Position numbers and translations under genes: made by a program. Positions 1 to 64,000 of a stretch of 64,000 nucleotides of DNA are shown here, piece by piece; position 1 is the first letter of the stretch, and each line of letters begins with the position of its first letter. Source of the DNA: an uncultured Chloroflexia bacterium (GTDB taxonomy: Bacteria > Chloroflexota > Limnocylindria > Limnocylindrales > CSP1-4); NCBI GenBank assembly GCA_963833225.1, contig CAWHXD010000019.1, positions 160,001-224,000 of the forward strand, written 5' to 3'. The notes under the pieces were generated by a model that was not told the DNA's origin, ran no database searches, and saw nothing but the letters and a program-made list of their open reading frames with translations.

Positions 1-177
1 GCGCCGGTCGCCACGGTCGTTGATCCGGTAGTAGCGCAGCCGACCCGCCTCGCTCCACGCGCGGACCGTGTTGGGGTGCACGCCGAGCACCGTCGCGGCC
101 TTGGCGACGTTCAGGGTGGCATCTCCCGGCCGAGGGGTCCGGGCTGGTTGGGTGGAAGTGTGGGATTTGGTAGGCAT
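1..177 (-). CDS. Excisionase/MerR-like helix-turn-helix protein, N-terminal part (runs off the window edge)
   Basis: Manual translation from ATG at 177: MPTKSHT...LNVAKAATVLGVHPNTVRAWSEAGRLRYYRINDRGDRR, a typical HTH_17/MerR pattern. Absent from the ORF track because there is no stop in the window. Confidence 0.75.
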   Translation of the reverse strand, partial: MPTKSHTSTQPARTPRPGDATLNVAKAATVLGVHPNTVRAWSEAGRLRYYRINDRGDRR

Positions 178-267
178 GGTGGCTTGCGCGCAAGGTTCCC
201 AGACTTCACAGGAGTTGCCAATAGGACGATCCGCCCATCATCGCGTCGGCCAGCCGCGCCCGGTTCG

Positions 268-564
268 TCAGCCCTGGCGAGGACCGCCGGTGGCGCGCAC
301 ATAGGCCAGGGTCGCGCCGAGCGCCAGCAGGGCGATCACCGTGACGACGCCGATCGCCAGCAGCGGATCGCCGACCAGGCCCGGGCCCTGTCCGCTGCTG
401 CGCGGATCCCCGCCCGGCAGGGCGGATGGGCTCGGGGACGCCGCCAGCACGGATGCGGCTGCCGCGAGCGTGCCGGCCAGCGCGATGCTCGCGGCGGTCG
501 CGACGGCCGCCGCCCGCCGGATCGTTCTCCAGCCGACGGCTGCGCCCCGGTCAGACCAGGACAT
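268..564 (-). CDS. Small membrane protein, hypothetical
   Basis: Signal-like N-terminus and one C-terminal TM helix (PLLAIGVVTVIALLALGATLAYV); overlaps the upstream gene end. Confidence 0.55.
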   Translation of the reverse strand: MSWSDRGAAVGWRTIRRAAAVATAASIALAGTLAAAASVLAASPSPSALPGGDPRSSGQGPGLVGDPLLAIGVVTVIALLALGATLAYVRATGGPRQG

Positions 565-1267
565 CGACAAGCGCCCAGAGGAGGCCGCCGAGGAGCGCCA
601 CGACGCCGCCACCCAGGAGCAGGCTGATCGCGCGCGTCGTGCCCTGCCGGCCCTCGGCCAGCAGGCGGAGCGCCTCCTTCGGCTCGAGGTTGGTGAGGAT
701 CAGCGGCCGGTTCAGGCCGGGCCCGAGGATCGGCCCTCGCCCAGGATCCAGCGAGGGCACGCCGAGCACCAGCACGTGGTCGACGCTCGTGAGCAGCTCG
801 AGCCGAAGGCGCGCCGGCGTCGCCGGGTCGGTGCCCTCCGGGACTCGTTCACCAAGGTCCGCCGCGGTGCCCACCGACTCGCGCGTCACCACGACAAGGC
901 CCTCGTCCACCGAGTCCCCGTCGATCGCCAACCGGTCGAGTCCCTCGCTGATCTCGAACGGGACAACCTCGCGGTGATCCTCGAAGGCCACCCACCGGCC
1001 GCCCTGCCACAGCTCGAGTCGCCGCCGTCGCAGGACCAGCGGCCGGTGCTCCTCGTCCTCCCACTCGTCATTGGAGCCCACGCGCCCGGTGACGCCCAGG
1101 TACCGGGGCCGGGACGAGCTCGCCGCCGCGACGGCCTCGGCGACCGGGACCGTCCGTGTGGACGCCAGGATCCGGCCGATGCGCGCACCGGGACCCAGAC
1201 CGCGCATGAGCCACCAGCCGGCGACCAGGGCGAACCCGCCGACGATGACAAGCAAGAGGGGGATCAC
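551..1267 (-). CDS. Hypothetical membrane protein with N- and C-terminal TM helices
   Basis: ORF 551..1324, likely GTG start at 1267 (VIPLLLVIVGGF); soluble core between two TM helices. Confidence 0.7.
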   Translation of the reverse strand: MIPLLLVIVGGFALVAGWWLMRGLGPGARIGRILASTRTVPVAEAVAAASSSRPRYLGVTGRVGSNDEWEDEEHRPLVLRRRRLELWQGGRWVAFEDHREVVPFEISEGLDRLAIDGDSVDEGLVVVTRESVGTAADLGERVPEGTDPATPARLRLELLTSVDHVLVLGVPSLDPGRGPILGPGLNRPLILTNLEPKEALRLLAEGRQGTTRAISLLLGGGVVALLGGLLWALVDVLV

Positions 1268-1459
1268 GGGCCGATGATCGCACAGGCCATCACCTGGGCC
1301 GCTTCGCGCTGCGCGCGTACGCAAGCCGCGACCTTGGGCTCAGGCGCCGGCAGGGTGCCAGCGAGGGGGGAATCAGTCGCCCGAAGGAACCTACCCGACG
1401 CATGGGCCTTGATGTCATCGCGGCCGTTAGCATCGCTCGGCCCCTTCGGGCTGGAATCA

Positions 1460-1489
1460 ACGCTACGCGCCGTTGGGGACGGGGGTCAA
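1460..1489 (-). promoter_or_regulatory. Sigma70-type promoter TTGACC-N18-TAGCGT
   Basis: -35 at 1489-1484 and -10 at 1465-1460 on the minus strand. Confidence 0.55.
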
Positions 1490-1494
1490 TTCCC

Positions 1495-1546
1495 TTATCC
1501 ACCCCGTTCTGTCCAATCTGGCCGAGTTGTCCACCGCTTGTCCACG
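1495..1546 (+). promoter_or_regulatory. Three DnaA-box-like 9-mers
   Basis: TTATCCACC 1495-1503, TTGTCCACC 1527-1535, TTGTCCACG 1538-1546; each differs from TT(A/G)TCCACA only at the last base. Confidence 0.4.
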
Positions 1547-1580
1547 CCCGACGCCCGACGCCGACGCCCGCTCGCCCGGG

Positions 1581-2033
1581 TCAGCCGGTGCCACGTCCCG
1601 TGAGCGGGTCAAGCGCCCGCACCTCGCCGCCAAAGCTCGTGAGCACGAGCCGACCGCCCACCAGCTCGGCGTCGGTGACCACGTCCGAGTGGGCCACCCG
1701 CCAGCTGACCTCGCCGTCGGGACGCAGGGCGAAGGTCTCGATCTCGGCCTGGGCCACGACATGCGGCAGTCGCGATGACCCGACGATCACGATCACCGGT
1801 GACGCGGAGCGATGGGCCCAGCGCAGCACGCCGGTGCGGGCCTCGAACGCGTAGACGTGGAAGCCGTACTTGACAAGCAGCAGGGCCTCGGTATCCCAGA
1901 GCAGGCCGGCGGGCGCGTCGCTGATCAGCGAAGCGAGGCGAACGGTCCACGGTCCGGCAGGCGTGTCCACCCGGATCTCGGCCCGGCAGCGGCGTTCCGG
2001 CTCCGAGCCGGTCATCGGGCCGAGATCGGTCAT
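1581..2033 (-). CDS. PQQ-like beta-propeller repeat protein
   Basis: Repeats VYAFEARTGVLRW, ALRPDGEVSWR, VRALDPLTG; start uncertain (2033 or 2096). Confidence 0.6.
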   Translation of the reverse strand: MTDLGPMTGSEPERRCRAEIRVDTPAGPWTVRLASLISDAPAGLLWDTEALLLVKYGFHVYAFEARTGVLRWAHRSASPVIVIVGSSRLPHVVAQAEIETFALRPDGEVSWRVAHSDVVTDAELVGGRLVLTSFGGEVRALDPLTGRGTG

Positions 2034-2173
2034 CGGGCCACCGGCCTCCGACAGCGCGAATACGGCGGCGCCTTCGCCGGACCCGGCCCAGCGCATGGCC
2101 GCGCGAATGCCGCCCGGAAACTGGACGACGGCGTGGCTTGGCTCGGCGGGCACCGGTCGGGACGCGGGCAGGC

Positions 2174-2746
2174 TCAGGTGCCGGGGTTCGGCTGCAGCGT
2201 GGAGCTGCCCAGTCCGGCACCCTCGGCCAGGATGTCCGCCTGGCGGCGTTCCTCGCAGATCGGGGCAACGGTCGCGTTCGACAGCATCCGCAAGGTCGCG
2301 GGCGGGACCGGGAACACGGCGGTCGGGGTGCCGGCAGAGGCCCACACGACCTGGAACCGCCCCAGGTCCGGGTCCATGATCACGCGCACCGTCCGTGGGT
2401 GGCCGATGGGCGGGATCCCGCCGATGGTGTAGCCGGTCAGGTCCCGTGCCTCGATCGCGGTGGCGCGGCGGACGTCACGCTCTCCGGTGACGGCAGCCAG
2501 GCGTGCGAGATCGACACGGTTTGGGCCGGACACCAGGCACAGGATCGGCTCGAGGGTCTCGTCCTCGGCAGGGGCGACGAAGATCAGCGACTTGACGATC
2601 TGGCCGAGCTCCGCACCGACGGCCGCAGCCGCTTCCTCGGCAGTGTGGGTGGACTCCGAGAAGGCGTGGACATCAAGGGCGACGCCCTTGCGCGCAGCGG
2701 CGTCGATCACCCGCTGGGTTGGCGTGGGCGTCGAGAGCTCAGGCAC
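2174..2746 (-). CDS. YbaK/EbsC family aminoacyl-tRNA deacylase
   Basis: THTAEEAA...QIVKSL...TGYTIGGIPPIGH motifs. Confidence 0.9.
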   Translation of the reverse strand: MPELSTPTPTQRVIDAAARKGVALDVHAFSESTHTAEEAAAAVGAELGQIVKSLIFVAPAEDETLEPILCLVSGPNRVDLARLAAVTGERDVRRATAIEARDLTGYTIGGIPPIGHPRTVRVIMDPDLGRFQVVWASAGTPTAVFPVPPATLRMLSNATVAPICEERRQADILAEGAGLGSSTLQPNPGT

Positions 2747-2810
2747 GATCCGAAGGGTACACGACGGGGGTTGTGAGCCGTGTGCCCGAGCGGCGAGTAC
2801 GATCCGGACG

Positions 2811-3518
2811 ATGCCTCACGCCGCGCCTCGCCAGCGCCATGTCCTCGTCGTCGCGGACGGCGACGTCCCGCCGCGCTCTGCCCTGGACCAGGCCTGGCCC
2901 GGCTGGGACGACGCCGTGACCGACGTGATCGCGGCCGACGGTGGTCTGGCGCGCGCCCAGGGCCTCGGCCTGTCCCCGGACGTCCTCGTCGGTGACCTGG
3001 ACTCCGTGGATCCCGCGGCCGCCCACGCGGCGGAGCGCGACGGGATCGAGATCCTGAGAGCCCCCGCGGACAAGGACGAGTCGGACACGGAGCTGGCGCT
3101 GCTCGAGGCGGTCCGGCGCGGCGCGACCCGGGTGACCGTGCTCGGCGCGCTTGGCGGACCGAGGCTGGACCACGCGCTGGCGAACCTCTGGTTGCTCGCC
3201 CACCCGGGCCTCGCGGGGGTCGAGACCACGCTCCTCGACGGGTCGACCCGGGCACGGCTCCTCACGGGTCCTGCCGTCCAGCGGCTGCCCGGCGAGGTGG
3301 GGGCAACCGTGTCGCTCCTGCCGATCGGCGGCGACGCGCACGGGATCACCACCAGCGGTTTCCACTACCCGCTCCACGGTGAGACGCTGCGCACCGGGCC
3401 CGCGCGCGGCCTGTCCAACGTCCGGACGGCGCCGGACGCGTCGGTCACCCTCCGGGAGGGCCGCCTCCTGGTCGTGGAGGTGACGGTCCCGAAGGTCCCG
3501 CTAGACTCCTCCCCATGA
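2811..3518 (+). CDS. thiN: Thiamine diphosphokinase
   Basis: IAADGG, VGDLDS, DKDESDTELA, GGPRLDH, GLSN motifs; ATG at 2811. Confidence 0.9.
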   Translation: MPHAAPRQRHVLVVADGDVPPRSALDQAWPGWDDAVTDVIAADGGLARAQGLGLSPDVLVGDLDSVDPAAAHAAERDGIEILRAPADKDESDTELALLEAVRRGATRVTVLGALGGPRLDHALANLWLLAHPGLAGVETTLLDGSTRARLLTGPAVQRLPGEVGATVSLLPIGGDAHGITTSGFHYPLHGETLRTGPARGLSNVRTAPDASVTLREGRLLVVEVTVPKVPLDSSP

Positions 3519-4000
3519 CGACCCTGCGCGCCGGCGACCCGGCACCCGATCTCGTGCTCCCCGATGAGCACGGCACCCTGCAGCGCCTGGCAGACCGCCA
3601 CGGCTCCTGGACCGTCGTCTACTTCTACCCGAAGGACGACACGCCCGGCTGCACCACCGAGGCCTGCGGCTTCCGCGACCTTGACGCCGATATCGCCGGG
3701 CTGGGCGCACGCGTGTGGGGGATCAGCCCCGATCACGCGGCGAGCCATGCGGCATTCCGCGCGAAGTTCGGCCTCCCGTTCACCCTGCTCAGCGACGAGG
3801 ACCATGCGGTCGCGGAGCGCTGGGGGGCATGGGGTGAGAAGACCAGCTACGGCAAGACGTCGGTCGGGATCCTGCGTTCGACGTTCCTCGTCGACCCCGA
3901 CGGCCGGATCGCCAGGGCGTGGCCCCGCGTCAGGACGGACGGGCACGCCGGGCAGGTCCTGGACGCCCTCCGCGCAGCCCTCGCCGGGCGTGACGCGTGA
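3515..4000 (+). CDS. bcp: Thioredoxin-dependent peroxiredoxin Bcp
   Basis: YFYPKDDTPGCTTEACGFRD motif. Confidence 0.95.
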   Translation: MTTLRAGDPAPDLVLPDEHGTLQRLADRHGSWTVVYFYPKDDTPGCTTEACGFRDLDADIAGLGARVWGISPDHAASHAAFRAKFGLPFTLLSDEDHAVAERWGAWGEKTSYGKTSVGILRSTFLVDPDGRIARAWPRVRTDGHAGQVLDALRAALAGRDA

Positions 4001-4024
4001 TCCGCGCGACGAGAAACGCGTAAC

Positions 4025-4066
4025 GAAAAAGGCTTCGCTCGTGGGGGGAGACGAGCGAAGCCTCAG
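4025..4066 (-). ncRNA. Candidate ~40-nt single-hairpin RNA with CUCCCCCC loop and U-tail
   Basis: Perfect 13-bp stem (4030-4042/4051-4063); U-run on the minus strand only; extended -10 TGCTAGATT at 4080-4072 just upstream. Confidence 0.45.
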
Positions 4067-4159
4067 CCCGCAATCTAGCACAAAGGACGGTGTCGTGGTC
4101 TCCGATTCGCAACCTTCCGCGGCATCGACGACCGACGCGGAAATCGAGGGAGGTCGATC

Positions 4160-4903
4160 GTGACGGACGCCACAGAACACGCACCGCACGCCTGGCGCCC
4201 GCCGCGTTTCATGGTGATCGTCGCGCACCCTGACGACGCCGACTTCGGGCCGGCCGCGACGGCGGCCCGCTGGATCGACGACGGATCCGAGGGGTGGCTG
4301 GTCTGCTGCACCAGCGGTGACGCGGGGGCCGACGACTGGCGGACCGACCCCATCGAGCTGGCAACCGTTCGCGAGGCCGAGCAGCGGTCGGCCGCCGAAG
4401 TGGTGGGCTATGCCGGCATCTCGTTCATCCACCAGCCGGACGGCGCCCTCGCCAACGATCTCGCGCTGCGCGAGCAGCTCGTGCGCCAGATCCGGACGTT
4501 CCGCCCGGACGCTGTCCTGGCCGTGGACCCGGAGACGCTGTTCTACTTGGACGGCGGCGTGAACCACGCCGACCACCGCACGTCGGGGCTCGCGGCAGTG
4601 GATGCGGTCTACCCGGCGGCGCGCAACCCGATGGCGTTCCCGTGGCTGGCCCGCGATGGCCTGGAGCCGTGGATGGTCCGCCGGCTGTACCTGTTCTGGT
4701 CGAACCACCCATCGGCGTGGATCGACGTGACCCCCACCCTGGAGCGCAAGATCGCGGCGCTCCGCGCGCATCCCAGCCAGCTCCGCCATCCCGAGGAGCT
4801 CGAGCCGAGGATCCGCGAGTGGGCGACGGAGGAGGGGGCCGTCATCGGCGTGGAGGCAGCCGAGGCGTTCCGGGTCATCGTCATCGAGGGCGATGTCGAC
4901 TGA
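4160..4903 (+). CDS. PIG-L family deacetylase
   Basis: AHPDD and NHADH motifs. Confidence 0.9.
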   Translation: MTDATEHAPHAWRPPRFMVIVAHPDDADFGPAATAARWIDDGSEGWLVCCTSGDAGADDWRTDPIELATVREAEQRSAAEVVGYAGISFIHQPDGALANDLALREQLVRQIRTFRPDAVLAVDPETLFYLDGGVNHADHRTSGLAAVDAVYPAARNPMAFPWLARDGLEPWMVRRLYLFWSNHPSAWIDVTPTLERKIAALRAHPSQLRHPEELEPRIREWATEEGAVIGVEAAEAFRVIVIEGDVD

Positions 4904-4912
4904 CGGGCGGAT

Positions 4913-6712
4913 CTACCTGGCCAGCAGGGCGGGCCGCACCCGACCCCAGGCGTTCCACAGGTCGGCAAGCTCCGCGGCGCGACCACCCAGCGCATCGACC
5001 ATCTGCCCGAGGGAAAGGTCCCCGGCGTGGTCCACGAGCCACTCGTCGGCCGCGACGACCGCCTGCTCGTACAACGTGCCGATCTGTGCCTCGTTCGGCC
5101 ACGTCCGGATCCGCATCCGGTCCAGTCCCGCGTAGCCCACCGCGAGCGACAGGTCGCGCGCCGGCGGTTGGCGACCGTCCGCAAACCCGCCGAGGCCGTC
5201 ATAGCGGTACCCGAGCGCCGACAGGGCGCCCACGATGTCGCGGGCCTCGCGGTGCTCGAACAGCCGCCAGAAGGGGTGGTCCTCGGGAAGGTCCAGGTAG
5301 CCGTCCTCGATGGCCCGACCGACGATCACGTCCACGAGACGCGAGATCCGGAGGTGCCACTCGCGTTCGGCCTCGGGTTCCCCCGCGGCGAGCGTGGCCA
5401 CCAGCAGCTCGCGCGTCTCGCGGTCGCCGCGGAGCAGGCGGGTCACGACGGGGAAGCCGGCCATGATCTCCGCAGGCGAGGGCTCGCGCTCAGCCTCAGG
5501 CAGGTCGGGATGCTCCACCGGCCAGACCTTGGCGAACGGGTGCGGCTCATCGGCGGGCGGCGGCGTCCTGCGGGCGAGCTCGTCGGCCTCCTCGCAGCTC
5601 GCGAGGTCCTGGCGTGCCTCGTGGCAGCCGCCGTCGGCGTTCTCGGACGCGATGCGGGCCGCGTCCGCCTGGGCCGACAGGCGCTCCAGGGCCGGCTGGG
5701 CGGCACGGAGCTCGGCAATGCCCTGGTCGGCGGCGCGACGGGCCTCGCGCACGGCCGCGTTGAGGTCGTTGATCTCGTCGAGCCACGCGCGCGCCGCGGC
5801 CTCCGTGTCGTCCGGGCCACCGGCCCGCGCGGTGGCGGTGCGGAACAGCGAGTGAAGACGTTCCTTCTCGGCGGCGACCCGGCGCGGGTCGGCCGTGGAC
5901 TCCGACGAGTCGACGCGTTCGCGCAGGACATCGTAGGCACGCTGCGCCTCGCGCAGCGCATCGGCGGCGGCATCGGCGGTGCCACGCGCCGCATCCGCGA
6001 ACGCGCAGCGTTCCTCGACCAGTCGGCGCTGGGTACCACACGGGTCCGTGTCCGGGACGGGCTTGCCAGGCGAGGGCGTGCCGGACGAGGGCGTGCCGGA
6101 CGAGGGTGTGCCGGAGGACCCGTCTGCCCGTCCCGCCGGTCCCGCGCCACGCCCGGTCCCGGCGTGCGGCGTGATGGGAGGGCGAACGCGCTCGGCCGAC
6201 GCCTGGGCCAGCGCAAGGCTGGTGAACGAGTCGTCGCGCGCCGGTCGGGCCGGCCGTTGCGACCGGGCGGCGAACGCCGTGGCCGCAACCGGCCTGAGCA
6301 CGGCGACGCCGACCCCGATCCCGGCGGCATCGGTGCGGTCGATCGAGCGGTCCATGGGCACCGCCACGGCCGTCTCGGGCAGGGTGACGGGGGCTGATGG
6401 AACGCGCGTTCTAGCCTGGATGGTTGCGACGCCGTCGGCCGTGGCCCGCGCGCCGGTATCGGGCTGGGCGTTGTCGCGCGGCGGCTGCGGTCGATCGGCG
6501 TCGGGCCAGCCGGACATGGGATCCGGGAGGTCGTCGCCGGACGGAACGGCGAGCGTCCGGGGGCGCCTGGCGGGGATCGCGTTCGGGGTGATCGTGAGCC
6601 GGACCTCGCGGCGCGCCGAGGACCGGACCCGCATCACCAGCGTGAGCGCCACGCCGACGGCGGCACCGAGCGCCAGGCCGACGGCGAGAAGGGCGGTCTC
6701 GGAGGTGGTCAC
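4913..6712 (-). CDS. Hypothetical membrane-anchored coiled-coil protein
   Basis: N-terminal TM helix, low-complexity linker, Ala/Glu/Arg coiled coil, globular C-terminal domain; start uncertain (6712 or 6727). Confidence 0.7.
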   Translation of the reverse strand: MTTSETALLAVGLALGAAVGVALTLVMRVRSSARREVRLTITPNAIPARRPRTLAVPSGDDLPDPMSGWPDADRPQPPRDNAQPDTGARATADGVATIQARTRVPSAPVTLPETAVAVPMDRSIDRTDAAGIGVGVAVLRPVAATAFAARSQRPARPARDDSFTSLALAQASAERVRPPITPHAGTGRGAGPAGRADGSSGTPSSGTPSSGTPSPGKPVPDTDPCGTQRRLVEERCAFADAARGTADAAADALREAQRAYDVLRERVDSSESTADPRRVAAEKERLHSLFRTATARAGGPDDTEAAARAWLDEINDLNAAVREARRAADQGIAELRAAQPALERLSAQADAARIASENADGGCHEARQDLASCEEADELARRTPPPADEPHPFAKVWPVEHPDLPEAEREPSPAEIMAGFPVVTRLLRGDRETRELLVATLAAGEPEAEREWHLRISRLVDVIVGRAIEDGYLDLPEDHPFWRLFEHREARDIVGALSALGYRYDGLGGFADGRQPPARDLSLAVGYAGLDRMRIRTWPNEAQIGTLYEQAVVAADEWLVDHAGDLSLGQMVDALGGRAAELADLWNAWGRVRPALLAR

Positions 6713-6803
6713 GACGCTCCCGTGCATCCCGAGCTTGGTGGGCGTCGGGCTGGCGCCAGCGTCAGCTGCGCCCGGGGGCGTCGTCAACTCGCGCGCGACC
6801 CTG

Positions 6804-6869
6804 ATTCGCGGGCGTGCCCGGGGCGATTCGCGGGCGTGTCCGGGGCGTGTCCGGGGCGTGGCCGGGGCG
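6804..6869. repeat. Six tandem 11-bp GC-rich units in a divergent intergenic region
   Basis: attcgcgggcg-tgcccggggcg-attcgcgggcg-tgtccggggcg-tgtccggggcg-tggccggggcg. Confidence 0.75.
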
Positions 6870-7104
6870 TGTCGACGCGCACGCGTGGGGCCGAGCAGCG
6901 CCTGGATTTCGGGCGCCTGCGGCACCCGGGATCGTGCCTTCATTGCCTGTCGATGGTCCATTGGACGGTCCAGACGCGCCAAATGGCCCCCTTTGCCATG
7001 CACGTCCGCTCGCGGCTTGGTACTCTCGCACGCGTCGGCGGCGTCCCCCCGCCGGGGTTTTCCCGTCGCCCAGCCCCGAGCCCAGCAAGAGGCCCGCTCG
7101 CTTC

Positions 7105-8937
7105 GTGACCCTCGACCAGTCCCAGGAGTTCCTCGTCCAGCCCGTGGACGCGTCCTGGCTCCAGTGCAACATCGAGTGCCAGGAGGCCTGTCCCGTCGGC
7201 ACCAACTGCCGGGGCTACCTCAACCTCGCCGCGGAAGGCCGCTTCGAGGAGGGCTACATCCTTGCCCGCGAGCCCAACCCGGTCGCGGCGATGTGCTCCT
7301 ATGTCTGCTCGGCCCCCTGCGAGCGTGCCTGCCGCCGCGGCGACATCGACCGCCCGCTGGCCATCCGGGCGATGAAGCGCTTCCTCGTCGAGTGGCACGA
7401 GGCCTCGGGCATCCCGGACACCATGCCGGCCATCACGTCCCGCGAGGAGCGGGTCGCCGTGATCGGCGCCGGCCCCGCGGGCCTTGCGGTGAGCCGCGAG
7501 CTCGCGACCCGCGGCTACCAGGTGACGGTGTTCGACAGCCTGCCCTTTGGCGGCGGCACGATGCTGATCGGTGTCCCGGCCTTCCGCCTGCCGCGCGAGG
7601 CGATCGAGATGGACGTCCGCCTTGTCGAGCGCCTGGGCGTCCGGTTCGTGTTCGACACCACCGTGGGCATCGACATCCCGTTCGCCGACCTCCAGCGCGA
7701 CTACGACGCGATCGCGATCACGGCCGGTGCCATGAACCCGGTCTACCTCGACGTGCCGGGCGCGGACCTCGACGGCGTGAAGTACGGCATCGACTTCATG
7801 AAGCTCGCGAACCTCGGCCAGGAGCTGTCGGTCGGCCAGAACGTGGTGGTCATCGGCGGTGGCTACACGGCCATGGACTGCTCGCGCACGAGCCTCCGCT
7901 ACGGTGCCGAGAACGTCACGATCGCCTACCGGCGGACGCGCTCCGAGCTGGTCGTGGACGAGGAGGAGCTGGGCGAGACGGAGCGCGAGGGCGTCAACCT
8001 CGAGTTCCTGGTCAGCCCGATGGAGCTCATTGGCGAGGACGGCAAGCTCACGGCGGTCCGGTTCATCCGCAACAAGCTGGGCGAGCCGGACGCCTCGGGT
8101 CGCCGCTCCCCGGTGCCGATCGAAGGCTCCGAGTTCACGGTCCCGGCCGACACGGTCATCCCGGCGGTGTCGCAGGCGGCGGACCTGTCGTTCCTGCCCG
8201 TGGACGCCAACTTCGAGGTTGGACGCGGGCGACTCAAGGTCGACCCGGCCACGTATGCGACCAACGTGCGCGGCGTGTTCGCGTGCGGTGACTTCGTGAC
8301 CGGCCCGACCACGCTGATCGAGTCGGCGGGTCACGGCAAGAAGGCTGCCTACGCGATCGACCGCTACCTCGCCGGCCGGACGGACGTGACGGTCACCCCC
8401 AACGTGAAGATCACGAGCTCCTGGCGCCACGAGATGCCGGAGCTCTACGACGTGATGCCGCGGCAGCACATCCCGATGGTGGAGCTGCCCTCGCGGATGC
8501 CGTCCACGGACCCGGCGGTCAACTTCTCCACGCCCGTTGAGCGCGGCTACGACACGACGGCGGCCGTGGCGGAGTCCACCCGCTGCCTGATGTGCAACTA
8601 CAACATCTGGTTCGACCCGTTCCGGTGCGTGCTGTGCGGCGCCTGCGCCGACGTGTGCCCCGAGGGGGTCATCCACATGGTGGACGTCAACCAGCTCAAG
8701 ACCGAGGGGCTGCTGCCCGAGGTCGAGGAAGCCTACGGCTGGGCGCAGGGCGCGGCCATGGTCCTCGACGAGGAGCGGTGCATCCGATGTGCGCTGTGCG
8801 TCAAGCGGTGCCCCTTCGATGCCATCACCATGGAGCGGTTCGAGCTCCAGGAGATCTCGAGCGACGGACGGCTCTACAAGGAGTCGTATCGTGACGCGCA
8901 ACTCGCCGGGACGGCCGGCGTGGCAGGAGGAGCGTAG
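7105..8937 (+). CDS. GltD/NfnB-like FAD/NAD(P)-dependent oxidoreductase with C-terminal 2[4Fe-4S] ferredoxin domain
   Basis: CQEACP...CSYVCSAPCERAC Fe-S motifs, GAGPAG (FAD), GGGYTAMD...YRR (NADP), RCLMC, CVLCGACADVCP, CIRCALCVKRCP; GTG start at 7105. Confidence 0.9.
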   Translation: MTLDQSQEFLVQPVDASWLQCNIECQEACPVGTNCRGYLNLAAEGRFEEGYILAREPNPVAAMCSYVCSAPCERACRRGDIDRPLAIRAMKRFLVEWHEASGIPDTMPAITSREERVAVIGAGPAGLAVSRELATRGYQVTVFDSLPFGGGTMLIGVPAFRLPREAIEMDVRLVERLGVRFVFDTTVGIDIPFADLQRDYDAIAITAGAMNPVYLDVPGADLDGVKYGIDFMKLANLGQELSVGQNVVVIGGGYTAMDCSRTSLRYGAENVTIAYRRTRSELVVDEEELGETEREGVNLEFLVSPMELIGEDGKLTAVRFIRNKLGEPDASGRRSPVPIEGSEFTVPADTVIPAVSQAADLSFLPVDANFEVGRGRLKVDPATYATNVRGVFACGDFVTGPTTLIESAGHGKKAAYAIDRYLAGRTDVTVTPNVKITSSWRHEMPELYDVMPRQHIPMVELPSRMPSTDPAVNFSTPVERGYDTTAAVAESTRCLMCNYNIWFDPFRCVLCGACADVCPEGVIHMVDVNQLKTEGLLPEVEEAYGWAQGAAMVLDEERCIRCALCVKRCPFDAITMERFELQEISSDGRLYKESYRDAQLAGTAGVAGGA

Positions 8938-9666
8938 GTGAGCTTCCTGGAGCGGGTCGACCAGAGCATCCGGCGAAGCCCGGTGTGGCGGTCGATCTTC
9001 CGCAACCCGTACCCGGACGACGAACGCAGCCGGGCATACGCGGTGATGAACAACGTGTTCCTGCACCTGCACCCGGTGCGGGTGCGGCAGCATGCGGTCA
9101 AGTTCGCCTATACGTTCTGCCTGGGCGGGCTGTCGTTCTTCCTGTTCCTCGTGCTCACCGTCACCGGCGTCTACCTGATGTTCTTCTACGTCCCGTCCGA
9201 TACGCAGGCGTACAGCAACATCCTCGACATCCAGTCACGGGTGACGTTCGGCCTGCTGACCCGCAACATCCACCGGTGGGCCGCCCACCTGATGGTGTTC
9301 TTCGTGTTCCTGCACATGATGCGGGTCTTCTACCACGGGGCCTACAAGCCGCCGCGCGAGTTCAACTGGGTCGTGGGCGTGGTCCTGCTGTTCCTCACGA
9401 TCATGCTGTCGTTCACGGGCTACCTCCTCCCGTGGGACCAGATCGCCTACTGGGCCATCACCATCGGCACCAACATGGGCGGCTACGCGCCGTTGTTCAA
9501 CACCCCCACCAAGCTGCTGCTCCTGGGCGGCATCGAGGTGGGCCAGAACACGCTGTTGCGGTTCTATGTGCTGCACATCATCGTCCTGCCACTCGTCGCC
9601 GCGATCTTCCTGGCCGTCCACTTCTGGCGGATCCGGAAGGATGGAGGGATCAGTGGGCCGCTCTGA
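8938..9666 (+). CDS. Cytochrome b6-type (N-terminal) subunit of a Rieske/cytb complex
   Basis: FCLGG (heme ci Cys), [40 protein letters not shown]. Confidence 0.95.
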
Positions 9667-9690
9667 TCGCCCGACCCTGGGGTCCTGCGA

Positions 9691-10308
9691 ATGACCGACA
9701 CCAAGGCGCCGAACGAGACGCGGGTCGTCCTGCCGGTGGACCCGACTCGCCGGACGGAGATCGACAAGCAGCGGGTGCCGATGTCGGCCCGCCCCTACCG
9801 CCTGCTGGCGCTGGTCAAGCAGGACGCCGTCGTGCGGGTCCAGAAGGAGCCGGACGACACGGTCATGACCTGGCCGCACCTGCTGGCCATCGAGTTCATG
9901 GCGGCAGCCCTGATGAGCGTGTTCCTGCTCCTGATGGGCCTGTTCATGAACGCGCCGCTCGAGGACCTGGCGAATGGCAACGTCACCCCGGCGGTGGCCA
10001 AGGCGCCCTGGTACTTCCTCGGCCTGCAGGAGCTGCTGGCCTACTTCCACCCGACCGTCGCGGGCGTCATGGTCCCGACCTTCGTGCTCGTCGGGGCGGC
10101 GCTGATCCCGTTCGTGGACCGCGGCAACATCCTCGCGGTGCGGCCATCCGAGCGGAAGACGGCCGTGGTGCTGTTCTCGCTGTTCGCGGGCCTCGGCCTG
10201 TTCCTCACCTTCGTCGGGATCTTCTTCCGGGGTCCCGGCTACTCCCTGGTCATCCCGTACCTCACGTTCTTCACGAACGGGGTACCCGGCCTTCATTTCG
10301 CCCTCTGA
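9691..10308 (+). CDS. Subunit IV (cytochrome b C-terminal part)
   Basis: TWPHLL, KAPWYFLGLQELL, three TM helices, PFVDR. Confidence 0.9.
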   Translation: MTDTKAPNETRVVLPVDPTRRTEIDKQRVPMSARPYRLLALVKQDAVVRVQKEPDDTVMTWPHLLAIEFMAAALMSVFLLLMGLFMNAPLEDLANGNVTPAVAKAPWYFLGLQELLAYFHPTVAGVMVPTFVLVGAALIPFVDRGNILAVRPSERKTAVVLFSLFAGLGLFLTFVGIFFRGPGYSLVIPYLTFFTNGVPGLHFAL

Positions 10309-10327
10309 TGCGAAGGAATCCGGAGTC

Positions 10328-11002
10328 ATGAGCAACTACCACGTCGAACCGGCAGACAAGCCCAAGGCGCTCACCAAGGAGGCCCTCAAGGCCGTCCGCC
10401 ACGAGCAGGTCCAGGGCGTCTCGCGCCGGGAGCTGCTGCGGGGCTCGCTGGCGGCGGGGCTCGGCCTGTGGTTGCTCGAGGTCTCGGCGGGGACCATCGG
10501 GTTCCTGTGGCCGAACCTCCAGGGCAAGTTCGGCGGCCTGGTGCGGATCGGCACCCTGGACGACGTCAAGTCCGCCAACTCGGCGCTCCCCATCGACGAG
10601 GGGTTCCCCGCCTACTACTCGTCCGCCAAGGCATTCGTGATCCTGGTCGACCCGTCCCAGCAGCGGTTCGTGCAGGGCGAGGACCCGACCGGCGATGGCA
10701 CCTCGGTCAACGTCCGCGCGCTCTACCAGCGCTGCCCGCATCTCGGCTGCAAGCCCAACCCCTGTCTCAAGAACTTCTGGCTGGAGTGCCCCTGCCACGG
10801 GTCTCGCTACGACCGGCTCGGGATCAAGGCCGCGGGGCAGGCGTACGGGCCCGCGCCGCGCAGCATGGACCGCTTCGGCGTGATCGTGGACGACTCCGGC
10901 GTGCTCACCATCGACACCGGCAAGCTCACCCTCGGCCCCCTGCCCGTCGCGGTCGGCCAGCCGGGGATCATCCCGCCACGGACCCCGACCGGGTGCATCT
11001 GA
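10328..11002 (+). CDS. Rieske [2Fe-2S] protein with Tat motif
   Basis: SRRELL, CPHLGC, CPCHGS, GPAPR. Confidence 0.95.
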   Translation: MSNYHVEPADKPKALTKEALKAVRHEQVQGVSRRELLRGSLAAGLGLWLLEVSAGTIGFLWPNLQGKFGGLVRIGTLDDVKSANSALPIDEGFPAYYSSAKAFVILVDPSQQRFVQGEDPTGDGTSVNVRALYQRCPHLGCKPNPCLKNFWLECPCHGSRYDRLGIKAAGQAYGPAPRSMDRFGVIVDDSGVLTIDTGKLTLGPLPVAVGQPGIIPPRTPTGCI

Positions 11003-11042
11003 TCTCGTTGCGACCCCACCCGACCGCCCACCGAGGAGACCG

Positions 11043-12122
11043 ATGACCGACCAGACCGGCCGCCCCCCCGAGGAGCGTCTGCCCGCGCCGCGGCCGTCGT
11101 CCGCGCCCGCGCCGGCCGACCGCTTCTCGGCGCCGCCGTCGGCCCGCCGCAACGACCTCACGCCCGAGCGGGCCGGCCGGATCGTCCGCCAGTCCGCGAA
11201 CGCGCGCTGGGTGGGCTTCCTGGCCGTGACCCTCGTGGGCCTGTTCGTGATCGGCTACTACTTCTACGAGCTGGGCCTGCCTGGCGGCCTCTCCGAGCCG
11301 CGCCTGGCGCAGGCCGCCGCCGAGCAGCAGGTCGTGGCGGTGGAGCGCGGCTACAACCTGTTCGAGGCGAACTGCGCCCAGTGCCACGGCACCAAGGGGG
11401 AGGGCGGCATCGGTCCCGTGCTCAACCGCCAGGACAAGCTGTTCGCGCACCTCAACCCCGACTACCTGCGCAACGTGCTCACCGCCGGTGGGCGCTACGT
11501 GTGCGGCAACGCCGACAGCGTCATGCCCGTGTGGTCGAACACCGGCAATCCGCCGGGACCGCTCAACTACAAGCAGATCGACGACCTGATCGCCTTCATC
11601 CGGGCCAAGAAGGGGACCGAGTACCGGGTGCTGGACCCGGCGCTCGCCGAGCCCACCATCGACCCGGTCACCCACAAGCCGGTGACGTTCGAGGGCTGGG
11701 TGGACCCGGCCTACCAGCCGGCACCCGGTGCCACGCCGTACCCTGCGTGCTGGGCAGACGAGTTCTCGAACCCGCAGCCGTCGAGCGCCCCGTCCTCTCC
11801 CGCAGCGTCGGGTGAGCCCGGCGCGTCGCCCGCCCCGGCAGGCGTCGTCGTCAAGGAGATCGCCAAGGGGATCCAGTTCGTGAACAAGGACCTCTCGGCG
11901 CCCGCCGACACGCCGTTCCAGATCGAGTTCGACAACCAGGACGTGGGCACCCCGCACAACATCGAGATCAAGGACGCCAGCGGTGCGGTCGTGTTCAAGG
12001 GCGAGATCTTCGCCGGCCCCGCCGTCAAGACCTACGACGTCCCGGCCCTGCCCGCGGGCACCTACCCCTTCGTGTGCACCGTGCACCCGAACATGATCGG
12101 CACCCTCACGGTGGGAGGCTGA
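11043..12122 (+). CDS. Membrane-anchored cytochrome c fused to a C-terminal cupredoxin domain
   Basis: TM helix, CAQCH, candidate axial Met (VMP), then PHNI...CTVHPNM type-1 copper ligands. Confidence 0.9.
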   Translation: MTDQTGRPPEERLPAPRPSSAPAPADRFSAPPSARRNDLTPERAGRIVRQSANARWVGFLAVTLVGLFVIGYYFYELGLPGGLSEPRLAQAAAEQQVVAVERGYNLFEANCAQCHGTKGEGGIGPVLNRQDKLFAHLNPDYLRNVLTAGGRYVCGNADSVMPVWSNTGNPPGPLNYKQIDDLIAFIRAKKGTEYRVLDPALAEPTIDPVTHKPVTFEGWVDPAYQPAPGATPYPACWADEFSNPQPSSAPSSPAASGEPGASPAPAGVVVKEIAKGIQFVNKDLSAPADTPFQIEFDNQDVGTPHNIEIKDASGAVVFKGEIFAGPAVKTYDVPALPAGTYPFVCTVHPNMIGTLTVGG

Positions 12123-12126
12123 CGCG

Positions 12127-13578
12127 ATGGCCCAGACCGCCCTCCCCTCCCCGCAGCACGTGACGGCCCGCCGTCGCACCCTGTTCGGCCTGCTTGACGC
12201 CGACGGCTGGAGCTGGGCTTTCGTCAAGTCGCTGTTCTGGTTCGTGCTGATCATCCTCATGCTCGGGTACATCCCGGACCGCGCGTACTACTTCACCGTC
12301 CAGCGGACGGTCGACGTGGGCATCCTCGCCTTGTCGCCGGTGAACCTCTGTCCGGCCGAGAACGGCGGGCTTCCGTGCCCCGCTCCGGCCGGCGCCACCC
12401 TCGCCTGGGAGTCGAGCCCGGCCGAGGTCAACCTGCCCGCGACCCGCACCGACGGCGCGGCCGGGATCATCGGCCAGACGATCCTGTTCGCCGGTGGCTC
12501 CAACGGCACGGCCGCGGTCGCGGACACGTACGTCACGCATCTCAACCAGGGTGACAACCTCAACGCCTGGGCCGCCGCGCCGGCGCTCCCCGAGGCGCGT
12601 GCCGACGCGGCCGGCGTCGTGCTTGGCAACAGCCTGTACGTGATCGGCGGCTACGGCCCGGACGGCCAGCCAACCAGCACGGTGTACAGCCTGACCGTCG
12701 CCAACGACGGCAGCCTTGGCGACTGGGTCACCGAGGATGCGCTCGCGCTTCCTGAGCCGCGTGCCGGTGCCGCCGCCGTGGCCGTCTCGGACGGCATCGT
12801 GCTGATGGGCGGGACGGCGACGGCCGATGCCGCCGGCGCCACGCGCAGCGTCTGGAAGGTCCAGCAGGACGCGACGGGCAAGCTTGGGACGTGGGCCGAG
12901 CAGACGCCGCTGTACGAGGAGAACGTCGACGGGTTCGCCGCCCATTTGGGCGACGTCATCTTCCTGGTGGGTGGTCGCAAGGCCGACGGCAGCGTCGTGT
13001 CGACGGTCCAGCAGGGCCTCGTCGGTGGCAAGACCGCCACCGCGGAGGACCCGAACGCGATCCTGGCGCTGTGGCGCGCGAGCGATCAGACCAACCTGCC
13101 GGGCCCGCGCACGGATCTCTCCGGCTTCACCGCCAATGGCGCCCTGTACGTGCAGGGCGGCTCCGACGGGGTGGGCCCGCGCGCCGAGACGCTGTGGGCG
13201 ACGCCGGATGCCGAGGGCGTGATCCCGGAGTGGCTCCACCTGGCCACGAGCGACCTTGGCACGGGCGTGGCAGGCGCCGCCGCCTTCGCGTCCGGCTCGC
13301 ACGCGTTCACGATCGGCGGCACCACCTCGAGCGGTCCGACGGCCGGCCTGGCGCGGGTCAACCTGGCCCCGCAGGAGCCGTACTTCCAGCTCGGCCTTCT
13401 TGGCGCGGTCGTCCCGGCGCTCAAGCTCGAGGGCGAGATCGGGCAGCAGATCGGGTACCTCAATGCGGCCGGCGCCGCGACCGTGGACTTCGTGATCCTG
13501 CTGCTGGTCGGCTGGGGGTTCGCGCACAAGGACCGGGTGCGGGCCTTCATTGCCAGCCGGAGGCGCGGCCGGGACTGA
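12127..13578 (+). CDS. Kelch-repeat membrane protein
   Basis: Repeated LP-x-x-R...(I/L)Y(V/L)xGG...W units; TM helices at both ends. Confidence 0.8.
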   Translation: MAQTALPSPQHVTARRRTLFGLLDADGWSWAFVKSLFWFVLIILMLGYIPDRAYYFTVQRTVDVGILALSPVNLCPAENGGLPCPAPAGATLAWESSPAEVNLPATRTDGAAGIIGQTILFAGGSNGTAAVADTYVTHLNQGDNLNAWAAAPALPEARADAAGVVLGNSLYVIGGYGPDGQPTSTVYSLTVANDGSLGDWVTEDALALPEPRAGAAAVAVSDGIVLMGGTATADAAGATRSVWKVQQDATGKLGTWAEQTPLYEENVDGFAAHLGDVIFLVGGRKADGSVVSTVQQGLVGGKTATAEDPNAILALWRASDQTNLPGPRTDLSGFTANGALYVQGGSDGVGPRAETLWATPDAEGVIPEWLHLATSDLGTGVAGAAAFASGSHAFTIGGTTSSGPTAGLARVNLAPQEPYFQLGLLGAVVPALKLEGEIGQQIGYLNAAGAATVDFVILLLVGWGFAHKDRVRAFIASRRRGRD

Positions 13579-13604
13579 TCAGCCGGGGCCGACGCCCCGC
13601 GGTG

Positions 13605-13974
13605 TCAGGGGGTGAGCTGCCCCTCGCCATCCTCGATCGGGCCGTGCTTCACCGGCAGCCCCATGCGCTGCCAGCCGTCGATTCCCCCGGCCACGTTCCC
13701 GACGTCCTCGTATCCCTGCTGGAGCAGGAAGCTGGTGACGCTGCTCGATCGGGACCCGGTCGCGCACAGCACCATCAGCGGCCGGTCCCTCGGGATGTCG
13801 GCGAGCCGGACCCCGATCTGGGACATCGGGACGAACAGCGAGCCCTCGACGCGCGCCTGGCGGAACTCGTCGAGCTCGCGCACATCGAGGACGAGCGGCC
13901 GGACGGGCGGGGTCCCTGCGGCGAATGTCGGCGTAGAGCGGGTCGAGGGCCGGGATGCCCATGGGCCGGTTCAT
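13605..13974 (-). CDS. Rhodanese-like domain protein (one frameshift near 13900)
   Basis: MNRPMGIP... frame joins ...LVLDVRELDEF...LCATGSRS...GGIDGW frame. Confidence 0.75.
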
Positions 13975-14402
13975 GCGCGGGGGATCCTCCGGATGACGGG
14001 GGCGGGGGCGATCGCGCCGAACGCCGGATCCGCGAGGCGAGCATCCACGTCGGCGAGCAGGGAGGGGACATCGACGCCCCAGGCGACGCCGGCGGGCCCC
14101 GCCAGGGCGAGGTGCTTCCGGGCGCCGGCGAGGTTCTTGGCGATGCCGGGGGGATTGCCGCGACCGGCATGGACATACGCCGCGGCGACCTTGATCAGCC
14201 CCTGGTGGAGCGCCCGCTCGGCGAGATCGGCGGTGCCCATCCAGGCCGGCTCAAGCGCCTCGTGGGCCTCGAACGGCTCGCCGGCGGCATACAGCGCGAG
14301 GCCGGTCTCGAAGGCCGCCCGGCGGGCAGCCTCGGGGAGCGGCCGGTACGCCTTGTCCCGATCGCCCTGGCGGATCAGCATCGGGCGGTTGACGGCGCCC
14401 AT
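13971..14402 (-). CDS. DUF309 domain protein
   Basis: GEPFEAHEALEPAW...QGLIKVAAAYVH...GN motif. Confidence 0.85.
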   Translation of the reverse strand: MGAVNRPMLIRQGDRDKAYRPLPEAARRAAFETGLALYAAGEPFEAHEALEPAWMGTADLAERALHQGLIKVAAAYVHAGRGNPPGIAKNLAGARKHLALAGPAGVAWGVDVPSLLADVDARLADPAFGAIAPAPVIRRIPRA

Positions 14403-14404
14403 CG

Positions 14405-14848
14405 TCAGGCGCTCGCCGCCCCGTGCGGAAGGGCCTCGAGGGGCTTGCGGCCGGCGTACCCCTCGTCGGTGCCGTGCCAGAACTCCACGCGGTCCTCGCC
14501 CAGTCGCCAGCAGAGCCAGACCTGGCGGCCACCGGCGAGGGCCGGGAAGTCGAGCAGCCCGGTGGGGATGTCGCGGAGCACGATGCCGCGCTCGTCAAGC
14601 CAGGCCACGTCCGCCTGCATCTGGTCCACGATGCCGCGGATCCGGAGCCGCAGCCGTCGCAGCTCGGGGTCATCGCCGGTGGGGACGGCCGCCTCCGCGA
14701 TGAGGTCATCGACCAGGTCACCCTCGCGCTGCCGGAAGGCGTCGCGCGCCTCCACGATCTCCGTGCGCTGGTCGCGCAGCCGGGTCACGACGACCGCGAG
14801 GTCGGGGACCAGGGCGTTGGCCTCGATGGGGCCGTAGAAGCGGGACAC
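14405..14848 (-). CDS. DUF2203 family protein
   Basis: EANALVP...RDIPTGLLDFP...VWLCWRLGE...WHGTDEGYAGRKP; GTG start at 14848. Confidence 0.85.
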   Translation of the reverse strand: MSRFYGPIEANALVPDLAVVVTRLRDQRTEIVEARDAFRQREGDLVDDLIAEAAVPTGDDPELRRLRLRIRGIVDQMQADVAWLDERGIVLRDIPTGLLDFPALAGGRQVWLCWRLGEDRVEFWHGTDEGYAGRKPLEALPHGAASA

Positions 14849-15011
14849 CTCCCGATTGTAGCCGCGACCACATGCTTGGGCTCCCGCCGGACCTGGTTCG
14901 CCCACCGGGACGATGGCCCTGACCCGATGTGACCGGGTGCGAGTAACCCGTTGGGGGTATTGATCCGCAGGCAATTCCGGGGCACTCTGCCCCGTACCAC
15001 CTGGAGGCCCC

Positions 15012-16397
15012 GTGTCCATCGCCGTTTCTCGCCGCGCTCCGGCGCCTGTCGCGGACGCTCGCTCCCGAGCGCTGCCGGTGCTCGCCGCCGCTCTCGCGCT
15101 CCTCGTGGCCCTGTCTGCTGTGCTCGCCGCGGCGCCGGCAGCGGCCCTGGCCGGCACGACGCTTGCCGCCCGCTGTGACGTGAACATCCGGGTCAAGCCG
15201 TCGACCAAGTCGCGGATCATTCGCAAGCTGCCGGCCGGTGCGAAGGTGATCGCCGTCGCCAAGGTCTCGGGCAGTCGCTGGAAGGCGAAGTGCCATGGCA
15301 CGGCATACGCCGGCTCGCACTGGTGGAAGATCAGCTCGGTCAACGGCAGGAGCGTCAAGTCCCGCTACGGCGTGAAGTACGTGTACGCGGCGACGAAGCT
15401 GTTCAAGTCGGTCGTGACGCCCGTCGCTCGCGAGGCTGCCTGTTCGGGCGTCGCCCTGCGGACCAGCGCCAAGGTGGGCGGCACGCTCAAGACGCGGATC
15501 GACGAGGGCGTGGATGTCACCACGATCGCCGCGGTGAGCGGCGGCTCCTGGTCGGCCTCGTGTGCCGGCTCCACATCGGGCTCGAAGTGGTACCGCATCA
15601 CGGCGGTCAACGGGAAGAGCGTCGCATCGCTGTATGGGGTGAAGTACCTCTACGGGGCCAAGGGCCTGTTCCGCGCCCCCACCCCCACTCCCACCCCGAC
15701 CCCCACCCCGACACCGACCCCCACCCCGACACCGACCCCCACCCCGACACCCAGCCCTCCGTCCCCCTACGCCGAGGGCATCGACGTCAGCCACTGGCAG
15801 GGCACGATCGACTGGGCCGAGGTCGCGGGTGCCGGCAAGCGGTTCGCGTACATGAAGGCATCCCAGGACATCGACTACATCGACCCCACCTACGCGACGA
15901 ACCGTGCCCAGGCGAAGGCGAACGGGTTGTACGTCGGGGCCTACCACTTCGCCGAGCCCGGAACCGCGGCCGGCGACGCCGTGGCGGAGGCGGACCACTT
16001 CGTGGACACCGCCCAGCCGAAGTCGGGCGAGCTGCTTCCCGTCCTTGATCTCGAGCAGACGGGCGGCCTGGACAGGCCGACGCTCAAGGCCTGGGTCAAG
16101 GCCTTCCTGCAGCGCGTCTACGACCGGACGGGGATCCGGGCCGCCATCTACGTGTCACCCAGCTTCTGGTCCAACAAGATGGGCAACACGGCCTGGTTCG
16201 CCGCCAACGGATACCCGGTTCTGTGGATCGCGCACTGGACGACGGCCGACGCCCCCACGCTCCCGGCCAGCAACTGGGGCGGCTACGGCTGGTCGTTCTG
16301 GCAGTACACCTCAAGCGGCACCGTCGCCGGCATCGGCGGGCGCGTCGACCTCGACCGGTATCGGAGCCACGACCTGACGCCCGCCCTCATCCCGTAG
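15012..16397 (+). CDS. Secreted GH25 lysozyme with two N-terminal SH3-like repeats and a PT linker
   Basis: Signal peptide, GIDVSHWQG, GAYHFA, PVLDLE, WQYTS, VDLD; (PT)n linker near 15680-15760. Confidence 0.9.
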   Translation: MSIAVSRRAPAPVADARSRALPVLAAALALLVALSAVLAAAPAAALAGTTLAARCDVNIRVKPSTKSRIIRKLPAGAKVIAVAKVSGSRWKAKCHGTAYAGSHWWKISSVNGRSVKSRYGVKYVYAATKLFKSVVTPVAREAACSGVALRTSAKVGGTLKTRIDEGVDVTTIAAVSGGSWSASCAGSTSGSKWYRITAVNGKSVASLYGVKYLYGAKGLFRAPTPTPTPTPTPTPTPTPTPTPTPTPSPPSPYAEGIDVSHWQGTIDWAEVAGAGKRFAYMKASQDIDYIDPTYATNRAQAKANGLYVGAYHFAEPGTAAGDAVAEADHFVDTAQPKSGELLPVLDLEQTGGLDRPTLKAWVKAFLQRVYDRTGIRAAIYVSPSFWSNKMGNTAWFAANGYPVLWIAHWTTADAPTLPASNWGGYGWSFWQYTSSGTVAGIGGRVDLDRYRSHDLTPALIP

Positions 16398-16504
16398 CGG
16401 CCGGAACCGGCGCCACGCGGGGCGCCCCGGGGCGGTCCGTCGCCGGCGGGCCGGCCGGAGCCGGCCGGAGCCCGCCGCGAGTCACGCCGTAGACTGCTCG
16501 CCAC

Positions 16505-18247
16505 ATGGGTGACGATGCAACGATCCCGGCGAACCGCGCGCTGATCGAGCGCATCCGCGCCTCGGTTATCGGCGAGGACGAGGCGGTGGCCGGTCCGTAC
16601 GGGATCCGGCGGGTGACCTACGCCGACTACACGGCGTCGGGACGCAGCCTCTCGTTCCTCGAGGACTACATCCGCGAGGCCGTCCTGCCGCTGTACGCCA
16701 ACACCCACACCGAGTCGTCCGGGACCGGCCTCCAGACGTCGCGCTTCCGCGAGGAGGCAAGGCGCCTCGTGCTCGCGGGTGTCGGCGGCAACCCGGAGCA
16801 CCACGCCGTCGTCTTCTGCGGCTCGGGGTCGACCGCCGCGATCAACCGCCTGGTGGACGTGCTTGGGTGGCGCATCCCCGCCGAGCTCGATGATCGCTGG
16901 GACCTGCGCTCGCGGATCCCGGCCGACCAGCGGCCGGTCGTGTTCATCGGGCCCTACGAGCACCACAGCAACGAGCTGCCCTGGCGCGAGTCGATCGCCG
17001 ACGTGGTCACCATCCACGAGGACCGCGAGGGACATCCCGACCTCGGCCAGCTGCGCGCGGAGCTGGAACGCCATGCCGACCGGCCGATGCGGATCGGGTC
17101 CTTCTCGGCGGCGTCCAACGTGACCGGGATCGTGTCGGACACGGCGGCCATCTCGCGGCTGCTCCACGAGCACGGCGCGCTGTCGTTCTTCGACTATGCC
17201 GCGGCCGCCCCGTACGTCGCGATCGAGATGGACCCGCCCGGCGATCCGCTGGCCCGGACGGACGCGGTGTTCATCTCGCCCCACAAGTTCATCGGCGGGC
17301 CCGGGACCCCGGGCGTGCTGGTCGCGCGCCGCGAGCTGTTCCGGAACCGCGTGCCCTCGATGCCCGGCGGGGGCACCGTGGCCTACGTCAACCCGGAGGC
17401 GCATGTCTATCTCACCGACATCGAGCATCGCGAGGAGGGCGGTACCCCGGCCATCGTGGAGTCGATCCGCGCCGGGCTGGTGTTCGGGCTGAAGGCGGCG
17501 GTCGGCGTGGAGGCGATCCGGGAGCGGGAGGCGCAGTTCATCCGGCGGGCGCTCGACCGCTGGGCGGCGAATCCCGCCATCGAGATCCTGGGCTCGCTCG
17601 ACGCGGAGCGCCTCTCGATCGTCTCGTTCGTGATCCGCCACGACGGGCGCTACCTCCACCACAACTTCGTGGTCGCCGTCCTCAACGACCTGTTCGGGAT
17701 CCAGTCGCGCGGGGGCTGCTCGTGCGCCGGGCCGTACGGCCACCGGCTGCTGGGGATCGACATCACGACCTCGCACGAGTTCGAGCGCGAGATCACCCGC
17801 GGATGCGAGGGGATCAAGCCCGGCTGGGTCCGGGTGAACTTCAACTACTTCATCAGCGAGGCGGTGTTCGCGTTCATCCTCGACGCCGTGGACCTGGTCG
17901 CGACCGAGGGCTGGCGGCTGCTGCCGGACTACACCTTTGAGCCGGCCACCGGCCTGTGGCGGCACCGGGATGGCACCCCGGAACCGCCGATGTCGCTGTT
18001 CGACATCGCCTACGACGCGGCCGACGGGTCCATGCGCCGGCCCTCGCACCGGCACCAGGAGCCGGAGTCACGGCTGGCGGACTACGTGGACGAGGCTCGC
18101 GAGATCCTCGCCCGGCCTTCCCGGGCGCTCGCGTCGCCCACCATCGCGGCGGGCACCGTCGGCCCGGACTTCGAGGGCCTGCGCTGGTTCCTGCTGCCCG
18201 AGGAGGTGACCGGGGCGCTCGCCGCGGAGGGCGGAGCGCATGCCTAG
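16505..18247 (+). CDS. Class V PLP-dependent enzyme (cysteine desulfurase-like)
   Basis: YADYTASGR, EHHSN, SNVTG, SPHKF, RGGCSCAGPY. Confidence 0.9.
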   Translation: MGDDATIPANRALIERIRASVIGEDEAVAGPYGIRRVTYADYTASGRSLSFLEDYIREAVLPLYANTHTESSGTGLQTSRFREEARRLVLAGVGGNPEHHAVVFCGSGSTAAINRLVDVLGWRIPAELDDRWDLRSRIPADQRPVVFIGPYEHHSNELPWRESIADVVTIHEDREGHPDLGQLRAELERHADRPMRIGSFSAASNVTGIVSDTAAISRLLHEHGALSFFDYAAAAPYVAIEMDPPGDPLARTDAVFISPHKFIGGPGTPGVLVARRELFRNRVPSMPGGGTVAYVNPEAHVYLTDIEHREEGGTPAIVESIRAGLVFGLKAAVGVEAIREREAQFIRRALDRWAANPAIEILGSLDAERLSIVSFVIRHDGRYLHHNFVVAVLNDLFGIQSRGGCSCAGPYGHRLLGIDITTSHEFEREITRGCEGIKPGWVRVNFNYFISEAVFAFILDAVDLVATEGWRLLPDYTFEPATGLWRHRDGTPEPPMSLFDIAYDAADGSMRRPSHRHQEPESRLADYVDEAREILARPSRALASPTIAAGTVGPDFEGLRWFLLPEEVTGALAAEGGAHA

Positions 18248-19685
18248 TGCCAAGGGCGGGCGTCCCGGGATGATCCCCGCGGTCATCGGGCTGGATCTCG
18301 GGACCAGCGAGGTCAAGGCCGCGCTCGTCGGGCTCGACGGCACGCTGCTGGAGCTGGGGCGGGCGAGCTACCCGACCGATGCCGGGCCCGACGGTCGGGC
18401 GGAGCAGGATCCGCGCGACTGGTACGAGGCGATCGCCTCGGTCGTGCGCCCCTGGTGGACCGCTCGGCGCCCGCCCGGCGAGGAGCCGAGGCTGATCGAG
18501 GTGCTCGCGATCTGCTGCGTTGGCCAGGGCCCGACGCTCACCCCGGTCGACGCCGTCGGCAGGCCCGTGCGGCCCGCGCTGACCTGGCAGGACCGGCGCG
18601 CCGGTGCGGGCGGCTACGGCCTCCTGCCCCGGATGGCCTGGCTCGCGCGCGAGGATCCGGCGGGCGCCGCCGAGGCGCGGTGGCAGGTCGCGTCGTGGGA
18701 CGCCGTTGGCCTGTGGCTCAGCGGGGTGGCCGTGACCACCGTCCAGGCGCACGAGGTGCTGCCCTCGCCCGAGGCCCTCGCGGCCGCCGGTGTCCGGGCC
18801 TCGTCCGTCCCCGCCGCGCTGCCGTTCGGGTCCCGCCTTGGCTCGCTGCGGACCGAGGCTGCGTCCCGGCTTGGACTGGCCCCGGGTCTCCCGGTGATCG
18901 CCGGCGTGAACGACGGGACCGCGTCGATGCTGGGCGCGGGGCTTCGTGAGCCCGGCGACGCCGTGGACACCGGCGGGACGTCCGGCGGGATCGGCATCTA
19001 CACCGACCGGCCGGTCTCCGTTGACCGGGCCTTCCTGGCGCCCGCCCCGTTGCCCGGGCGCTGGGTGGTGGGTGGGGCCATGGCCGCCCTGGGCGCCTCG
19101 GTGGACTGGATGCGGTCCGTCCTGTTTGGCGATCGATGGACCTCCGACGAGTTCTTCCGCGCGGCAGCCCGTGTCCCGGCGGGGGCGGAGGGGCTGGTGT
19201 TCCTGCCGTATCTCGCGGGCGAGCGCGCCCCGATCTTCGACGAGGGGGCGCGCGGCGTGCTGTTCGGGCTGACGCTGGCCCACGGCCCGGAGCACCTCGC
19301 CCGCGCCGCGCTCGAGGGAGCCGCGTTCGCCCTGCGCCACGTCGCCGAGCCGCTGGTTGCCGCCGGTGCCCCGATCCGGGAGCTTCGCCTCGCCGGCCGC
19401 GCCTCCGCCGATGACACCTGGGCCCGGATCAAGGCCTCCGTGCTGGGCGTGCCTGCCGCCATCCCGACGGTCGGCGAGACCGCCGTCATGGGCGCGGCCA
19501 TCCTCGCCGCGGTCGGCGTCGGGGCGTTCGGATCCCTCGAGGAGGCGGTAGCGGCGATGACCTCGGTGGACCGGCGCGTCGAGCCGGTGGCCGCTGACCG
19601 GACGGCCTACGACGCGGCGTTTGGGACCTACCGGGACCTGTACCCGGCGCTGCGGCCGCCGGTCGGGGAGCGCGTCGGGGGCTGA
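18240..19685 (+). CDS. FGGY-family carbohydrate kinase (xylulokinase-like)
   Basis: GLDLGTSEVK, WQDRR, FLPYLAGERAP, ALEGAAF. Confidence 0.9.
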   Translation: MPSAKGGRPGMIPAVIGLDLGTSEVKAALVGLDGTLLELGRASYPTDAGPDGRAEQDPRDWYEAIASVVRPWWTARRPPGEEPRLIEVLAICCVGQGPTLTPVDAVGRPVRPALTWQDRRAGAGGYGLLPRMAWLAREDPAGAAEARWQVASWDAVGLWLSGVAVTTVQAHEVLPSPEALAAAGVRASSVPAALPFGSRLGSLRTEAASRLGLAPGLPVIAGVNDGTASMLGAGLREPGDAVDTGGTSGGIGIYTDRPVSVDRAFLAPAPLPGRWVVGGAMAALGASVDWMRSVLFGDRWTSDEFFRAAARVPAGAEGLVFLPYLAGERAPIFDEGARGVLFGLTLAHGPEHLARAALEGAAFALRHVAEPLVAAGAPIRELRLAGRASADDTWARIKASVLGVPAAIPTVGETAVMGAAILAAVGVGAFGSLEEAVAAMTSVDRRVEPVAADRTAYDAAFGTYRDLYPALRPPVGERVGG

Positions 19686-19748
19686 TTCCTGCCGCCTCAC
19701 CGCCCCCTCCGCGACCCCGCCCGGAGTCGGTGATAGATTCGGCGCAGA

Positions 19749-19913
19749 GCCTTCGGGGCAGGGTGCGATTCCCGACCGGTGGTAGGGCCCCGCGCGAGCG
19801 GGGTGAGCCCACGAGCGGCGCCGCGGCAATGAGCCCGCGACGTGCAGCAGATCCGAGGACCGGCGTTCGCCGGGCCGACCGGAGCCGACGGTACAGTCCG
19901 GATGAGAGAAGGC
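19749..19913 (+). ncRNA. FMN riboswitch (RFN element)
   Basis: CTTCGGGGCAGGGTGCGATTCCCGACCGGTGGTA...AGCCCACGAGC...GGAGCCGACGGTACAGTCCGGATGAGAGAAG; extended -10 TGATAGATT at 19731-19739. Confidence 0.95.
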
Positions 19914-19995
19914 CGGGCCCGCGCACGGGCCGCTCGTCCGTGCGCCTGTGCCGTCCGCCCCGTCGTGCTCGTCGGTGACATGACGGAGGCGCACG

Positions 19996-20937
19996 ATGAC
20001 GGTGACCCGGGAGCCCGCGGTGATGGACCCGCGGACACGCGCGCCCGCAGCCGCCATCGGCGTGGACGGGGTCAGCCTCACCTTCCGCGGAGCCCGAACC
20101 ACGCACGTCCTCGACCATGTCGATCTCGCCGTCCAGCCGGGAGAGGTGGTCGCCCTGATCGGGCCCAACGGCTGTGGCAAGTCCACGCTGCTGCGCGTCC
20201 TCGCGGGCCTGGTCCGGCCCGATGCAGGTGCCGTCCACATCGACGGTGACCGCGTCAGCGGCCCGGACTCGAGGGTTGGTCTCGTGTTCCAGGAGCCGAG
20301 GCTGCTCTCCTGGCGCACGGCGGAGCAGAACGTCCGCTTCCCGATGGAGCTGGCCGCCTGGTCCCGGGACCGGCAGCAGGCCCGCGCCGACGATCTGCTG
20401 GGACTGGTGGGCCTCCGCGAGTTCGCGGGCGCCCGCCCCTCGACCCTCTCGGGTGGCACGCGGCAGCGGGTCTCGATCGCCCGGGCCCTGGCCCTCGAGC
20501 CGCGGGTCCTCCTGCTCGACGAGCCGTTCAGCGCGCTCGACGCCCTGACCCGCGAGCGGTTCAACGCGGAGCTGCTGCGGCTCTGGGAGCGCACCGGGAC
20601 GACGATCATCATGGTCACCCACTCGATCCCCGAGGCGGCGTTCCTCGCGGACCGCGTGGTCGTGATGTCGCCTCGCCCGGCCCGGGTCGCCGCCGAGATC
20701 CGGGTCGACCTGCCGCGGCCGCGCCGGGTGGCCGACCTCGACTCGCCGGTCGTGAGCTCGGTGGCCGCGGCCGTCCGCGCCCACCTCGTGGACCTGACCG
20801 ACGACGCGATCGCGATGGAGGAGGCGCGGACGGCGGTGGTCGCCGGCGCCCGCCCGGGCGACCGGCCCCGGCACGACGACACGGAGCCCGGCACCCCGGC
20901 CTGGTTCGACCCGTTCCGGCCCGAGGACGAGGCATGA
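19996..20937 (+). CDS. NitT/TauT-family ABC ATP-binding protein (probable riboflavin uptake)
   Basis: GPNGCGKST, LSGG, LLLDEPF; directly under the FMN riboswitch. Confidence 0.9.
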   Translation: MTVTREPAVMDPRTRAPAAAIGVDGVSLTFRGARTTHVLDHVDLAVQPGEVVALIGPNGCGKSTLLRVLAGLVRPDAGAVHIDGDRVSGPDSRVGLVFQEPRLLSWRTAEQNVRFPMELAAWSRDRQQARADDLLGLVGLREFAGARPSTLSGGTRQRVSIARALALEPRVLLLDEPFSALDALTRERFNAELLRLWERTGTTIIMVTHSIPEAAFLADRVVVMSPRPARVAAEIRVDLPRPRRVADLDSPVVSSVAAAVRAHLVDLTDDAIAMEEARTAVVAGARPGDRPRHDDTEPGTPAWFDPFRPEDEA

Positions 20938-21788
20938 CCGGATCTGGCCGCCCGTCCACGCCGGCGCTCGAGGCAGCCGCGGCACGACCCGCCGCCTCGC
21001 CCGTTGGCGCCGCTGGCGCCGTCCCCGCGCGCCGCCGTCGAGCCTTCGGTGTCCTGTGGCCGATCGCGCTGAGCCTGGGCATGTTCGCCGTCGCCTGGCA
21101 GCTGGTCGTGCTGGTCTCCGGCTTCCCGACCTTCGTCCTGCCCGGGCCCGTCGTCGTCGCCGAGCGGTTCATCAAGGCCTGGACCGACGGCACCATGTGG
21201 CCCCACGTGGCCCAGACGATGCTCGAGATCCTGCTCGGTTTCGCCCTCGGGGCGACGCTGGCCGTGCTGGCCGGCGTGCTGCTCGCCAGGTCGCGCCTCG
21301 CGGAGCGGCTCCTGAGCCCCTACCTCGTGGCCGCCCAGGCCACGCCGGTGCTGGCCCTCGCGCCGCTGATCGTGCTGTGGTTTGGCAACGGCCTGCTGTC
21401 CAAGCTCGTCATCACCACCCTGATCGTGTTCTTCCCGGTTGCGGTGGCGACGATGGTCGGCATCCGGGGCGTGGACCCGCGCCTGCTCGAGATGGCCCGC
21501 AGCTTCCGTGCCACCGGCTGGCAGGTCATCGCCCGCATCGAGGTGCCGGCCGCGCTGCCGGCGATCCTCGGCGGGATGCGGGTTGGCGTGACGCTGGCCG
21601 TCATCGGCGCCGTGGTTGGCGAGTGGGCGGGTGGCGAGCGCGGGCTGGGCGTGCTGATCAACATCGCCCGTGGCTCCCTGTTCGACATCCCGCTCATGTT
21701 CGCCGCGCTGGCCCAGCTGGCCATCATCGGCGTGAGCCTGTACCTCGTCATGATCCTCATCGAGCGCCGGCTGGTTGGCGATCGATGA
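20934..21788 (+). CDS. NitT/TauT-family ABC permease (RibX-like)
   Basis: Multiple TM helices, EAA-like loop, GAVVGEW...GLG. Confidence 0.9.
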   Translation: MTGSGRPSTPALEAAAARPAASPVGAAGAVPARRRRAFGVLWPIALSLGMFAVAWQLVVLVSGFPTFVLPGPVVVAERFIKAWTDGTMWPHVAQTMLEILLGFALGATLAVLAGVLLARSRLAERLLSPYLVAAQATPVLALAPLIVLWFGNGLLSKLVITTLIVFFPVAVATMVGIRGVDPRLLEMARSFRATGWQVIARIEVPAALPAILGGMRVGVTLAVIGAVVGEWAGGERGLGVLINIARGSLFDIPLMFAALAQLAIIGVSLYLVMILIERRLVGDR

Positions 21789-21823
21789 TCCCCTTCCCCC
21801 CAGCCCAGGAGGTCTCCCGTTCC

Positions 21824-22861
21824 GTGTTCCGCCACTCGACCCGCCGCCCGTTCATCGGCACGCTGGCCGTCGCGCTCCTGGTCGCCGCCTGCGGCGGCTC
21901 GACGCCCACCGCTGCCCAGCCGGCGTCGACCGGGACCGGCCCCTCGCCCGCCGGCGGCCCGACCACGCTGACGGTCGGCCTGGGCTACATCCCCAGCGTC
22001 CAGTTCGCCCAGTTCTACCTCGCCGATCGCGCCGGCTACTACCGCGATGCCGGCCTCGATGTGACCCTCCAGAACAAGATCGACCCCGACCTCATCACGC
22101 TGCTCGGCCAGGGCGCCGTGGACATCGGATCGGGCGACGGCACCTCGGTGATCCCGGCCGTCAGCCAGGGGATCCCCGTCGTCTACACCTCGACCATCTA
22201 CGGATCGTTCCCGTCCATCGTCGTGGCCAAGGCCGGCTCCGGGATCGCGACGGCCGCCGACCTGCGCGGGAAGCGGATCGGGATCCCCGGTCGCTACGGC
22301 TCCTCGTGGATCATGCTCCAGGCGCTGCTCGGGTCCGCCGGCCTGACCCCCGACGACGTGACCATCGTCGAGTTCCCGGACTTTGGCCAGGCGACCGCCC
22401 TCCAGCAGGGCCAGGTCGATGCCGCCACCGGCTATGCCAACAACGAGCCGATCGCCCTGCGCAAGGCAGGCATCGAGCCCGTCGTGCTCACCGTCGACGA
22501 CGTGGTGCCGCTCCCGGGGCCGGGCCTCGTGACCGGGACGGCGACGCTCGCGTCGAAGACCGATGCCCTGCGGGCGTTCACGGCCGCCACGCTGCGGGCG
22601 ATGGAGGAGATCACCGCCAACCCGCAGGCCGGCCTCGACGCGACCTTCGCCGCCGTGCCCGACCTCGCCGCCGACGCCGACCTCCAGCGCCAGATCCTCG
22701 ACGCGACCATCGCGACCTGGAAGAACCCGCGGACCGGTGCGGCACTGGGGTCGATCGACCGTGACGGCTGGCAGCGCTCGCTCGACTTCATGACCGGCCT
22801 GGGCCTGGTCCCGAACCCGGTCACGGTGGATCAGCTGGTGGACACCTCACTCCTGCCGTAG
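21824..22861 (+). CDS. NMT1/THI5-like substrate-binding lipoprotein (RibY-like)
   Basis: Lipobox LVAAC, GYIPSVQFAQFY, GYANNEP; start 21824 or 21785. Confidence 0.85.
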   Translation: MFRHSTRRPFIGTLAVALLVAACGGSTPTAAQPASTGTGPSPAGGPTTLTVGLGYIPSVQFAQFYLADRAGYYRDAGLDVTLQNKIDPDLITLLGQGAVDIGSGDGTSVIPAVSQGIPVVYTSTIYGSFPSIVVAKAGSGIATAADLRGKRIGIPGRYGSSWIMLQALLGSAGLTPDDVTIVEFPDFGQATALQQGQVDAATGYANNEPIALRKAGIEPVVLTVDDVVPLPGPGLVTGTATLASKTDALRAFTAATLRAMEEITANPQAGLDATFAAVPDLAADADLQRQILDATIATWKNPRTGAALGSIDRDGWQRSLDFMTGLGLVPNPVTVDQLVDTSLLP

Positions 22862-22868
22862 GGCTCGA

Positions 22869-23336
22869 TCAGGACGGGGCGGGCACGACCGGATCGACGA
22901 AGGCGAAGCCCGTGGGATCATCCGTGCAGGCGTCGTCGCAGGGGTGGTCCCAGAGCTGGACACCGATCCGAAATGGCTCGCCCCAACCGGGATCCGCCAC
23001 CGCCGTCTCGAACGCCGTGTGCGGGGCGAGGTCGCGGATCGGGTCTTCGGTCGTCGACACGTAGCCGACACAGGTGAGGTCCCCCCACGGAGCGACGCGG
23101 GCGACCCAAGTTTGGTCAGTGTCGTTCCGCACACGGACCGTCGTGCCCGACGCGATCTCGACCACGATGCCGGCCGGGGCCGTCGCGTAGCCGTTCGGCG
23201 GCCACTCGTGGCTGCCACCACACGTCGTGGCCGGCGGCGCGTCGGGCCGGTCACCCACTCGCGTGGACCCGCCGCACCCCGCGACAAGGAGCGCGAGCGC
23301 GGCGATGACCGAGAAGGAACGGATGAACCTGGTCAT
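22869..23336 (-). CDS. Hypothetical lipoprotein
   Basis: Lipobox LVAGC; several Cys in the mature part. Confidence 0.65.
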   Translation of the reverse strand: MTRFIRSFSVIAALALLVAGCGGSTRVGDRPDAPPATTCGGSHEWPPNGYATAPAGIVVEIASGTTVRVRNDTDQTWVARVAPWGDLTCVGYVSTTEDPIRDLAPHTAFETAVADPGWGEPFRIGVQLWDHPCDDACTDDPTGFAFVDPVVPAPS

Positions 23337-23346
23337 GCCGGGGCGA

Positions 23347-23830
23347 TCATCGCGCGGATGGAGCGCTCACCGCTCCGCGGGACGATCGGATCTGCGGCCG
23401 CAGGAGCGCGACCGCGACGATGACCAGGGACGGGAGGAGCAGGAAGAGCCCGGCCGCCTCGGGCATCGAGTAGGCCATCGCTAGAGGGTCGGGCCCCGGC
23501 GGCGGGCACGTCTCGCAGTACGCGCCTTGTGGCGGTGGGAGCATCGCGACGAACCACCAGGACCCGGCCACGAGCAGGGCGGCGGCGCTGACAACGCGCC
23601 GAGCGCCGCCTCCGGTGAGCCATGCCGTCAAGGCACCGAGCACCGCCGCGACGGGGTCGCCCCGATGATGGCGAGGTCAACACCGACCGCCATCCATGGC
23701 AGCCGCCCGCGCCAGTAGCCGTCGCTCAGGGACCACCCGGAATTTGCGTGGTACCGCTCAGAGACTGTCCGAAGACGATGGCGAGACCGGCCACGGCAGC
23801 CACGAAGCCGCCGACGGTCGCCCATCTCAC
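23347..23830 (-). pseudogene. Frameshifted hypothetical membrane protein
   Basis: Hydrophobic segments continue across three frames (RWATVGGFVAAVAGLAIVF / DGYWRGRLPWMAVGVDLAII / LGALTAWLTGG); 5' end approximate. Confidence 0.4.
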
Positions 23831-24028
23831 CCACCGGGGCGATCGCTCCACAAGCGCGACGGTAGGCCTCGCCGCGAACGGCGTCAATCACCGAATTCAA
23901 AGCCCGGCGAAGGGTCGTCCTTGAGAGCCTGCCGCGCCCGGATCGGCGATCACGTGGGGCTCCCGCGCGGGGCCCCGAGACCATGGATGACGACTCCGGA
24001 CACAAGCTCCGGAGCCGCTGAACGGTCA

Positions 24029-24086
24029 ATCCGAACGTGATACGGTCGCGGCGGGGCCCGTAGCTCAGCGGTAGAGCAGGGGACTT
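24029..24086 (+). repeat. 58-bp direct repeat: upstream region plus 5' half of tRNA-Lys
   Basis: Matches 25814-25871 with 2 mismatches; tRNA fragment 24054-24086 stops in the anticodon loop (GGGGACTT). Confidence 0.9.
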
Positions 24087-24137
24087 CACGTCTCCGGGGA
24101 TGGGCGCCGACAGGTCCCGCCCGGTGCCGTTCCGAGT

Positions 24138-24900
24138 TCAGATCGAGCCCCTGAACGGCGCTCGGGTACCGCCCCGTACCGCCGCGCCGTCCGGGCCGTC
24201 TGACGCGTTCTCGGGAGCTTCGGAGCTATGCCCTCCGCCCTCGACGCTCGCCGAGTCGCCACGCGAGTTCCTCGACCTGCATGCTCGCCGCCTGCCCCTT
24301 CGACGCGAACCGATGTAGATGTCCGAGAACGTCCCTCTTCGCCTCGCCGGTGAGATCGAGTGCGAGGAAGGTCGCTGCTGCGGCGAACGCCGACGCGCTC
24401 GCACCGTCCTCTCCATCCAGAAATGCTCGACGATGCGGATAAGCGATGGCAGGTACCTGACCATGCCCGCGGACGACGCGGCGGCGGCACGGACGTCCTC
24501 GTCCGGATCGTCCAGTAGCGCCTCAAGCCGACGACATGCCCGATTGATCTCCTTGTCCGGGACGTCATCGCCGCGTATGGCGGCGGGGAGCTTCAGGGCG
24601 GCGGCCGCTCGTTCGAGCGGATCGGACTCTCGCTCTGTTCGATGTATGTCTCCATGGATCGCGGCCGCTCGGAGTCGGTTCCGAGGCGGAGGCCCTCACC
24701 GGACTCGGCCCATGGGCGCTCGGGCGCATAGTCGAGCCCCTCGACGCCGAGTCGTGGGCGCGATGCGATGAGTTCGTCGATCAGTTCGAGGTTTGTCCCG
24801 TGGATCAGGTCATCGGCATACGCCCGGACGAGGCCAGTGCCTCGGTCGAGGACCGTGTTGCGTCCTCTCCGCTCGGGAGGTCGTTCGCCGACATGTGCCA
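24138..24900 (-). pseudogene. Fragmented hypothetical gene with a HEAT-like repeat
   Basis: Frame containing LEALLDDPDEDVRAAAASSAG; several frame breaks; limits approximate. Confidence 0.35.
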
Positions 24901-25206
24901 GTCGCGCTCGCTCGGCGCTCGCCGGTCGAGGATGTCCCCTAGTTCGACACTCCCCCAATAGGGCTCGTCAAGCGGGGAGAGTCCCCGGCGGCGGCCGATT
25001 TTGGAGAACCGCGTAGTCCTCCCACGGGTCCCACCCGACGTGGACGATCACCTTCGGTGACGTGTACGCTCGCAGACACGTAGCGGCCATCTGAGGCTTC
25101 GACGACCTCGAAGCCCTCGTCCTCTAGGAACCCGAAGTGCCGCTCGATGACCTGTGGAGCGTGTCGGCGCAGATGCACTGTCGCAGAGTACCCGCCGGTA
25201 TGCGAC

Positions 25207-25613
25207 TCATGCGTGCCGCGCCCCCTCGATCGAGAGGAGCGCGGCGAGCCGGTGCCCGGGATCCCCGGGCAGGAGCCGGAACCAGCGTCCCTCGTCGTCG
25301 AAGCTCCCGTAGGCGGGCCGGGAGAGGGCCCGATCGACGAGGGCCTCGATCTGCGCCCACTCCTGCTCGCGCCGGGGCTGGCCGATCGGCCCACCCCCGA
25401 TCACGACGTCGAGCCCCTCGTCGTCGAGGATGAACACGGCCCCGTCCTCGTCGACCGTGACCTTGAACGAGCCGACCATGACGGCCGCCTCCTCGTCGTT
25501 CACGCCGCGGGCCTCCGGACGACGACCTCGCCCTTCGAGGACAGATGCTCCGACTGCGGGTTCCGGACTTTCAGGACCTGGCCGTTCGTCATCGTGGGCT
25601 TCGTCGGCTTCAT
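25207..25613 (-). CDS. Hypothetical acidic protein (probable frameshift near 25520)
   Basis: Strong RBS GGAGGGAGGAGGC before ATG at 25613; continues into ORF 25207..25503. Confidence 0.45.
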
Positions 25614-25838
25614 GCCTCCTCCCTCCCGAACCGCTGCTCGACCTCGGCGGCCAGTTCCCGGAGACGGTCCCCGGCTGCCCGTCGGTCAGGTTCGCGCCGA
25701 GTGCGTCGTCGGAGGAGATCGAGTGTCCGGTCTGCGGTCAGGGCGTCGTGGTGGTGTCAGAAGTGGTGTCAGGCGACCCGCGGATGCCCGTCGGGGAGGG
25801 CTCGAAGGCCCCGATCCGAACGTGATACGGTCACGCCG

Positions 25839-25913
25839 GGGCCCGTAGCTCAGCGGTAGAGCAGGGGACTTTTAATCCCTTGGTCCTGGGTTCGAATCCC
25901 AGCGGGCTCACCA
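25839..25913 (+). tRNA. tRNA-Lys(UUU)
   Basis: GGGCCCG acceptor, GGGGA-CT-TTT-AA-TCCCT anticodon arm, GGTTCGAATCC T-loop, encoded CCA. Confidence 0.97.
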
Positions 25914-26172
25914 GCCGACCCAAGCATGAAATGCCCCGAAGGTCGGACGGCAGGGATGTGGCCATAGCGTGGCGCAGGTGCATTTGGCGCTCGACCGTTC
26001 CGGGTCTCCTCGACGGGGAGTCGCGGACAGGTCTGGGCACTTAGGGCTTCGGCGCTCGCCGGCTGTCGATGGCGCCGTGGAGGTCGCTCCAGGCGTCCTC
26101 TAGGTCGGTGGGCAGGACGCGATGGTGCGGCCCCACCCGCTCGCGTGACGGGACGCGCACCGGGCTTCATGG

Positions 26173-26841
26173 CTACTCGCCGTACGCCTTGGTGGCGCCG
26201 TACTTCGCCTGAGCCTTGGTGAAGCCCTCGTACTCCAACTGGTCGATGAGGCTCGGCAGCGAGAACGACGAGTACTCGAGGTAGTCCTGCGCCTTCAGGT
26301 ACGACTGCTCCTTCCAGTTCACCTTGAGCGAGTCAACGGCGAACGTGGAGACGGTCTTGGTGAACCCTTCGTACACCAACTGGTCGATGAGTCCGCTGCG
26401 CGAGAACGACGTGTAGTCGAGGTAGTCCTGCGCCTTGGCGATGGCGTTGCGCTGCGATGCGGTGAGCGCAGGCGTGGGCTTGGGCGCAGGGATCGGATCG
26501 GGGGCCTGGGTGGCCTCGGCAGTGGGCTCCGGGGTCGGATCTGGGGTCGCCTCGGGCGACGTGGTCGCCTCGGGCGCGGGCTCCTCGGAGGCCGTGGGCT
26601 CCTCGGTCTCCGCCGGAGCCTCGGACACCTCGGCGACACCGGTTGGACTCGGCGAGGCGGCGTCACCCGAGCCGCCAGCCGAGAGATTGCTGATCGAGCC
26701 GATCACGAAGAGGGCGGCGACCACGATCAGCGCGATCCCCCAGCGCTTCTTCCACCACGGCTTCGCTGGTTGTGATTGCGGGGTCCCCGGCGGGAGCGGC
26801 GGCTGAGCATCGGCAGGGGGCGGCGGAAGGGTCGGCGTCAT
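26173..26841 (-). CDS. Ltp-family surface protein (two Ltp repeats)
   Basis: KKPWWKK-like motif (KPWWKKRW) plus TM anchor, Pro/Thr/Glu linker, two repeats AQDYL(D/E)Y(T/S)SFS...LIDQL(V/E)YEGFT. Confidence 0.85.
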   Translation of the reverse strand: MTPTLPPPPADAQPPLPPGTPQSQPAKPWWKKRWGIALIVVAALFVIGSISNLSAGGSGDAASPSPTGVAEVSEAPAETEEPTASEEPAPEATTSPEATPDPTPEPTAEATQAPDPIPAPKPTPALTASQRNAIAKAQDYLDYTSFSRSGLIDQLVYEGFTKTVSTFAVDSLKVNWKEQSYLKAQDYLEYSSFSLPSLIDQLEYEGFTKAQAKYGATKAYGE

Positions 26842-27246
26842 CGACGGGTGAGCTCCAGTACTGCAAGCGCGATTGCGCCCTGTGCGGGCAAGCCCCGTGT
26901 CCTGTCTAGGGGGTGCTGCTGGCAGGAGAGTCGGGCGTCGAATGACGCCCCGGGTACGTTGACGCTATGCACGGCGTCCTGGACGGGCAAGGGGTCGTTC
27001 GTACTGGGGAACCTATCCCGGCACCCGGCCTTCCCGGATCGGCCGAAGGCACCTGGCGAGTTCGCGGATGACCTCGATCTCCGTTGGCGCGACCGCCGCT
27101 CCAGCCCTCGGGCGCGCCATCAGCGACCGGCGGCGTTGACGCGGTACAAGTCACCAGCGACTACGGGCGCCCATGATCACGAGGAGCTCGCCGCGGGGTC
27201 ACGCACAGCCGAGAGCAGGACGCGACCGAGACCGGCCAGGGGCAAC

Positions 27247-28026
27247 CTAACGGGCCTCGAACGATCGCTTGGACAGCCCCATGAACCAGCCCTCGATGGC
27301 GGTCTTCGGCGCGTCGTCGGGCGTCGCGGCGGCGCCCAGGGTGACGAACAGCGGGGCGAAGTGCTCGACGGTCGGATGGGCGTACGGCATCCCGGGCGCC
27401 TTCTCGCGGAACGCGAACAGGGTGTCGATGTCGCCCCGCTCGAGCGCCTCGGCCACCCACCGGTCGAACTCGATCGACCAGGCGGGCGCGCCGGGGCGCC
27501 CATCCCAGTACTCGCCGAGGTAGGGCAGCCCGTGGGTCATGAACCCGGAGCCCACGATCAGCACGCCCTCGTGGCGGAGCGGTGCCAGTCGGCGCCCCAC
27601 CTCGAACAGGTGCGCCGGGTCAAGGTCGGGCATCGACACCTGGAGCACCGGCACGTCGGCATCGGGGTACATGGCCATCAGCGGAACCCAGGCGCCGTGA
27701 TCCAGGCCCCTGGTGGGACGCTCGATGACCGGCTCCGTGGCGGGCATCAGCGCCTTGACGGAGGCGGCCAGCTCGGGCGCGCCCGGGGAGCGGTACTCGA
27801 GGTCGTAGTACCGCTGGGGGAAGCCGTAGAAGTCGTAGACGAGGGGGACGGTGGTGGTCGCGGCGATGGCCATGGGGGCGGTCTGCCAGTGGGCGCTGAC
27901 CATCAGCACGGCCTTGGGCTTGGGCAGCGCCGCCGACCAGCCGGCGAGCTCCGCCATCCACAGCGGGTCGTCGAGAAGCGGCGGCGCGCCGTGGCCGAGA
28001 TAGAGGGCGGGGAGCGGAGCGGTCAT
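27247..28026 (-). CDS. LigB/DODA-type extradiol dioxygenase family protein
   Basis: LGHGAP, SAHW, YDFYGFP, RGLDHG, GSGFMTH, AHPTVEHFAPL; ATG at 28026. Confidence 0.9.
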   Translation of the reverse strand: MTAPLPALYLGHGAPPLLDDPLWMAELAGWSAALPKPKAVLMVSAHWQTAPMAIAATTTVPLVYDFYGFPQRYYDLEYRSPGAPELAASVKALMPATEPVIERPTRGLDHGAWVPLMAMYPDADVPVLQVSMPDLDPAHLFEVGRRLAPLRHEGVLIVGSGFMTHGLPYLGEYWDGRPGAPAWSIEFDRWVAEALERGDIDTLFAFREKAPGMPYAHPTVEHFAPLFVTLGAAATPDDAPKTAIEGWFMGLSKRSFEAR

Positions 28027-28132
28027 GGGCGCGAGGAACTCCGTGGGACGACGGGCTGATCCCGAACGGTCGACTGCTTGTCCGGGCGGTGCAATGCAGC
28101 CGCCGGCAGGGCGGCGACGCGGGAGGGCGACC

Positions 28133-28849
28133 ATGAGCACTCCGGAGCGGCTGGTGGTGCTGATCACCGGTGCCACCGGGCCCGCCGGGCGCGCGACGGC
28201 CCGCCGGTTCGCCGCCGATGGCCACCTCGTTGCGCTCAATGGGTCGGACGCGGACCGGCTGGCGACCACGATCCGCGAGCTGGACCTGCCACCGGACGCA
28301 TCGCTCGCGGTCGCCGGCGACCTCACGGACGCCGTCGCGGCGCGGGCGGTCGTAGGCGGGGTTGTCGATGCCTTCGGGCGCATCGATGTCGTGGCCCATC
28401 TGGTGGGCGGGTATGCGGGCGGGACCGCGGTGGCGGAGCTTGAGCACGACGAGGTGAGCCACATGCTCGACCAGCACCTGTGGACCACGCTCAACGTCCT
28501 CCAAGCGGTGGTGCCAGGCATGCGCGAGCGGGGCTTCGGGCGCGTGGTCGCGGTGTCGTCGTCGCTCGCGGCCAACCCGGGACGCCGCGGCGCGAGCTAC
28601 GCGATGGCCAAGGGCGCCCAGGAGATCCTGATCCGGTCCCTTGCGAAGGAGGCGGCACCAGACGGCGTCACGGCGAATCTGCTCGTGGTCCGGACGCTGG
28701 ACGACGAGCGGTCCCGCACCGCCCAGCCCAACGCGAAGACGGCTGGCTGGACGACGCCCGAGGAGGTGGCCGAGGCCATCGCCTGGCTCGCCTCGCCGGC
28801 GGCCGCGGCGGTCAACGGCACGCGCATCCCGCTCGACGGCCGCGGCTGA
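28133..28849 (+). CDS. SDR family oxidoreductase
   Basis: ITGATGPAG, catalytic YAMAK; RBS GGGAGG before ATG at 28133. Confidence 0.85.
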   Translation: MSTPERLVVLITGATGPAGRATARRFAADGHLVALNGSDADRLATTIRELDLPPDASLAVAGDLTDAVAARAVVGGVVDAFGRIDVVAHLVGGYAGGTAVAELEHDEVSHMLDQHLWTTLNVLQAVVPGMRERGFGRVVAVSSSLAANPGRRGASYAMAKGAQEILIRSLAKEAAPDGVTANLLVVRTLDDERSRTAQPNAKTAGWTTPEEVAEAIAWLASPAAAAVNGTRIPLDGRG

Positions 28850-28900
28850 CGCTGGCGGCGCGCGGTTGCCGGGCTCGCCGCGTCTGCGCAGGGGCCGCGC

Positions 28901-30151
28901 TCACCCCAAGCGGATGCGGCCGAACAACGCCCTCGCGGAGCGTGGACGGCGCACGCGAGCGGCCAGCCGCTCCGCGAGCCACGCGTATTCCTCGGGACGG
29001 TTGTAGCGCTGGGCGCTGACCCGCACCAGGGCCTGGGAGGGCCCGCCGCCGGCCTCCATCGCCGCGCGAACCGGGAAGGCGAAGACCGGCACCTCGATCC
29101 GGTCCTCGTCGAGGAGGACAGTCTGCAGGCGCTCGACGGCGGCCTCGTTTGGGGCCACGGTCGGCAGGGGAATGGACGCCATCGACCCCAGCATCTCGTC
29201 CGGCGCCGGCGGCGGGACGTCGAGCGCGACGCACAGGCGATCGCGCGCCTCCCGGGCGAGGGCCACGTTCGCCGCCATCAGGCCGGACCAGCCGTTCTCG
29301 TGGAGCCCGCCCACGAACCGGATCGCCGCGGGAAGCGCGAGGTACGGCGTGGGATCCGCGGTCCCGGTCCAGTCGAACTCCGCGCGGAATCGTGCCCGAT
29401 CGGGGCGCCGGTCGTTGGCGCCGTGCGAGACCACCAGGGGGTGGATTCGCGCCCGGCGGTCGCCGCGGACGTGGAGCATGCCCGAGCCCTTGGGGGCGCA
29501 CAGCCACTTGTGGCCATTCCCGGTCCAGTACGCGGCCCCCAGGCTGTCGAGGTCGATCGGCAGCATCCCGGGGGCATGAGCGCCGTCCACGAGGGTGTCG
29601 ACGCCGCGGCGGTCCAGCTCACGGACGATGGCGGCCACCGGCAGGATGAGGGCGGTCGGCGAGGTGACATGGCTCACGAGCGCGAGGCGGGTTCGCGGGG
29701 TCACGGCGTCGAGGTAGGCCTCCACGACCTGCGACGGATCGTGGACCGGGAACGGCACCCGGACGAGGGTCAGGCTCGCCCCGTCGCGGCGCGCGGCCGC
29801 CGCCAGGGCGTTGAGCGTGGCGTTGTACTCGTGGTCGCTGGCGAGCAGCTCATCGCCTTCCCGGAACCGCAGCGAGGCGAGCACGGTGGACACGCCCGTG
29901 GTGGCGTTGGGGACGAACGCGATTCCGTCCGGATCCGCGCCAAGGAACGCGGCGACATCATGGCGGGCCGCGTCGAGGTTCGCCTCCAGCTCCTGGGCGA
30001 GGAACCGGACGGGTTCCCGCTCCATCCGGTCGCGCCAGGCCCGCTGCGCCTCGAGGACCGGGGTCGGACAGGCGCCGAACGACCCATGGTTGAGGAACGA
30101 GAGATCAGGCTCGAGGAGCCACGGCGAGCGATCGAAGGTGCGTCCGGCCAC
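28901..30151 (-). CDS. Class V PLP enzyme (isopenicillin-N-epimerase/Egt2-like)
   Basis: FLNHGSFGACP, VDGAHAPG, NGHKWLCAPKG, WTGTAD. Confidence 0.85.
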   Translation of the reverse strand: MAGRTFDRSPWLLEPDLSFLNHGSFGACPTPVLEAQRAWRDRMEREPVRFLAQELEANLDAARHDVAAFLGADPDGIAFVPNATTGVSTVLASLRFREGDELLASDHEYNATLNALAAAARRDGASLTLVRVPFPVHDPSQVVEAYLDAVTPRTRLALVSHVTSPTALILPVAAIVRELDRRGVDTLVDGAHAPGMLPIDLDSLGAAYWTGNGHKWLCAPKGSGMLHVRGDRRARIHPLVVSHGANDRRPDRARFRAEFDWTGTADPTPYLALPAAIRFVGGLHENGWSGLMAANVALAREARDRLCVALDVPPPAPDEMLGSMASIPLPTVAPNEAAVERLQTVLLDEDRIEVPVFAFPVRAAMEAGGGPSQALVRVSAQRYNRPEEYAWLAERLAARVRRPRSARALFGRIRLG

Positions 30152-30161
30152 GGACGCGATG

Positions 30162-30926
30162 CTAGCCGACGCCGGCGGCCAGCGGCTCGCCATCTGCGGC
30201 TGATGCCGTGGGTTCCGCGGCGCCGGGCGGGATCACGTGCGCCCGGCCGGCGCCGTGCACGGTCCACCCTCCGCCCGGTGGGCCGATGACGAGCGTGCGC
30301 TCCTCGAGACCGAGCCACGTCAGGCGCTGCTCCGGGTCCACGACCGCACGCCAGCCGGCCACGCGCCCGAGTTCGAAGTGGGGGAGCACGACGATGCCCG
30401 GTACCAGGCCGAGGCCCACCGCCGGCCCGTCGCGCGTCCAGAGCCGCTCCGCGAGGGCCATCGCGCCCGCGCTCGCGCCCGCCACGCACGCGCCGCGCCC
30501 GGATGCGCGCAGGAGGGCGTCCCAGGCGAGCGTGTCTTTGAGCACCGAGGGCACCAGGTCGGGGTCGCCGCCGGGGAGGTGCACCAGGTCCGCCTGCTCC
30601 ACCAGGGCCGCGTTGCCGGGATCGTCGGCCGCGTTCCTGTCGAGGACGGGGGCGACGTCGACGCGCACGCGGATCCCCAGCCAGGTCGCCGCTGCCTCGA
30701 AGGCTGAGCGTCCGTGGGCCACCGCCAGGTCCGGTCGGTGCCGGGCGACGGCGGTGGGGACGAGGACCACGCGCACGGGTTCCTCGTGCGTCCCGGCCCC
30801 GAGCCGGGCGGCGCGGGCTGTGGCTCCGGCCGCAACGAGCGCGTCCATCGCCGCCTCATCGCCGGCGACGTACTCGCCGCCGCCGTGGAGGGCGACGGGT
30901 CCGTGCAGGGCGACGGCTCCGGTCAG
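30162..30926 (-). CDS. Peptidase S51/cyanophycinase-like protein
   Basis: ALHGGGEY, VPTA, LPGGDP, nucleophile elbow GASAGA, LPHF; the frame extends upstream of the listed ORF to a CTG overlapping the previous stop. Confidence 0.8.
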   Translation of the reverse strand: MTGAVALHGPVALHGGGEYVAGDEAAMDALVAAGATARAARLGAGTHEEPVRVVLVPTAVARHRPDLAVAHGRSAFEAAATWLGIRVRVDVAPVLDRNAADDPGNAALVEQADLVHLPGGDPDLVPSVLKDTLAWDALLRASGRGACVAGASAGAMALAERLWTRDGPAVGLGLVPGIVVLPHFELGRVAGWRAVVDPEQRLTWLGLEERTLVIGPPGGGWTVHGAGRAHVIPPGAAEPTASAADGEPLAAGVG

Positions 30927-31270
30927 GGCGCGTCCCCCTCGTCATCCGCGTCATCGGGTGGCTCTGGGAGGCCCGGTGGCGGGCTCGGCGTCACGTCGAT
31001 GATCACCCGTTCAGGGGGCCGGCGCCCGCCGAGGACCCGGGCCAGCCGCTCCGGGCCGGCCACGAACGGCGCGATCATCGCCAGCACCAGGATCGGCAGC
31101 AGGAAGCGGAACGGCCCGGGGAACCGGACGATGACGAAGATGCCGATCGCGTAGACCAGCCAGGCGGTGAACAGGGATCGGCTCGGCCACCCCGCCACTC
31201 GCAACCGCCAGACAGGCAGCAGCGCAAGCAGGGTCGCGACGAGGAGCAGGATCAGGATGCCGGGCCACAT
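30923..31270 (-). CDS. Small membrane protein, hypothetical
   Basis: Three hydrophobic segments and an acidic Pro-rich tail; ATG at 31270. Confidence 0.6.
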   Translation of the reverse strand: MWPGILILLLVATLLALLPVWRLRVAGWPSRSLFTAWLVYAIGIFVIVRFPGPFRFLLPILVLAMIAPFVAGPERLARVLGGRRPPERVIIDVTPSPPPGLPEPPDDADDEGDAP

Positions 31271-31619
31271 GGGGTCCGAGCATACGCCGGGCCTCCCCGC
31301 GCCGGCACGTCCGCTCGGGCCGCAGTTCGAGGTCCCGGGCGCCGGGCGCCCGAACGGTCCCGTCGCGGGCTCAGTCGGGCTCGGGGTGCCCCGCACGGCC
31401 CGCGCATGGTGGCCCTGGGTGTCATTCGAGGCTTCCCGCGCCCGGCCCGTCGCACGGTGCGCTCGTTCAGGCGCCGGGGGCCCGGCCCGCGCCCGGCCCC
31501 CGCCCGGCCCGCCCCCGCGGGTCCCGCTCCGACTCGCCGTCCCGAGCCTTGGCGCACGCCACCGGCCGCCCCTCGCGGACCGGCTACGATGGGCCGTCCG
31601 CAACCAGACAGGACGTCCG

Positions 31620-32891
31620 ATGCCGTCACGTTTCCGCCCCTGGCTGGACCGCTGGGGAGCGGTCCTGCCCCTCCTTGTCGCCGAGTCCACGATCTGGCTC
31701 GGCTTTGGCGCGCTGCTGCCGATCCTGCCGATCTACTTCACCCATCACGGCGTGGACCTGCCGACCCTGGGGGTGGTGGTGGCCGCGTGGCCGGCCGCGC
31801 GCCTGGTCGGGGAGCCGTTCTTCGGCTGGCTGGCGGACCGCGCGCCACGGCGCCCGTTGATGATCACCGGGCTGATCCTGTCCTCGGTGTTCACGGTCCT
31901 GCCGCTGTTCATCACGGGGCCGGTGGCGTTCATCGTGCTGCGCGCGCTCCAGGGGCTGGCGGCCTCGATGTACGACCCTGCGGCGCGCGCCTACCTCGTG
32001 GATGCCAACCCGGCCGAGCGCCAGGGCGAGGCATTCGGGATGTACGGCGCGGCACAGACCGGCGGGTTCATGCTCGGACCGGCCGTGGGCGGCGTTGCGG
32101 CCTGGATCACCGGCGCCCCGGAGGTGGTGTTCTGGGTGGCCGGCGCGTCGCTCATCGTCTCCGCGGCGCTGGTCTGGTTGCGCGTCCCGGAGCTTCCGCA
32201 CGTGCATGAGGACACGGTCCTCGCCGCGGCCGCCGACGATGCGGCGGTGACCACCGGCTGGACTCGACCGACGCGGATCCTCAACGTGCTGCTGGTCGCC
32301 GCCATCTTCTTCAACGTCGGGTCCTACTTCGCGGGCGGCAGCTACGAGGTCGTGTGGAGCCTGTACCTGACCTCGCTCGGAGCGGACATCGGTCTGATCG
32401 GTCTCACCTTCTTCTCCTTCGGCCTGCCACCGCTGCTGCTGTCACCGTTCATGGGCCGGTTCATCGACCGCGAGGGCGGGTTCGTGGCGCTGGTGGTGGG
32501 GATATCGGTCATCTCCCTGTGCGGCTTCGTGTACCCGATCGTGCCCGCGGTGTGGTGGATGGTGGTGATCGGGCTGGTCGAGGGAACGGCGTTCGCCATG
32601 GCATCGCCGGCGATCTACCTGCTGGTGGCACGTTCGGCGCCCATCGGCCGCAGCTCCACGGCCCAGGGGCTCCTGGGTGGCGCCGGCACGGTGGGCACGA
32701 TCGTGGCGTCGGTGGCGGCCGGGAGGCTGGCCGGGATCGACCTCACGTACCCGTTCTACTCGGTGGGGATCGCGGGGTCCGTCGCCGTCATCGTGGGCCT
32801 GGTCCTGGGGCGGCGCCGGCTCTACGTCGCGATGCAGCCGAGGCGCCCGCACTCGCCGGCGGCCGGATCCGTCCCGGAGGCCGGTGCGTGA
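31620..32891 (+). CDS. MFS transporter
   Basis: GWLADRAPRR motif A and about 12 TM helices. Confidence 0.9.
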   Translation: MPSRFRPWLDRWGAVLPLLVAESTIWLGFGALLPILPIYFTHHGVDLPTLGVVVAAWPAARLVGEPFFGWLADRAPRRPLMITGLILSSVFTVLPLFITGPVAFIVLRALQGLAASMYDPAARAYLVDANPAERQGEAFGMYGAAQTGGFMLGPAVGGVAAWITGAPEVVFWVAGASLIVSAALVWLRVPELPHVHEDTVLAAAADDAAVTTGWTRPTRILNVLLVAAIFFNVGSYFAGGSYEVVWSLYLTSLGADIGLIGLTFFSFGLPPLLLSPFMGRFIDREGGFVALVVGISVISLCGFVYPIVPAVWWMVVIGLVEGTAFAMASPAIYLLVARSAPIGRSSTAQGLLGGAGTVGTIVASVAAGRLAGIDLTYPFYSVGIAGSVAVIVGLVLGRRRLYVAMQPRRPHSPAAGSVPEAGA

Positions 32892-33736
32892 CCCCGGGTG
32901 CCGGGCGCCCGTGGGTTCGGTCGGTCCTCGACGGCGCCCCACCGGCGCCCGTGGTCCTGGTGCTCGGCGGGTTCCTCACCTCGCCGCCGGTCTACCGGGC
33001 GCTTGATCGAGCCCTGCGTGACCGTGGGGCGGCCGACGTCGTCGTTGGCAACGTGTGGTCGATGGACTGGCTCCTGGCAGCGTCCCGCGGCCTCGGACCC
33101 ATCGTCACGCGCTCGGGGCGGGCACTCCTGGCGGCCGGGCGGAGGTCGGAGATGCTCGCGGGTGGGGCGCCGGTGCTGGTGATCGGGCACTCTGCGGGCG
33201 GGATGTCGGCGCGCCTCCTCACCAGCCGGGCTCCATTCCAAGGTCGACACCTCAACGCGAGCGGACGGATCGGCGCCATCGTGACGCTTGGCACGCCGCA
33301 CGCCGTCCCCATCGCCCCGGGGATCCGGAACCGGTCGGGGTTCGAGGCGGCAGTGTTCGCCAACCGTGAGGTTCCCGCCGCGACCTTCTCGCCGACCACC
33401 GGCTACCTGTCGGTCGCCTCCCGACGCGTCATGGGCCGGGACCGTGGAACGCCGCGTGAACGGCGGGCCTGGCTCGTCTACCGCGCGCTCACGCCGGAGG
33501 CCCCCACGCCGGTGATCGAGGGAGACGGCCTGGTCCCGGTGGCCGCCGCGCTGCTGCCGGGCGCCACGCACCTGGTGCTCGACGACGCGGCGCATGGCCA
33601 GGGCCTGGGCCGCGGCTGGTACGGCTCGGCCCGATTCCTGGACCGCTGGTGGCCGCTTGCGATGGAAACCTGGGAGGGGGCACTGCGGGCACGGGCAGCG
33701 GTGGTCACGGACCTGGACACCGGGTCCGGTCTTTGA
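32888..33736 (+). CDS. Alpha/beta-hydrolase (lipase/esterase-like)
   Basis: GHSAG, VTLGTPH, GDGLVP, AAHG. Confidence 0.8.
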   Translation: MTPGAGRPWVRSVLDGAPPAPVVLVLGGFLTSPPVYRALDRALRDRGAADVVVGNVWSMDWLLAASRGLGPIVTRSGRALLAAGRRSEMLAGGAPVLVIGHSAGGMSARLLTSRAPFQGRHLNASGRIGAIVTLGTPHAVPIAPGIRNRSGFEAAVFANREVPAATFSPTTGYLSVASRRVMGRDRGTPRERRAWLVYRALTPEAPTPVIEGDGLVPVAAALLPGATHLVLDDAAHGQGLGRGWYGSARFLDRWWPLAMETWEGALRARAAVVTDLDTGSGL

Positions 33737-33761
33737 CGGATTCGAGGATCCCCGGTAACGT
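33733..33761 (+). promoter_or_regulatory. tRNA promoter TTGACG-N17-TAACGT
   Basis: Directly upstream of tRNA-Met. Confidence 0.65.
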
Positions 33762-33768
33762 CGTCAGT

Positions 33769-33843
33769 CGCGGGGTGGAGCAGCGGCAGCTCGTCGGGCT
33801 CATAACCCGAAGGTCGGAGGTTCGAATTCTTCCCCCGCAACCA
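33769..33843 (+). tRNA. Initiator tRNA-fMet(CAU)
   Basis: C1:A72 mismatch, GGG/CCC anticodon stem, CAT anticodon, encoded CCA. Confidence 0.95.
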
Positions 33844-33857
33844 ACTCGCTTCACCTA

Positions 33858-33889
33858 GAAACCCCGGGACCCGACCACCCCGGGGTTTC
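33858..33889 (+). terminator. Intrinsic terminator after tRNA-Met
   Basis: GAAACCCCGGG...CCCGGGGTTTC 11-bp stem followed by T-rich sequence. Confidence 0.7.
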
Positions 33890-34150
33890 GTCTTGTCTGG
33901 CCCCGGCGCGAGGCCGGAGACCTGGCGGCGGAGCGATGAGACGGACTGCCGCGATCCAGACCGCCCATACGCTGCGAGCCGCGTGGGCGGACTTCGCAGA
34001 ACTGCTTGTGCTCGGCGCCGCCGACGACTCCGAGACCCTTGCCTCCGCAGGCGTCGTTGCCCGTGGCGTGGCCTCCTCGCCGATGACGACGAACAGCGTC
34101 GCTCGGTGGCCGTCGCGAGATGGTCTCATCCGATCCCCAAATGCCGGCAG

Positions 34151-35435
34151 CTAGCCCCGGGTCATCCGCTCGGCGATCGAGCACCACTCCCAGAGGCGTT
34201 GCGGCTCGCCGCGGCAGGTGCTGATGTCCTTGAGCGTGAACTCGACCGGGCAGCCGTTGGCCTTCGTCACCTTGAGCACCTCGGCGAGGTCCTTCTCTGC
34301 GATCCTCGGGACCCACTGGTCCATGGCGACCATGGCCGGGTTCGGCTTGCGGCTGTAGACGAAGTCGGGCCCGATGTTCTCGGCGGCCTTGTCCACCTTG
34401 GCCCACGCGCTGACGGAGACCTTGCGCACGTTGGGGATGGTGCGGATGCCGTCGATCCGGTTGTGGAGCGGGTCGCAGCAGCCGAACTGTGCGATGCCGA
34501 AGCGCGCGTAGTAGGGCTGGTAGTAGGGAGGGACGAACTCGTTGAACGTGGCGTCCGAGACCGACACCATCAGCTGGCTGCGGCCGCAGATCCAGACGTC
34601 CTTGGCACGGACCCGCTCCGGGTTGAAGCCCGGTGCCGGGATCGCCGTCGTCTGGGCGCCGGTGCAGTGGATGCGGTCCTGGTCGTAGCCGAGGAGCCCC
34701 TTGGCCTCGAGCTGATCGAGCTCGGCCACCCGGACCTCGGATAGCGCTTCGCGATGTTGTGCAGGTGCTCCGGGCGGTCCATGAAGTCGAGCAGGATCGG
34801 CTCGGTGCCCCGGAACTGCTCGATGTCGTCCCACAGGCAGTAGGCAAGCTGGTTGCCCTCAAAGCCGTGCCAGCCCTGCATCCGGACGTCGAGGATCGCA
34901 TCGAGGCACTCGTGCGCCCAGGCCTCGATCTCGGCGGTTGCCGCCTGGTCGAGGCTGAGCTCGGGCTCGTGGAACTTCGCGATGTCCTCGGGATTGGCGA
35001 GCTGGTCCTCGTAGGTGATGACTCTGGACGACGTTGCCGCCGCCCTGGTCAAGCGTGTCCTCGGCGATGTTCAGGCCCCAGCGGTGGTCCGGATGACCTT
35101 GGCGAAGTCCATATACGGGCGAACCACCATGTCCACCCGCAGGTGGTTCCAGCGGTAGAGTCCGGCGGAGGCGCGTCTCCAGGTCCCGGGTGAAGGGGTG
35201 GGTCTCGCCGCATCTGGAGCTCGTCGGCACCCGGGACGTTGCCCGTCAGCTCGTGCCACGGGATCTCGTCGATCATCGCCATGGGCCGCTCGGGGTGGAG
35301 GTCGTTGAGCGCCTGCCACTCGCGGATCCGCTCCGCCTGCACGGGCAGCGCGGCGAGCGCGGCGACCTTGGCGGCGAGCTCGCGGACGACGGCGACGTCC
35401 GCAGCCGGGAGGCCGGTGCTGGTCTGGGTGGTCAT
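34151..35435 (-). CDS. UroD/MtaA-superfamily-like protein, putative corrinoid methyltransferase (multiple frameshifts)
   Basis: Fragments VVRELAAKVAALAALPVQAER...IDEIPWHE / FRGTEPILLDFMDRPE / VSDATFNEFVPPY...FGCCDPLH...IPNVRKVSVSAW across frames. Confidence 0.55.
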
Positions 35436-35453
35436 CGGTCCGATCCCCGTTTC

Positions 35454-36070
35454 CTAGGAGGCCAGCAGGCCGCGGGCGAGGTCAACCGCGGACCCGGCGT
35501 CGGGGGCGTAGCCGTCGGCCCGATCTGGGCGGCGAACTCGGGGGTCACCGGGGCCCCGCCCATGACGACCCGGGGCGCAGCCGGCGGCCCGGACGGCCTC
35601 GACCACCGCGCGCATGTTGGGCATCGTCGTGGTCAGCAGGGCACACGCCGATGAGGTGGGCATCGTGCTCCCGCGCCGCCTCGACGAACTCCGCGGCGGG
35701 ACGTTGACCCCGAGGTCGAAGACCTCGATCCCGCCACCCTTCCACATCATCCCCACCAGGTTCTTGCCGATGTCGTGGAGGTCCCCTCCACCGTGCCGAC
35801 GACGGCGCGGAACTCGGGCTTGACCCCGGCCGCGAGCAGGACGGGCTCCAGGATCCGGTGCCGGCCTTCATCGCCCGGGCGGCGATCAGCATCTCGGGCA
35901 CGAACAGCTCGCCCTCCTGGAACTTGCGGCCCACCACGTCCATCGCCGCGGTCATCGCGTCGAGCACGGTGCGCGGGTCGAGGCCGTCGTCCAGCGCCGC
36001 CTGGGTTGCTCGGCGAGGCGACGCGGTTGCCCGCCTCGACGGCGGCGGTGAGGGCGGCGAGGTCGGCCAT
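35454..36070 (-). CDS. Cobalamin-binding corrinoid protein, MtaC/MttC-like (multiple frameshifts)
   Basis: VGRKFQEGELFVPEMLIAARAMK, GTVEG-DLHDIGKNLV, DLGVNV, ALLTTTM, ADGYAPDAGSAV. Confidence 0.85.
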
Positions 36071-36186
36071 GGGTGCGTCTCCTGCGTGCGGCACGCCGTC
36101 GGATCGGCGCACCGGGCCGGACAGATGCTACGCCGGGTCACGCCTCGGTGGCCCGCGGCCGCGGGACGAGCGGCGTGAGCCCGGAC

Positions 36187-36978
36187 CTACTCGCTGAATG
36201 CGGCCCGGAAGGCCTCCAGGGCCACCACCGGGTCGCCCGACGCGGTGGCCTCGAGCCCCACGACACCGGTGTAGCCCTGCGCCTTGAGGGCACGGCGACG
36301 GCCGGCCAGTTGACCTCGCCGGTTCCGGGCTCCATGCGTCCCGGAACATCGGCCACCTGGATCTCGCCGATGTAGTGCCCGACTTGGCGCACAGGTCGAT
36401 TAGATTGCCCTCGCCGATCTGGGCGTGGTACAGGTCGAGCATCATCCGAACGCCGGGGCGGTCGAGCGTGCTCACCAGCGTGAGCGTGTCCTCGGCCTTG
36501 CCGAACGGGGTGCCCAGGTGGTCGACGTAGAGGTTGAGGTTCTCGAGGCAGAACACGACGTCGTTGGCCTCGCCGAGGTCGGCGAGCTCGTTGAGGGTCC
36601 GGTAGGCGTTGAGCCACATCTGCCCGGTGGTCACGTCCTGGGGCCGGAAGGGGAGGCCGTTGCGCGAGCCGTCGAGCTCGGCGCCGTGGACGACCAGCCG
36701 CGGGCAGCCCAACTTCTTGGCCGCCTCGACCGAGAGCCTCGCCGTCCGGACCATCTCCCCGCCGCCCTCGGCGTCGTATAGGTCACCGTGGACATAGCCC
36801 GTCATCGTCGACCATGTGGCGCCGATCGCGGCCACCGCGTCGAGGTCCTTGGTGGTCCAGTCCCACATCTCCACCTGGAATCCAAGGTCATGGATCCGTC
36901 GCACGCGATCGAGGTACGGCAGGTCCGGAACAACATCTCGGTGGTGACTGCCAGCGGGAACATGGGGGTGCCGGCCAT
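36187..36978 (-). CDS. Hydroxypyruvate-isomerase-like TIM-barrel sugar isomerase (frameshifted)
   Basis: LENLN...DH, MLDLYHAQIGEGNL, IQVADVPGRMEPGTGEVNW. Confidence 0.8.
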
Positions 36979-37123
36979 GTCGCGTGTCCTCTCCTCTGCT
37001 GCACCGGGCCGGCTCGCCCCGGCCTCGGTGGGCTCCGGTCAGGGGGGCGACTGGGCGACCTGTTCACGGTGACGTCTACATTGTGTTCAGGATCGACGAG
37101 CGGGTAAGGTTGCGGGAACATCA

Positions 37124-37173
37124 CTAGAGCGCTCTAGACACGCACGTTAGAGTATGGCCGATGCCGATGTCAA
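37124..37173 (-). promoter_or_regulatory. Promoter TTGACA-N18-TAACGT with LacI operator CTAGAGCGCTCTAG at the start site
   Basis: -35 at 37173-37168, -10 at 37149-37144, operator at 37124-37137. Confidence 0.8.
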
Positions 37174-37275
37174 GCCATGTTCGGCAAGGGAGGGCTGTTT
37201 CGTCGCATTGACCCGTCAGGACTAGTCCGCGTCACACATCCATCCGCGTCCACCATCACCGCTGGAGACAACCAC

Positions 37276-38274
37276 ATGCTTCGCGTAGCCCTGCTGGGTG
37301 CCGGCCGGATCGGCCAGGTCCACGCCCGTTCCATCGTCGAGAGCGGCGCGGCCGAGCTCGCCTGGGTCTGCGATCCCATCGCGACGGCGGCCACGACCCT
37401 TGCCGGGCGGTACGGAGCCAAGGCCAGCCCGGAGCCCGGTGACGCCATCGCCGATCCGTCGGTGGATGCCGTCCTGATCGCGTCCGCCACCGCGACCCAC
37501 ACCGATCTCCTGCGCGAGGCCGTGCTCGCGGGCAAGAAGGTGCTGTGCGAGAAGCCGATCGATCTCGACCTGGCCCGTATCGACGCCACCTGGGCCGCCA
37601 TCGCCGACAAGGCCCCATTCGTGATGCTGGGCTTCAACCGGCGGTTCGACCCGACCTTCGCGGAGATCAGGGCGCGCGTGACCGCCGGGGACATCGGCCC
37701 GCTGCGCGCGCTGCGCGTCACGTCCCGCGACCCGCAGCCCCCGCCCGCTGCCTATCTCGGGGTGTCGGGCGGCATGTTCCGCGACATGACCATCCACGAC
37801 TTCGACATGACCCGCTTCTTCCTGGGCGAGGTGGTCGAGGTGTCCGCGGTGGCGTCCCACAACAACGACCCGGTGTTCGTCGAGGCCGGTGACCACGCGC
37901 AGGCGATCCTCACCCTGCGCAGCCGCGACAACGTCCTCGCCACCATCGTCAACAGCCGCACCTGCGCCTACGGGTATGACCAGCGCCTGGAGGCGTTCGG
38001 CGATGCGGGCTCGCTCGAGGCCGGCAACATGACCGCGACCACCGTCCGGGCGTCGTCCGCCACCCAGACCGGGGCAGCTGGTCCGGTGCTCAACTTCTTC
38101 CTCGAGCGCTACATGCCCGCGTACAAGGCCGAGTTCGCCGAGTTCGTGGCGGCGATCCGGGAGGACCGCGAGCCGGCGGTGGGATTTGCCGACGGCCGGG
38201 CAGCGCTGGTGCTCGCCGAGGCCGCCATCGAGAGCGTCGCCACCGGCAAGGTCGTGGCCGTGACCGGCGGCTGA
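37276..38274 (+). CDS. iolG: Inositol 2-dehydrogenase (Gfo/Idh/MocA family)
   Basis: GAGRIG, CEKP, GFNRRFDP, TSRDP, SGGMFRDMTIHDFD, YGYDQRLE, FFLERY. Confidence 0.85.
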   Translation: MLRVALLGAGRIGQVHARSIVESGAAELAWVCDPIATAATTLAGRYGAKASPEPGDAIADPSVDAVLIASATATHTDLLREAVLAGKKVLCEKPIDLDLARIDATWAAIADKAPFVMLGFNRRFDPTFAEIRARVTAGDIGPLRALRVTSRDPQPPPAAYLGVSGGMFRDMTIHDFDMTRFFLGEVVEVSAVASHNNDPVFVEAGDHAQAILTLRSRDNVLATIVNSRTCAYGYDQRLEAFGDAGSLEAGNMTATTVRASSATQTGAAGPVLNFFLERYMPAYKAEFAEFVAAIREDREPAVGFADGRAALVLAEAAIESVATGKVVAVTGG

Positions 38275-38379
38275 CGCGTGGCGTCCGTTGCGGGGACCGG
38301 ACAGCTCTCCGGTCTCCGCCTCCCGCCCAGGGTCGCGTCCCGCGGCCGTCCCGCCCAGACCACGGAGGATCCTGTCGCC

Positions 38380-39183
38380 ATGGCCGAGCGCCTCACCGTC
38401 GCCGACATCCGGGCCCAGAAGGGCAAGCACCAGTTCACCATGGTCCGCACTGAGGACTGGGAGACGCTCGAGGCGGCCGAACGCGCCGGGGTCGAGATGG
38501 TCTCCGTTACGCCCGAGATGATGGTGGACCCGCGATTCCGCGAGATGGCTCCCACCGTGTTCGCGGTTCCGGGCGTGGACTTCTTCGAGCTCGGCACGGC
38601 GGACGACTTCACCCGCTGGGCATTCAGGATGCTCAAGGCCACCGCCGACGCGGTGTACGTGAGCGCCGGACTGCCCACCATCCGTCAACTGGCTGCGGAC
38701 AACATCCCGGTCATCAGCCACGTCGGGTTGATCCCGTCGCGAGCCACCTGGACGGGCGGGTTCAAGGCGGTGGGCAAGACGGCGGACCAGGCGATGCAGG
38801 TCTACCGGGCGGCCAAGGCCCTCGAGGAGGCCGGCGCGTTCGGAGCCGAGATCGAGGTCGTGCCGGCGGAAATGGCCGCGGAGATCAGCAAGCGCACCTC
38901 GCTGTTCATGGTGTCGATGGAGCCGGCACGGGCGGGGACTGCCAGTACCTGTTCGCCGAGGACATGCTGGGCGAGAACCGTGGGCACATTCCGCGCCACG
39001 CCAAGATCTACCGCAACTTCGCCGCCGAATACGACCAGCTCCAGGAGGAGCGCGTGGCGGCGTTCAAGGAGTTCGTGGCGACGTTCACACGGTGCCTACC
39101 CCGACGACAGGCACATTGTGGGCACGGATCCCGCCGAGCTGGAGGCGTTCCGCCGCGCACTGGCGCTGGCGGGCGAGGGCTGA
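38380..39183 (+). CDS. PanB-like hydroxymethyltransferase paralogue (compensating frameshifts near 38920-39090)
   Basis: IPVISHVGLIP...GGFKAVGK...LEEAGAFGAEIEVVP; alternate frame DMLGENRGHIPRHAKIYRNF. Confidence 0.75.
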   Translation: MAERLTVADIRAQKGKHQFTMVRTEDWETLEAAERAGVEMVSVTPEMMVDPRFREMAPTVFAVPGVDFFELGTADDFTRWAFRMLKATADAVYVSAGLPTIRQLAADNIPVISHVGLIPSRATWTGGFKAVGKTADQAMQVYRAAKALEEAGAFGAEIEVVPAEMAAEISKRTSLFMVSMEPARAGTASTCSPRTCWARTVGTFRATPRSTATSPPNTTSSRRSAWRRSRSSWRRSHGAYPDDRHIVGTDPAELEAFRRALALAGEG

Positions 39184-39253
39184 CGAAGTGCCGGACGGCG
39201 GCCGGGAGGAGATCCGGCCGCCCTCCAACGGGCTCATCCCACGGCGACTGGGT

Positions 39254-40474
39254 TCATCCCACGGCGACGGGCTGAGGTGTGAAGGTCAGCTCCAGGTTGT
39301 TCCAACGTACATGTTCGGCGTGGTCACGTAGCGGCTCGCCTCGCCGACGATCTCATACTCGCCCAGCACGGGAAGCGCTTCCTCGAGCGCGACCTTGAGC
39401 TCCAGGCGTGCCAGCGGCGCACCCAGGCAGCCGTGGACGCCCTCGCCGAACCCGAGGTGTCGGAAGGTGCGGCGGTCGATGCGGAAGTCATCCGCGTCGT
39501 CGAACTGGCGCTCGTCCCGGTTGGCGGAGCCGTAGACGAGGACCACGCGCCCGCCCTTGGGGATCGTGACGCCGTGCAGGGTGACCTCGCGCGAGGTGGT
39601 GCGGCCAGCGTGCTGGAGCGGCGACGACCAGCGGACGGCCTCCTCCACGGCGGCCGGGATGAGTGACGGGTCGTCGAGCAGCAGTCGGCGCTGGTCGGGG
39701 TGCTCCGCGAGCAGCTTGAACACGGACCCGGTGAGCCCGGCGGTGGAACCGACGCCGCCCAGGAACAGGACCCGCATCAGACCCATGCTCGGACTCGGGC
39801 GTGATCTCCACGTCGCAGAACGTGTCCTCGCCGATCGTGGCCTGGACGAGGTGGCTCACGAGGTCTTGGCGCGGGTTGGCGCGTCGCTCGTTGAGCAGCT
39901 TGATGAAGTAGGCGTTGATGCCATCGGTGGCCGCCCGGGACACAGGCGTGAGGTTCGGGTTGTCGGGCTCGCGATCCTTGAGCTCGTGGATCCAGTGCTG
40001 GAGGTCTTCGCGGCCCTCCTCACGCGCCTTGGGCAGGCCCAGCAGGTCGAAGAACACCTCGTTGGGCATCGGCCAGGCAAGCTCCTGGACGATGTCGACC
40101 GTGCCGCGATCACGGAACGCGTCGACGAGCGTTTGGACGACCTCCCGGACACCCTCCTCGCGGGCATTGATCCGGCGGGGGAGCATCGGCGGCTGGACCA
40201 CGCCGCGGATCTGGTCGTGGCGCGGGTTGTCGACGTTCGGCAGGAAGCCGGGGCCGCCCTGGTCGGTCGCCGTGGCGTCGAGGTCGATCCCTTCGTACGA
40301 CAGGAAGGTGTGCGGGTCCAGCGCGGCGGCGCGGACGTCGTCCCATCGGGACAGAGCCCACCAGTTCCACTTCTCGTTGTAGTAGACCGGCGCCTCGTCC
40401 CGCATCCACTGGTAGACGGTGAATGGGTCAGCCTGGAACTCCTTGCTGAACGGGTCGTAGCCGGTAGCGGCCAT
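39254..40474 (-). CDS. Cytochrome P450 (frameshifts near 39790 and 39300)
   Basis: DNPRHDQIR, EEAVRW (ExxR), ANRDERQF, GFGEGVHGCLG. Confidence 0.9.
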
Positions 40475-40512
40475 CTGCGGTTCCTCGCTGCTCTCGATGG
40501 TTGGGTCGCGGT

Positions 40513-41532
40513 CTACAGATCGAGCACGAGCTGCGGCGTCTTGCTCCGCGAGCAGCAGATCATCATGAACTCGTTGAGCGCGCGCTCATCCTCGTCGAGA
40601 ACCGAGTCCCTGTGATCCGGGATTCCCTCCAGCACGTTGGTCTCGCACGTGCCGCAGGTTCCCTTCCCGCAGGATGACATGACGCCTACGCCCGCTGCCT
40701 CGACCGTCTCGAGGATCGAGCGGCCGGCGGGGACGGTCAGGGTCATGTTGCTGCCCCGCAGGACGACCTCGAACTCCGTGTCGACGGCGTCCGGGTCCGC
40801 CGGCTTGGCTTCGAAGCGTTCCACGTGGAGGCTCCTGGCCGGCCATGATGTGCAGTGGCGTTCGACGTCCGCGATGAGCCGCTCGGGGCCACAGCAGTAC
40901 ACCAAAGTGCCTTCCTGCGGTGCGCCTAGGACCTCGTCGAGGTCCATGCGCCTGGACTCGTCGCTGGCGTGCAGCGACACGCGGTCAGGGTCGTCGACGA
41001 GCTCGTCTACGAACGCCATTCCCGCCCGGGTGTGGCCTCCGTAGTGGAGCCGCCAGTCGGCACCCGCCGCCGCGACCGCCGCGATCATCGGAACGATCGG
41101 GGTCACGCCGATCCCGCCAGCAATGAACAGGTACCGCGGCGACGGTGCGAGGCGGAAGTTGTTGCGCGGGCCGCGAATGCGCACGAGGTCGCCTTCGGTC
41201 AGGCGATCGTGGACGTAGATCGAGCCCCCGCCGCCGTTGTCATCACGCAGGATGCCCAGCCGATAGGTGGACCGGTCCGCGGGGTCACTGCAGAGGGAAT
41301 ACTGGCGGGTTGGCACCCCGTTGCCGATGATCAGGTCGACGTGTGCCCCGGGCTGCCACTCGGGCAGCGGATGCCCGCCCACCTCACGCAGCTCGAGCGT
41401 CACGATGCCGTCGGCGGCGACGGTCTTGGCCGCCACGCGCACGTCCGCCTCGTACTCCCTGGCGACCACGGTGACGGACGTCGGGCCGTCCTGGACCTGT
41501 TCCGGGTGCATGCCAGCATCCGAAGCAACCAT
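40513..41532 (-). CDS. PDR/VanB-family FMN/[2Fe-2S] reductase
   Basis: RQYSL, GGGS, GGIGVTP, YCCGP, CGKGTCGTC...C. Confidence 0.92.
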   Translation of the reverse strand: MVASDAGMHPEQVQDGPTSVTVVAREYEADVRVAAKTVAADGIVTLELREVGGHPLPEWQPGAHVDLIIGNGVPTRQYSLCSDPADRSTYRLGILRDDNGGGGSIYVHDRLTEGDLVRIRGPRNNFRLAPSPRYLFIAGGIGVTPIVPMIAAVAAAGADWRLHYGGHTRAGMAFVDELVDDPDRVSLHASDESRRMDLDEVLGAPQEGTLVYCCGPERLIADVERHCTSWPARSLHVERFEAKPADPDAVDTEFEVVLRGSNMTLTVPAGRSILETVEAAGVGVMSSCGKGTCGTCETNVLEGIPDHRDSVLDEDERALNEFMMICCSRSKTPQLVLDL

Positions 41533-41537
41533 GATCG

Positions 41538-42770
41538 TCACCGTCCTCCTGCCGGCGAGAACCGCACGGGGAGATTCCACCACACGTACATGTTGGGCGA
41601 GCTCGGGTAGAACGCAGGATCGCCGTCAAGCCCGTACTCGCCGAGCACCGGGAGCGCCTCCTGCAGGGCGATCTTGGTCTCGAGACGCGCGAGTGGCGCG
41701 CCGAGGCAGCCGTGGACCCCTTCCCCGAAGCCGACGTGCTTGACCACGCCGCGGGTCACGTCGAACCGGTCGGGGTCCGGGAACTGGCGCTCGTCGCGGT
41801 TGGCGGCGCCGACGACCAGGACCACGCGGGAGCGGGCCGGGATCGTGACCCCGTGGAGCGTCACATCACGCATCACTGTCCGGGCCGTGAGCTGGAGGGG
41901 CGTCGCCCAGCGCACCGACTCCTCGACGGCCTGCGGGATGAGCGCCGGGTCCTCGAGCAGCCGGCGCCGCTGGTCGGGGTGCTCGGCCAGCAGCTTGAAC
42001 GTGTTGCCGATCAACCCGGCGGTGGACTCCACGCCGCCGAGGAACAGGATGATCATCAGGCCCATCACCTCGGCAGCGGGCCCGATGTGCTCCTCCGTGA
42101 ACGGAACCCCGTTGATCCTGGCGTGGACGATGGTGCTGATGACGTCGTCGCGCGGGTTGTTCCGCCGATCCTGGAGCAGCCGAATGAAGTACTCGCGGAT
42201 GTGCTGGTCGGCCTCGATCGCCTCCGGCGTGAACTCCGGACTGCCCGGGACGCGGCCCTTGAGCGCGTGGACCCAGCGTTCGAGCTGGTCGTGTTCCGCC
42301 TGGTCCTCGTGGGGGATGCCCATGAGCGTGAAGAACACGTCGAACGGTGTGGGCCAGGCAAGCTCCTGGGCCAGGTCAACGGTGCCGCGATCACGCCACT
42401 TGGCGAGGTGGCTTCGGACCACGGTTCGGACCGCCTCCTCATGGGCGCCGACGCGGCGGGGGAGGAACCACGGCTGGACGATGGCCCGGATCTCGTCGTG
42501 GCGCGGGTTATCGATGTTGCCCAGCGACCCGCCGCTCGCCATCTGCTCGCGGAACGTGTTGTCGATGTCCATGCCCTCGGACGACCGGTACAGGTCGGCA
42601 TCGAGGATCGCGGCGCGAACGTCCTCGTGGCGGGTGAGGGCGTACCAGCCCCAACGCTCGCTGTGCCAGACGGGGGCGTCATCGCGCAGCCAGCGGTAAA
42701 CGTCGAAGGCGTCGCGGGGATAGAACTCAGGGTCGAACGGGTTGTATTCCAATGGGGCCCTGACCGTCAT
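41538..42770 (-). CDS. Cytochrome P450
   Basis: I-helix LGGVESTA, EESVRW, GFGEGVHGCLG; paralogue of 39254..40474. Confidence 0.95.
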   Translation of the reverse strand: MTVRAPLEYNPFDPEFYPRDAFDVYRWLRDDAPVWHSERWGWYALTRHEDVRAAILDADLYRSSEGMDIDNTFREQMASGGSLGNIDNPRHDEIRAIVQPWFLPRRVGAHEEAVRTVVRSHLAKWRDRGTVDLAQELAWPTPFDVFFTLMGIPHEDQAEHDQLERWVHALKGRVPGSPEFTPEAIEADQHIREYFIRLLQDRRNNPRDDVISTIVHARINGVPFTEEHIGPAAEVMGLMIILFLGGVESTAGLIGNTFKLLAEHPDQRRRLLEDPALIPQAVEESVRWATPLQLTARTVMRDVTLHGVTIPARSRVVLVVGAANRDERQFPDPDRFDVTRGVVKHVGFGEGVHGCLGAPLARLETKIALQEALPVLGEYGLDGDPAFYPSSPNMYVWWNLPVRFSPAGGR

Positions 42771-42836
42771 CTCGCGTCCTCTGGGTCTCGGCGCTGGCTC
42801 CGGGGTCACGAACGGGGGGCTCGCCGTCCGTCGCCC

Positions 42837-42887
42837 CTAGAGCGCTCTAGTGCGGGAACGATAGCGAGGTGACGATCGGCCCGTCAA
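42837..42887 (-). promoter_or_regulatory. Promoter TTGACG-N18-TATCGT with LacI operator CTAGAGCGCTCTAG
   Basis: -35 at 42887-42882, -10 at 42863-42858, operator at 42837-42850. Confidence 0.8.
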
Positions 42888-43957
42888 GACCCTGCCGATG
42901 GACAGTGACTCGCCGGTCCCCTGCGCGGCCGCCGCCAAGCGTCAGCCGCCGGGGGCGGGCCCGCGGTCTCGCCGATCACCAGGGTCGGCGAGAGCACCTG
43001 GTCGATGGGCTGGAGCCCGGCATCCTCGAGTCGCCCGATCGCGCGCTCCACCACGCGGCGGCCGATGGCGTCCGCGTCCTGTCGGATGGTGGTCAGCTCA
43101 CGCGGCGCGAGCCGGGACAGGCTGCTGCCGTCATAGCCGACGACCGACACGTCGCCGGGGATTGCCAGCCCGCGGTGGCTCAGCGTGTGCATCACGCCCA
43201 GCGCCGTCTCATCGTTGAAGGCGACCACCGCCGTCGGCCGATGGTCGAGCGCGAGCAGCTCCTCCGCGGCGCGCTGGCCGCACGCGGCAGTCCCGTCCCC
43301 GCCAACGACGTGGGACTGGTCGCCGAACCCGTGGCGGGTAATGTGTCTTCGGTACGCGCGCCGGCGGTCCGCGCTGATGGTGCCGTTCCCGCCGTCGACG
43401 TGGGCGATCTCTCGGTGGCCCAGTCCGACGAGGTGGTCGACGGCCAGCCGGAGCGCCTGGTCCTCGTCGGTCCGGATGCTGTCGACGGCCCCGGCCGGGT
43501 GGACCATCCGGCGCCCGGCCAGGACGACGGGGACCGATCCCGCGACACGGTTGATCTCGGCCTCCTCGAGATCCGGGCCCAGCATGAGGATGGCCTCGCA
43601 GCGGTAGTCCAGGAGCGTGTTGACAGCATGCCGCTCGTCGTGGCTGCGCGTCCGGCCGCTGAGAATGACCTCATAGCGAGCCGCCTCCGCGGCGTCGTAG
43701 ATCGGCGCCAGCAGGTCGACGTGGTGGAGCGCGTTCACGCGGTACACAACGCCGAGCAGTCGGGTAGAGGATCTGGCCAGCAGACGGGCGCGGGCGTCGG
43801 GGCGATAGCCAATGCGCTCGGCAACTTCACGGACGCGAGCTCGGGTGGCGTCGCTGGCGCCCGGTGCCTCGCGCATGACGATCGAAACCAGCGCGCGCGA
43901 CACGCCGGCGGATCGCGCCACATCCTCCAGCGTCGGCTTGCGATTCGGATCGGCCAT
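42884..43957 (-). CDS. LacI-family transcriptional regulator
   Basis: TLEDVARSAGVSRALVS HTH, YRPDARARLL, VSVVGYD, LTTIRQD. Confidence 0.95.
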   Translation of the reverse strand: MADPNRKPTLEDVARSAGVSRALVSIVMREAPGASDATRARVREVAERIGYRPDARARLLARSSTRLLGVVYRVNALHHVDLLAPIYDAAEAARYEVILSGRTRSHDERHAVNTLLDYRCEAILMLGPDLEEAEINRVAGSVPVVLAGRRMVHPAGAVDSIRTDEDQALRLAVDHLVGLGHREIAHVDGGNGTISADRRRAYRRHITRHGFGDQSHVVGGDGTAACGQRAAEELLALDHRPTAVVAFNDETALGVMHTLSHRGLAIPGDVSVVGYDGSSLSRLAPRELTTIRQDADAIGRRVVERAIGRLEDAGLQPIDQVLSPTLVIGETAGPPPAADAWRRPRRGPASHCPSAGS

Positions 43958-43989
43958 GGTGCTCGCAATCGGAGAGTTAGGAATGCATC

Positions 43990-44096
43990 TTGACATGTCG
44001 GCGACGTTTGCCGTAGGGTCCGGGACTAGAGCGCTCCAGTCGCCACTCCCGTCCTGCAGTTCGCCTCGACTGGCAACTCCACTTTAGAGCGCTCTA
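43990..44096 (+). promoter_or_regulatory. Promoter TTGACA-N18-TAGGGT with two LacI operators
   Basis: -35 at 43990-43995, -10 at 44014-44019; CTAGAGCGCTCCAG 44026-44039 and TAGAGCGCTCTA 44085-44096. Confidence 0.8.
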
Positions 44097-44194
44097 CCAA
44101 GCGAGATCGCCCGGGTTCTGTCAGACCCGCGGGATCCGAGAGCGTGCCGCCCGGTCGCCACTTGGCCGGCAGCTGGTTTGGAGGAGCGAGGAGC

Positions 44195-45256
44195 ATGTTG
44201 TCCACAGTCGCCATGGGGACGTCCCGACGCCGCACATTCCTCGGGTTGCTTGCCATCGCGGCCATGGTCTTCGGGGCATGTGGCGGGGACTCCGCCACTG
44301 CCGCCCCAGGTGCCAGCGACGGCGCCGCGGCATCGCAGGCTGCGGTGTCCGGCAACGGCCCGAAGATCTTCGTCGTCGGCGGTAAGCCCGATGATCCGTT
44401 CTGGTCCAAGGTCAAGAAGGGCGTCGATGACCAGGCCAAGGTCGTCGAGGCCTATGGCGGATCGGTCACGTGGCTTGGCCCGGCGAACTATGACAACCTC
44501 GGCCCGGATGCGGCGAAGCTGATCCAGAACGCCCTGAGCCAGGATCCGGATGGCGTGATCGGTCCGGACTGGGTGCCCGAGGCCATGGATCCGGCATTCA
44601 AGGCCGTGGTCGACGCAGGCGTCCCGCTCATCGTCTACAACGCGGGCGGCATCGAGAAGGCCACCGAGCTCGGTGCCCTCAACTTCGTGGGCAACGACGA
44701 GTACGTCGCGGGCGTGGGCGGTGGCGAGTACTTCGCCAAGAATGGGGTCAAGAACGTCCTGTGTGTCAACACGCTGCCCGGAACGACCAACATCGAGGCC
44801 CGCTGCAAGGGCATCGCCGACGGCATGGCGGCGAACGGCGGCACGTCGTCTCAGCTGCCCCTGCCTTCCAACCAGTTCGGCGACCAGACCGCTGTCGCCC
44901 AGGCAATCAAGGCCTCGCTGCTCCAGGATCCGTCCATTGACGGCGTGGTCACCGTCTCCGCGGCTGATGGCACGGCCGCCGCAAGCGGAATCGAGCAGGC
45001 TGGCATCACCGACAAGGTCAAACTTGGCTCGTTCGACTTCGACCCGACCGGCCTCGACCGCATCAAGGCGGGAACGCAGCTGATGGCCATCGACCAGCAG
45101 CCGTACCTGCAGGGCTCGATCTCGGTCGCGCTCCTGAGCTCGTACATCATGTTTGGCAACGACCTGCCCACCCGCCCCGTGGCCACCGGCCCGGGCATCA
45201 TTGACGCGAGCAACATCGACGCGACGCTTGCCGGCGCTCTTGCGGGCGCCCGCTAG
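44195..45256 (+). CDS. Sugar ABC transporter substrate-binding lipoprotein (CUT2 type)
   Basis: Lipobox FGAC, DPFWSKVKKG, IDQQPYLQG. Confidence 0.9.
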   Translation: MLSTVAMGTSRRRTFLGLLAIAAMVFGACGGDSATAAPGASDGAAASQAAVSGNGPKIFVVGGKPDDPFWSKVKKGVDDQAKVVEAYGGSVTWLGPANYDNLGPDAAKLIQNALSQDPDGVIGPDWVPEAMDPAFKAVVDAGVPLIVYNAGGIEKATELGALNFVGNDEYVAGVGGGEYFAKNGVKNVLCVNTLPGTTNIEARCKGIADGMAANGGTSSQLPLPSNQFGDQTAVAQAIKASLLQDPSIDGVVTVSAADGTAAASGIEQAGITDKVKLGSFDFDPTGLDRIKAGTQLMAIDQQPYLQGSISVALLSSYIMFGNDLPTRPVATGPGIIDASNIDATLAGALAGAR

Positions 45257-45334
45257 GTCCGTCCTCTCGCCAGTGTCGGGCCCGGTTCCGCCGGGCCCGA
45301 CAGGTTCCACTCCCGCCCGCGGCACCGGCGCGGG

Positions 45335-46414
45335 ATGCAGCAGGTGGACGCGATGACAAGGCAGGTGCAGCAGGACTCGGAAACCGGTCAGGTCGAGACC
45401 ACGGCGTCCCCGGGTTGGTCCATTGGCACCTTTGTCAGACGGCCCGAGATGGGCGCGCTGATCGGCATGGTGCTCGTGTTCGTGTTCTTTGCCGTGTTCG
45501 GCGGCAAACAGTTCCTCACCCCCGGCGGAGTCGCAAGCTGGCTCAACGTTGCAGGCGAGCTCGGAATGATCGCCCTCCCCGTCGGGCTGCTGATGATTGC
45601 CGGCGAGCTCGACCTCTCCGTTGGTTCGGTTGTGGCCGCGAGCTCCATGACCCTCGCCATCGTGTCCGGGTTCTGGGGTCTGCCGATGCCAGTGGGGATC
45701 ATCCTGGCCCTCGCGTTCGGTGTCGTGGTGGGCTTGATCAACGGCGTCATCGTCACGAGGACGCGGGTGCCCTCCCTCATCGTCACGTTGGGGATGAACC
45801 TCGCCGTCGTTGGCTTGACGCTCGGGTTCTCCCGACTCCTGACGAACAACGTGAGCGTGCCGCTCGCCGCCGGCGAGCCGTGGAAGTCGATGCTCGGCCA
45901 GTTCCTGTTCGGCCAGTTCGAGGTCGCCATCCTGTGGTGGATCGGCGTCGTGATCGTGGTCGGGTGGCTCACCCACATCGCCAAGTACGGCAACTGGATC
46001 TTCGCGATCGGCGGCGATCTTGAGAGCGCCCGCGCCACGGGCATCCCGGTCAACCGGGTCAAGATCGCCCTCTACGTTGCGACCGCCGCCGCGTCGGCGT
46101 CCGTGGGCATCATGTCCACGGTGCTCTACAACAGCGCCCAGGTCGCGAAGGGCCAGGCGTTCGTGTTCAACTCGATCATCGCGGTGGTCATCGGCGGCGT
46201 GCTCCTGACCGGCGGCTACGGATCGGTGTTCGGGATCTTGATGGGCACCCTGACGTTTGCCATCGTCAACCAGGGCATCTACTTCACCGGCTGGAACGCC
46301 GACTGGGCGAGCCTGATCCTGGGGGTGCTGCTCCTGGCTGCCGTGCTCATGAACAACACGTTCCGCAAGATGGCGCTGTCGTACAGTCCCACCGCCAAGA
46401 GGAAGAAGGCGTGA
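45335..46414 (+). CDS. Sugar ABC transporter permease
   Basis: GELDLSVGS, PSLIVTLG, AVVIGG...GG. Confidence 0.92.
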   Translation: MQQVDAMTRQVQQDSETGQVETTASPGWSIGTFVRRPEMGALIGMVLVFVFFAVFGGKQFLTPGGVASWLNVAGELGMIALPVGLLMIAGELDLSVGSVVAASSMTLAIVSGFWGLPMPVGIILALAFGVVVGLINGVIVTRTRVPSLIVTLGMNLAVVGLTLGFSRLLTNNVSVPLAAGEPWKSMLGQFLFGQFEVAILWWIGVVIVVGWLTHIAKYGNWIFAIGGDLESARATGIPVNRVKIALYVATAAASASVGIMSTVLYNSAQVAKGQAFVFNSIIAVVIGGVLLTGGYGSVFGILMGTLTFAIVNQGIYFTGWNADWASLILGVLLLAAVLMNNTFRKMALSYSPTAKRKKA

Positions 46415-47232
46415 CCGTGGACGCCCCACTGCTCCGGCTCACCGACATCAACATGTCATTCGGGGCTACGCAGGTCCTGATGGACGTCAACCTCGAGGTC
46501 CGGCGGGGCGAGGTCCTGTGCCTGCTGGGCGATAACGGCGCCGGCAAGTCGACGCTGATCAAGATCATGTCCGGGGTCTACCAGCCAAGGTCGGGCATGA
46601 TCGAGATCGACGGCAAGCCGGTGGTGTTCGGCAGCCCGCGCGACACGGCGAGGCATGGAATTGCCACAGTCCACCAGTTCGGCGGGACGTTCCCGCTGAT
46701 GACCATCGGGCGCTCCTTCTTCGTGGGTGCAGAGCCCGAGAAGGGCTGGGGTCCGTTCAAGCGCTTCGACCGCGGGTTTGCCAACGACGTGGCCGTTCGG
46801 GAGATGCGCCAGTTCGGGATCACCCGCGTCAGTGACGGCGACCGCCTGGTCGGCGGCCTCTCGGGCGGCGAGCGGCAGGCGCTCGCGATCGGGCGCGCGG
46901 TCTACTTCGGCGCGAACGTGCTCATCCTCGACGAGCCAACGGCCGCGCTTGGTGTGAAGGAGGCGGCCCACGTTCTCCGGATGGTCATGCAGGCGCGCCA
47001 GAAGGGCATCGCAGTCGTGTTCATCACCCACCAGGTCACCCATGCGATGACGGTCGGCGATCACTTTGCAGTCCTGATCCGCGGGGTCAAGGTGGCCGAT
47101 TTCCGCAAGGGCGAGAAGACCCGAGAGGAGATCACTGATCTGATGGCCGGCGGCGAGGCGATGGCCGAGCTGGAAGCCGAGCTCGAGGTCTACCAACAAG
47201 CCCACGCAGGGCATGGACCGCAGGCCGTCTGA
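46411..47232 (+). CDS. Sugar ABC transporter ATP-binding protein (single domain)
   Basis: GDNGAGKST, LSGGERQ, LDEPTAALG. Confidence 0.92.
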   Translation: MTVDAPLLRLTDINMSFGATQVLMDVNLEVRRGEVLCLLGDNGAGKSTLIKIMSGVYQPRSGMIEIDGKPVVFGSPRDTARHGIATVHQFGGTFPLMTIGRSFFVGAEPEKGWGPFKRFDRGFANDVAVREMRQFGITRVSDGDRLVGGLSGGERQALAIGRAVYFGANVLILDEPTAALGVKEAAHVLRMVMQARQKGIAVVFITHQVTHAMTVGDHFAVLIRGVKVADFRKGEKTREEITDLMAGGEAMAELEAELEVYQQAHAGHGPQAV

Positions 47233-47346
47233 CCTCACAACCACTCGATCGGCACCAGTGACCCGCGTGCCCCGAACCGGCTTGCCCGAATCCCTCGGCC
47301 CGGGGCGTACCCGCAGCGGGGCGCCGTGAATCCTCAGGGCCCGATC

Positions 47347-48636
47347 ATGCCCCCGGCACCTGGTGCCGGCGGACGCCGCCCCGCGACCATCCTGGACGTT
47401 GCCGAACGGGCAGGAGTGTCCTCGTCGACCGTCAGCCGGCTCCTGGGCGGACAGACCGTCACCCCGCGGCCGCGGACCGCCGAAGCTGTCGCCCGTGCCG
47501 TTCGCGAGCTGGCATACCGCGCGGACCTGGTGGCCCGGTCGATGCGCACGCGGACGACGTCAGTCGTGGGGGTGGTCATCGACAACCTGCTCGACCCGGT
47601 GTTCCCAGGGCTGGTGCAGGCCACGAGCGAGGCGCTCGAGCGCGCCGGCTACGCGACCGTCCTGGGAACGGCGGGCGGGGGCCCTGGGCAGGCTGCCCTT
47701 GAGGTCGAGCTGATGCTCCGGCAGCGAGTCGATGGCCTCATCATCGCCTGCAGCTGGCCGCCCGACTTCCTCGGGTCCCAGTTGGCGCGGTTCTCGCTGC
47801 CGGTGGTCCTGACGAACACCGACGGGTCGGGCGGCTCCGTGCCGCAGTTCGGGACGGACAATCGCGCCGGAGGGCGGCTGGCGATCGAGCACCTGATCGC
47901 ACTGGGTCACCGGCGGCTTGCCTACGTCGGCGGGCCATCGTCAGCCCCGTTTCACGAGATCCGCCTCGCGGGCATGCGGGCCGCGCTCGCCGACGCGGGA
48001 CTCGGTCTCGATGCGCTGACCGTTGTTGCAGGCGATGGGACCCGTATTGGTGGCCAAGCGGCCGTCCTTGCCTTGCTGGCGGCGCGGACCGGCGTGACCG
48101 CGATTGCCTGCTACAACGACGTCACGGCGATCGGTGTGCTGCGCGGCCTCGATGAGGCCGGAATTCTCGTGCCACGCGACATGAGCGTGATCGGCTTTGA
48201 CGATATTGACGTGGCCGCCTGGCTGCAGCCGGCGCTCACGACCGTCCGCCAGGAGACCCGCATGATGGGTCGCCTCGCTGCCGAGCGCCTGATCGCGCTG
48301 ATGCGCGCGAGCGACGGGGAGGGACATCCGCCGCCGCTGCGACTGCCGATGACCCTGCAGGTCCGGGAGTCGACGGCCGCGCCGCCGATCCTTCGGCCGA
48401 CGGGAGCAGAGCGCTCGCGGTTAGTCGATCCGGGTGTAGGCGACGATCTGCATGCCGCCGTGCAGCTCGCCCAGGGCCGGTTGCAGCGCCTGGTGGACCT
48501 CGCTCACGCGCCATGCGACGGCGTTGTCCGCGGTCTCCCAGCGGAAGATCATCTGGTAGCGGGTGGGGCTGTCGGCCTCACGCAGGAGCGAGCACTCGAT
48601 CAGGCCGGGCATCTCGAGGACGGGCGGCCGGTATGA
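47347..48636 (+). CDS. LacI-family regulator (3' end probably over-extended; family domain ends near 48380)
   Basis: TILDVAERAGVSSSTVS, GFDDI, LTTVRQ, LQVRESTA; the tail overlaps the opposite-strand gene. Confidence 0.85.
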   Translation: MPPAPGAGGRRPATILDVAERAGVSSSTVSRLLGGQTVTPRPRTAEAVARAVRELAYRADLVARSMRTRTTSVVGVVIDNLLDPVFPGLVQATSEALERAGYATVLGTAGGGPGQAALEVELMLRQRVDGLIIACSWPPDFLGSQLARFSLPVVLTNTDGSGGSVPQFGTDNRAGGRLAIEHLIALGHRRLAYVGGPSSAPFHEIRLAGMRAALADAGLGLDALTVVAGDGTRIGGQAAVLALLAARTGVTAIACYNDVTAIGVLRGLDEAGILVPRDMSVIGFDDIDVAAWLQPALTTVRQETRMMGRLAAERLIALMRASDGEGHPPPLRLPMTLQVRESTAAPPILRPTGAERSRLVDPGVGDDLHAAVQLAQGRLQRLVDLAHAPCDGVVRGLPAEDHLVAGGAVGLTQERALDQAGHLEDGRPV

Positions 48637-48708
48637 CTCGGCGAAGAAGCGCTCGAAGTCGGCCGTCCGGTCGGGGTGGACGTCGAAGGTGATGTGCCGC
48701 TCGATCAT
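48421..48708 (-). CDS. Antibiotic-biosynthesis-monooxygenase (ABM) family protein
   Basis: 95 aa, F...F...MPG...YQMIFRWE...AWRVSEVH pattern. Confidence 0.7.
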   Translation of the reverse strand: MIERHITFDVHPDRTADFERFFAESYRPPVLEMPGLIECSLLREADSPTRYQMIFRWETADNAVAWRVSEVHQALQPALGELHGGMQIVAYTRID

Positions 48709-48728
48709 GCTTGGGCTCCACGCGCGGT

Positions 48729-48773
48729 AATTGGCCTGACCAGTTGACGACATTATCGAAGCGGGCCTAGCAT
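48729..48773 (+). promoter_or_regulatory. FadR/GntR-type operator overlapping the -35 of a TTGACG-N18-TAGCAT promoter
   Basis: AATTGGCCTGACCAGTT at 48729-48745 resembles the PdhR/LldR-type AATTGG-N5-CCAATT palindrome. Confidence 0.6.
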
Positions 48774-48809
48774 CCCGTCAATGCGGATGGGCACAGCGGC
48801 AGGCGACCG

Positions 48810-49628
48810 GTGGTGACGGACGGACGGGCGTCGACCGCGTCCCTCGCCGCCACGCCCCCGGGCCTCGCCACCACGCCCGACCCCGCCTGGCCGGTGTTCG
48901 CGGTCGTCAACCGCAGCACGCTTTCCGAGGAGATTGCCGCCCGGTTGATCGACCTGATCAGCGCCGAGCAGCTCCACCCCGGCGACAAGCTGCCCGCCGA
49001 GCGTGAGCTCGCCGCCATGATGCAGGTCAGCCGGCCGGTGCTCCGCGAGGCCCTGCGCGCGCTCGCGATCATGAAGGTCGTCGAGATCCGGCAGGGTGCC
49101 GGCACCTACATCACCTCACTCGAGCCGAGGCACATGGTCTCCCACCTCGACTTCGTGTTCTCCAAGGACCCGGTCGCGCTGGCCCAGGTGATCGAGACCC
49201 GGCGGGTCGTGGAGGTGGGCAACGCGCGCCTCGCCGGCGAGCGCATCGACGACACGGGCCTGGAGCGCCTGGACAGCCTACTGATCCAGCTGCGTGGCGC
49301 GATCGGCGACGCCGACCGCTTCAGCACCCTCGACATCGAGTTCCACGACGCCGTCTGCGATGCGGCCGGCAACTTCCTGCTCGCCCAGTTCATGCGGATC
49401 ATCAACACGCTGGCCAAGGTCAGCCGCGAACGGACCGGGGCGACACGGGCGACTCGCGAACGGGCCCTCGCGGACCATGTTGCGATCGTCGCTGCGCTGA
49501 GGGCAGGCAACCCGGAGGCGGCGGCCACGGCGATGGGGGGCCACCTCGATCACATCGAGGAGGCGCTGGCGCGCGTGACCGGGATCCCGGAAACCATCGG
49601 TGCCGCGAAGACCGGGCGCGGCCGATGA
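48810..49628 (+). CDS. GntR/FadR-family regulator
   Basis: LPAERELA...VSRPVLREAL HTH; FCD domain DIEFH...N...H. Confidence 0.92.
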   Translation: MVTDGRASTASLAATPPGLATTPDPAWPVFAVVNRSTLSEEIAARLIDLISAEQLHPGDKLPAERELAAMMQVSRPVLREALRALAIMKVVEIRQGAGTYITSLEPRHMVSHLDFVFSKDPVALAQVIETRRVVEVGNARLAGERIDDTGLERLDSLLIQLRGAIGDADRFSTLDIEFHDAVCDAAGNFLLAQFMRIINTLAKVSRERTGATRATRERALADHVAIVAALRAGNPEAAATAMGGHLDHIEEALARVTGIPETIGAAKTGRGR

Positions 49629-50074
49629 ACATCGCCGGCAGCCATCGGTTCGACGCCGCCCGCGAGGCCGTCTTTGCGGCCATCTGCGACCCGGCGACGC
49701 TGCTGGCGGTCATTCCCGGTTGCGAGGCGGTGGAGCGCGTGGCCACGGACGAGTACGAGGGCCGGATCGCGCTCCGCCTTCCGGGTGCCGTCGGCATGTA
49801 CCGGACGCGCGTGCGCCTCGTCGACACGCAGCCACCCGAGCGATCCGGCCTCGACGGCCGGGTGGAGGGGGCCATGGGATCGATTGTCGGCCGCGCCGAC
49901 TTCGTGCTGCAGGACACCGAACCGGGCACCGCCATGGAGTACCGTGGCACCGCCCGCATCGACGGCCCGCTGGCGAGGCTGGACTCCCGCTTTGCCGAGC
50001 GCCTGGCGCAATCGCTGATCAGCCAGGGACTGCGCGCCCTGGACGCACGGCTCGCTACGGAGGGACACGAGTGA
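49625..50074 (+). CDS. CoxG/SRPBCC-family protein
   Basis: DPATLLAVIPGCE; position in a Mo-hydroxylase cluster. Confidence 0.8.
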   Translation: MNIAGSHRFDAAREAVFAAICDPATLLAVIPGCEAVERVATDEYEGRIALRLPGAVGMYRTRVRLVDTQPPERSGLDGRVEGAMGSIVGRADFVLQDTEPGTAMEYRGTARIDGPLARLDSRFAERLAQSLISQGLRALDARLATEGHE

Positions 50075-50920
50075 CTGTCGCCGACTACGACCTGCCCACC
50101 TCCGTTCCGGACGCGCTGGACCTGCTCGCGGCGCACGGCCCGGAGCTCCTGGTCATCGCGGGTGGCACGGTCGCCATGCCGCTCATCAACGAGGGGATCT
50201 CGCTGCCGCGCCGGGTGATGGGCCTGCGGCGCGCCGGTCTGGACCGCGTCGCGCGCGTCGGGGATGAGCTGCACCTCGGCGCCACCGCCACGCTGAGCCG
50301 CATCCAGCGGCGGGAGGACCTCCCGATGCTCGCGCAGGCCGCCGGGCGGCACGGCATCGTGGTCCGTACGCAACATGGGCACGGTCGGCGGCAACCTGTT
50401 CACCCCGCCACCCGGCGGTGACGTCGCCACCGCGTTGCTGGCCCTCGATGCCCGGGTCGTCGCGACCGGGCCGGGCGGGCCGCGGGCCGTGCCGCTGGCC
50501 GGCTTCTGGACCGGCTTCATGACGACCGTCCTCGCCGCGGACGAGCTCGTGACCGAGATCGTGGTGCCCGTCGACGCCGGCCGGACCGCCTTCGTCAAGT
50601 TCGGACGCCGGGCGGCCAACACGCCGGCCGTCGTGATGGTCGCCGTGCACGCGACGTTCGAGGGCGACACCGTCACCGGCGCCCGGATCGCGCTGGGGGC
50701 CGCGGGACCGCACCCGTTGCGCATGGCGCGCGCCGAGGCGGCGATCACCGGCACCGCCCTCGACGAGGACGCGATCACGGGCGCCGCGTCGCTCGCCGCC
50801 GAGGACGCGGATCCTGAGGACGATGCGATCGCGAGCGCCTGGTACCGGCGACGGATGGTTGGCGTGTTCGTGCGACGCGCGTTGCTGCAGCTGGCCGAGC
50901 CGGCCGGAAGGGGTGCGTAG
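50071..50920 (+). CDS. Xanthine-dehydrogenase-family FAD subunit (frameshift near 50350)
   Basis: IAGGT...LGATATL then RNMGTVGGNL in the next frame; DDAIASAWYRR. Confidence 0.85.
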
Positions 50921-51403
50921 ATGGCCTCCGTCATCGTCGCGTTCGAGCTCTCCGGGCAGCCGGTGGAGGTGATGGTCAGCCCGCTGGCGACCCTCCAGCA
51001 GGTGCTCCGGACACAGCTGGGCCACGCCTCGGTCAAGGACGGCTGCCGTCAGGGCGGCTGTGGCAGCTGCACCGTGCTCATCGACGGCGAGCCGATGCTG
51101 TCGTGCCTGCTCCCGGTGCAGGACGTGGCCGGTCGTCGCGTGACCACCCTGGAGGGACTGACCCCATCCGAGGGCCTCCACCCGATCCAGCGGGCGTTCC
51201 TCGACGCCAACGGCTTCCAGTGCGGCTACTGCACCCCGGGCATGGAGCTGCTCGCCAAGGCCCTCCTGGACCACAACCCGTCGCCCACGCGCGACGAGAT
51301 CACCGAGGCCCTCTCGGGCAACATCTGCCGCTGCACGGGCTACGGCCCGATCGTGGGCGCCATCGAGGCGGCCGCCGCCGCCGGGCAGGAGACGGGACGA
51401 TGA
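50921..51403 (+). CDS. Xanthine-dehydrogenase-family [2Fe-2S] subunit
   Basis: GCRQGGCGSC, QCGYC, CRCTGY. Confidence 0.95.
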   Translation: MASVIVAFELSGQPVEVMVSPLATLQQVLRTQLGHASVKDGCRQGGCGSCTVLIDGEPMLSCLLPVQDVAGRRVTTLEGLTPSEGLHPIQRAFLDANGFQCGYCTPGMELLAKALLDHNPSPTRDEITEALSGNICRCTGYGPIVGAIEAAAAAGQETGR

Positions 51404-52746
51404 CCGCCGATCTCAACGTCGTCGGGCAGTCGGTCGAGCGCAACGACGGCATCGGCTTCGTCACGGGGCGCGCCCGGTACAGCACGGACCTCGTGTTCCC
51501 CCGGATGCTCCACCTCAAGATGGTCCGCAGCCCGCTCCACCACGCGCTCGTCAAGGGCGTCGACCTGTCCGAGGCCGAGCGGGTCCCGGGCTTCGTGCGT
51601 GCGCTGACCCACGAGGACGTGCCCCACAACGTGTACACGATCCTCGGGCTGATCGGCGTCGAGCCAGAGGAGGAGTTCGTCCTCGCGGTGGACCGCGTCC
51701 GGTACATGGGCGAGCCGATCGTCGCGATCCTCGCCGAGACGGAGGCGGCGGCCTACGAGGCCGTGGCGAAGGTCCGGCTCGACCTCGAGGAGCTGCCCGC
51801 GGTCTTCGACATGGACGAGGCCCTGGCCCCGGGCGCCCCGATCGTCACCCACTGGGGCACCAACACCTTCACCTACGACAGCGGGGCCAGCCGCAAGGTG
51901 CGCCTGGGCGACGTGGAGGCGGGGTTCGCACAGGCAGACCACATCGTGGAGGGCGAGTACCGGACCAGCCCCATCGAGCACGCTCCCACCGAGACCACGG
52001 GCTGCGTCGCGGTCCCGGAGCCCAACGGGCGGTTCACGGTCTACACCAACACCCAGGCGCTGTACTTCAGCCTCGACAACACGTCGATCATCCTCGAGCT
52101 CCCCGGCAACCGGCTGCGGTTCATCGGCGGCATGGTCGGCGGCGGGTTCGGCGGCAAGGTGGACGTGATCGTGGAGCCGCTCGCGACGCTGGGCGCGATG
52201 AAGACGGGGCGCCCGGTGCGCTACGTCTACAACCGGTCCGAGGAGATGCAGGTCAGCTCCACGCGCAGCGCCTGGACGATCCGGATCAAGGACGGGGTCA
52301 TGGCCGACGGCACGATCGTCGCCCGCCAGGTGGTGAGCTACGCGGACTGCGGGGCGTACAGCCGCCAGACGCCGTACGCGCTGACCAAGCACGCGGCGAA
52401 CGCGGCAGGCCCGTACGCCATCCCCAACGTGTCGATCGACGCCTACTGCGTCTACACCAACCGCACGCCCTCCTCGGCGATGCGCGGCTTCGGGGTGACC
52501 ATGGGCTCGTTCGCGATCGAGGTCCAGATGGACAAGATCGCGGAGCGAGTGGGCCTGGACCCATGGACGGTCCGGTTCCGCAACGCGATCCACAACGGGG
52601 ACATCAAGCCGCACCGCAAGCCGGCCGCGGACGTGGCCATGGTGGAGACGATGCAGGCCGCCGCGGCCCTCGTCGGGCACGAGCTGCCGGCTGAGCTGCG
52701 GGCGATGACCTCGGACCCGCGCGCGGGGCAGGAAGGAGGTCGCTGA
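51400..52746 (+). CDS. Molybdopterin-binding subunit, N-terminal part (split large subunit)
   Basis: GGGFGGK, GPYAIPN, SSAMRGFG. Confidence 0.92.
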   Translation: MTADLNVVGQSVERNDGIGFVTGRARYSTDLVFPRMLHLKMVRSPLHHALVKGVDLSEAERVPGFVRALTHEDVPHNVYTILGLIGVEPEEEFVLAVDRVRYMGEPIVAILAETEAAAYEAVAKVRLDLEELPAVFDMDEALAPGAPIVTHWGTNTFTYDSGASRKVRLGDVEAGFAQADHIVEGEYRTSPIEHAPTETTGCVAVPEPNGRFTVYTNTQALYFSLDNTSIILELPGNRLRFIGGMVGGGFGGKVDVIVEPLATLGAMKTGRPVRYVYNRSEEMQVSSTRSAWTIRIKDGVMADGTIVARQVVSYADCGAYSRQTPYALTKHAANAAGPYAIPNVSIDAYCVYTNRTPSSAMRGFGVTMGSFAIEVQMDKIAERVGLDPWTVRFRNAIHNGDIKPHRKPAADVAMVETMQAAAALVGHELPAELRAMTSDPRAGQEGGR

Positions 52747-52747
52747 C

Positions 52748-53764
52748 ATGGCGAAGCTGCGCGGCACCGGGATCGCGGCCGTCAACTACCCCACCGGCAT
52801 GAACCTGGGCGGTGACCCCACCCAGGCGCTGGTCCACGCGACGACCAGTGGGTCGTTCAACGTGTCCCTGTCGTCGGTGGACCTCGGGCAGGGGCTCAAG
52901 ACGGTGGTCGCCCAGATCGCCGCCGAGACGCTCGGGGTCGCCTACGACCAGATCGTGATCGACACCGCCGACACCGACACCGGTCCGCACTGCATGGGGA
53001 CCTTCGCCAGCCGCGGCACCCACCGCGTGGGCAACGCCGTGAAGATGGCGGCCGAGGAGGCCCGCGACGCGGTGCTCCAGCTCGCGTCGGAGGAGCTGGA
53101 GGTCTCGGTCGCCGACCTCGTGCTCGACGGGAAGGGCAACGTGGAGGTCGCCGGATCGCCGACCAAGCGGCTGGGGATCGCGGACCTCGCCTCGCGGGCC
53201 CAGTTCCAGTACGGCCGCACCATCTCCGGGCGCGGTGCGTACATGAAGCCCAAGAGCGACGTGGATCCCGAGACCGGTGCCATGGATCCGGACTCGACGC
53301 AGGCCTGGGCGTGCACCGTGGCCGAGGTGGAGGTCGACACGGAGACCGGCGAGATCGCCGTGCTGAGCATCCGCAGCGCCTACGAGGTGGGCCGCCAGGT
53401 GAACCCGGCGCTGGTCCGGGGGCAGATCACGGGCGGGTCGTGGATGGGCATGTCCCACGCGCTGTACGAGACCACGGAGCCCTCCTACCCGGCCCGGGAC
53501 CACCGCCCCAGGGACTTCGCGGAGTACCTGATGCCGGGGGCCCAGGAGCTCCCGGAGATCGAGTCGGTGGTGCTCGAGGTCCCGTCCGCCAACGGCCCGT
53601 ACGGGGTCAAGGGCGTGGGGGAGATGACCGCCAACTCGCCGATCCCGGCCATCGTCAACGCCATCTACAACGCCTGCGGCGTGCGCGTGGACCACCTGCC
53701 GGTCCGTCCCGAGGACATCCTGCGCGGGCTGGATGCGCTCGCCACGGGGAAGGGAGCAGCATGA
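52748..53764 (+). CDS. Molybdopterin-binding subunit, C-terminal part
   Basis: DLGQG, GTFASR, GQITGG, GVKGVGE; own RBS GGAGG and ATG. Confidence 0.92.
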   Translation: MAKLRGTGIAAVNYPTGMNLGGDPTQALVHATTSGSFNVSLSSVDLGQGLKTVVAQIAAETLGVAYDQIVIDTADTDTGPHCMGTFASRGTHRVGNAVKMAAEEARDAVLQLASEELEVSVADLVLDGKGNVEVAGSPTKRLGIADLASRAQFQYGRTISGRGAYMKPKSDVDPETGAMDPDSTQAWACTVAEVEVDTETGEIAVLSIRSAYEVGRQVNPALVRGQITGGSWMGMSHALYETTEPSYPARDHRPRDFAEYLMPGAQELPEIESVVLEVPSANGPYGVKGVGEMTANSPIPAIVNAIYNACGVRVDHLPVRPEDILRGLDALATGKGAA

Positions 53765-54171
53765 GCCAGATCACCACCTGGGACGAGTTCCCGACGGTCG
53801 AATACGTCAAGGGCGTCCACCGCCAGGCCGTCTCGGGCGAGAAGGTCATGCTGACCCGGATCGTCTACCGCGGCGGCGTGGTCATCCCCGAGCACAGCCA
53901 CGAGGCGGAGCAGATCATGCTCGTGGAGGCGGGCCGGCTGTGGGCCAAGGTTGCCGACGAGGAGCGGGAGGTGGGACCGGGCTCGCTGCTCATCATTCCC
54001 TCCAACTGGATCCACGCCTTCCGCCAGCTGGGTGACGAGGACGTCGTGTTCTACGAGGCGTTCGCGCCGATCCGGCTCGAGTACCTGGTCGGCTTCAAGG
54101 GCCCGGATCCGTCGCTCGGGATGATGCACGCCTCGTTCGACGCCACCGGCGAATCGGAGCGAAAGGTCTAG
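53761..54171 (+). CDS. Cupin-domain protein
   Basis: HSHEAEQ...IPSNWIH. Confidence 0.85.
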   Translation: MSQITTWDEFPTVEYVKGVHRQAVSGEKVMLTRIVYRGGVVIPEHSHEAEQIMLVEAGRLWAKVADEEREVGPGSLLIIPSNWIHAFRQLGDEDVVFYEAFAPIRLEYLVGFKGPDPSLGMMHASFDATGESERKV

Positions 54172-54247
54172 CATCCGCGGCCCGGACCTCAGCCGGATCG
54201 ACGCCCGCTCGGGTGCCCGGCCAGCGCCGACCACAATGATGTAGGCG

Positions 54248-54276
54248 TTGACATAGTGTGTATCACACACTATGAT
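54248..54276 (+). promoter_or_regulatory. Promoter TTGACA-N17-TATGAT containing a palindromic operator
   Basis: CATAGTGTGT-ATC-ACACACTATG at 54252-54274. Confidence 0.8.
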
Positions 54277-54283
54277 GCCGGCC

Positions 54284-54628
54284 ATGGGCTTTGACGAGAT
54301 CCTCTCCGGCAGCCAGCAAGAGCTTCGACGCGGCACGGTCGTGCTGGCCTGCCTGCTGCTGCTGCGCGAGCCCGGCTACGGCTACGCGCTGATGGAGGAG
54401 CTGCGGGAGCACGGCTTCGCGGTGGACGCGAACACCCTGTACCCGCTGCTCCGCCGGCTCGAGGGCCAGGGGATGCTCGTCAGCGAGTGGAACACCCAGG
54501 AGGCCAGGCCCCGGAAGTTCTACCGGATCAGCCCTGATGGAGAGCGGCTCGCCGCCGCGCTTGTCGCCGATTGGGATCGGATCGACGCGTCGGTCCGCCG
54601 ACTTGGCCAAGGAGGCCGAACCTCATGA
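54284..54628 (+). CDS. PadR-family regulator
   Basis: ELRRG...YGY...NTLYPLLRRLE...RPRKFY; ATG at 54284 coincides with the predicted start site. Confidence 0.92.
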   Translation: MGFDEILSGSQQELRRGTVVLACLLLLREPGYGYALMEELREHGFAVDANTLYPLLRRLEGQGMLVSEWNTQEARPRKFYRISPDGERLAAALVADWDRIDASVRRLGQGGRTS

Positions 54629-55578
54629 GCACCCTTGCTGATCGCTATGTCTGGGGCGTCCTGCGGGGCGTTCCCACCGCGCAGCGGGCCGAGCTGGAGC
54701 CGGAGATCCGCGCCCTCGTCGCAGATGCCGTCGAGGCGAGGGTGGCTGGGGGCACCCCGTCGGACACCGCCGAGCGCGCCGCCCTGACGGAGCTCGGTGA
54801 TCCCGAGATCCTCGCGGCCCGCTACACGGACCGGTCCCTCGATGCTGATCGGCCCGCGCTACTACCCGGACTGGAAGCGCCTGCTCACCCTGCTCCTCTC
54901 GATCGTCGTGCCCATCGCGATCGTCGCGGTGACGGGGGCCGCGTTCCTTGGTGGGCAGCCCGCCACGGAGCTGGTGGGTGTGGCGATCTCGGCCGGCGTT
55001 GGCGTTGCCATCCAGCTCACGTTCTGGGTGACCCTGGTCTTCGCGCTGCTGGAGCGGTCCGGAACCCCGCCGGCGGGCGTGGCGTGGACCCCGGATCGCC
55101 TGCCCGAGCTGCCCGCGTCCAAGGGCGACAGCCCGGTGGAGATGGGCGTGGCCGTGGTCGCCATGATCGTTGGCGCCGTTGCCATCGTGTGGCAGCAGGG
55201 GGCGAGGCCGATCATGATCGACGGCGCCGTCATACCCCGTGTTCGATCGCCGCCCTGTGGTCGTTCTGGATGCCGTACTTCCTCGCGCTGCTCGGCGTCG
55301 AGCTTGTGATGCCGATCGCCCGCTGGCGCCTCGGCGGCTGGACGTGGTGGCTGGCGGTCGTGAACCTCGGCACCAACATCGCGTTCGCCATCCCGGCGCT
55401 GTGGCTACTCCAGAACGGGATGTTGTTCGACCCCGGTCTCGAGGCTGCCATGCTGGGCCTGGGCGTCGGGTCCGCGCTTGCGCCGGCGGGCGCGGTGCTG
55501 ACCGTGGTCGTGGCCGCGTCGAGCGCCTGGGACGCGATCAACGGGTTCCGCAAGGCGTGGATGCAGTCCCGCGGATGA
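54625..55578 (+). CDS. PadR-associated membrane protein with permease-prefix-like N-terminus (frameshifts)
   Basis: DRYV...ALTELGDP..LAARY, then LIGPRYY and TM helices in an alternate frame. Confidence 0.7.
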   Translation: MSTLADRYVWGVLRGVPTAQRAELEPEIRALVADAVEARVAGGTPSDTAERAALTELGDPEILAARYTDRSLDADRPALLPGLEAPAHPAPLDRRAHRDRRGDGGRVPWWAARHGAGGCGDLGRRWRCHPAHVLGDPGLRAAGAVRNPAGGRGVDPGSPARAARVQGRQPGGDGRGRGRHDRWRRCHRVAAGGEADHDRRRRHTPCSIAALWSFWMPYFLALLGVELVMPIARWRLGGWTWWLAVVNLGTNIAFAIPALWLLQNGMLFDPGLEAAMLGLGVGSALAPAGAVLTVVVAASSAWDAINGFRKAWMQSRG

Positions 55579-56238
55579 CGAGCGCCGGGCCGCCAACCAT
55601 CCTCGTCGAGCCGCCGATCGCCGACCTCGCAGGGCGCGCCCGGGCCCTCGCCCGCCGTGAGCCCCGACGCCGGCGGCTGCTGGGGATCGTCGGGCCGCCC
55701 GGCGCCGGCAAGTCCACGCTGGCCGATGCGGTGGTCGCGCGCCCTCGGGGACCTGGCGATGCTCGTCCCGATGGACGGCTTCCACCTGCCCAACGAGACG
55801 CTGGTCCAGCTCGGGCTGCGAGAGCGAAAGGGCGCACCGGCCACCTTTGACGCCGAGGGCTACGCGTCGCTGCTCGCCCGGCTCCGCGCCGCGGACGAGC
55901 CTGTCGTGACGGCGCCCGAGTTCCGGCGTGACCTGGACCGTGCGATCGAAGACGCCATCGTCGTCCCGCGCGGGGTCCCGCTGGTCGTGACGGAGGGCAA
56001 CTACCTGCTGCTCGAGGATGGCCCCTGGGGCCGCATCCGGCCGCTGCTCGACGAGGCCTGGTACCTGGCGGGCGACGAGGGCCGGGTCGAGCGGCTGATC
56101 GCCCGCCACGTGGCCCACGGCAAGGAGCCCGGGCACGCGCGGGATTGGGTGCTTCGCAGCGACGAGGCCAACGCGCGGGTCATCGAGGCGACCCGGGACC
56201 GCGCGGATCTCGTCGTGCTCGGCCTGCCGCCAGGCTGA
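55575..56238 (+). CDS. Nucleoside/pantothenate-kinase-like P-loop kinase, YggC/FrcK family (frameshift near 55740)
   Basis: GPPGAGKST, PMDGFHL, KGAPATFD, TEGNYLL. Confidence 0.8.
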
Positions 56239-56295
56239 CGGCGGATCGCCCGCCGGCCACGTGTCGCGCCCGCACGGGGCCCAGCGGTCGCCGGG

Positions 56296-56799
56296 CTACC
56301 CCGCCCGGACCTCGGCGCTGACCTTGACCTCGCCCGCCTTCTCGAACGTGAGCGTGATCTCGATCTTCTCGCCCACCTTCAGCTCCCGCGCGAGACCGAT
56401 GAGCATCACGTGGTAGCCGCCGGGCTTGAGCTCGACCGTGCCGCCGGCGGGGATCTCCAGGCGGTCGACCTTCTGCATGCCCATGACCGGGCTTGAGCCC
56501 ATCCCGCTCGCGTCCATCGACCCGGCGGGCATCGCGGAGCTCATGTCCACGGTCTCGTGGACCTCGACGGCCGACGCGACGTCACTGCTGCCGCCGATCA
56601 GCGCGTCCGCCGTGGCACCGGTGTTCTTGATGACCATGTACGCGGCGCCGGATCCGGCCACCAGCGGCGATGGCCGGGACCAGGCATCGGCGACCGTGAT
56701 GCCACCACTCGCACCGGAGCAGGCGGCAACGAGCAGGGCGATGATCGCGACGGGGACCAGTCGCGCCATCACCTGGCGATGGCGGTTGCGGGGTTGCAT
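56296..56799 (-). CDS. PCu(A)C copper chaperone lipoprotein
   Basis: Lipobox LVAAC, VEVHET...M...PGGYHVML. Confidence 0.92.
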   Translation of the reverse strand: MQPRNRHRQVMARLVPVAIIALLVAACSGASGGITVADAWSRPSPLVAGSGAAYMVIKNTGATADALIGGSSDVASAVEVHETVDMSSAMPAGSMDASGMGSSPVMGMQKVDRLEIPAGGTVELKPGGYHVMLIGLARELKVGEKIEITLTFEKAGEVKVSAEVRAG

Positions 56800-56832
56800 C
56801 GGGGGTTCCTTTCTGGAGGGATGTGGCCTGGA

Positions 56833-57477
56833 TCAGGCGCCGGCCACGTCGCGGATGAGCTTCGTGACGAGATCGACCGGCGCGCCGAAGAACACGTGAT
56901 GGCGCAGCTGCCCCTCGCGGTCGACGAGGTAGCTGTCGGTGGAGTGGGCCATCGCGTAGCCGTTGGCCGAGTCCGAGGGCAGCCGCGCGTAGGTGACGCC
57001 CCAGGCCGCGGCGGCAGCGGCGATCTCGTCCGCGGTCCCGGTGAGCCCGATGTAGCCCATCCCGTAGGAGTCGACGTACTGCTTCATCGCCGCCGCGTCG
57101 TCCCGGGCAGGATCGACGGTCACGAACACCACGGTGGCGTCCACGCCGGAAGCCTTGATCGCGGCCCGGAGATCCGCGAGCGTCGTGGGGCAGACGTCGG
57201 GGCAATGGGTGTAGCCGAAGTACACGAACACCGAGTGACGACGCAGGCTCGCGAGGTCGAACGGCCGGCCATCCTGGTCGGTGAGGTGCAGGGCAGGCGC
57301 CGGACGCGGCGGGTCGTAGGCGGTGTCGCGGTTGCCCAGCGGCGCCTGGGTCACCGCCTCCACCCAGACGGGCGAGACGGTGCCGCCGGGCGTCGCCACG
57401 CATGCCGAGACGATGACGGCGACGAAGGCCAGGATCGCGATGATCCGTGCGCACCGTGCGCCCCGCGGGTTCGACAC
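56833..57477 (-). CDS. SCO-family copper chaperone
   Basis: FGYTHCPDVCP, TVDPARD, MAHS. Confidence 0.92.
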   Translation of the reverse strand: MSNPRGARCARIIAILAFVAVIVSACVATPGGTVSPVWVEAVTQAPLGNRDTAYDPPRPAPALHLTDQDGRPFDLASLRRHSVFVYFGYTHCPDVCPTTLADLRAAIKASGVDATVVFVTVDPARDDAAAMKQYVDSYGMGYIGLTGTADEIAAAAAAWGVTYARLPSDSANGYAMAHSTDSYLVDREGQLRHHVFFGAPVDLVTKLIRDVAGA

Positions 57478-57479
57478 GG

Positions 57480-58274
57480 TCAGTCCCAGCGGAAGCGGCG
57501 GGCGGCGAGGACCGCGAACGCGACGGCCCACGCGGCGAGCAGGACGAGTGGCTCGGTGGCGTCGCCGGGGCCGCCGAGCCCGATCGTGAGCACCTGCGTG
57601 AGCGTCGCCGGGGGCAGCCCGGACGCGAGGGTGGCCACGGGGCCGGGAAGACGGTCGAGCGGGAGCACGATGCCGCCCAGCACGAGGGACACCAGGAACA
57701 GCAGGTTGGTCAGCGCGAGCGTCGCCTCGGCGCGAAGGGTGCCGGCCATGAAGAGGCCGAGGCCGGCGAACGCCACGGTGCCGGCCACGAGCCCGACAGC
57801 GACCAGCGGCAGGGACACGCCGGGGCCGGCCGTCCAGCCGAGGAGCAGGGCGATCACGAGGAGCAGCACGACCTGGATCGCCTCCACGACGATCACCGCG
57901 GCCGTCTTGGACGCGACCACCGCCGAGGCGCCGGCGGGCGACCCACCGAGGCGCTTGATGACCCCGTAGGCGCGCTCGAACCCGGTGGCGATCGCCAGCG
58001 AGACCATCGACGCGGCGATCACGGCGAGCGCGATGGACCCCGGCAGCATCCGGTCAACGGGGCTCCCGGCCTCGGTTCCACCCCCCGTGTCGAACGCGCT
58101 GAACACGAGCAGCACCCCGGCCGGGATCACGAACGTGACCAGCAGGCTCTCGGCGCGCCTCGCCGCGAGACGGAGCTCGTTCAACGTGAGCGCGAGCGCC
58201 ATCCGGAGCCATGACGCCGGCTGTGCCGGTGTCCCGCTGCCCGGGAGCCGGCCGGACGTGTCCATCGCGCTCAT
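57480..58274 (-). CDS. ABC-2 type permease
   Basis: ATGFERAYGVIKRLG; six TM helices. Confidence 0.85.
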   Translation of the reverse strand: MSAMDTSGRLPGSGTPAQPASWLRMALALTLNELRLAARRAESLLVTFVIPAGVLLVFSAFDTGGGTEAGSPVDRMLPGSIALAVIAASMVSLAIATGFERAYGVIKRLGGSPAGASAVVASKTAAVIVVEAIQVVLLLVIALLLGWTAGPGVSLPLVAVGLVAGTVAFAGLGLFMAGTLRAEATLALTNLLFLVSLVLGGIVLPLDRLPGPVATLASGLPPATLTQVLTIGLGGPGDATEPLVLLAAWAVAFAVLAARRFRWD

Positions 58275-59251
58275 GCCGCACCCTCGCCTTGCGCGGCCAC
58301 GTCTTCACCGACCAGCTCCAGGTAGCGTTCCTCGAGGCTGGCCGCGCCGAGACGCAACTCCGTGATGAGCAGCCCGCGCTCCGCGCACCAGCCAGCCAGC
58401 GTCGTCACGAGCTGCGGATCGGGGTCGGCCGCAAGACCGGTCAGCTCGTACTCGAAGCCGGCGCCATCCGGCACCAGGGTCGCCTTCCCGGACGGGTCGA
58501 CCGCTCGCACGAGCGCCACGCCATCGCCATCGGCAAGCGGTGCCGAGAGCCGGAAGCGGACGCGGGCGGTGCCGGTCCCGGTGAGCTCGGCCGGTGTCCC
58601 GTAGGCGACGACCCGGCCGCGGTCGAGGATCGCGACATGGTCCGCAAGCCGCTCCACGTCACCCAGCTCGTGGGTGGTGAGCAGGATCGTGGTGCCGGCG
58701 GCGCGCAGCGCGGCGATCCGCTCCCGGGTCGCCTGCTTGGCCGCCGGGTCCATGCCCGCGGTGGGCTCGTCGAGCACCAGCAGCTCGGGCCGGCCGAGGA
58801 GGGCAAGCGCAAGCCCCAGGCGCTGCTTCTCACCGCCCGAGAGGCGGCGGTAGCGGGTGCCGGCCGCGCGGTCGAGATCCACGGCGCGGAGCAACGCGTC
58901 GGGGTCCTCCGCGTCCCGGAAGAACCGGGCGTAGAGGTGTAGGACCTCGCGCGGCGTGGAGCGGTTGTCGACCCCGCCTTCCTGGAGCATCAGGCCGATC
59001 CTCGGGCGCAGCGCCCGGCCGTCTCGTGCCGGGTCCAGACCCAGCACCCGGACCGACCCGCCGTCGGCACGCCGGTACCCCTCCAGGATCTCGACGGTGG
59101 TCGTCTTGCCGGCGCCATTGGGCCCGAGCAGGGCCAGCAGCTCACCCTGCCGGACGTGGAACGAGACGTTCTCGAGGACGTCTCGCTGCCCGTACGCCTT
59201 GCGGACGCCGTCCACGGCGATGGCCATCGCCGGGTCCACGATCCTCGTCAC
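58271..59251 (-). CDS. ABC transporter ATP-binding protein
   Basis: GPNGAGKTT, LSGGEKQ, LDEPT. Confidence 0.92.
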   Translation of the reverse strand: MTRIVDPAMAIAVDGVRKAYGQRDVLENVSFHVRQGELLALLGPNGAGKTTTVEILEGYRRADGGSVRVLGLDPARDGRALRPRIGLMLQEGGVDNRSTPREVLHLYARFFRDAEDPDALLRAVDLDRAAGTRYRRLSGGEKQRLGLALALLGRPELLVLDEPTAGMDPAAKQATRERIAALRAAGTTILLTTHELGDVERLADHVAILDRGRVVAYGTPAELTGTGTARVRFRLSAPLADGDGVALVRAVDPSGKATLVPDGAGFEYELTGLAADPDPQLVTTLAGWCAERGLLITELRLGAASLEERYLELVGEDVAAQGEGAA

Positions 59252-59751
59252 GGCCGGATCTTGGCGTACTGGGTATCGAAGTCGGAGGGTTGGACCTCGC
59301 CGATCTGGATCCCCCGCACCACCCCGTCCTTGTCGATGAAGTACGTCTGGGGCGGTGCCACGACGCGGTAGGCCGCCGCGAGCGAGCCGTCCGGGTCATC
59401 GACCGTGGGCCATGTTGCCGCCTGGTCATCGAGGAACCGCTGTGCCAGCGCGGGCTCGTCCTTGTACAGCACGCCGATGATCTTGAGCCCGTCGCTGGGT
59501 CCCAGCGCCGCGAGGCGCTCCTTGAACAGCGGGAACTCCTGCCGGCACGGCATGCACCAGGACGCCCAGAAGTTGATGATCACCGGCGTTCCGCGCAGTG
59601 CGGCGAGGTCAACCGTCGACCCGTCGATCGCGGTCCCCACCACCGGTGGCGCCTGCTGGCCGGTCCGGGCGCCCGAGGGCTGGCCGGGTCCGCAGGCCGT
59701 GACCACGAGCAGCACGACCATGAGCGGGGCGAGGAGGCGGCTTCGGATCAC
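59248..59751 (-). CDS. TlpA/CcmG-family thiol-disulfide oxidoreductase
   Basis: Lipobox VTAC, NFWASWCMPC, PQTYFID. Confidence 0.9.
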   Translation of the reverse strand: MIRSRLLAPLMVVLLVVTACGPGQPSGARTGQQAPPVVGTAIDGSTVDLAALRGTPVIINFWASWCMPCRQEFPLFKERLAALGPSDGLKIIGVLYKDEPALAQRFLDDQAATWPTVDDPDGSLAAAYRVVAPPQTYFIDKDGVVRGIQIGEVQPSDFDTQYAKIRP

Positions 59752-59836
59752 TCCTTGATCGTAGGTCACAACCGCGGGACGCGCGGCCCGCACCGCGTGA
59801 TCGGCGAAGCGTGACCAGCTGGCCCCGGAGCTACAC

Positions 59837-60652
59837 CTACGGCGTGCCGCCGCTGGCGCCCGGAGCCGCCGAGGCACCGGGGGCCGCGCTGGCCGTGGCC
59901 GACGCGTCGGGCGATCCGCCCATGAGGCCGGACGAGAAGAGCAGCGCGAACGCCACCAGGATCGCGAGCACCGCGAAGGTTCCGCTGGGCCAGGCCGGGG
60001 CCCCGCCAAGATCGAGGTGCCCGCTGGTATCGGCCGCCTCGGTCGCGGTGTACTCCCTGCGGGCGTCCCTCAACCAGCCGAGCATCGTGATCGCGACCGC
60101 CGCGATGCCGAGCAGCAGGGCCCAGCCGCCCACGACCATCCCGGCCACGAGCATGGTGAGCGCGACGGAGATCAGCAGCGGGCGAAAGGACGGCGGCGGG
60201 ATATGGACGCCAACGGGTGGCGTGCCGGCCGGTGCCGGCAGGGCACCGCGGGCCACCGCGGCGCCGCCCACACCGGCCACCGCGGCGTGGTCGAAGTTCC
60301 GCATCTCCTCGCGCCCCCAGTAGAGCAGCGTGACCACCAGGATGATCACGCCAACCCCGAGCCAGATCCCGCCCGCCACCATGCCGAACACGAGGAAGAA
60401 CAGCCCGGCCGCCGCGAGCAGCGGTGCGAACGAGGGGCCGGGCAGGTGGATCCCGGCGGGCGTGGCCGGTGGCAGGCGCCGCTTGCCGCGTCGCGTCGGA
60501 CCGGCCGTTGCGAAGCGGTACACGGTCCACGACAGGTACAGGAACACGAGGGCCGCCAGCCCGAACGGGATCAGCGCGATCAGGGCGCCCCAGTCCGGGA
60601 CGATGAACTGCTTGCTGAAGTCAACGATGCCGTTGACGAGCTCCTCGATCAT
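59837..60652 (-). CDS. Cytochrome c oxidase subunit 4 (CtaF)-like membrane protein
   Basis: Two repeats GIHLPGPSFAPL / GVHIPPPSFRPL, each followed by two TM helices; position in the oxidase operon. Confidence 0.65.
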   Translation of the reverse strand: MIEELVNGIVDFSKQFIVPDWGALIALIPFGLAALVFLYLSWTVYRFATAGPTRRGKRRLPPATPAGIHLPGPSFAPLLAAAGLFFLVFGMVAGGIWLGVGVIILVVTLLYWGREEMRNFDHAAVAGVGGAAVARGALPAPAGTPPVGVHIPPPSFRPLLISVALTMLVAGMVVGGWALLLGIAAVAITMLGWLRDARREYTATEAADTSGHLDLGGAPAWPSGTFAVLAILVAFALLFSSGLMGGSPDASATASAAPGASAAPGASGGTP

Positions 60653-60662
60653 CGCTGGCGCA

Positions 60663-60845
60663 TCAGCTCCGCTGCAGGCCGGCGATCAGGACGTAGGCCA
60701 TGATGGCCGTCGCCACGCCGAGGGCGATCAGCATCGTGAATCCGGCGTAGTCGAAGATCCCGCCAAGGACGGTCGGGGCCGCCCAGTAGAAGCCCGCGAT
60801 GGCCAGGAACACCAGCCCGACCAGGGCCGCGCGCCGGGGGTTCAT
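60663..60845 (-). CDS. Small two-TM protein in the oxidase operon
   Basis: MNPRRAALVGLVF...DYAGFTMLIALG; RBS GGGAG. Confidence 0.6.
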   Translation of the reverse strand: MNPRRAALVGLVFLAIAGFYWAAPTVLGGIFDYAGFTMLIALGVATAIMAYVLIAGLQRS

Positions 60846-60864
60846 CTGACAGCTCCCTTCCGCG

Positions 60865-61542
60865 CTACAGCAGGTACAGGATCGAGAACAGCAGGATCCA
60901 GACGACGTCCACGAAGTGCCAGTAGAGCGAGGTCGCCTCGACCATGTCGTGGTGCCTGGCGCTGAACTGGCCCGCCATCCCACGGTACACGACCACCCCG
61001 AGCATCAGGACGCCGCCGAACACGTGGGCGCCGTGGAAGCCCGTGAGGGTGAAGTACGTGGTGCCGAAGGTGGTCGCCCCCATCGTGAGGCCCTCGTGCA
61101 TCAGCACGCTGTAGTCGTAGGCCTGCATCAGCAGGAAGGTGATGCCCATCACCAGGGTCACGGCGAACGCGCGCACGAACCCTGTCCGGTCACCCCGCTG
61201 GATCGCCCACACGCCGATCTGGCAGGTGACCGAGGACAGGACGAGGACGATCGTCGCCGGCAGGATGACGTTGAGCGCACCGGACTCGGTCACGAACTGG
61301 AACGGGTTGAGGAGCCCCTGGTAGGCGGTGGGGGGCCAGGTCGGCGTGGTCACCCCGTTGATGACCTCGGTGTAGCCCGCCCGGATCGAGAAGTAGGCCG
61401 CGAACAGGCCCGCGAAGAACATCACCTCGCTGGTGATGAACAGCAGCATCCCGAGGACCGGGTTCCCGAGCCCCCCGGAGCCATGGGCATCCGCGGCGTG
61501 GATGTCGCCGGGCGCGGCGAGGGTGGTGGCGTCGGCCGTCAT
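60865..61542 (-). CDS. ctaE: Cytochrome c oxidase subunit III
   Basis: FITSEVMFF, TGFHGAHV, YWHFVDVVW. Confidence 0.95.
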   Translation of the reverse strand: MTADATTLAAPGDIHAADAHGSGGLGNPVLGMLLFITSEVMFFAGLFAAYFSIRAGYTEVINGVTTPTWPPTAYQGLLNPFQFVTESGALNVILPATIVLVLSSVTCQIGVWAIQRGDRTGFVRAFAVTLVMGITFLLMQAYDYSVLMHEGLTMGATTFGTTYFTLTGFHGAHVFGGVLMLGVVVYRGMAGQFSARHHDMVEATSLYWHFVDVVWILLFSILYLL

Positions 61543-61555
61543 CGTCCCTCCTCCG

Positions 61556-63193
61556 TCAGTGGGCCGTCGTCCGGCCGTGCCGGGCGTCAAAGACCGGGCG
61601 CTCCGAGCGGATCTCGGGCAGGCGGTCGAAGTTGTAGGGCGGCGGCGGCGACGAGGTCGCCCATTCGAGGGTGTTTCCCTGCCACGGGTCGTCGCCCGCG
61701 ATCTTGCCGCCGCGCAGCGAGATCAGCACGTTCCACAGGAACGGCAGCACGCTGAAGGCGATGATGAAGCCCCCGATCGTGGCCGCCAGGTTGAGCTCGG
61801 TCCAGCCCGCGTTCGACGCGTACTGCGCGATGCGCCGGGGCATGCCGGCGAGGCCCAGCTGGTGCATCGGGAAGAAGGTCAGGTTGAAGCCGATGAACAT
61901 GATCACGAAGTGGATCTTGCCCAGCGACTCGTTGAGCATCCGCCCGGTCATCTTGGGGAACCAGTAGTAGAGGCCGGCGAACACCCCGAACACGGAGCCG
62001 CCGAACAGCACGTAGTGCAGGTGCGCCACCACCCAGTAGGTGTCGTGGAGCGCAAAGTCCACGGGCACGGCCGCCGAGAAGGCACCGTTGAGCCCGCCGA
62101 TCAGGAACATGGTGAGGAACCCGACCGCGAACAGCAGCGGCGTCGAGAAGGTCAGCTTGCCGCGCCACAGGGTCGCGATCCAGTTGAACATCTTCACGCC
62201 CGTTGGCACCGCGATCAGGAACGTCATCAGGCTGAAGAACGGCAGGAACACCGCACCCGTCGTGAACATGTGGTGCGCCCACACGGAGAAGCCCAGGGCG
62301 CCGATCCCGACCGTGGCGAACACGAAGGCCTTGTACCCGAACAGGGGCTTGAGCGAGAACACCGGCAGGACCTCGCTGATGATCCCCATCGCGGGCAGGA
62401 TCATGATGTAGACCGCCGGGTGCGAGTAGAACCAGAACACGTTCTGGTACAGGACGGCGTTGCCGCCGTTGGCGGGATCGAAGAAGTGGCCGCCGTAGTT
62501 GCGGTCGATGAACAGCATGATCAGGGCGCTGGTCAGGACCGGCGTCGCCATCAGGACCAGCACGCTGGTCACCAGGATGGTCCACACCATGATCGGCATC
62601 CGGAACAGGGTCATGCCCGGCGCGCGCATCTTGAAGATCGTGACCATGAAGTTGATCGCGCCCAGGATGGAGCTGGTTCCGATCAGGGTCAGGCCCATGA
62701 TCCAGAGGTCCGTGCCGGTGCCGCTGTACTGCGCGCCGGACAGCGGCGGGTACTCGGTCCAGCCCGAGGCCGCCGCCCCACCCGAGGCCAGGAAGCCCGA
62801 GGCCATCAGGGCGCCGCCCAGCGGGAGCAGCCAGAAGGAGAGGGCGTTGATCCTCGGGAAGGCCATGTCCGGGGCGCCGATCATGAGCGGGACGGCGTAG
62901 TTCCCGAAGCCGGCCAGGATCGGGATGATGAACAGGAACAGCATGAACGAGGCGTGCATCGTGAACGCCTGGTTGTAGAACTCCGCGCTGACCAGCCCGC
63001 CCATCGTGGTCGCGTCGGCCGGGATCGCAAGCTGGAGCCGCACGACCAGCGCCAGGGTCCCCCCGGCCAGGAAGAACACGAACGAGTTGATCAGGTACAT
63101 GATCCCGATCTTCTTGTGATCGGTCGTCGTGAGCCACTCGTAGAGGCCGCCGCGAACGGCGGGAGCAGCTGGGTTGAGGGTCGTGGTGGCCAT
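61556..63193 (-). CDS. ctaD: Cytochrome c oxidase subunit I (A2-type)
   Basis: TTDHKKIG, YSHPAVY (A2 signature), WAHHM, VAHLHY, GMPRR. Confidence 0.97.
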   Translation of the reverse strand: MATTTLNPAAPAVRGGLYEWLTTTDHKKIGIMYLINSFVFFLAGGTLALVVRLQLAIPADATTMGGLVSAEFYNQAFTMHASFMLFLFIIPILAGFGNYAVPLMIGAPDMAFPRINALSFWLLPLGGALMASGFLASGGAAASGWTEYPPLSGAQYSGTGTDLWIMGLTLIGTSSILGAINFMVTIFKMRAPGMTLFRMPIMVWTILVTSVLVLMATPVLTSALIMLFIDRNYGGHFFDPANGGNAVLYQNVFWFYSHPAVYIMILPAMGIISEVLPVFSLKPLFGYKAFVFATVGIGALGFSVWAHHMFTTGAVFLPFFSLMTFLIAVPTGVKMFNWIATLWRGKLTFSTPLLFAVGFLTMFLIGGLNGAFSAAVPVDFALHDTYWVVAHLHYVLFGGSVFGVFAGLYYWFPKMTGRMLNESLGKIHFVIMFIGFNLTFFPMHQLGLAGMPRRIAQYASNAGWTELNLAATIGGFIIAFSVLPFLWNVLISLRGGKIAGDDPWQGNTLEWATSSPPPPYNFDRLPEIRSERPVFDARHGRTTAH

Positions 63194-63207
63194 CCCTGCG
63201 TGCTCCC

Positions 63208-64000
63208 TTACTGCACCGTGAGGGTGCCGGTCATGTTCGCGTGGATTGTGCACACGAACGGATAGGTGCCCGCCGCGAGTGCAGGAACCGCGTAGGTGAT
63301 CTCCTGGCCGCCGTCGATCACCTTGCCCTCGAAGACCACGGCGCCCGAGGCGTCCTTGATCTCGATGTCGTGGGTGACGCCCGCGACGTCGAGGTTCGCG
63401 AAGTGGATCGAGAATGGCGTGTTGGCCGGCGCGGACAGGGCCTTGGTGGTGAACTCGACGTTCTGCGCGGCCGCCTCGATCGTCGGCCCGGCGGCCTCGC
63501 CGGACGGGGCGGGCGTCGGGGTCGCGCTGGCCGCGGCGATCTCCTTGGCGAGCCACGCCTGGAAGTCGGCTTCGGGCAGCGCATGGACCTCGAACACCAT
63601 CGAGCCGTGGAAGGGTCCGCACAGCTCGGCGCACTGCCCGCGGTAGGTGCCGGGCTCGTCCACCGTGAAGTCGAAGGCGTTGGTCTTGCCCGGCACGACG
63701 TCCCGCTTGAACAGGAACTTGGGGACATAGAACGCGTGGATGACGTCAGCGCTGGTCAGGGTGATGTGGACCGGCTTGCCGACCGGCAGCACGAGACCGC
63801 CGTCCTCGCCCACGGGCAGCAGCTGGCTGAACAGGATCTTGGCGTTCGGCCCGTCGGGCCCGTCGAGGTAGTCGAACCGCCACTGGAAGCGCGCGGCGAC
63901 CGCACGCACGTTGAGGTCCGTGGGGGTCTTGGCCTCGACCGTGTTGAGGGTCTGCCAGGTCAGGGCGAACAGGAACAGGACGATCGCGGTGGGGATCGCC
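63208..64000 (-). CDS. ctaC: Cytochrome c oxidase subunit II with C-terminal cupredoxin domain (5' end outside the window)
   Basis: CuA ligands VIHAF...CAELCGPFHGSM, then THDI...CTIHANM. Confidence 0.95.
   Translation of the reverse strand, partial: AIPTAIVLFLFALTWQTLNTVEAKTPTDLNVRAVAARFQWRFDYLDGPDGPNAKILFSQLLPVGEDGGLVLPVGKPVHITLTSADVIHAFYVPKFLFKRDVVPGKTNAFDFTVDEPGTYRGQCAELCGPFHGSMVFEVHALPEADFQAWLAKEIAAASATPTPAPSGEAAGPTIEAAAQNVEFTTKALSAPANTPFSIHFANLDVAGVTHDIEIKDASGAVVFEGKVIDGGQEITYAVPALAAGTYPFVCTIHANMTGTLTVQ

Follow-up and report, generated by a model that had tools for sequence, protein, structure and literature searches.

A Rieske/cytochrome b operon of a Limnocylindria soil bacterium that begins with a GltD/NfnB-like flavoprotein gene: a putative complex III bearing an NAD(P)(H) arm on the cytoplasmic side

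Results

Organization of the six-gene operon

The window analyzed is a 64,000-nucleotide stretch of DNA from a Limnocylindria (Chloroflexota) soil bacterium. An operon of six genes lies on its plus strand at positions 7105-13578. The third-position GC of the six reading frames is 0.91-0.96, against about 0.71 overall. Thus, they are genuine coding frames and not chance frames of a high-GC genome. The earlier note had described this operon and reported that the stop of the oxidoreductase gene (8937) abuts the cytochrome b start (8938); both were confirmed from the reading frames and the junction sequence.

A translational coupling signal is present at 8925-8940 of the plus strand. The ribosome-binding site AGGAGGAG (8925-8932) lies within the 3' end of the oxidoreductase gene and is followed by the stop codon TAG (8935-8937) and the GTG start of cytochrome b6 (8938-8940). 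In relatives, the end of the oxidoreductase frame was likewise placed at the b6 start by the ORF calls. The remaining genes after b6 are separated by gaps of 24, 19, 40 and 4 nt, in order. Contigs from RNA libraries spanned the 8937/8938 junction in two of the four runs examined, which is weak evidence, and nothing points to separate transcription of the oxidoreductase. The operon is flanked on the minus strand by an ORF upstream (4913-7003) and a rhodanese gene downstream (13605-13883), both of which are kept in relatives. A peroxiredoxin gene is also present in the conserved neighborhood, which may be a coincidence.

The flavoprotein

The first gene (7105..8937, plus strand) encodes a GltD/NfnB-like NAD(P)(H)-FAD iron-sulfur flavoprotein of 610 amino acids, identified by Pfam, NCBIfam and PDB matches. 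Its GTG start at 7105 agrees with the N-termini of relatives, since the matches start at query residues 1-6. The domains that the earlier note had read from the sequence were recovered with Pfam: an N-terminal two-cluster Fer4_20 domain (residues 19-101, E 1.8e-15), two dinucleotide folds for FAD and NAD(P)H (Pyr_redox_2, residues 116-408, E 1.8e-27), and, after a linker, a 2x[4Fe-4S] ferredoxin domain at the C-terminus (two Fer4 motifs, residues 501-579). The protein thus possesses the two-cluster domain and both folds of the NfnB/GltD family, and no regulatory domain was seen with Pfam. PRK12771 scored 419.5 bits, under its cutoff of 516. Neither a signal peptide nor a membrane helix was found; therefore, we read the flavoprotein as cytoplasmic.

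Among 39 cytochrome b-linked homologues, the Cys ligands are invariant in the N-terminal part (C25, C29, C68, C72 and C76) and in the C-terminal part (C494, C497, C508, C511, C514, C518, C559, C562, C565 and C569). G121, G123, G126, G251 and G253 are invariant in homologues as well. Y275-R276-R277 is conserved with the proteins of anammox-layout loci, and we take this motif to be NADPH-specific.

The best PDB matches were 9n5u_A, named 'NfnA' (4.9e-108), 9bov_A, 8oh5_C and 4ylf_B. The best solved relatives are therefore Nfn-type proteins, and the NfnB premise of the earlier note holds. The N-terminal two-cluster domain and the FAD/NADPH folds are shared with the NfnB/GltD family and with Bfu-type NfnABC (4ylf_B, 5jca_L, 2vdc_G and 9bov_A/9bp5; E 1e-64 to 1e-108). 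In contrast to those systems, the operon lacks an NfnA, GltB or NuoF-like partner, and the partner is a membrane cytochrome. A gene for NfnA (FAD, [2Fe-2S]) was not found in or beside the operon, so that the locus does not encode an NfnAB pair. Flavin-based bifurcation does not follow from homology alone.

Cytochrome b6 and subunit IV

The second gene (8938..9666, plus strand) encodes a cytochrome b6 of 242 amino acids (Pfam Cytochrome_B, E 1.5e-45). It has the four haem histidines H112, H126, H213 and H228 and the haem-cn motif FC61LGG (CxGG). Its N-terminal extension carries His43, which is invariant in all 39 flavoprotein-linked cytochromes b and aligns with His43 (L135, L137) and His62 (L134) of the cytochromes b in anammox-layout loci. 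Solved b6 chains matched with an E-value of 3.4e-52, and the alignment starts only from residue 59. Thus, the His43 extension has no counterpart in the solved b6 chains.

Subunit IV (9691..10308, plus strand; 205 amino acids) was assigned by Pfam Cytochrom_B_C (E 1.2e-6). By inspection, it has three hydrophobic helices and a cytoplasmic N-terminus of about 60 residues. The Qo-site motif PEWY is replaced by APWY (A105, P106, W107 and Y108), which does not vary among 21 sequences.

With NCBIfam, b6 scored 298.6 bits against the model of the selenite/tellurite reduction protein ExtP (NF040969), over the cutoff of 290, and subunit IV gave a weak match to ExtQ. These matches recall ExtOPQ of Geobacter, that is, Rieske, cytochrome b and membrane protein (PMC5877670). 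However, the ext cluster has multihaem cytochromes and a porin, and no NAD(P) flavoprotein is described in the cited passages (PMC5877670). Since this context is absent here, the name ExtP should not be transferred; the match reflects b6-type sequence, not function.

The Rieske, cytochrome c-cupredoxin and Kelch proteins

The fourth gene (10328..11002, plus strand) encodes a Rieske [2Fe-2S] protein of 224 amino acids (Pfam Rieske, E 1.4e-7) with a twin-arginine leader (SRRELLRG). In its boxes, CPHLGC...CPCHGSRY, Ser and Tyr are both there, and these residues are linked to a raised potential in Rieske proteins (PMC12954380).

The fifth gene (11043..12122, plus strand) encodes a membrane-anchored fusion of a monohaem cytochrome c (CAQCH) and a cupredoxin (Pfam Cytochrom_C and Cupredoxin_1), presumed to be the outer-side electron acceptor. 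Its translation has the type-1 copper ligands His...Cys-x2-His-x2-Met, and the gene is kept 3' of the Rieske gene in Limnocylindria loci. The sixth gene (12127..13578, plus strand) encodes a Kelch beta-propeller membrane protein of 483 amino acids (Pfam Kelch), which has a basic tail as well as a hydrophobic helix at each end. The propeller is predicted to lie on the outer side, and the protein is possibly an accessory subunit or assembly factor. Kelch was the sixth gene in 8 order-level loci and in 3/3 long small-genome loci, and it was not found in the five loci L039-L043 (52% identity).

Conservation of the oxidoreductase-b6 pairing

Cytochrome b6 directly follows the oxidoreductase in 19/19 loci of the same genus, 4/4 small-genome loci, 10/10 further loci of the family and 3/3 loci of the class, and the two genes adjoin in every Limnocylindria locus checked. 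Thus, the synteny survey found the oxidoreductase kept beside cytochrome b in relatives, and the earlier note's reading of the pair stood. Throughout an order, the 1.1-Mb genomes included, the flavoprotein is at least 80% identical.

When loci of oxidoreductase relatives were collected more widely, the adjacency was detected in 43 of 80, and outside Chloroflexota it occurred in 11 further, differently labelled groups. All 43 are full-length matches (43/58, against 0/22 short ones). Two different gene orders are present among the groups with adjacency, and b6-subunit IV fusions occur in Acidobacteriota and Verrucomicrobia loci. On the protein tree the adjacency is clustered: it needs 4 and 7 changes, compared with about 29 after shuffling, and none of the 500 shuffles gave so few. 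The remaining full-length homologues (15/58 loci, two of which are truncated by the end of the contig) stand alone or beside other genes. Full-length homologues of this kind were found in 8/9 other Chloroflexota classes checked. One near relative of the flavoprotein overlaps a sulfite/nitrite reductase gene.

The two genes were also lost together. In two sister genera without the oxidoreductase, no strong cytochrome b was detected in 5/5 genomes (best 36 bits), whereas the match was 153-156 bits in the five genomes described below.

Respiratory context

The operon's cytochrome b is the only PF00033 cytochrome b in 5/5 genomes tested, namely the closed genome G006 of the same genus and four small genomes (1.1 Mb, Limnocylindrus-like). 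For NrfD, the marker of alternative complex III, and for cytochrome bd, no match was obtained in two of the small genomes (G025 and G028). These results suggest that the complex must carry the bulk respiratory flux there. The host genome (G000) has three more cytochrome b genes; hence, a specialized role of the complex is possible in the host.

A haem-copper oxidase is present in the relatives tested, and MenD is present in the genus. NuoD and PntB were both detected in 5/5 genomes, and PntB links the NADH pool with the NADPH pool by a separate route. The complex I operon of Limnocylindria has a GltD-like flavoprotein where NuoG/NuoI would be expected.

Discussion

Judged from its sequence, the operon appears to belong with the known anammox-type Rieske/cytochrome b complexes; the pairing of such a complex with an NADP(H)-binding flavoprotein is known from anammox bacteria and from comparative genomics. 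In line with the premise of the earlier note, the Kuenenia complexes have been described as including a putative NAD(P) oxidoreductase, whose suggested role is to make NAD(P)H (PMC12954380, PMC5600118). As in Kuste4569-4574 and Kustd1480-1485 of Kuenenia stuttgartiensis, a GltD/NfnB-like oxidoreductase gene lies within the Rieske/cytochrome b cluster, a four-helix b6 is split from subunit IV, and CxGG and the aligned N-terminal His (His43/His62) are present. The Rieske Ser, with Tyr, is as in Kuste4569, and the oxidoreductase matches templates used for the Kuenenia models, 9bov/9bp5 and 5t5i (PMC12954380). The anammox loci used here were recognized by layout and residue numbers as like Kuste4569-74 and Kustd1480-85; against these, b6 is 54-55% and the oxidoreductase 40-41% identical.

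Several features differ from the Kuenenia complexes. The gene order here is oxidoreductase-b6-IV-Rieske, and subunit IV has three helices rather than five. On the outer side there is a monohaem cytochrome c-cupredoxin and Kelch, in place of hexa/octahaem cytochromes and an HAO-like protein. No multihaem cytochrome c or HAO-like partner was found in the operon, which has one CxxCH, whereas 6 and 8 CxxCH were counted in ORFs of the anammox-layout loci. The host is aerobic and has a haem-copper oxidase, and the relatives tested possess no other cytochrome b.

The operon also resembles cytochrome b subfamily G of Dibrova et al. (PMC5600118), whose members are mostly short, have CxGG, are taxonomically very mixed, include b6-subunit IV fusions and have a large Cys-rich NAD(P)-binding partner; this likeness is by described traits and not by tree placement with reference members such as DAMO_0768. 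Subfamily G cytochromes b co-occur with NAD(P)-binding Fe-S proteins, and the proximity was seen 'in many other cases' (PMC5600118). The pairing is therefore less new than was thought. The passages cited on subfamily G name Ktedonobacteria, not Limnocylindria (PMC5600118). In chloroplast and cyanobacterial b6f, a b6-type core with haem cn is likewise combined with an n-side flavoprotein, and the quinone-reduction site is believed to receive electrons from the bound ferredoxin-NADP reductase (Zhang et al. 2001, cited in PMC5600118). Unlike that reductase, the flavoprotein here comes from an unrelated family, has four Fe-S clusters of its own and is encoded in the operon; the His43 extension is a further difference from b6f.

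Adjacency, co-loss, CxGG, His43 and the haem-copper oxidase all support the idea, put forward in the earlier note, that a non-anammox aerobe has a complex III carrying an NAD(P)(H) arm on its cytoplasmic side. We tentatively favor, at somewhat less than even chances, a b6f-type menaquinol:cytochrome c/cupredoxin oxidoreductase that receives electrons from NAD(P)H at the n-side. Electrons would pass from NAD(P)(H) through FAD, the two N-terminal and the two C-terminal [4Fe-4S] clusters to a putative haem held by His43 between two b6 monomers, and from there to haem cn/bn at the quinone-reduction site. This haem has been modelled for Kuenenia, where histidines of the His43/His62 type were placed as extra-haem ligands at the cytochrome b dimer interface (PMC12954380, 2025). 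NAD(P)H would thereby reduce menaquinone at the n-side site, as is thought for ferredoxin-NADP reductase on chloroplast b6f, and the core would still feed the cytochrome c-cupredoxin and the haem-copper oxidase by a normal Q cycle. Electron transfer from NAD(P)H to menaquinone is downhill, and the complex would carry the bulk respiratory flux. Characterized members of the family (GltD, dihydropyrimidine dehydrogenase) feed electrons from NADPH, which we count for input, together with the sulfite/nitrite reductase overlap. Against input, it has been argued to be wasteful of energy where proton-pumping NADH dehydrogenases exist, and the Kuenenia model has the opposite direction (PMC12954380). 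NuoD and PntB in 5/5 genomes also count against it.

Quinol-driven reduction of NAD(P)+, which we rank below input and regard as a somewhat less probable but serious alternative, would follow the Kartal-type bifurcation. Menaquinol would be oxidized at Qo, one electron would go to the high-potential Rieske protein and cytochrome c-cupredoxin, and the other would reach NAD(P)+ via the b haems, the extra haem and the Fe-S chain. This scheme is published for the Kuenenia complexes, with Rieske potentials of +303 and +335 mV and AlphaFold3 models (PMC12954380). The identities to the Kuenenia-layout clusters, the conserved His43 and the Ser and Tyr of Rieske box II fit it. However, if all low-potential electrons went to NAD(P)+ in G006 and the small genomes, with their single cytochrome b and, in G025 and G028, unmatched NrfD and cytochrome bd, complex I would be needed to recycle NAD(P)H for bulk respiration. 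By our estimate from standard potentials, such recycling would be at or beyond the available energy. The retained CxGG for haem cn, part of the b6f quinone-reduction site, and PntB, which already gives a route to NADPH, also argue against this direction.

Complex I and a transhydrogenase are kept beside the sole complex III of these streamlined aerobes, so that neither net direction looks indispensable. The complex may thus be an ordinary complex III whose arm comes into play only when the quinone pool is too reduced or too oxidized. By swapping electrons with the n-side haems, the arm would then curb radical formation or keep the NADP pool in balance, with little net flux in normal growth. 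The neighboring peroxiredoxin gene, if not a coincidence, would suit such an overflow valve or redox sensor. We consider this role improbable: that a 610-residue, five-cofactor protein is so strongly conserved, even in 1.1-Mb genomes, suggests a main-line function, and a regulatory domain was not seen. Less probable still is a separate, soluble flavoprotein that is co-transcribed with complex III and does not bind it; such an enzyme might, for instance, reduce another acceptor with NADPH. The homologues that stand alone or beside other genes (15/58 loci; 8/9 other Chloroflexota classes) would fit this, as would the several gains or losses of adjacency needed on the tree, where the cytochrome b-adjoining oxidoreductases do not form one clean clade; the latter counts against our preferred explanation. 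Nevertheless, many groups with different labels share the adjacency, in two gene orders, the two genes are lost together, His43 is invariant in the flavoprotein-linked context, the only one tested, and all subunits of the Kuenenia complex are reported to co-migrate (PMC12954380, citing its reference 9).

Complex III is known from textbooks as a closed quinol-to-cytochrome c machine. The present operon adds a member and some constraints, and no new principle, to the known complexes. Since the complex is the only cytochrome b complex in the Limnocylindrus-like lineage, this lineage could decide the question of direction in anammox bacteria, provided that a strain or a heterologous system can be obtained. 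As a long shot, the sole, NADP-linked complex III and the GltD-like flavoprotein of the complex I operon might form an NADPH-centered chain in Limnocylindria. If so, the low-potential quinol electron would go to NAD(P)+ and back through complex I. Such a 'long Q loop' would take the place of the quinone-reduction site and give oligotrophic, streamlined aerobes a higher proton yield per electron. More generally, a complex III hard-wired to the NAD(P) pool would alter the modelling of electron flow, proton yield and NADPH supply in its hosts, which include common soil and freshwater aerobes (Limnocylindria, Acidobacteriota and Verrucomicrobiota).

Gene organization of the operon

The window has a G+C content of 70-75% and many long ORFs. 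The six ORFs at 7105-13578 (+) show a third-position GC of 0.91-0.96, and family matches were obtained for all of them. The first (7105-8937, +; 610 residues) encodes a GltD/NfnB-like NAD(P)(H) flavo-Fe-S protein, hereafter the oxidoreductase, containing a two-cluster Fer4_20 domain (residues 19-101), a Pyr_redox_2 domain (residues 116-408) whose two dinucleotide folds are glycine-rich, and two 4Fe-4S ferredoxin motifs (residues 501-579). Its top NCBIfam match was PRK12771 'NAD(P)-binding protein' (419.5 bits versus a cutoff of 516), and its closest solved structures were of the Nfn type (9n5u_A 'NfnA', 4.9e-108; 9bov_A; 8oh5_C; T. maritima 4ylf_B, 2e-86). The stop codon TAG (8935-8937) directly abuts the GTG at 8938, and AGGAGGAG is located at 8925-8932. 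The genes that follow encode cytochrome b6 (8938-9666, +), subunit IV (9691-10308, +), a Rieske protein whose leader is of the twin-arginine type (10328-11002, +), a cytochrome c-cupredoxin fusion anchored in the membrane (11043-12122, +) and a Kelch propeller protein (12127-13578, +) that has a hydrophobic helix at both ends; the gaps from b6 onward are 24, 19, 40 and 4 nt. Thus, the ORFs, Pfam/NCBIfam matches and TAG/GTG junction give the six-gene operon, with the oxidoreductase stop abutting the cytochrome b start, as the earlier note had described it.

The flanking genes on both sides are unrelated, lie on the opposite strand and are kept in relatives. Downstream are rhodanese, DUF309 and GH25 lysozyme genes. 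Upstream is a divergent 696-aa ORF (4913-7003, -) with a coding-like GC3 of 0.87 and no Pfam or other family match, which occupies the same place in relatives and is weakly conserved (33-54%). An AhpC/TSA peroxiredoxin gene (3515-4000, +) also lies in the conserved upstream neighbourhood. In a Verrucomicrobia MAG, a second AhpC/TSA peroxiredoxin gene (L098:9608-10216) lies directly 3' of an oxidoreductase homologue that stands alone. The proximity of peroxiredoxin and oxidoreductase genes may be a coincidence.

A promoter/terminator scan of 4800-15200 gave no promoter-like and two terminator-like sites, which does not exceed the numbers in shuffled sequence; such a scan is uninformative at this GC. 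RNA-library contigs spanned the oxidoreductase/b6 junction in two of the four runs (records 4 and 5 of X2; 13 and 14 of X4), which lends weak support to a single transcript. The libraries had low word shares (0.06-0.15), and the pieces, with a likeness of 85-95% in most cases, derive from relatives. Positions 6700-6993 had no RNA-contig cover in three of the four runs, and this was not taken as a transcript start.

Conservation in Limnocylindria

Oxidoreductases with 79-86% identity were found in public contigs titled Chloroflexota, Candidatus Limnocylindria, Limnocylindrales and Limnocylindrus. The earlier note expected adjacency to b6 in relatives, and the synteny survey bore this out: b6 follows the oxidoreductase in 19/19 loci of the same genus, 10/10 further loci of the window's family and 4/4 loci of the sister family (genomes of 1.0-1.4 Mb), where all six genes were present in the three long loci. 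The same was observed in 3/3 loci from a further two families within the class, in which the oxidoreductase is 47-52% identical. The operon is therefore conserved, and it is translationally coupled.

Across 401 sampled genomes of Chloroflexota, oxidoreductase matches per family of the class were 16/23, 4/4, 16/16 and 2/2. The phylum-wide cut (E <= 1e-130) also admitted solitary homologues of 41-44% identity, so that the 80/401 matching genomes (including the unpublished G078) are not an operon count. These homologues come from other Chloroflexota classes, where they stand alone; eight of the nine checked had no cytochrome b nearby.

Seven genomes of the window's family, all from two genera, had no oxidoreductase match. 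None of the five that were searched gave a strong cytochrome b match; the best scored 36 bits, versus 153-156 bits in genomes with one cytochrome b. Thus, retention and loss of the flavoprotein go together with those of the b6 complex. Cytochrome bd was present in both genomes tested for it among these five.

Respiratory chain of the lineage

The operon's gene is the single PF00033 cytochrome b in the closed same-genus genome (G006, 3.6 Mb) and in four small genomes. Each of these five also encodes NuoD, PntB and one haem-copper oxidase. NrfD, a marker of alternative complex III, and cytochrome bd gave no match in two small genomes (G025 and G028), and both were present in the large G006. MenD was above the cutoff in the genus, with internal stops in the match of the window's own genome, and no small genome had a match above the cutoff. 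The futalosine-pathway marker PF02621 had no match in the five genomes searched. G025 and G028, which belong to the window's order (91-93% complete, 1.2-1.4 Mb), have neither MenD above the cutoff nor PF02621, yet keep complex I, the b6 complex and the oxidase.

The window's own genome (assembly of 3.9 Mb, 86% complete) carries three further cytochrome b genes in other clusters outside the window. Two encode a near-duplicate pair of 358 aa beside cytochrome c biogenesis-like ORFs (C7:175729-176805 and C18:10428-11504), and one a 475-aa protein beside COX1/COX2-like ORFs (C17:177460-178887). The closed G006 has none of them. They could be strain variation or contamination (estimated at 3%).

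In the complex I operon of G006 (L138, G006:C1:1104000-1122000), a 908-aa ORF (6288-9014, -) lies between NuoF and NuoJ, in the expected place of NuoG/NuoI. A NuoG-like 2Fe-2S domain is joined in this ORF with a GltD/NfnB-like flavoprotein part and two 4Fe-4S motifs, in a domain order resembling that of the long Nfn-type PDB matches of the oxidoreductase. Comparable ORFs were observed near NuoD in G025, G027 and G028. An NADPH module may also be part of complex I in this lineage.

Comparison with the anammox complexes

According to the available text of PMC12954380, Kuste4569-4574 and Kustd1480-1485 of Kuenenia stuttgartiensis form complexes that resemble b6f and include a putative NAD(P) oxidoreductase. 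Their Rieske potentials are +303 and +335 mV, and AlphaFold3 models place an extra haem b with His43 (Kuste4571) or His62 (Kustd1481) from both monomers as ligand. HZS_alpha (PF18582) was rejected as an anammox marker, being unspecific: many planctomycete proteins and a Bacteroides control matched. As comparison genomes, we used Planctomycetota with paired hydrazine-synthase-like matches in open frames of ~820-830 aa, and recognized the clusters by layout. Two were found: Rieske-oxidoreductase-b-IV-six-haem-eight-haem (layout 1) and Rieske-b-oxidoreductase-IV-eight-haem (layout 2). On this basis, they are the two Kuenenia layouts.

Cytochromes b of the window and these clusters are 54-55% identical and oxidoreductases 40-41%. 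The histidine of N-x-(F/W)-L-H is residue 43 in layout 1 and, by our count and alignment, residue 62 in layout 2, and it aligns with His43 of the window b6. This His43 was invariant in 39/39 cytochromes b from oxidoreductase-adjacent loci; solved b6 chains align with the window b6 only from residue 59. The haem-cn motif FC61LGG is kept, and the APWY Qo motif of subunit IV was invariant in 21 sequences. Rieske box II is CPCHGSRY, including the Ser and Tyr linked to high potential in the available text of PMC12954380. Cofactor ligands are conserved in both the oxidoreductase and b6. The outer sides differ: the window has one c haem, a blue-copper domain and the Kelch protein, whereas the anammox complexes have multihaem cytochromes.

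Distribution beyond Chloroflexota and earlier descriptions

We located the 80 best oxidoreductase-relative loci in one-genome-per-species contigs with an 8-row alignment. In 43 of these 80, a b6 gene in the same orientation is found at most 3 kb downstream. The 43 were among the 58 loci whose match reached the C-terminal ferredoxin domain, versus none of the 22 with a shorter match; of the 15 full-length loci without adjacent b6, two stop at a contig edge. By record titles, the carriers are Chloroflexota (16), Acidobacteriota groups (16: 13 Acidobacteriota, Chloracidobacterium, Candidatus Angelobacter and Bryobacterales), Verrucomicrobia (2), and one each of Victivallales, Planctomycetales, Candidatus Abyssobacteria, Zixiibacteriota, Calditrichaceae, Nitrospirae, Waddliaceae, Ignavibacteriota and an Actinomycetes MAG. 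Most of the carriers have the order oxidoreductase-Rieske-b-IV, often with b and IV fused; in Limnocylindria and the Actinomycetes MAG it is oxidoreductase-b6-IV-Rieske. A single ORF of 420-520 aa encodes both b6 and subunit IV in many loci of Acidobacteriota and Verrucomicrobia (L047, L050, L052, L058, L062 and others); most of the aligned ones lack the Cys of CxGG, and His43 is retained. Such a fusion trend, matching these ORFs, is already described in the accessible part of Dibrova et al. (PMC5600118).

Adjacency was strongly clustered on two quick maximum-likelihood trees, with 4 changes on 85 rows and 7 on 86 rows (minus 7 near-duplicate rows and 3 long own-genome paralogues, plus 11 rows). 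Shuffled labels needed ~29 changes, and none of 500 shuffles was as low as observed. The b-adjacent oxidoreductases do not form a single clade; those of Limnocylindria group with Kustd1483-like proteins, solitary Chloroflexota homologues and two PVC-group homologues (support 98).

In the portion of PMC5600118 available, cytochrome b subfamily G is taxonomically the most diverse, Ktedonobacteria and Nitrospinae being among those named, and genes of NAD(P)-binding Fe-S proteins are near it 'in many other cases' per the tree. The available parts of the genome papers for Nitrospina and Ignavibacterium do not describe the flavoprotein subunit, and our literature search found no paper on an NAD(P)-flavoprotein/b6 operon in Limnocylindria. 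ExtP, considered as the function of the window b6, agreed in name only and was dropped after comparison with the accessible text of PMC5877670. Thus, a Rieske/b6 complex bearing an NAD(P)-flavoprotein is not new as a type, and the window operon adds a member. The NAD(P)(H)-armed complex III of the earlier note is supported by conservation, co-loss and conserved ligands; its novelty does not hold, the type being present in the consulted part of PMC5600118.

Direction of electron transfer

The flavoprotein would dock to the b6 dimer from the cytoplasmic side, and a His43-bound haem would link its C-terminal ferredoxin domain to haem cn/bn. A complex prediction (b6 dimer, two copies of subunit IV residues 1-100 and oxidoreductase residues 430-610) gave a score of 0.11 and a mark of 0.32 and was counted neither way for binding.

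We tentatively favour an input role for the arm, in which NAD(P)H would reduce menaquinone at the n-side site. Where the complex is the sole quinol-to-oxidase route, the core would run a normal Q cycle, as the bulk flux demands. The relevant potentials are ~-320 and ~-74 mV, so the input step is downhill. With obligatory NAD(P)+ reduction and recycling by complex I, the energy need is estimated on these potentials at about the whole quinol-to-cytochrome c span, which speaks against the opposite direction. A near relative also has an apparent donor role: in a Kiritimatiellales MAG (L076, ORFs 755-2341 and 2338-4359), an oxidoreductase homologue overlaps the gene of a NIR_SIR sulfite/nitrite reductase haemoprotein by 4 nt, which suggests that the same flavoprotein module serves other acceptors. 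NAD(P)+ reduction from quinol, as in the published model, appears somewhat less probable here; it keeps weight because the window and Kuenenia share the Rieske signature and because of the authors' energy-loss argument, as given in the available text of PMC12954380.

The enzyme class is widespread. Its place as the only complex III of Limnocylindrus-like genomes and the invariance of His43 offer concrete handles for experiments.
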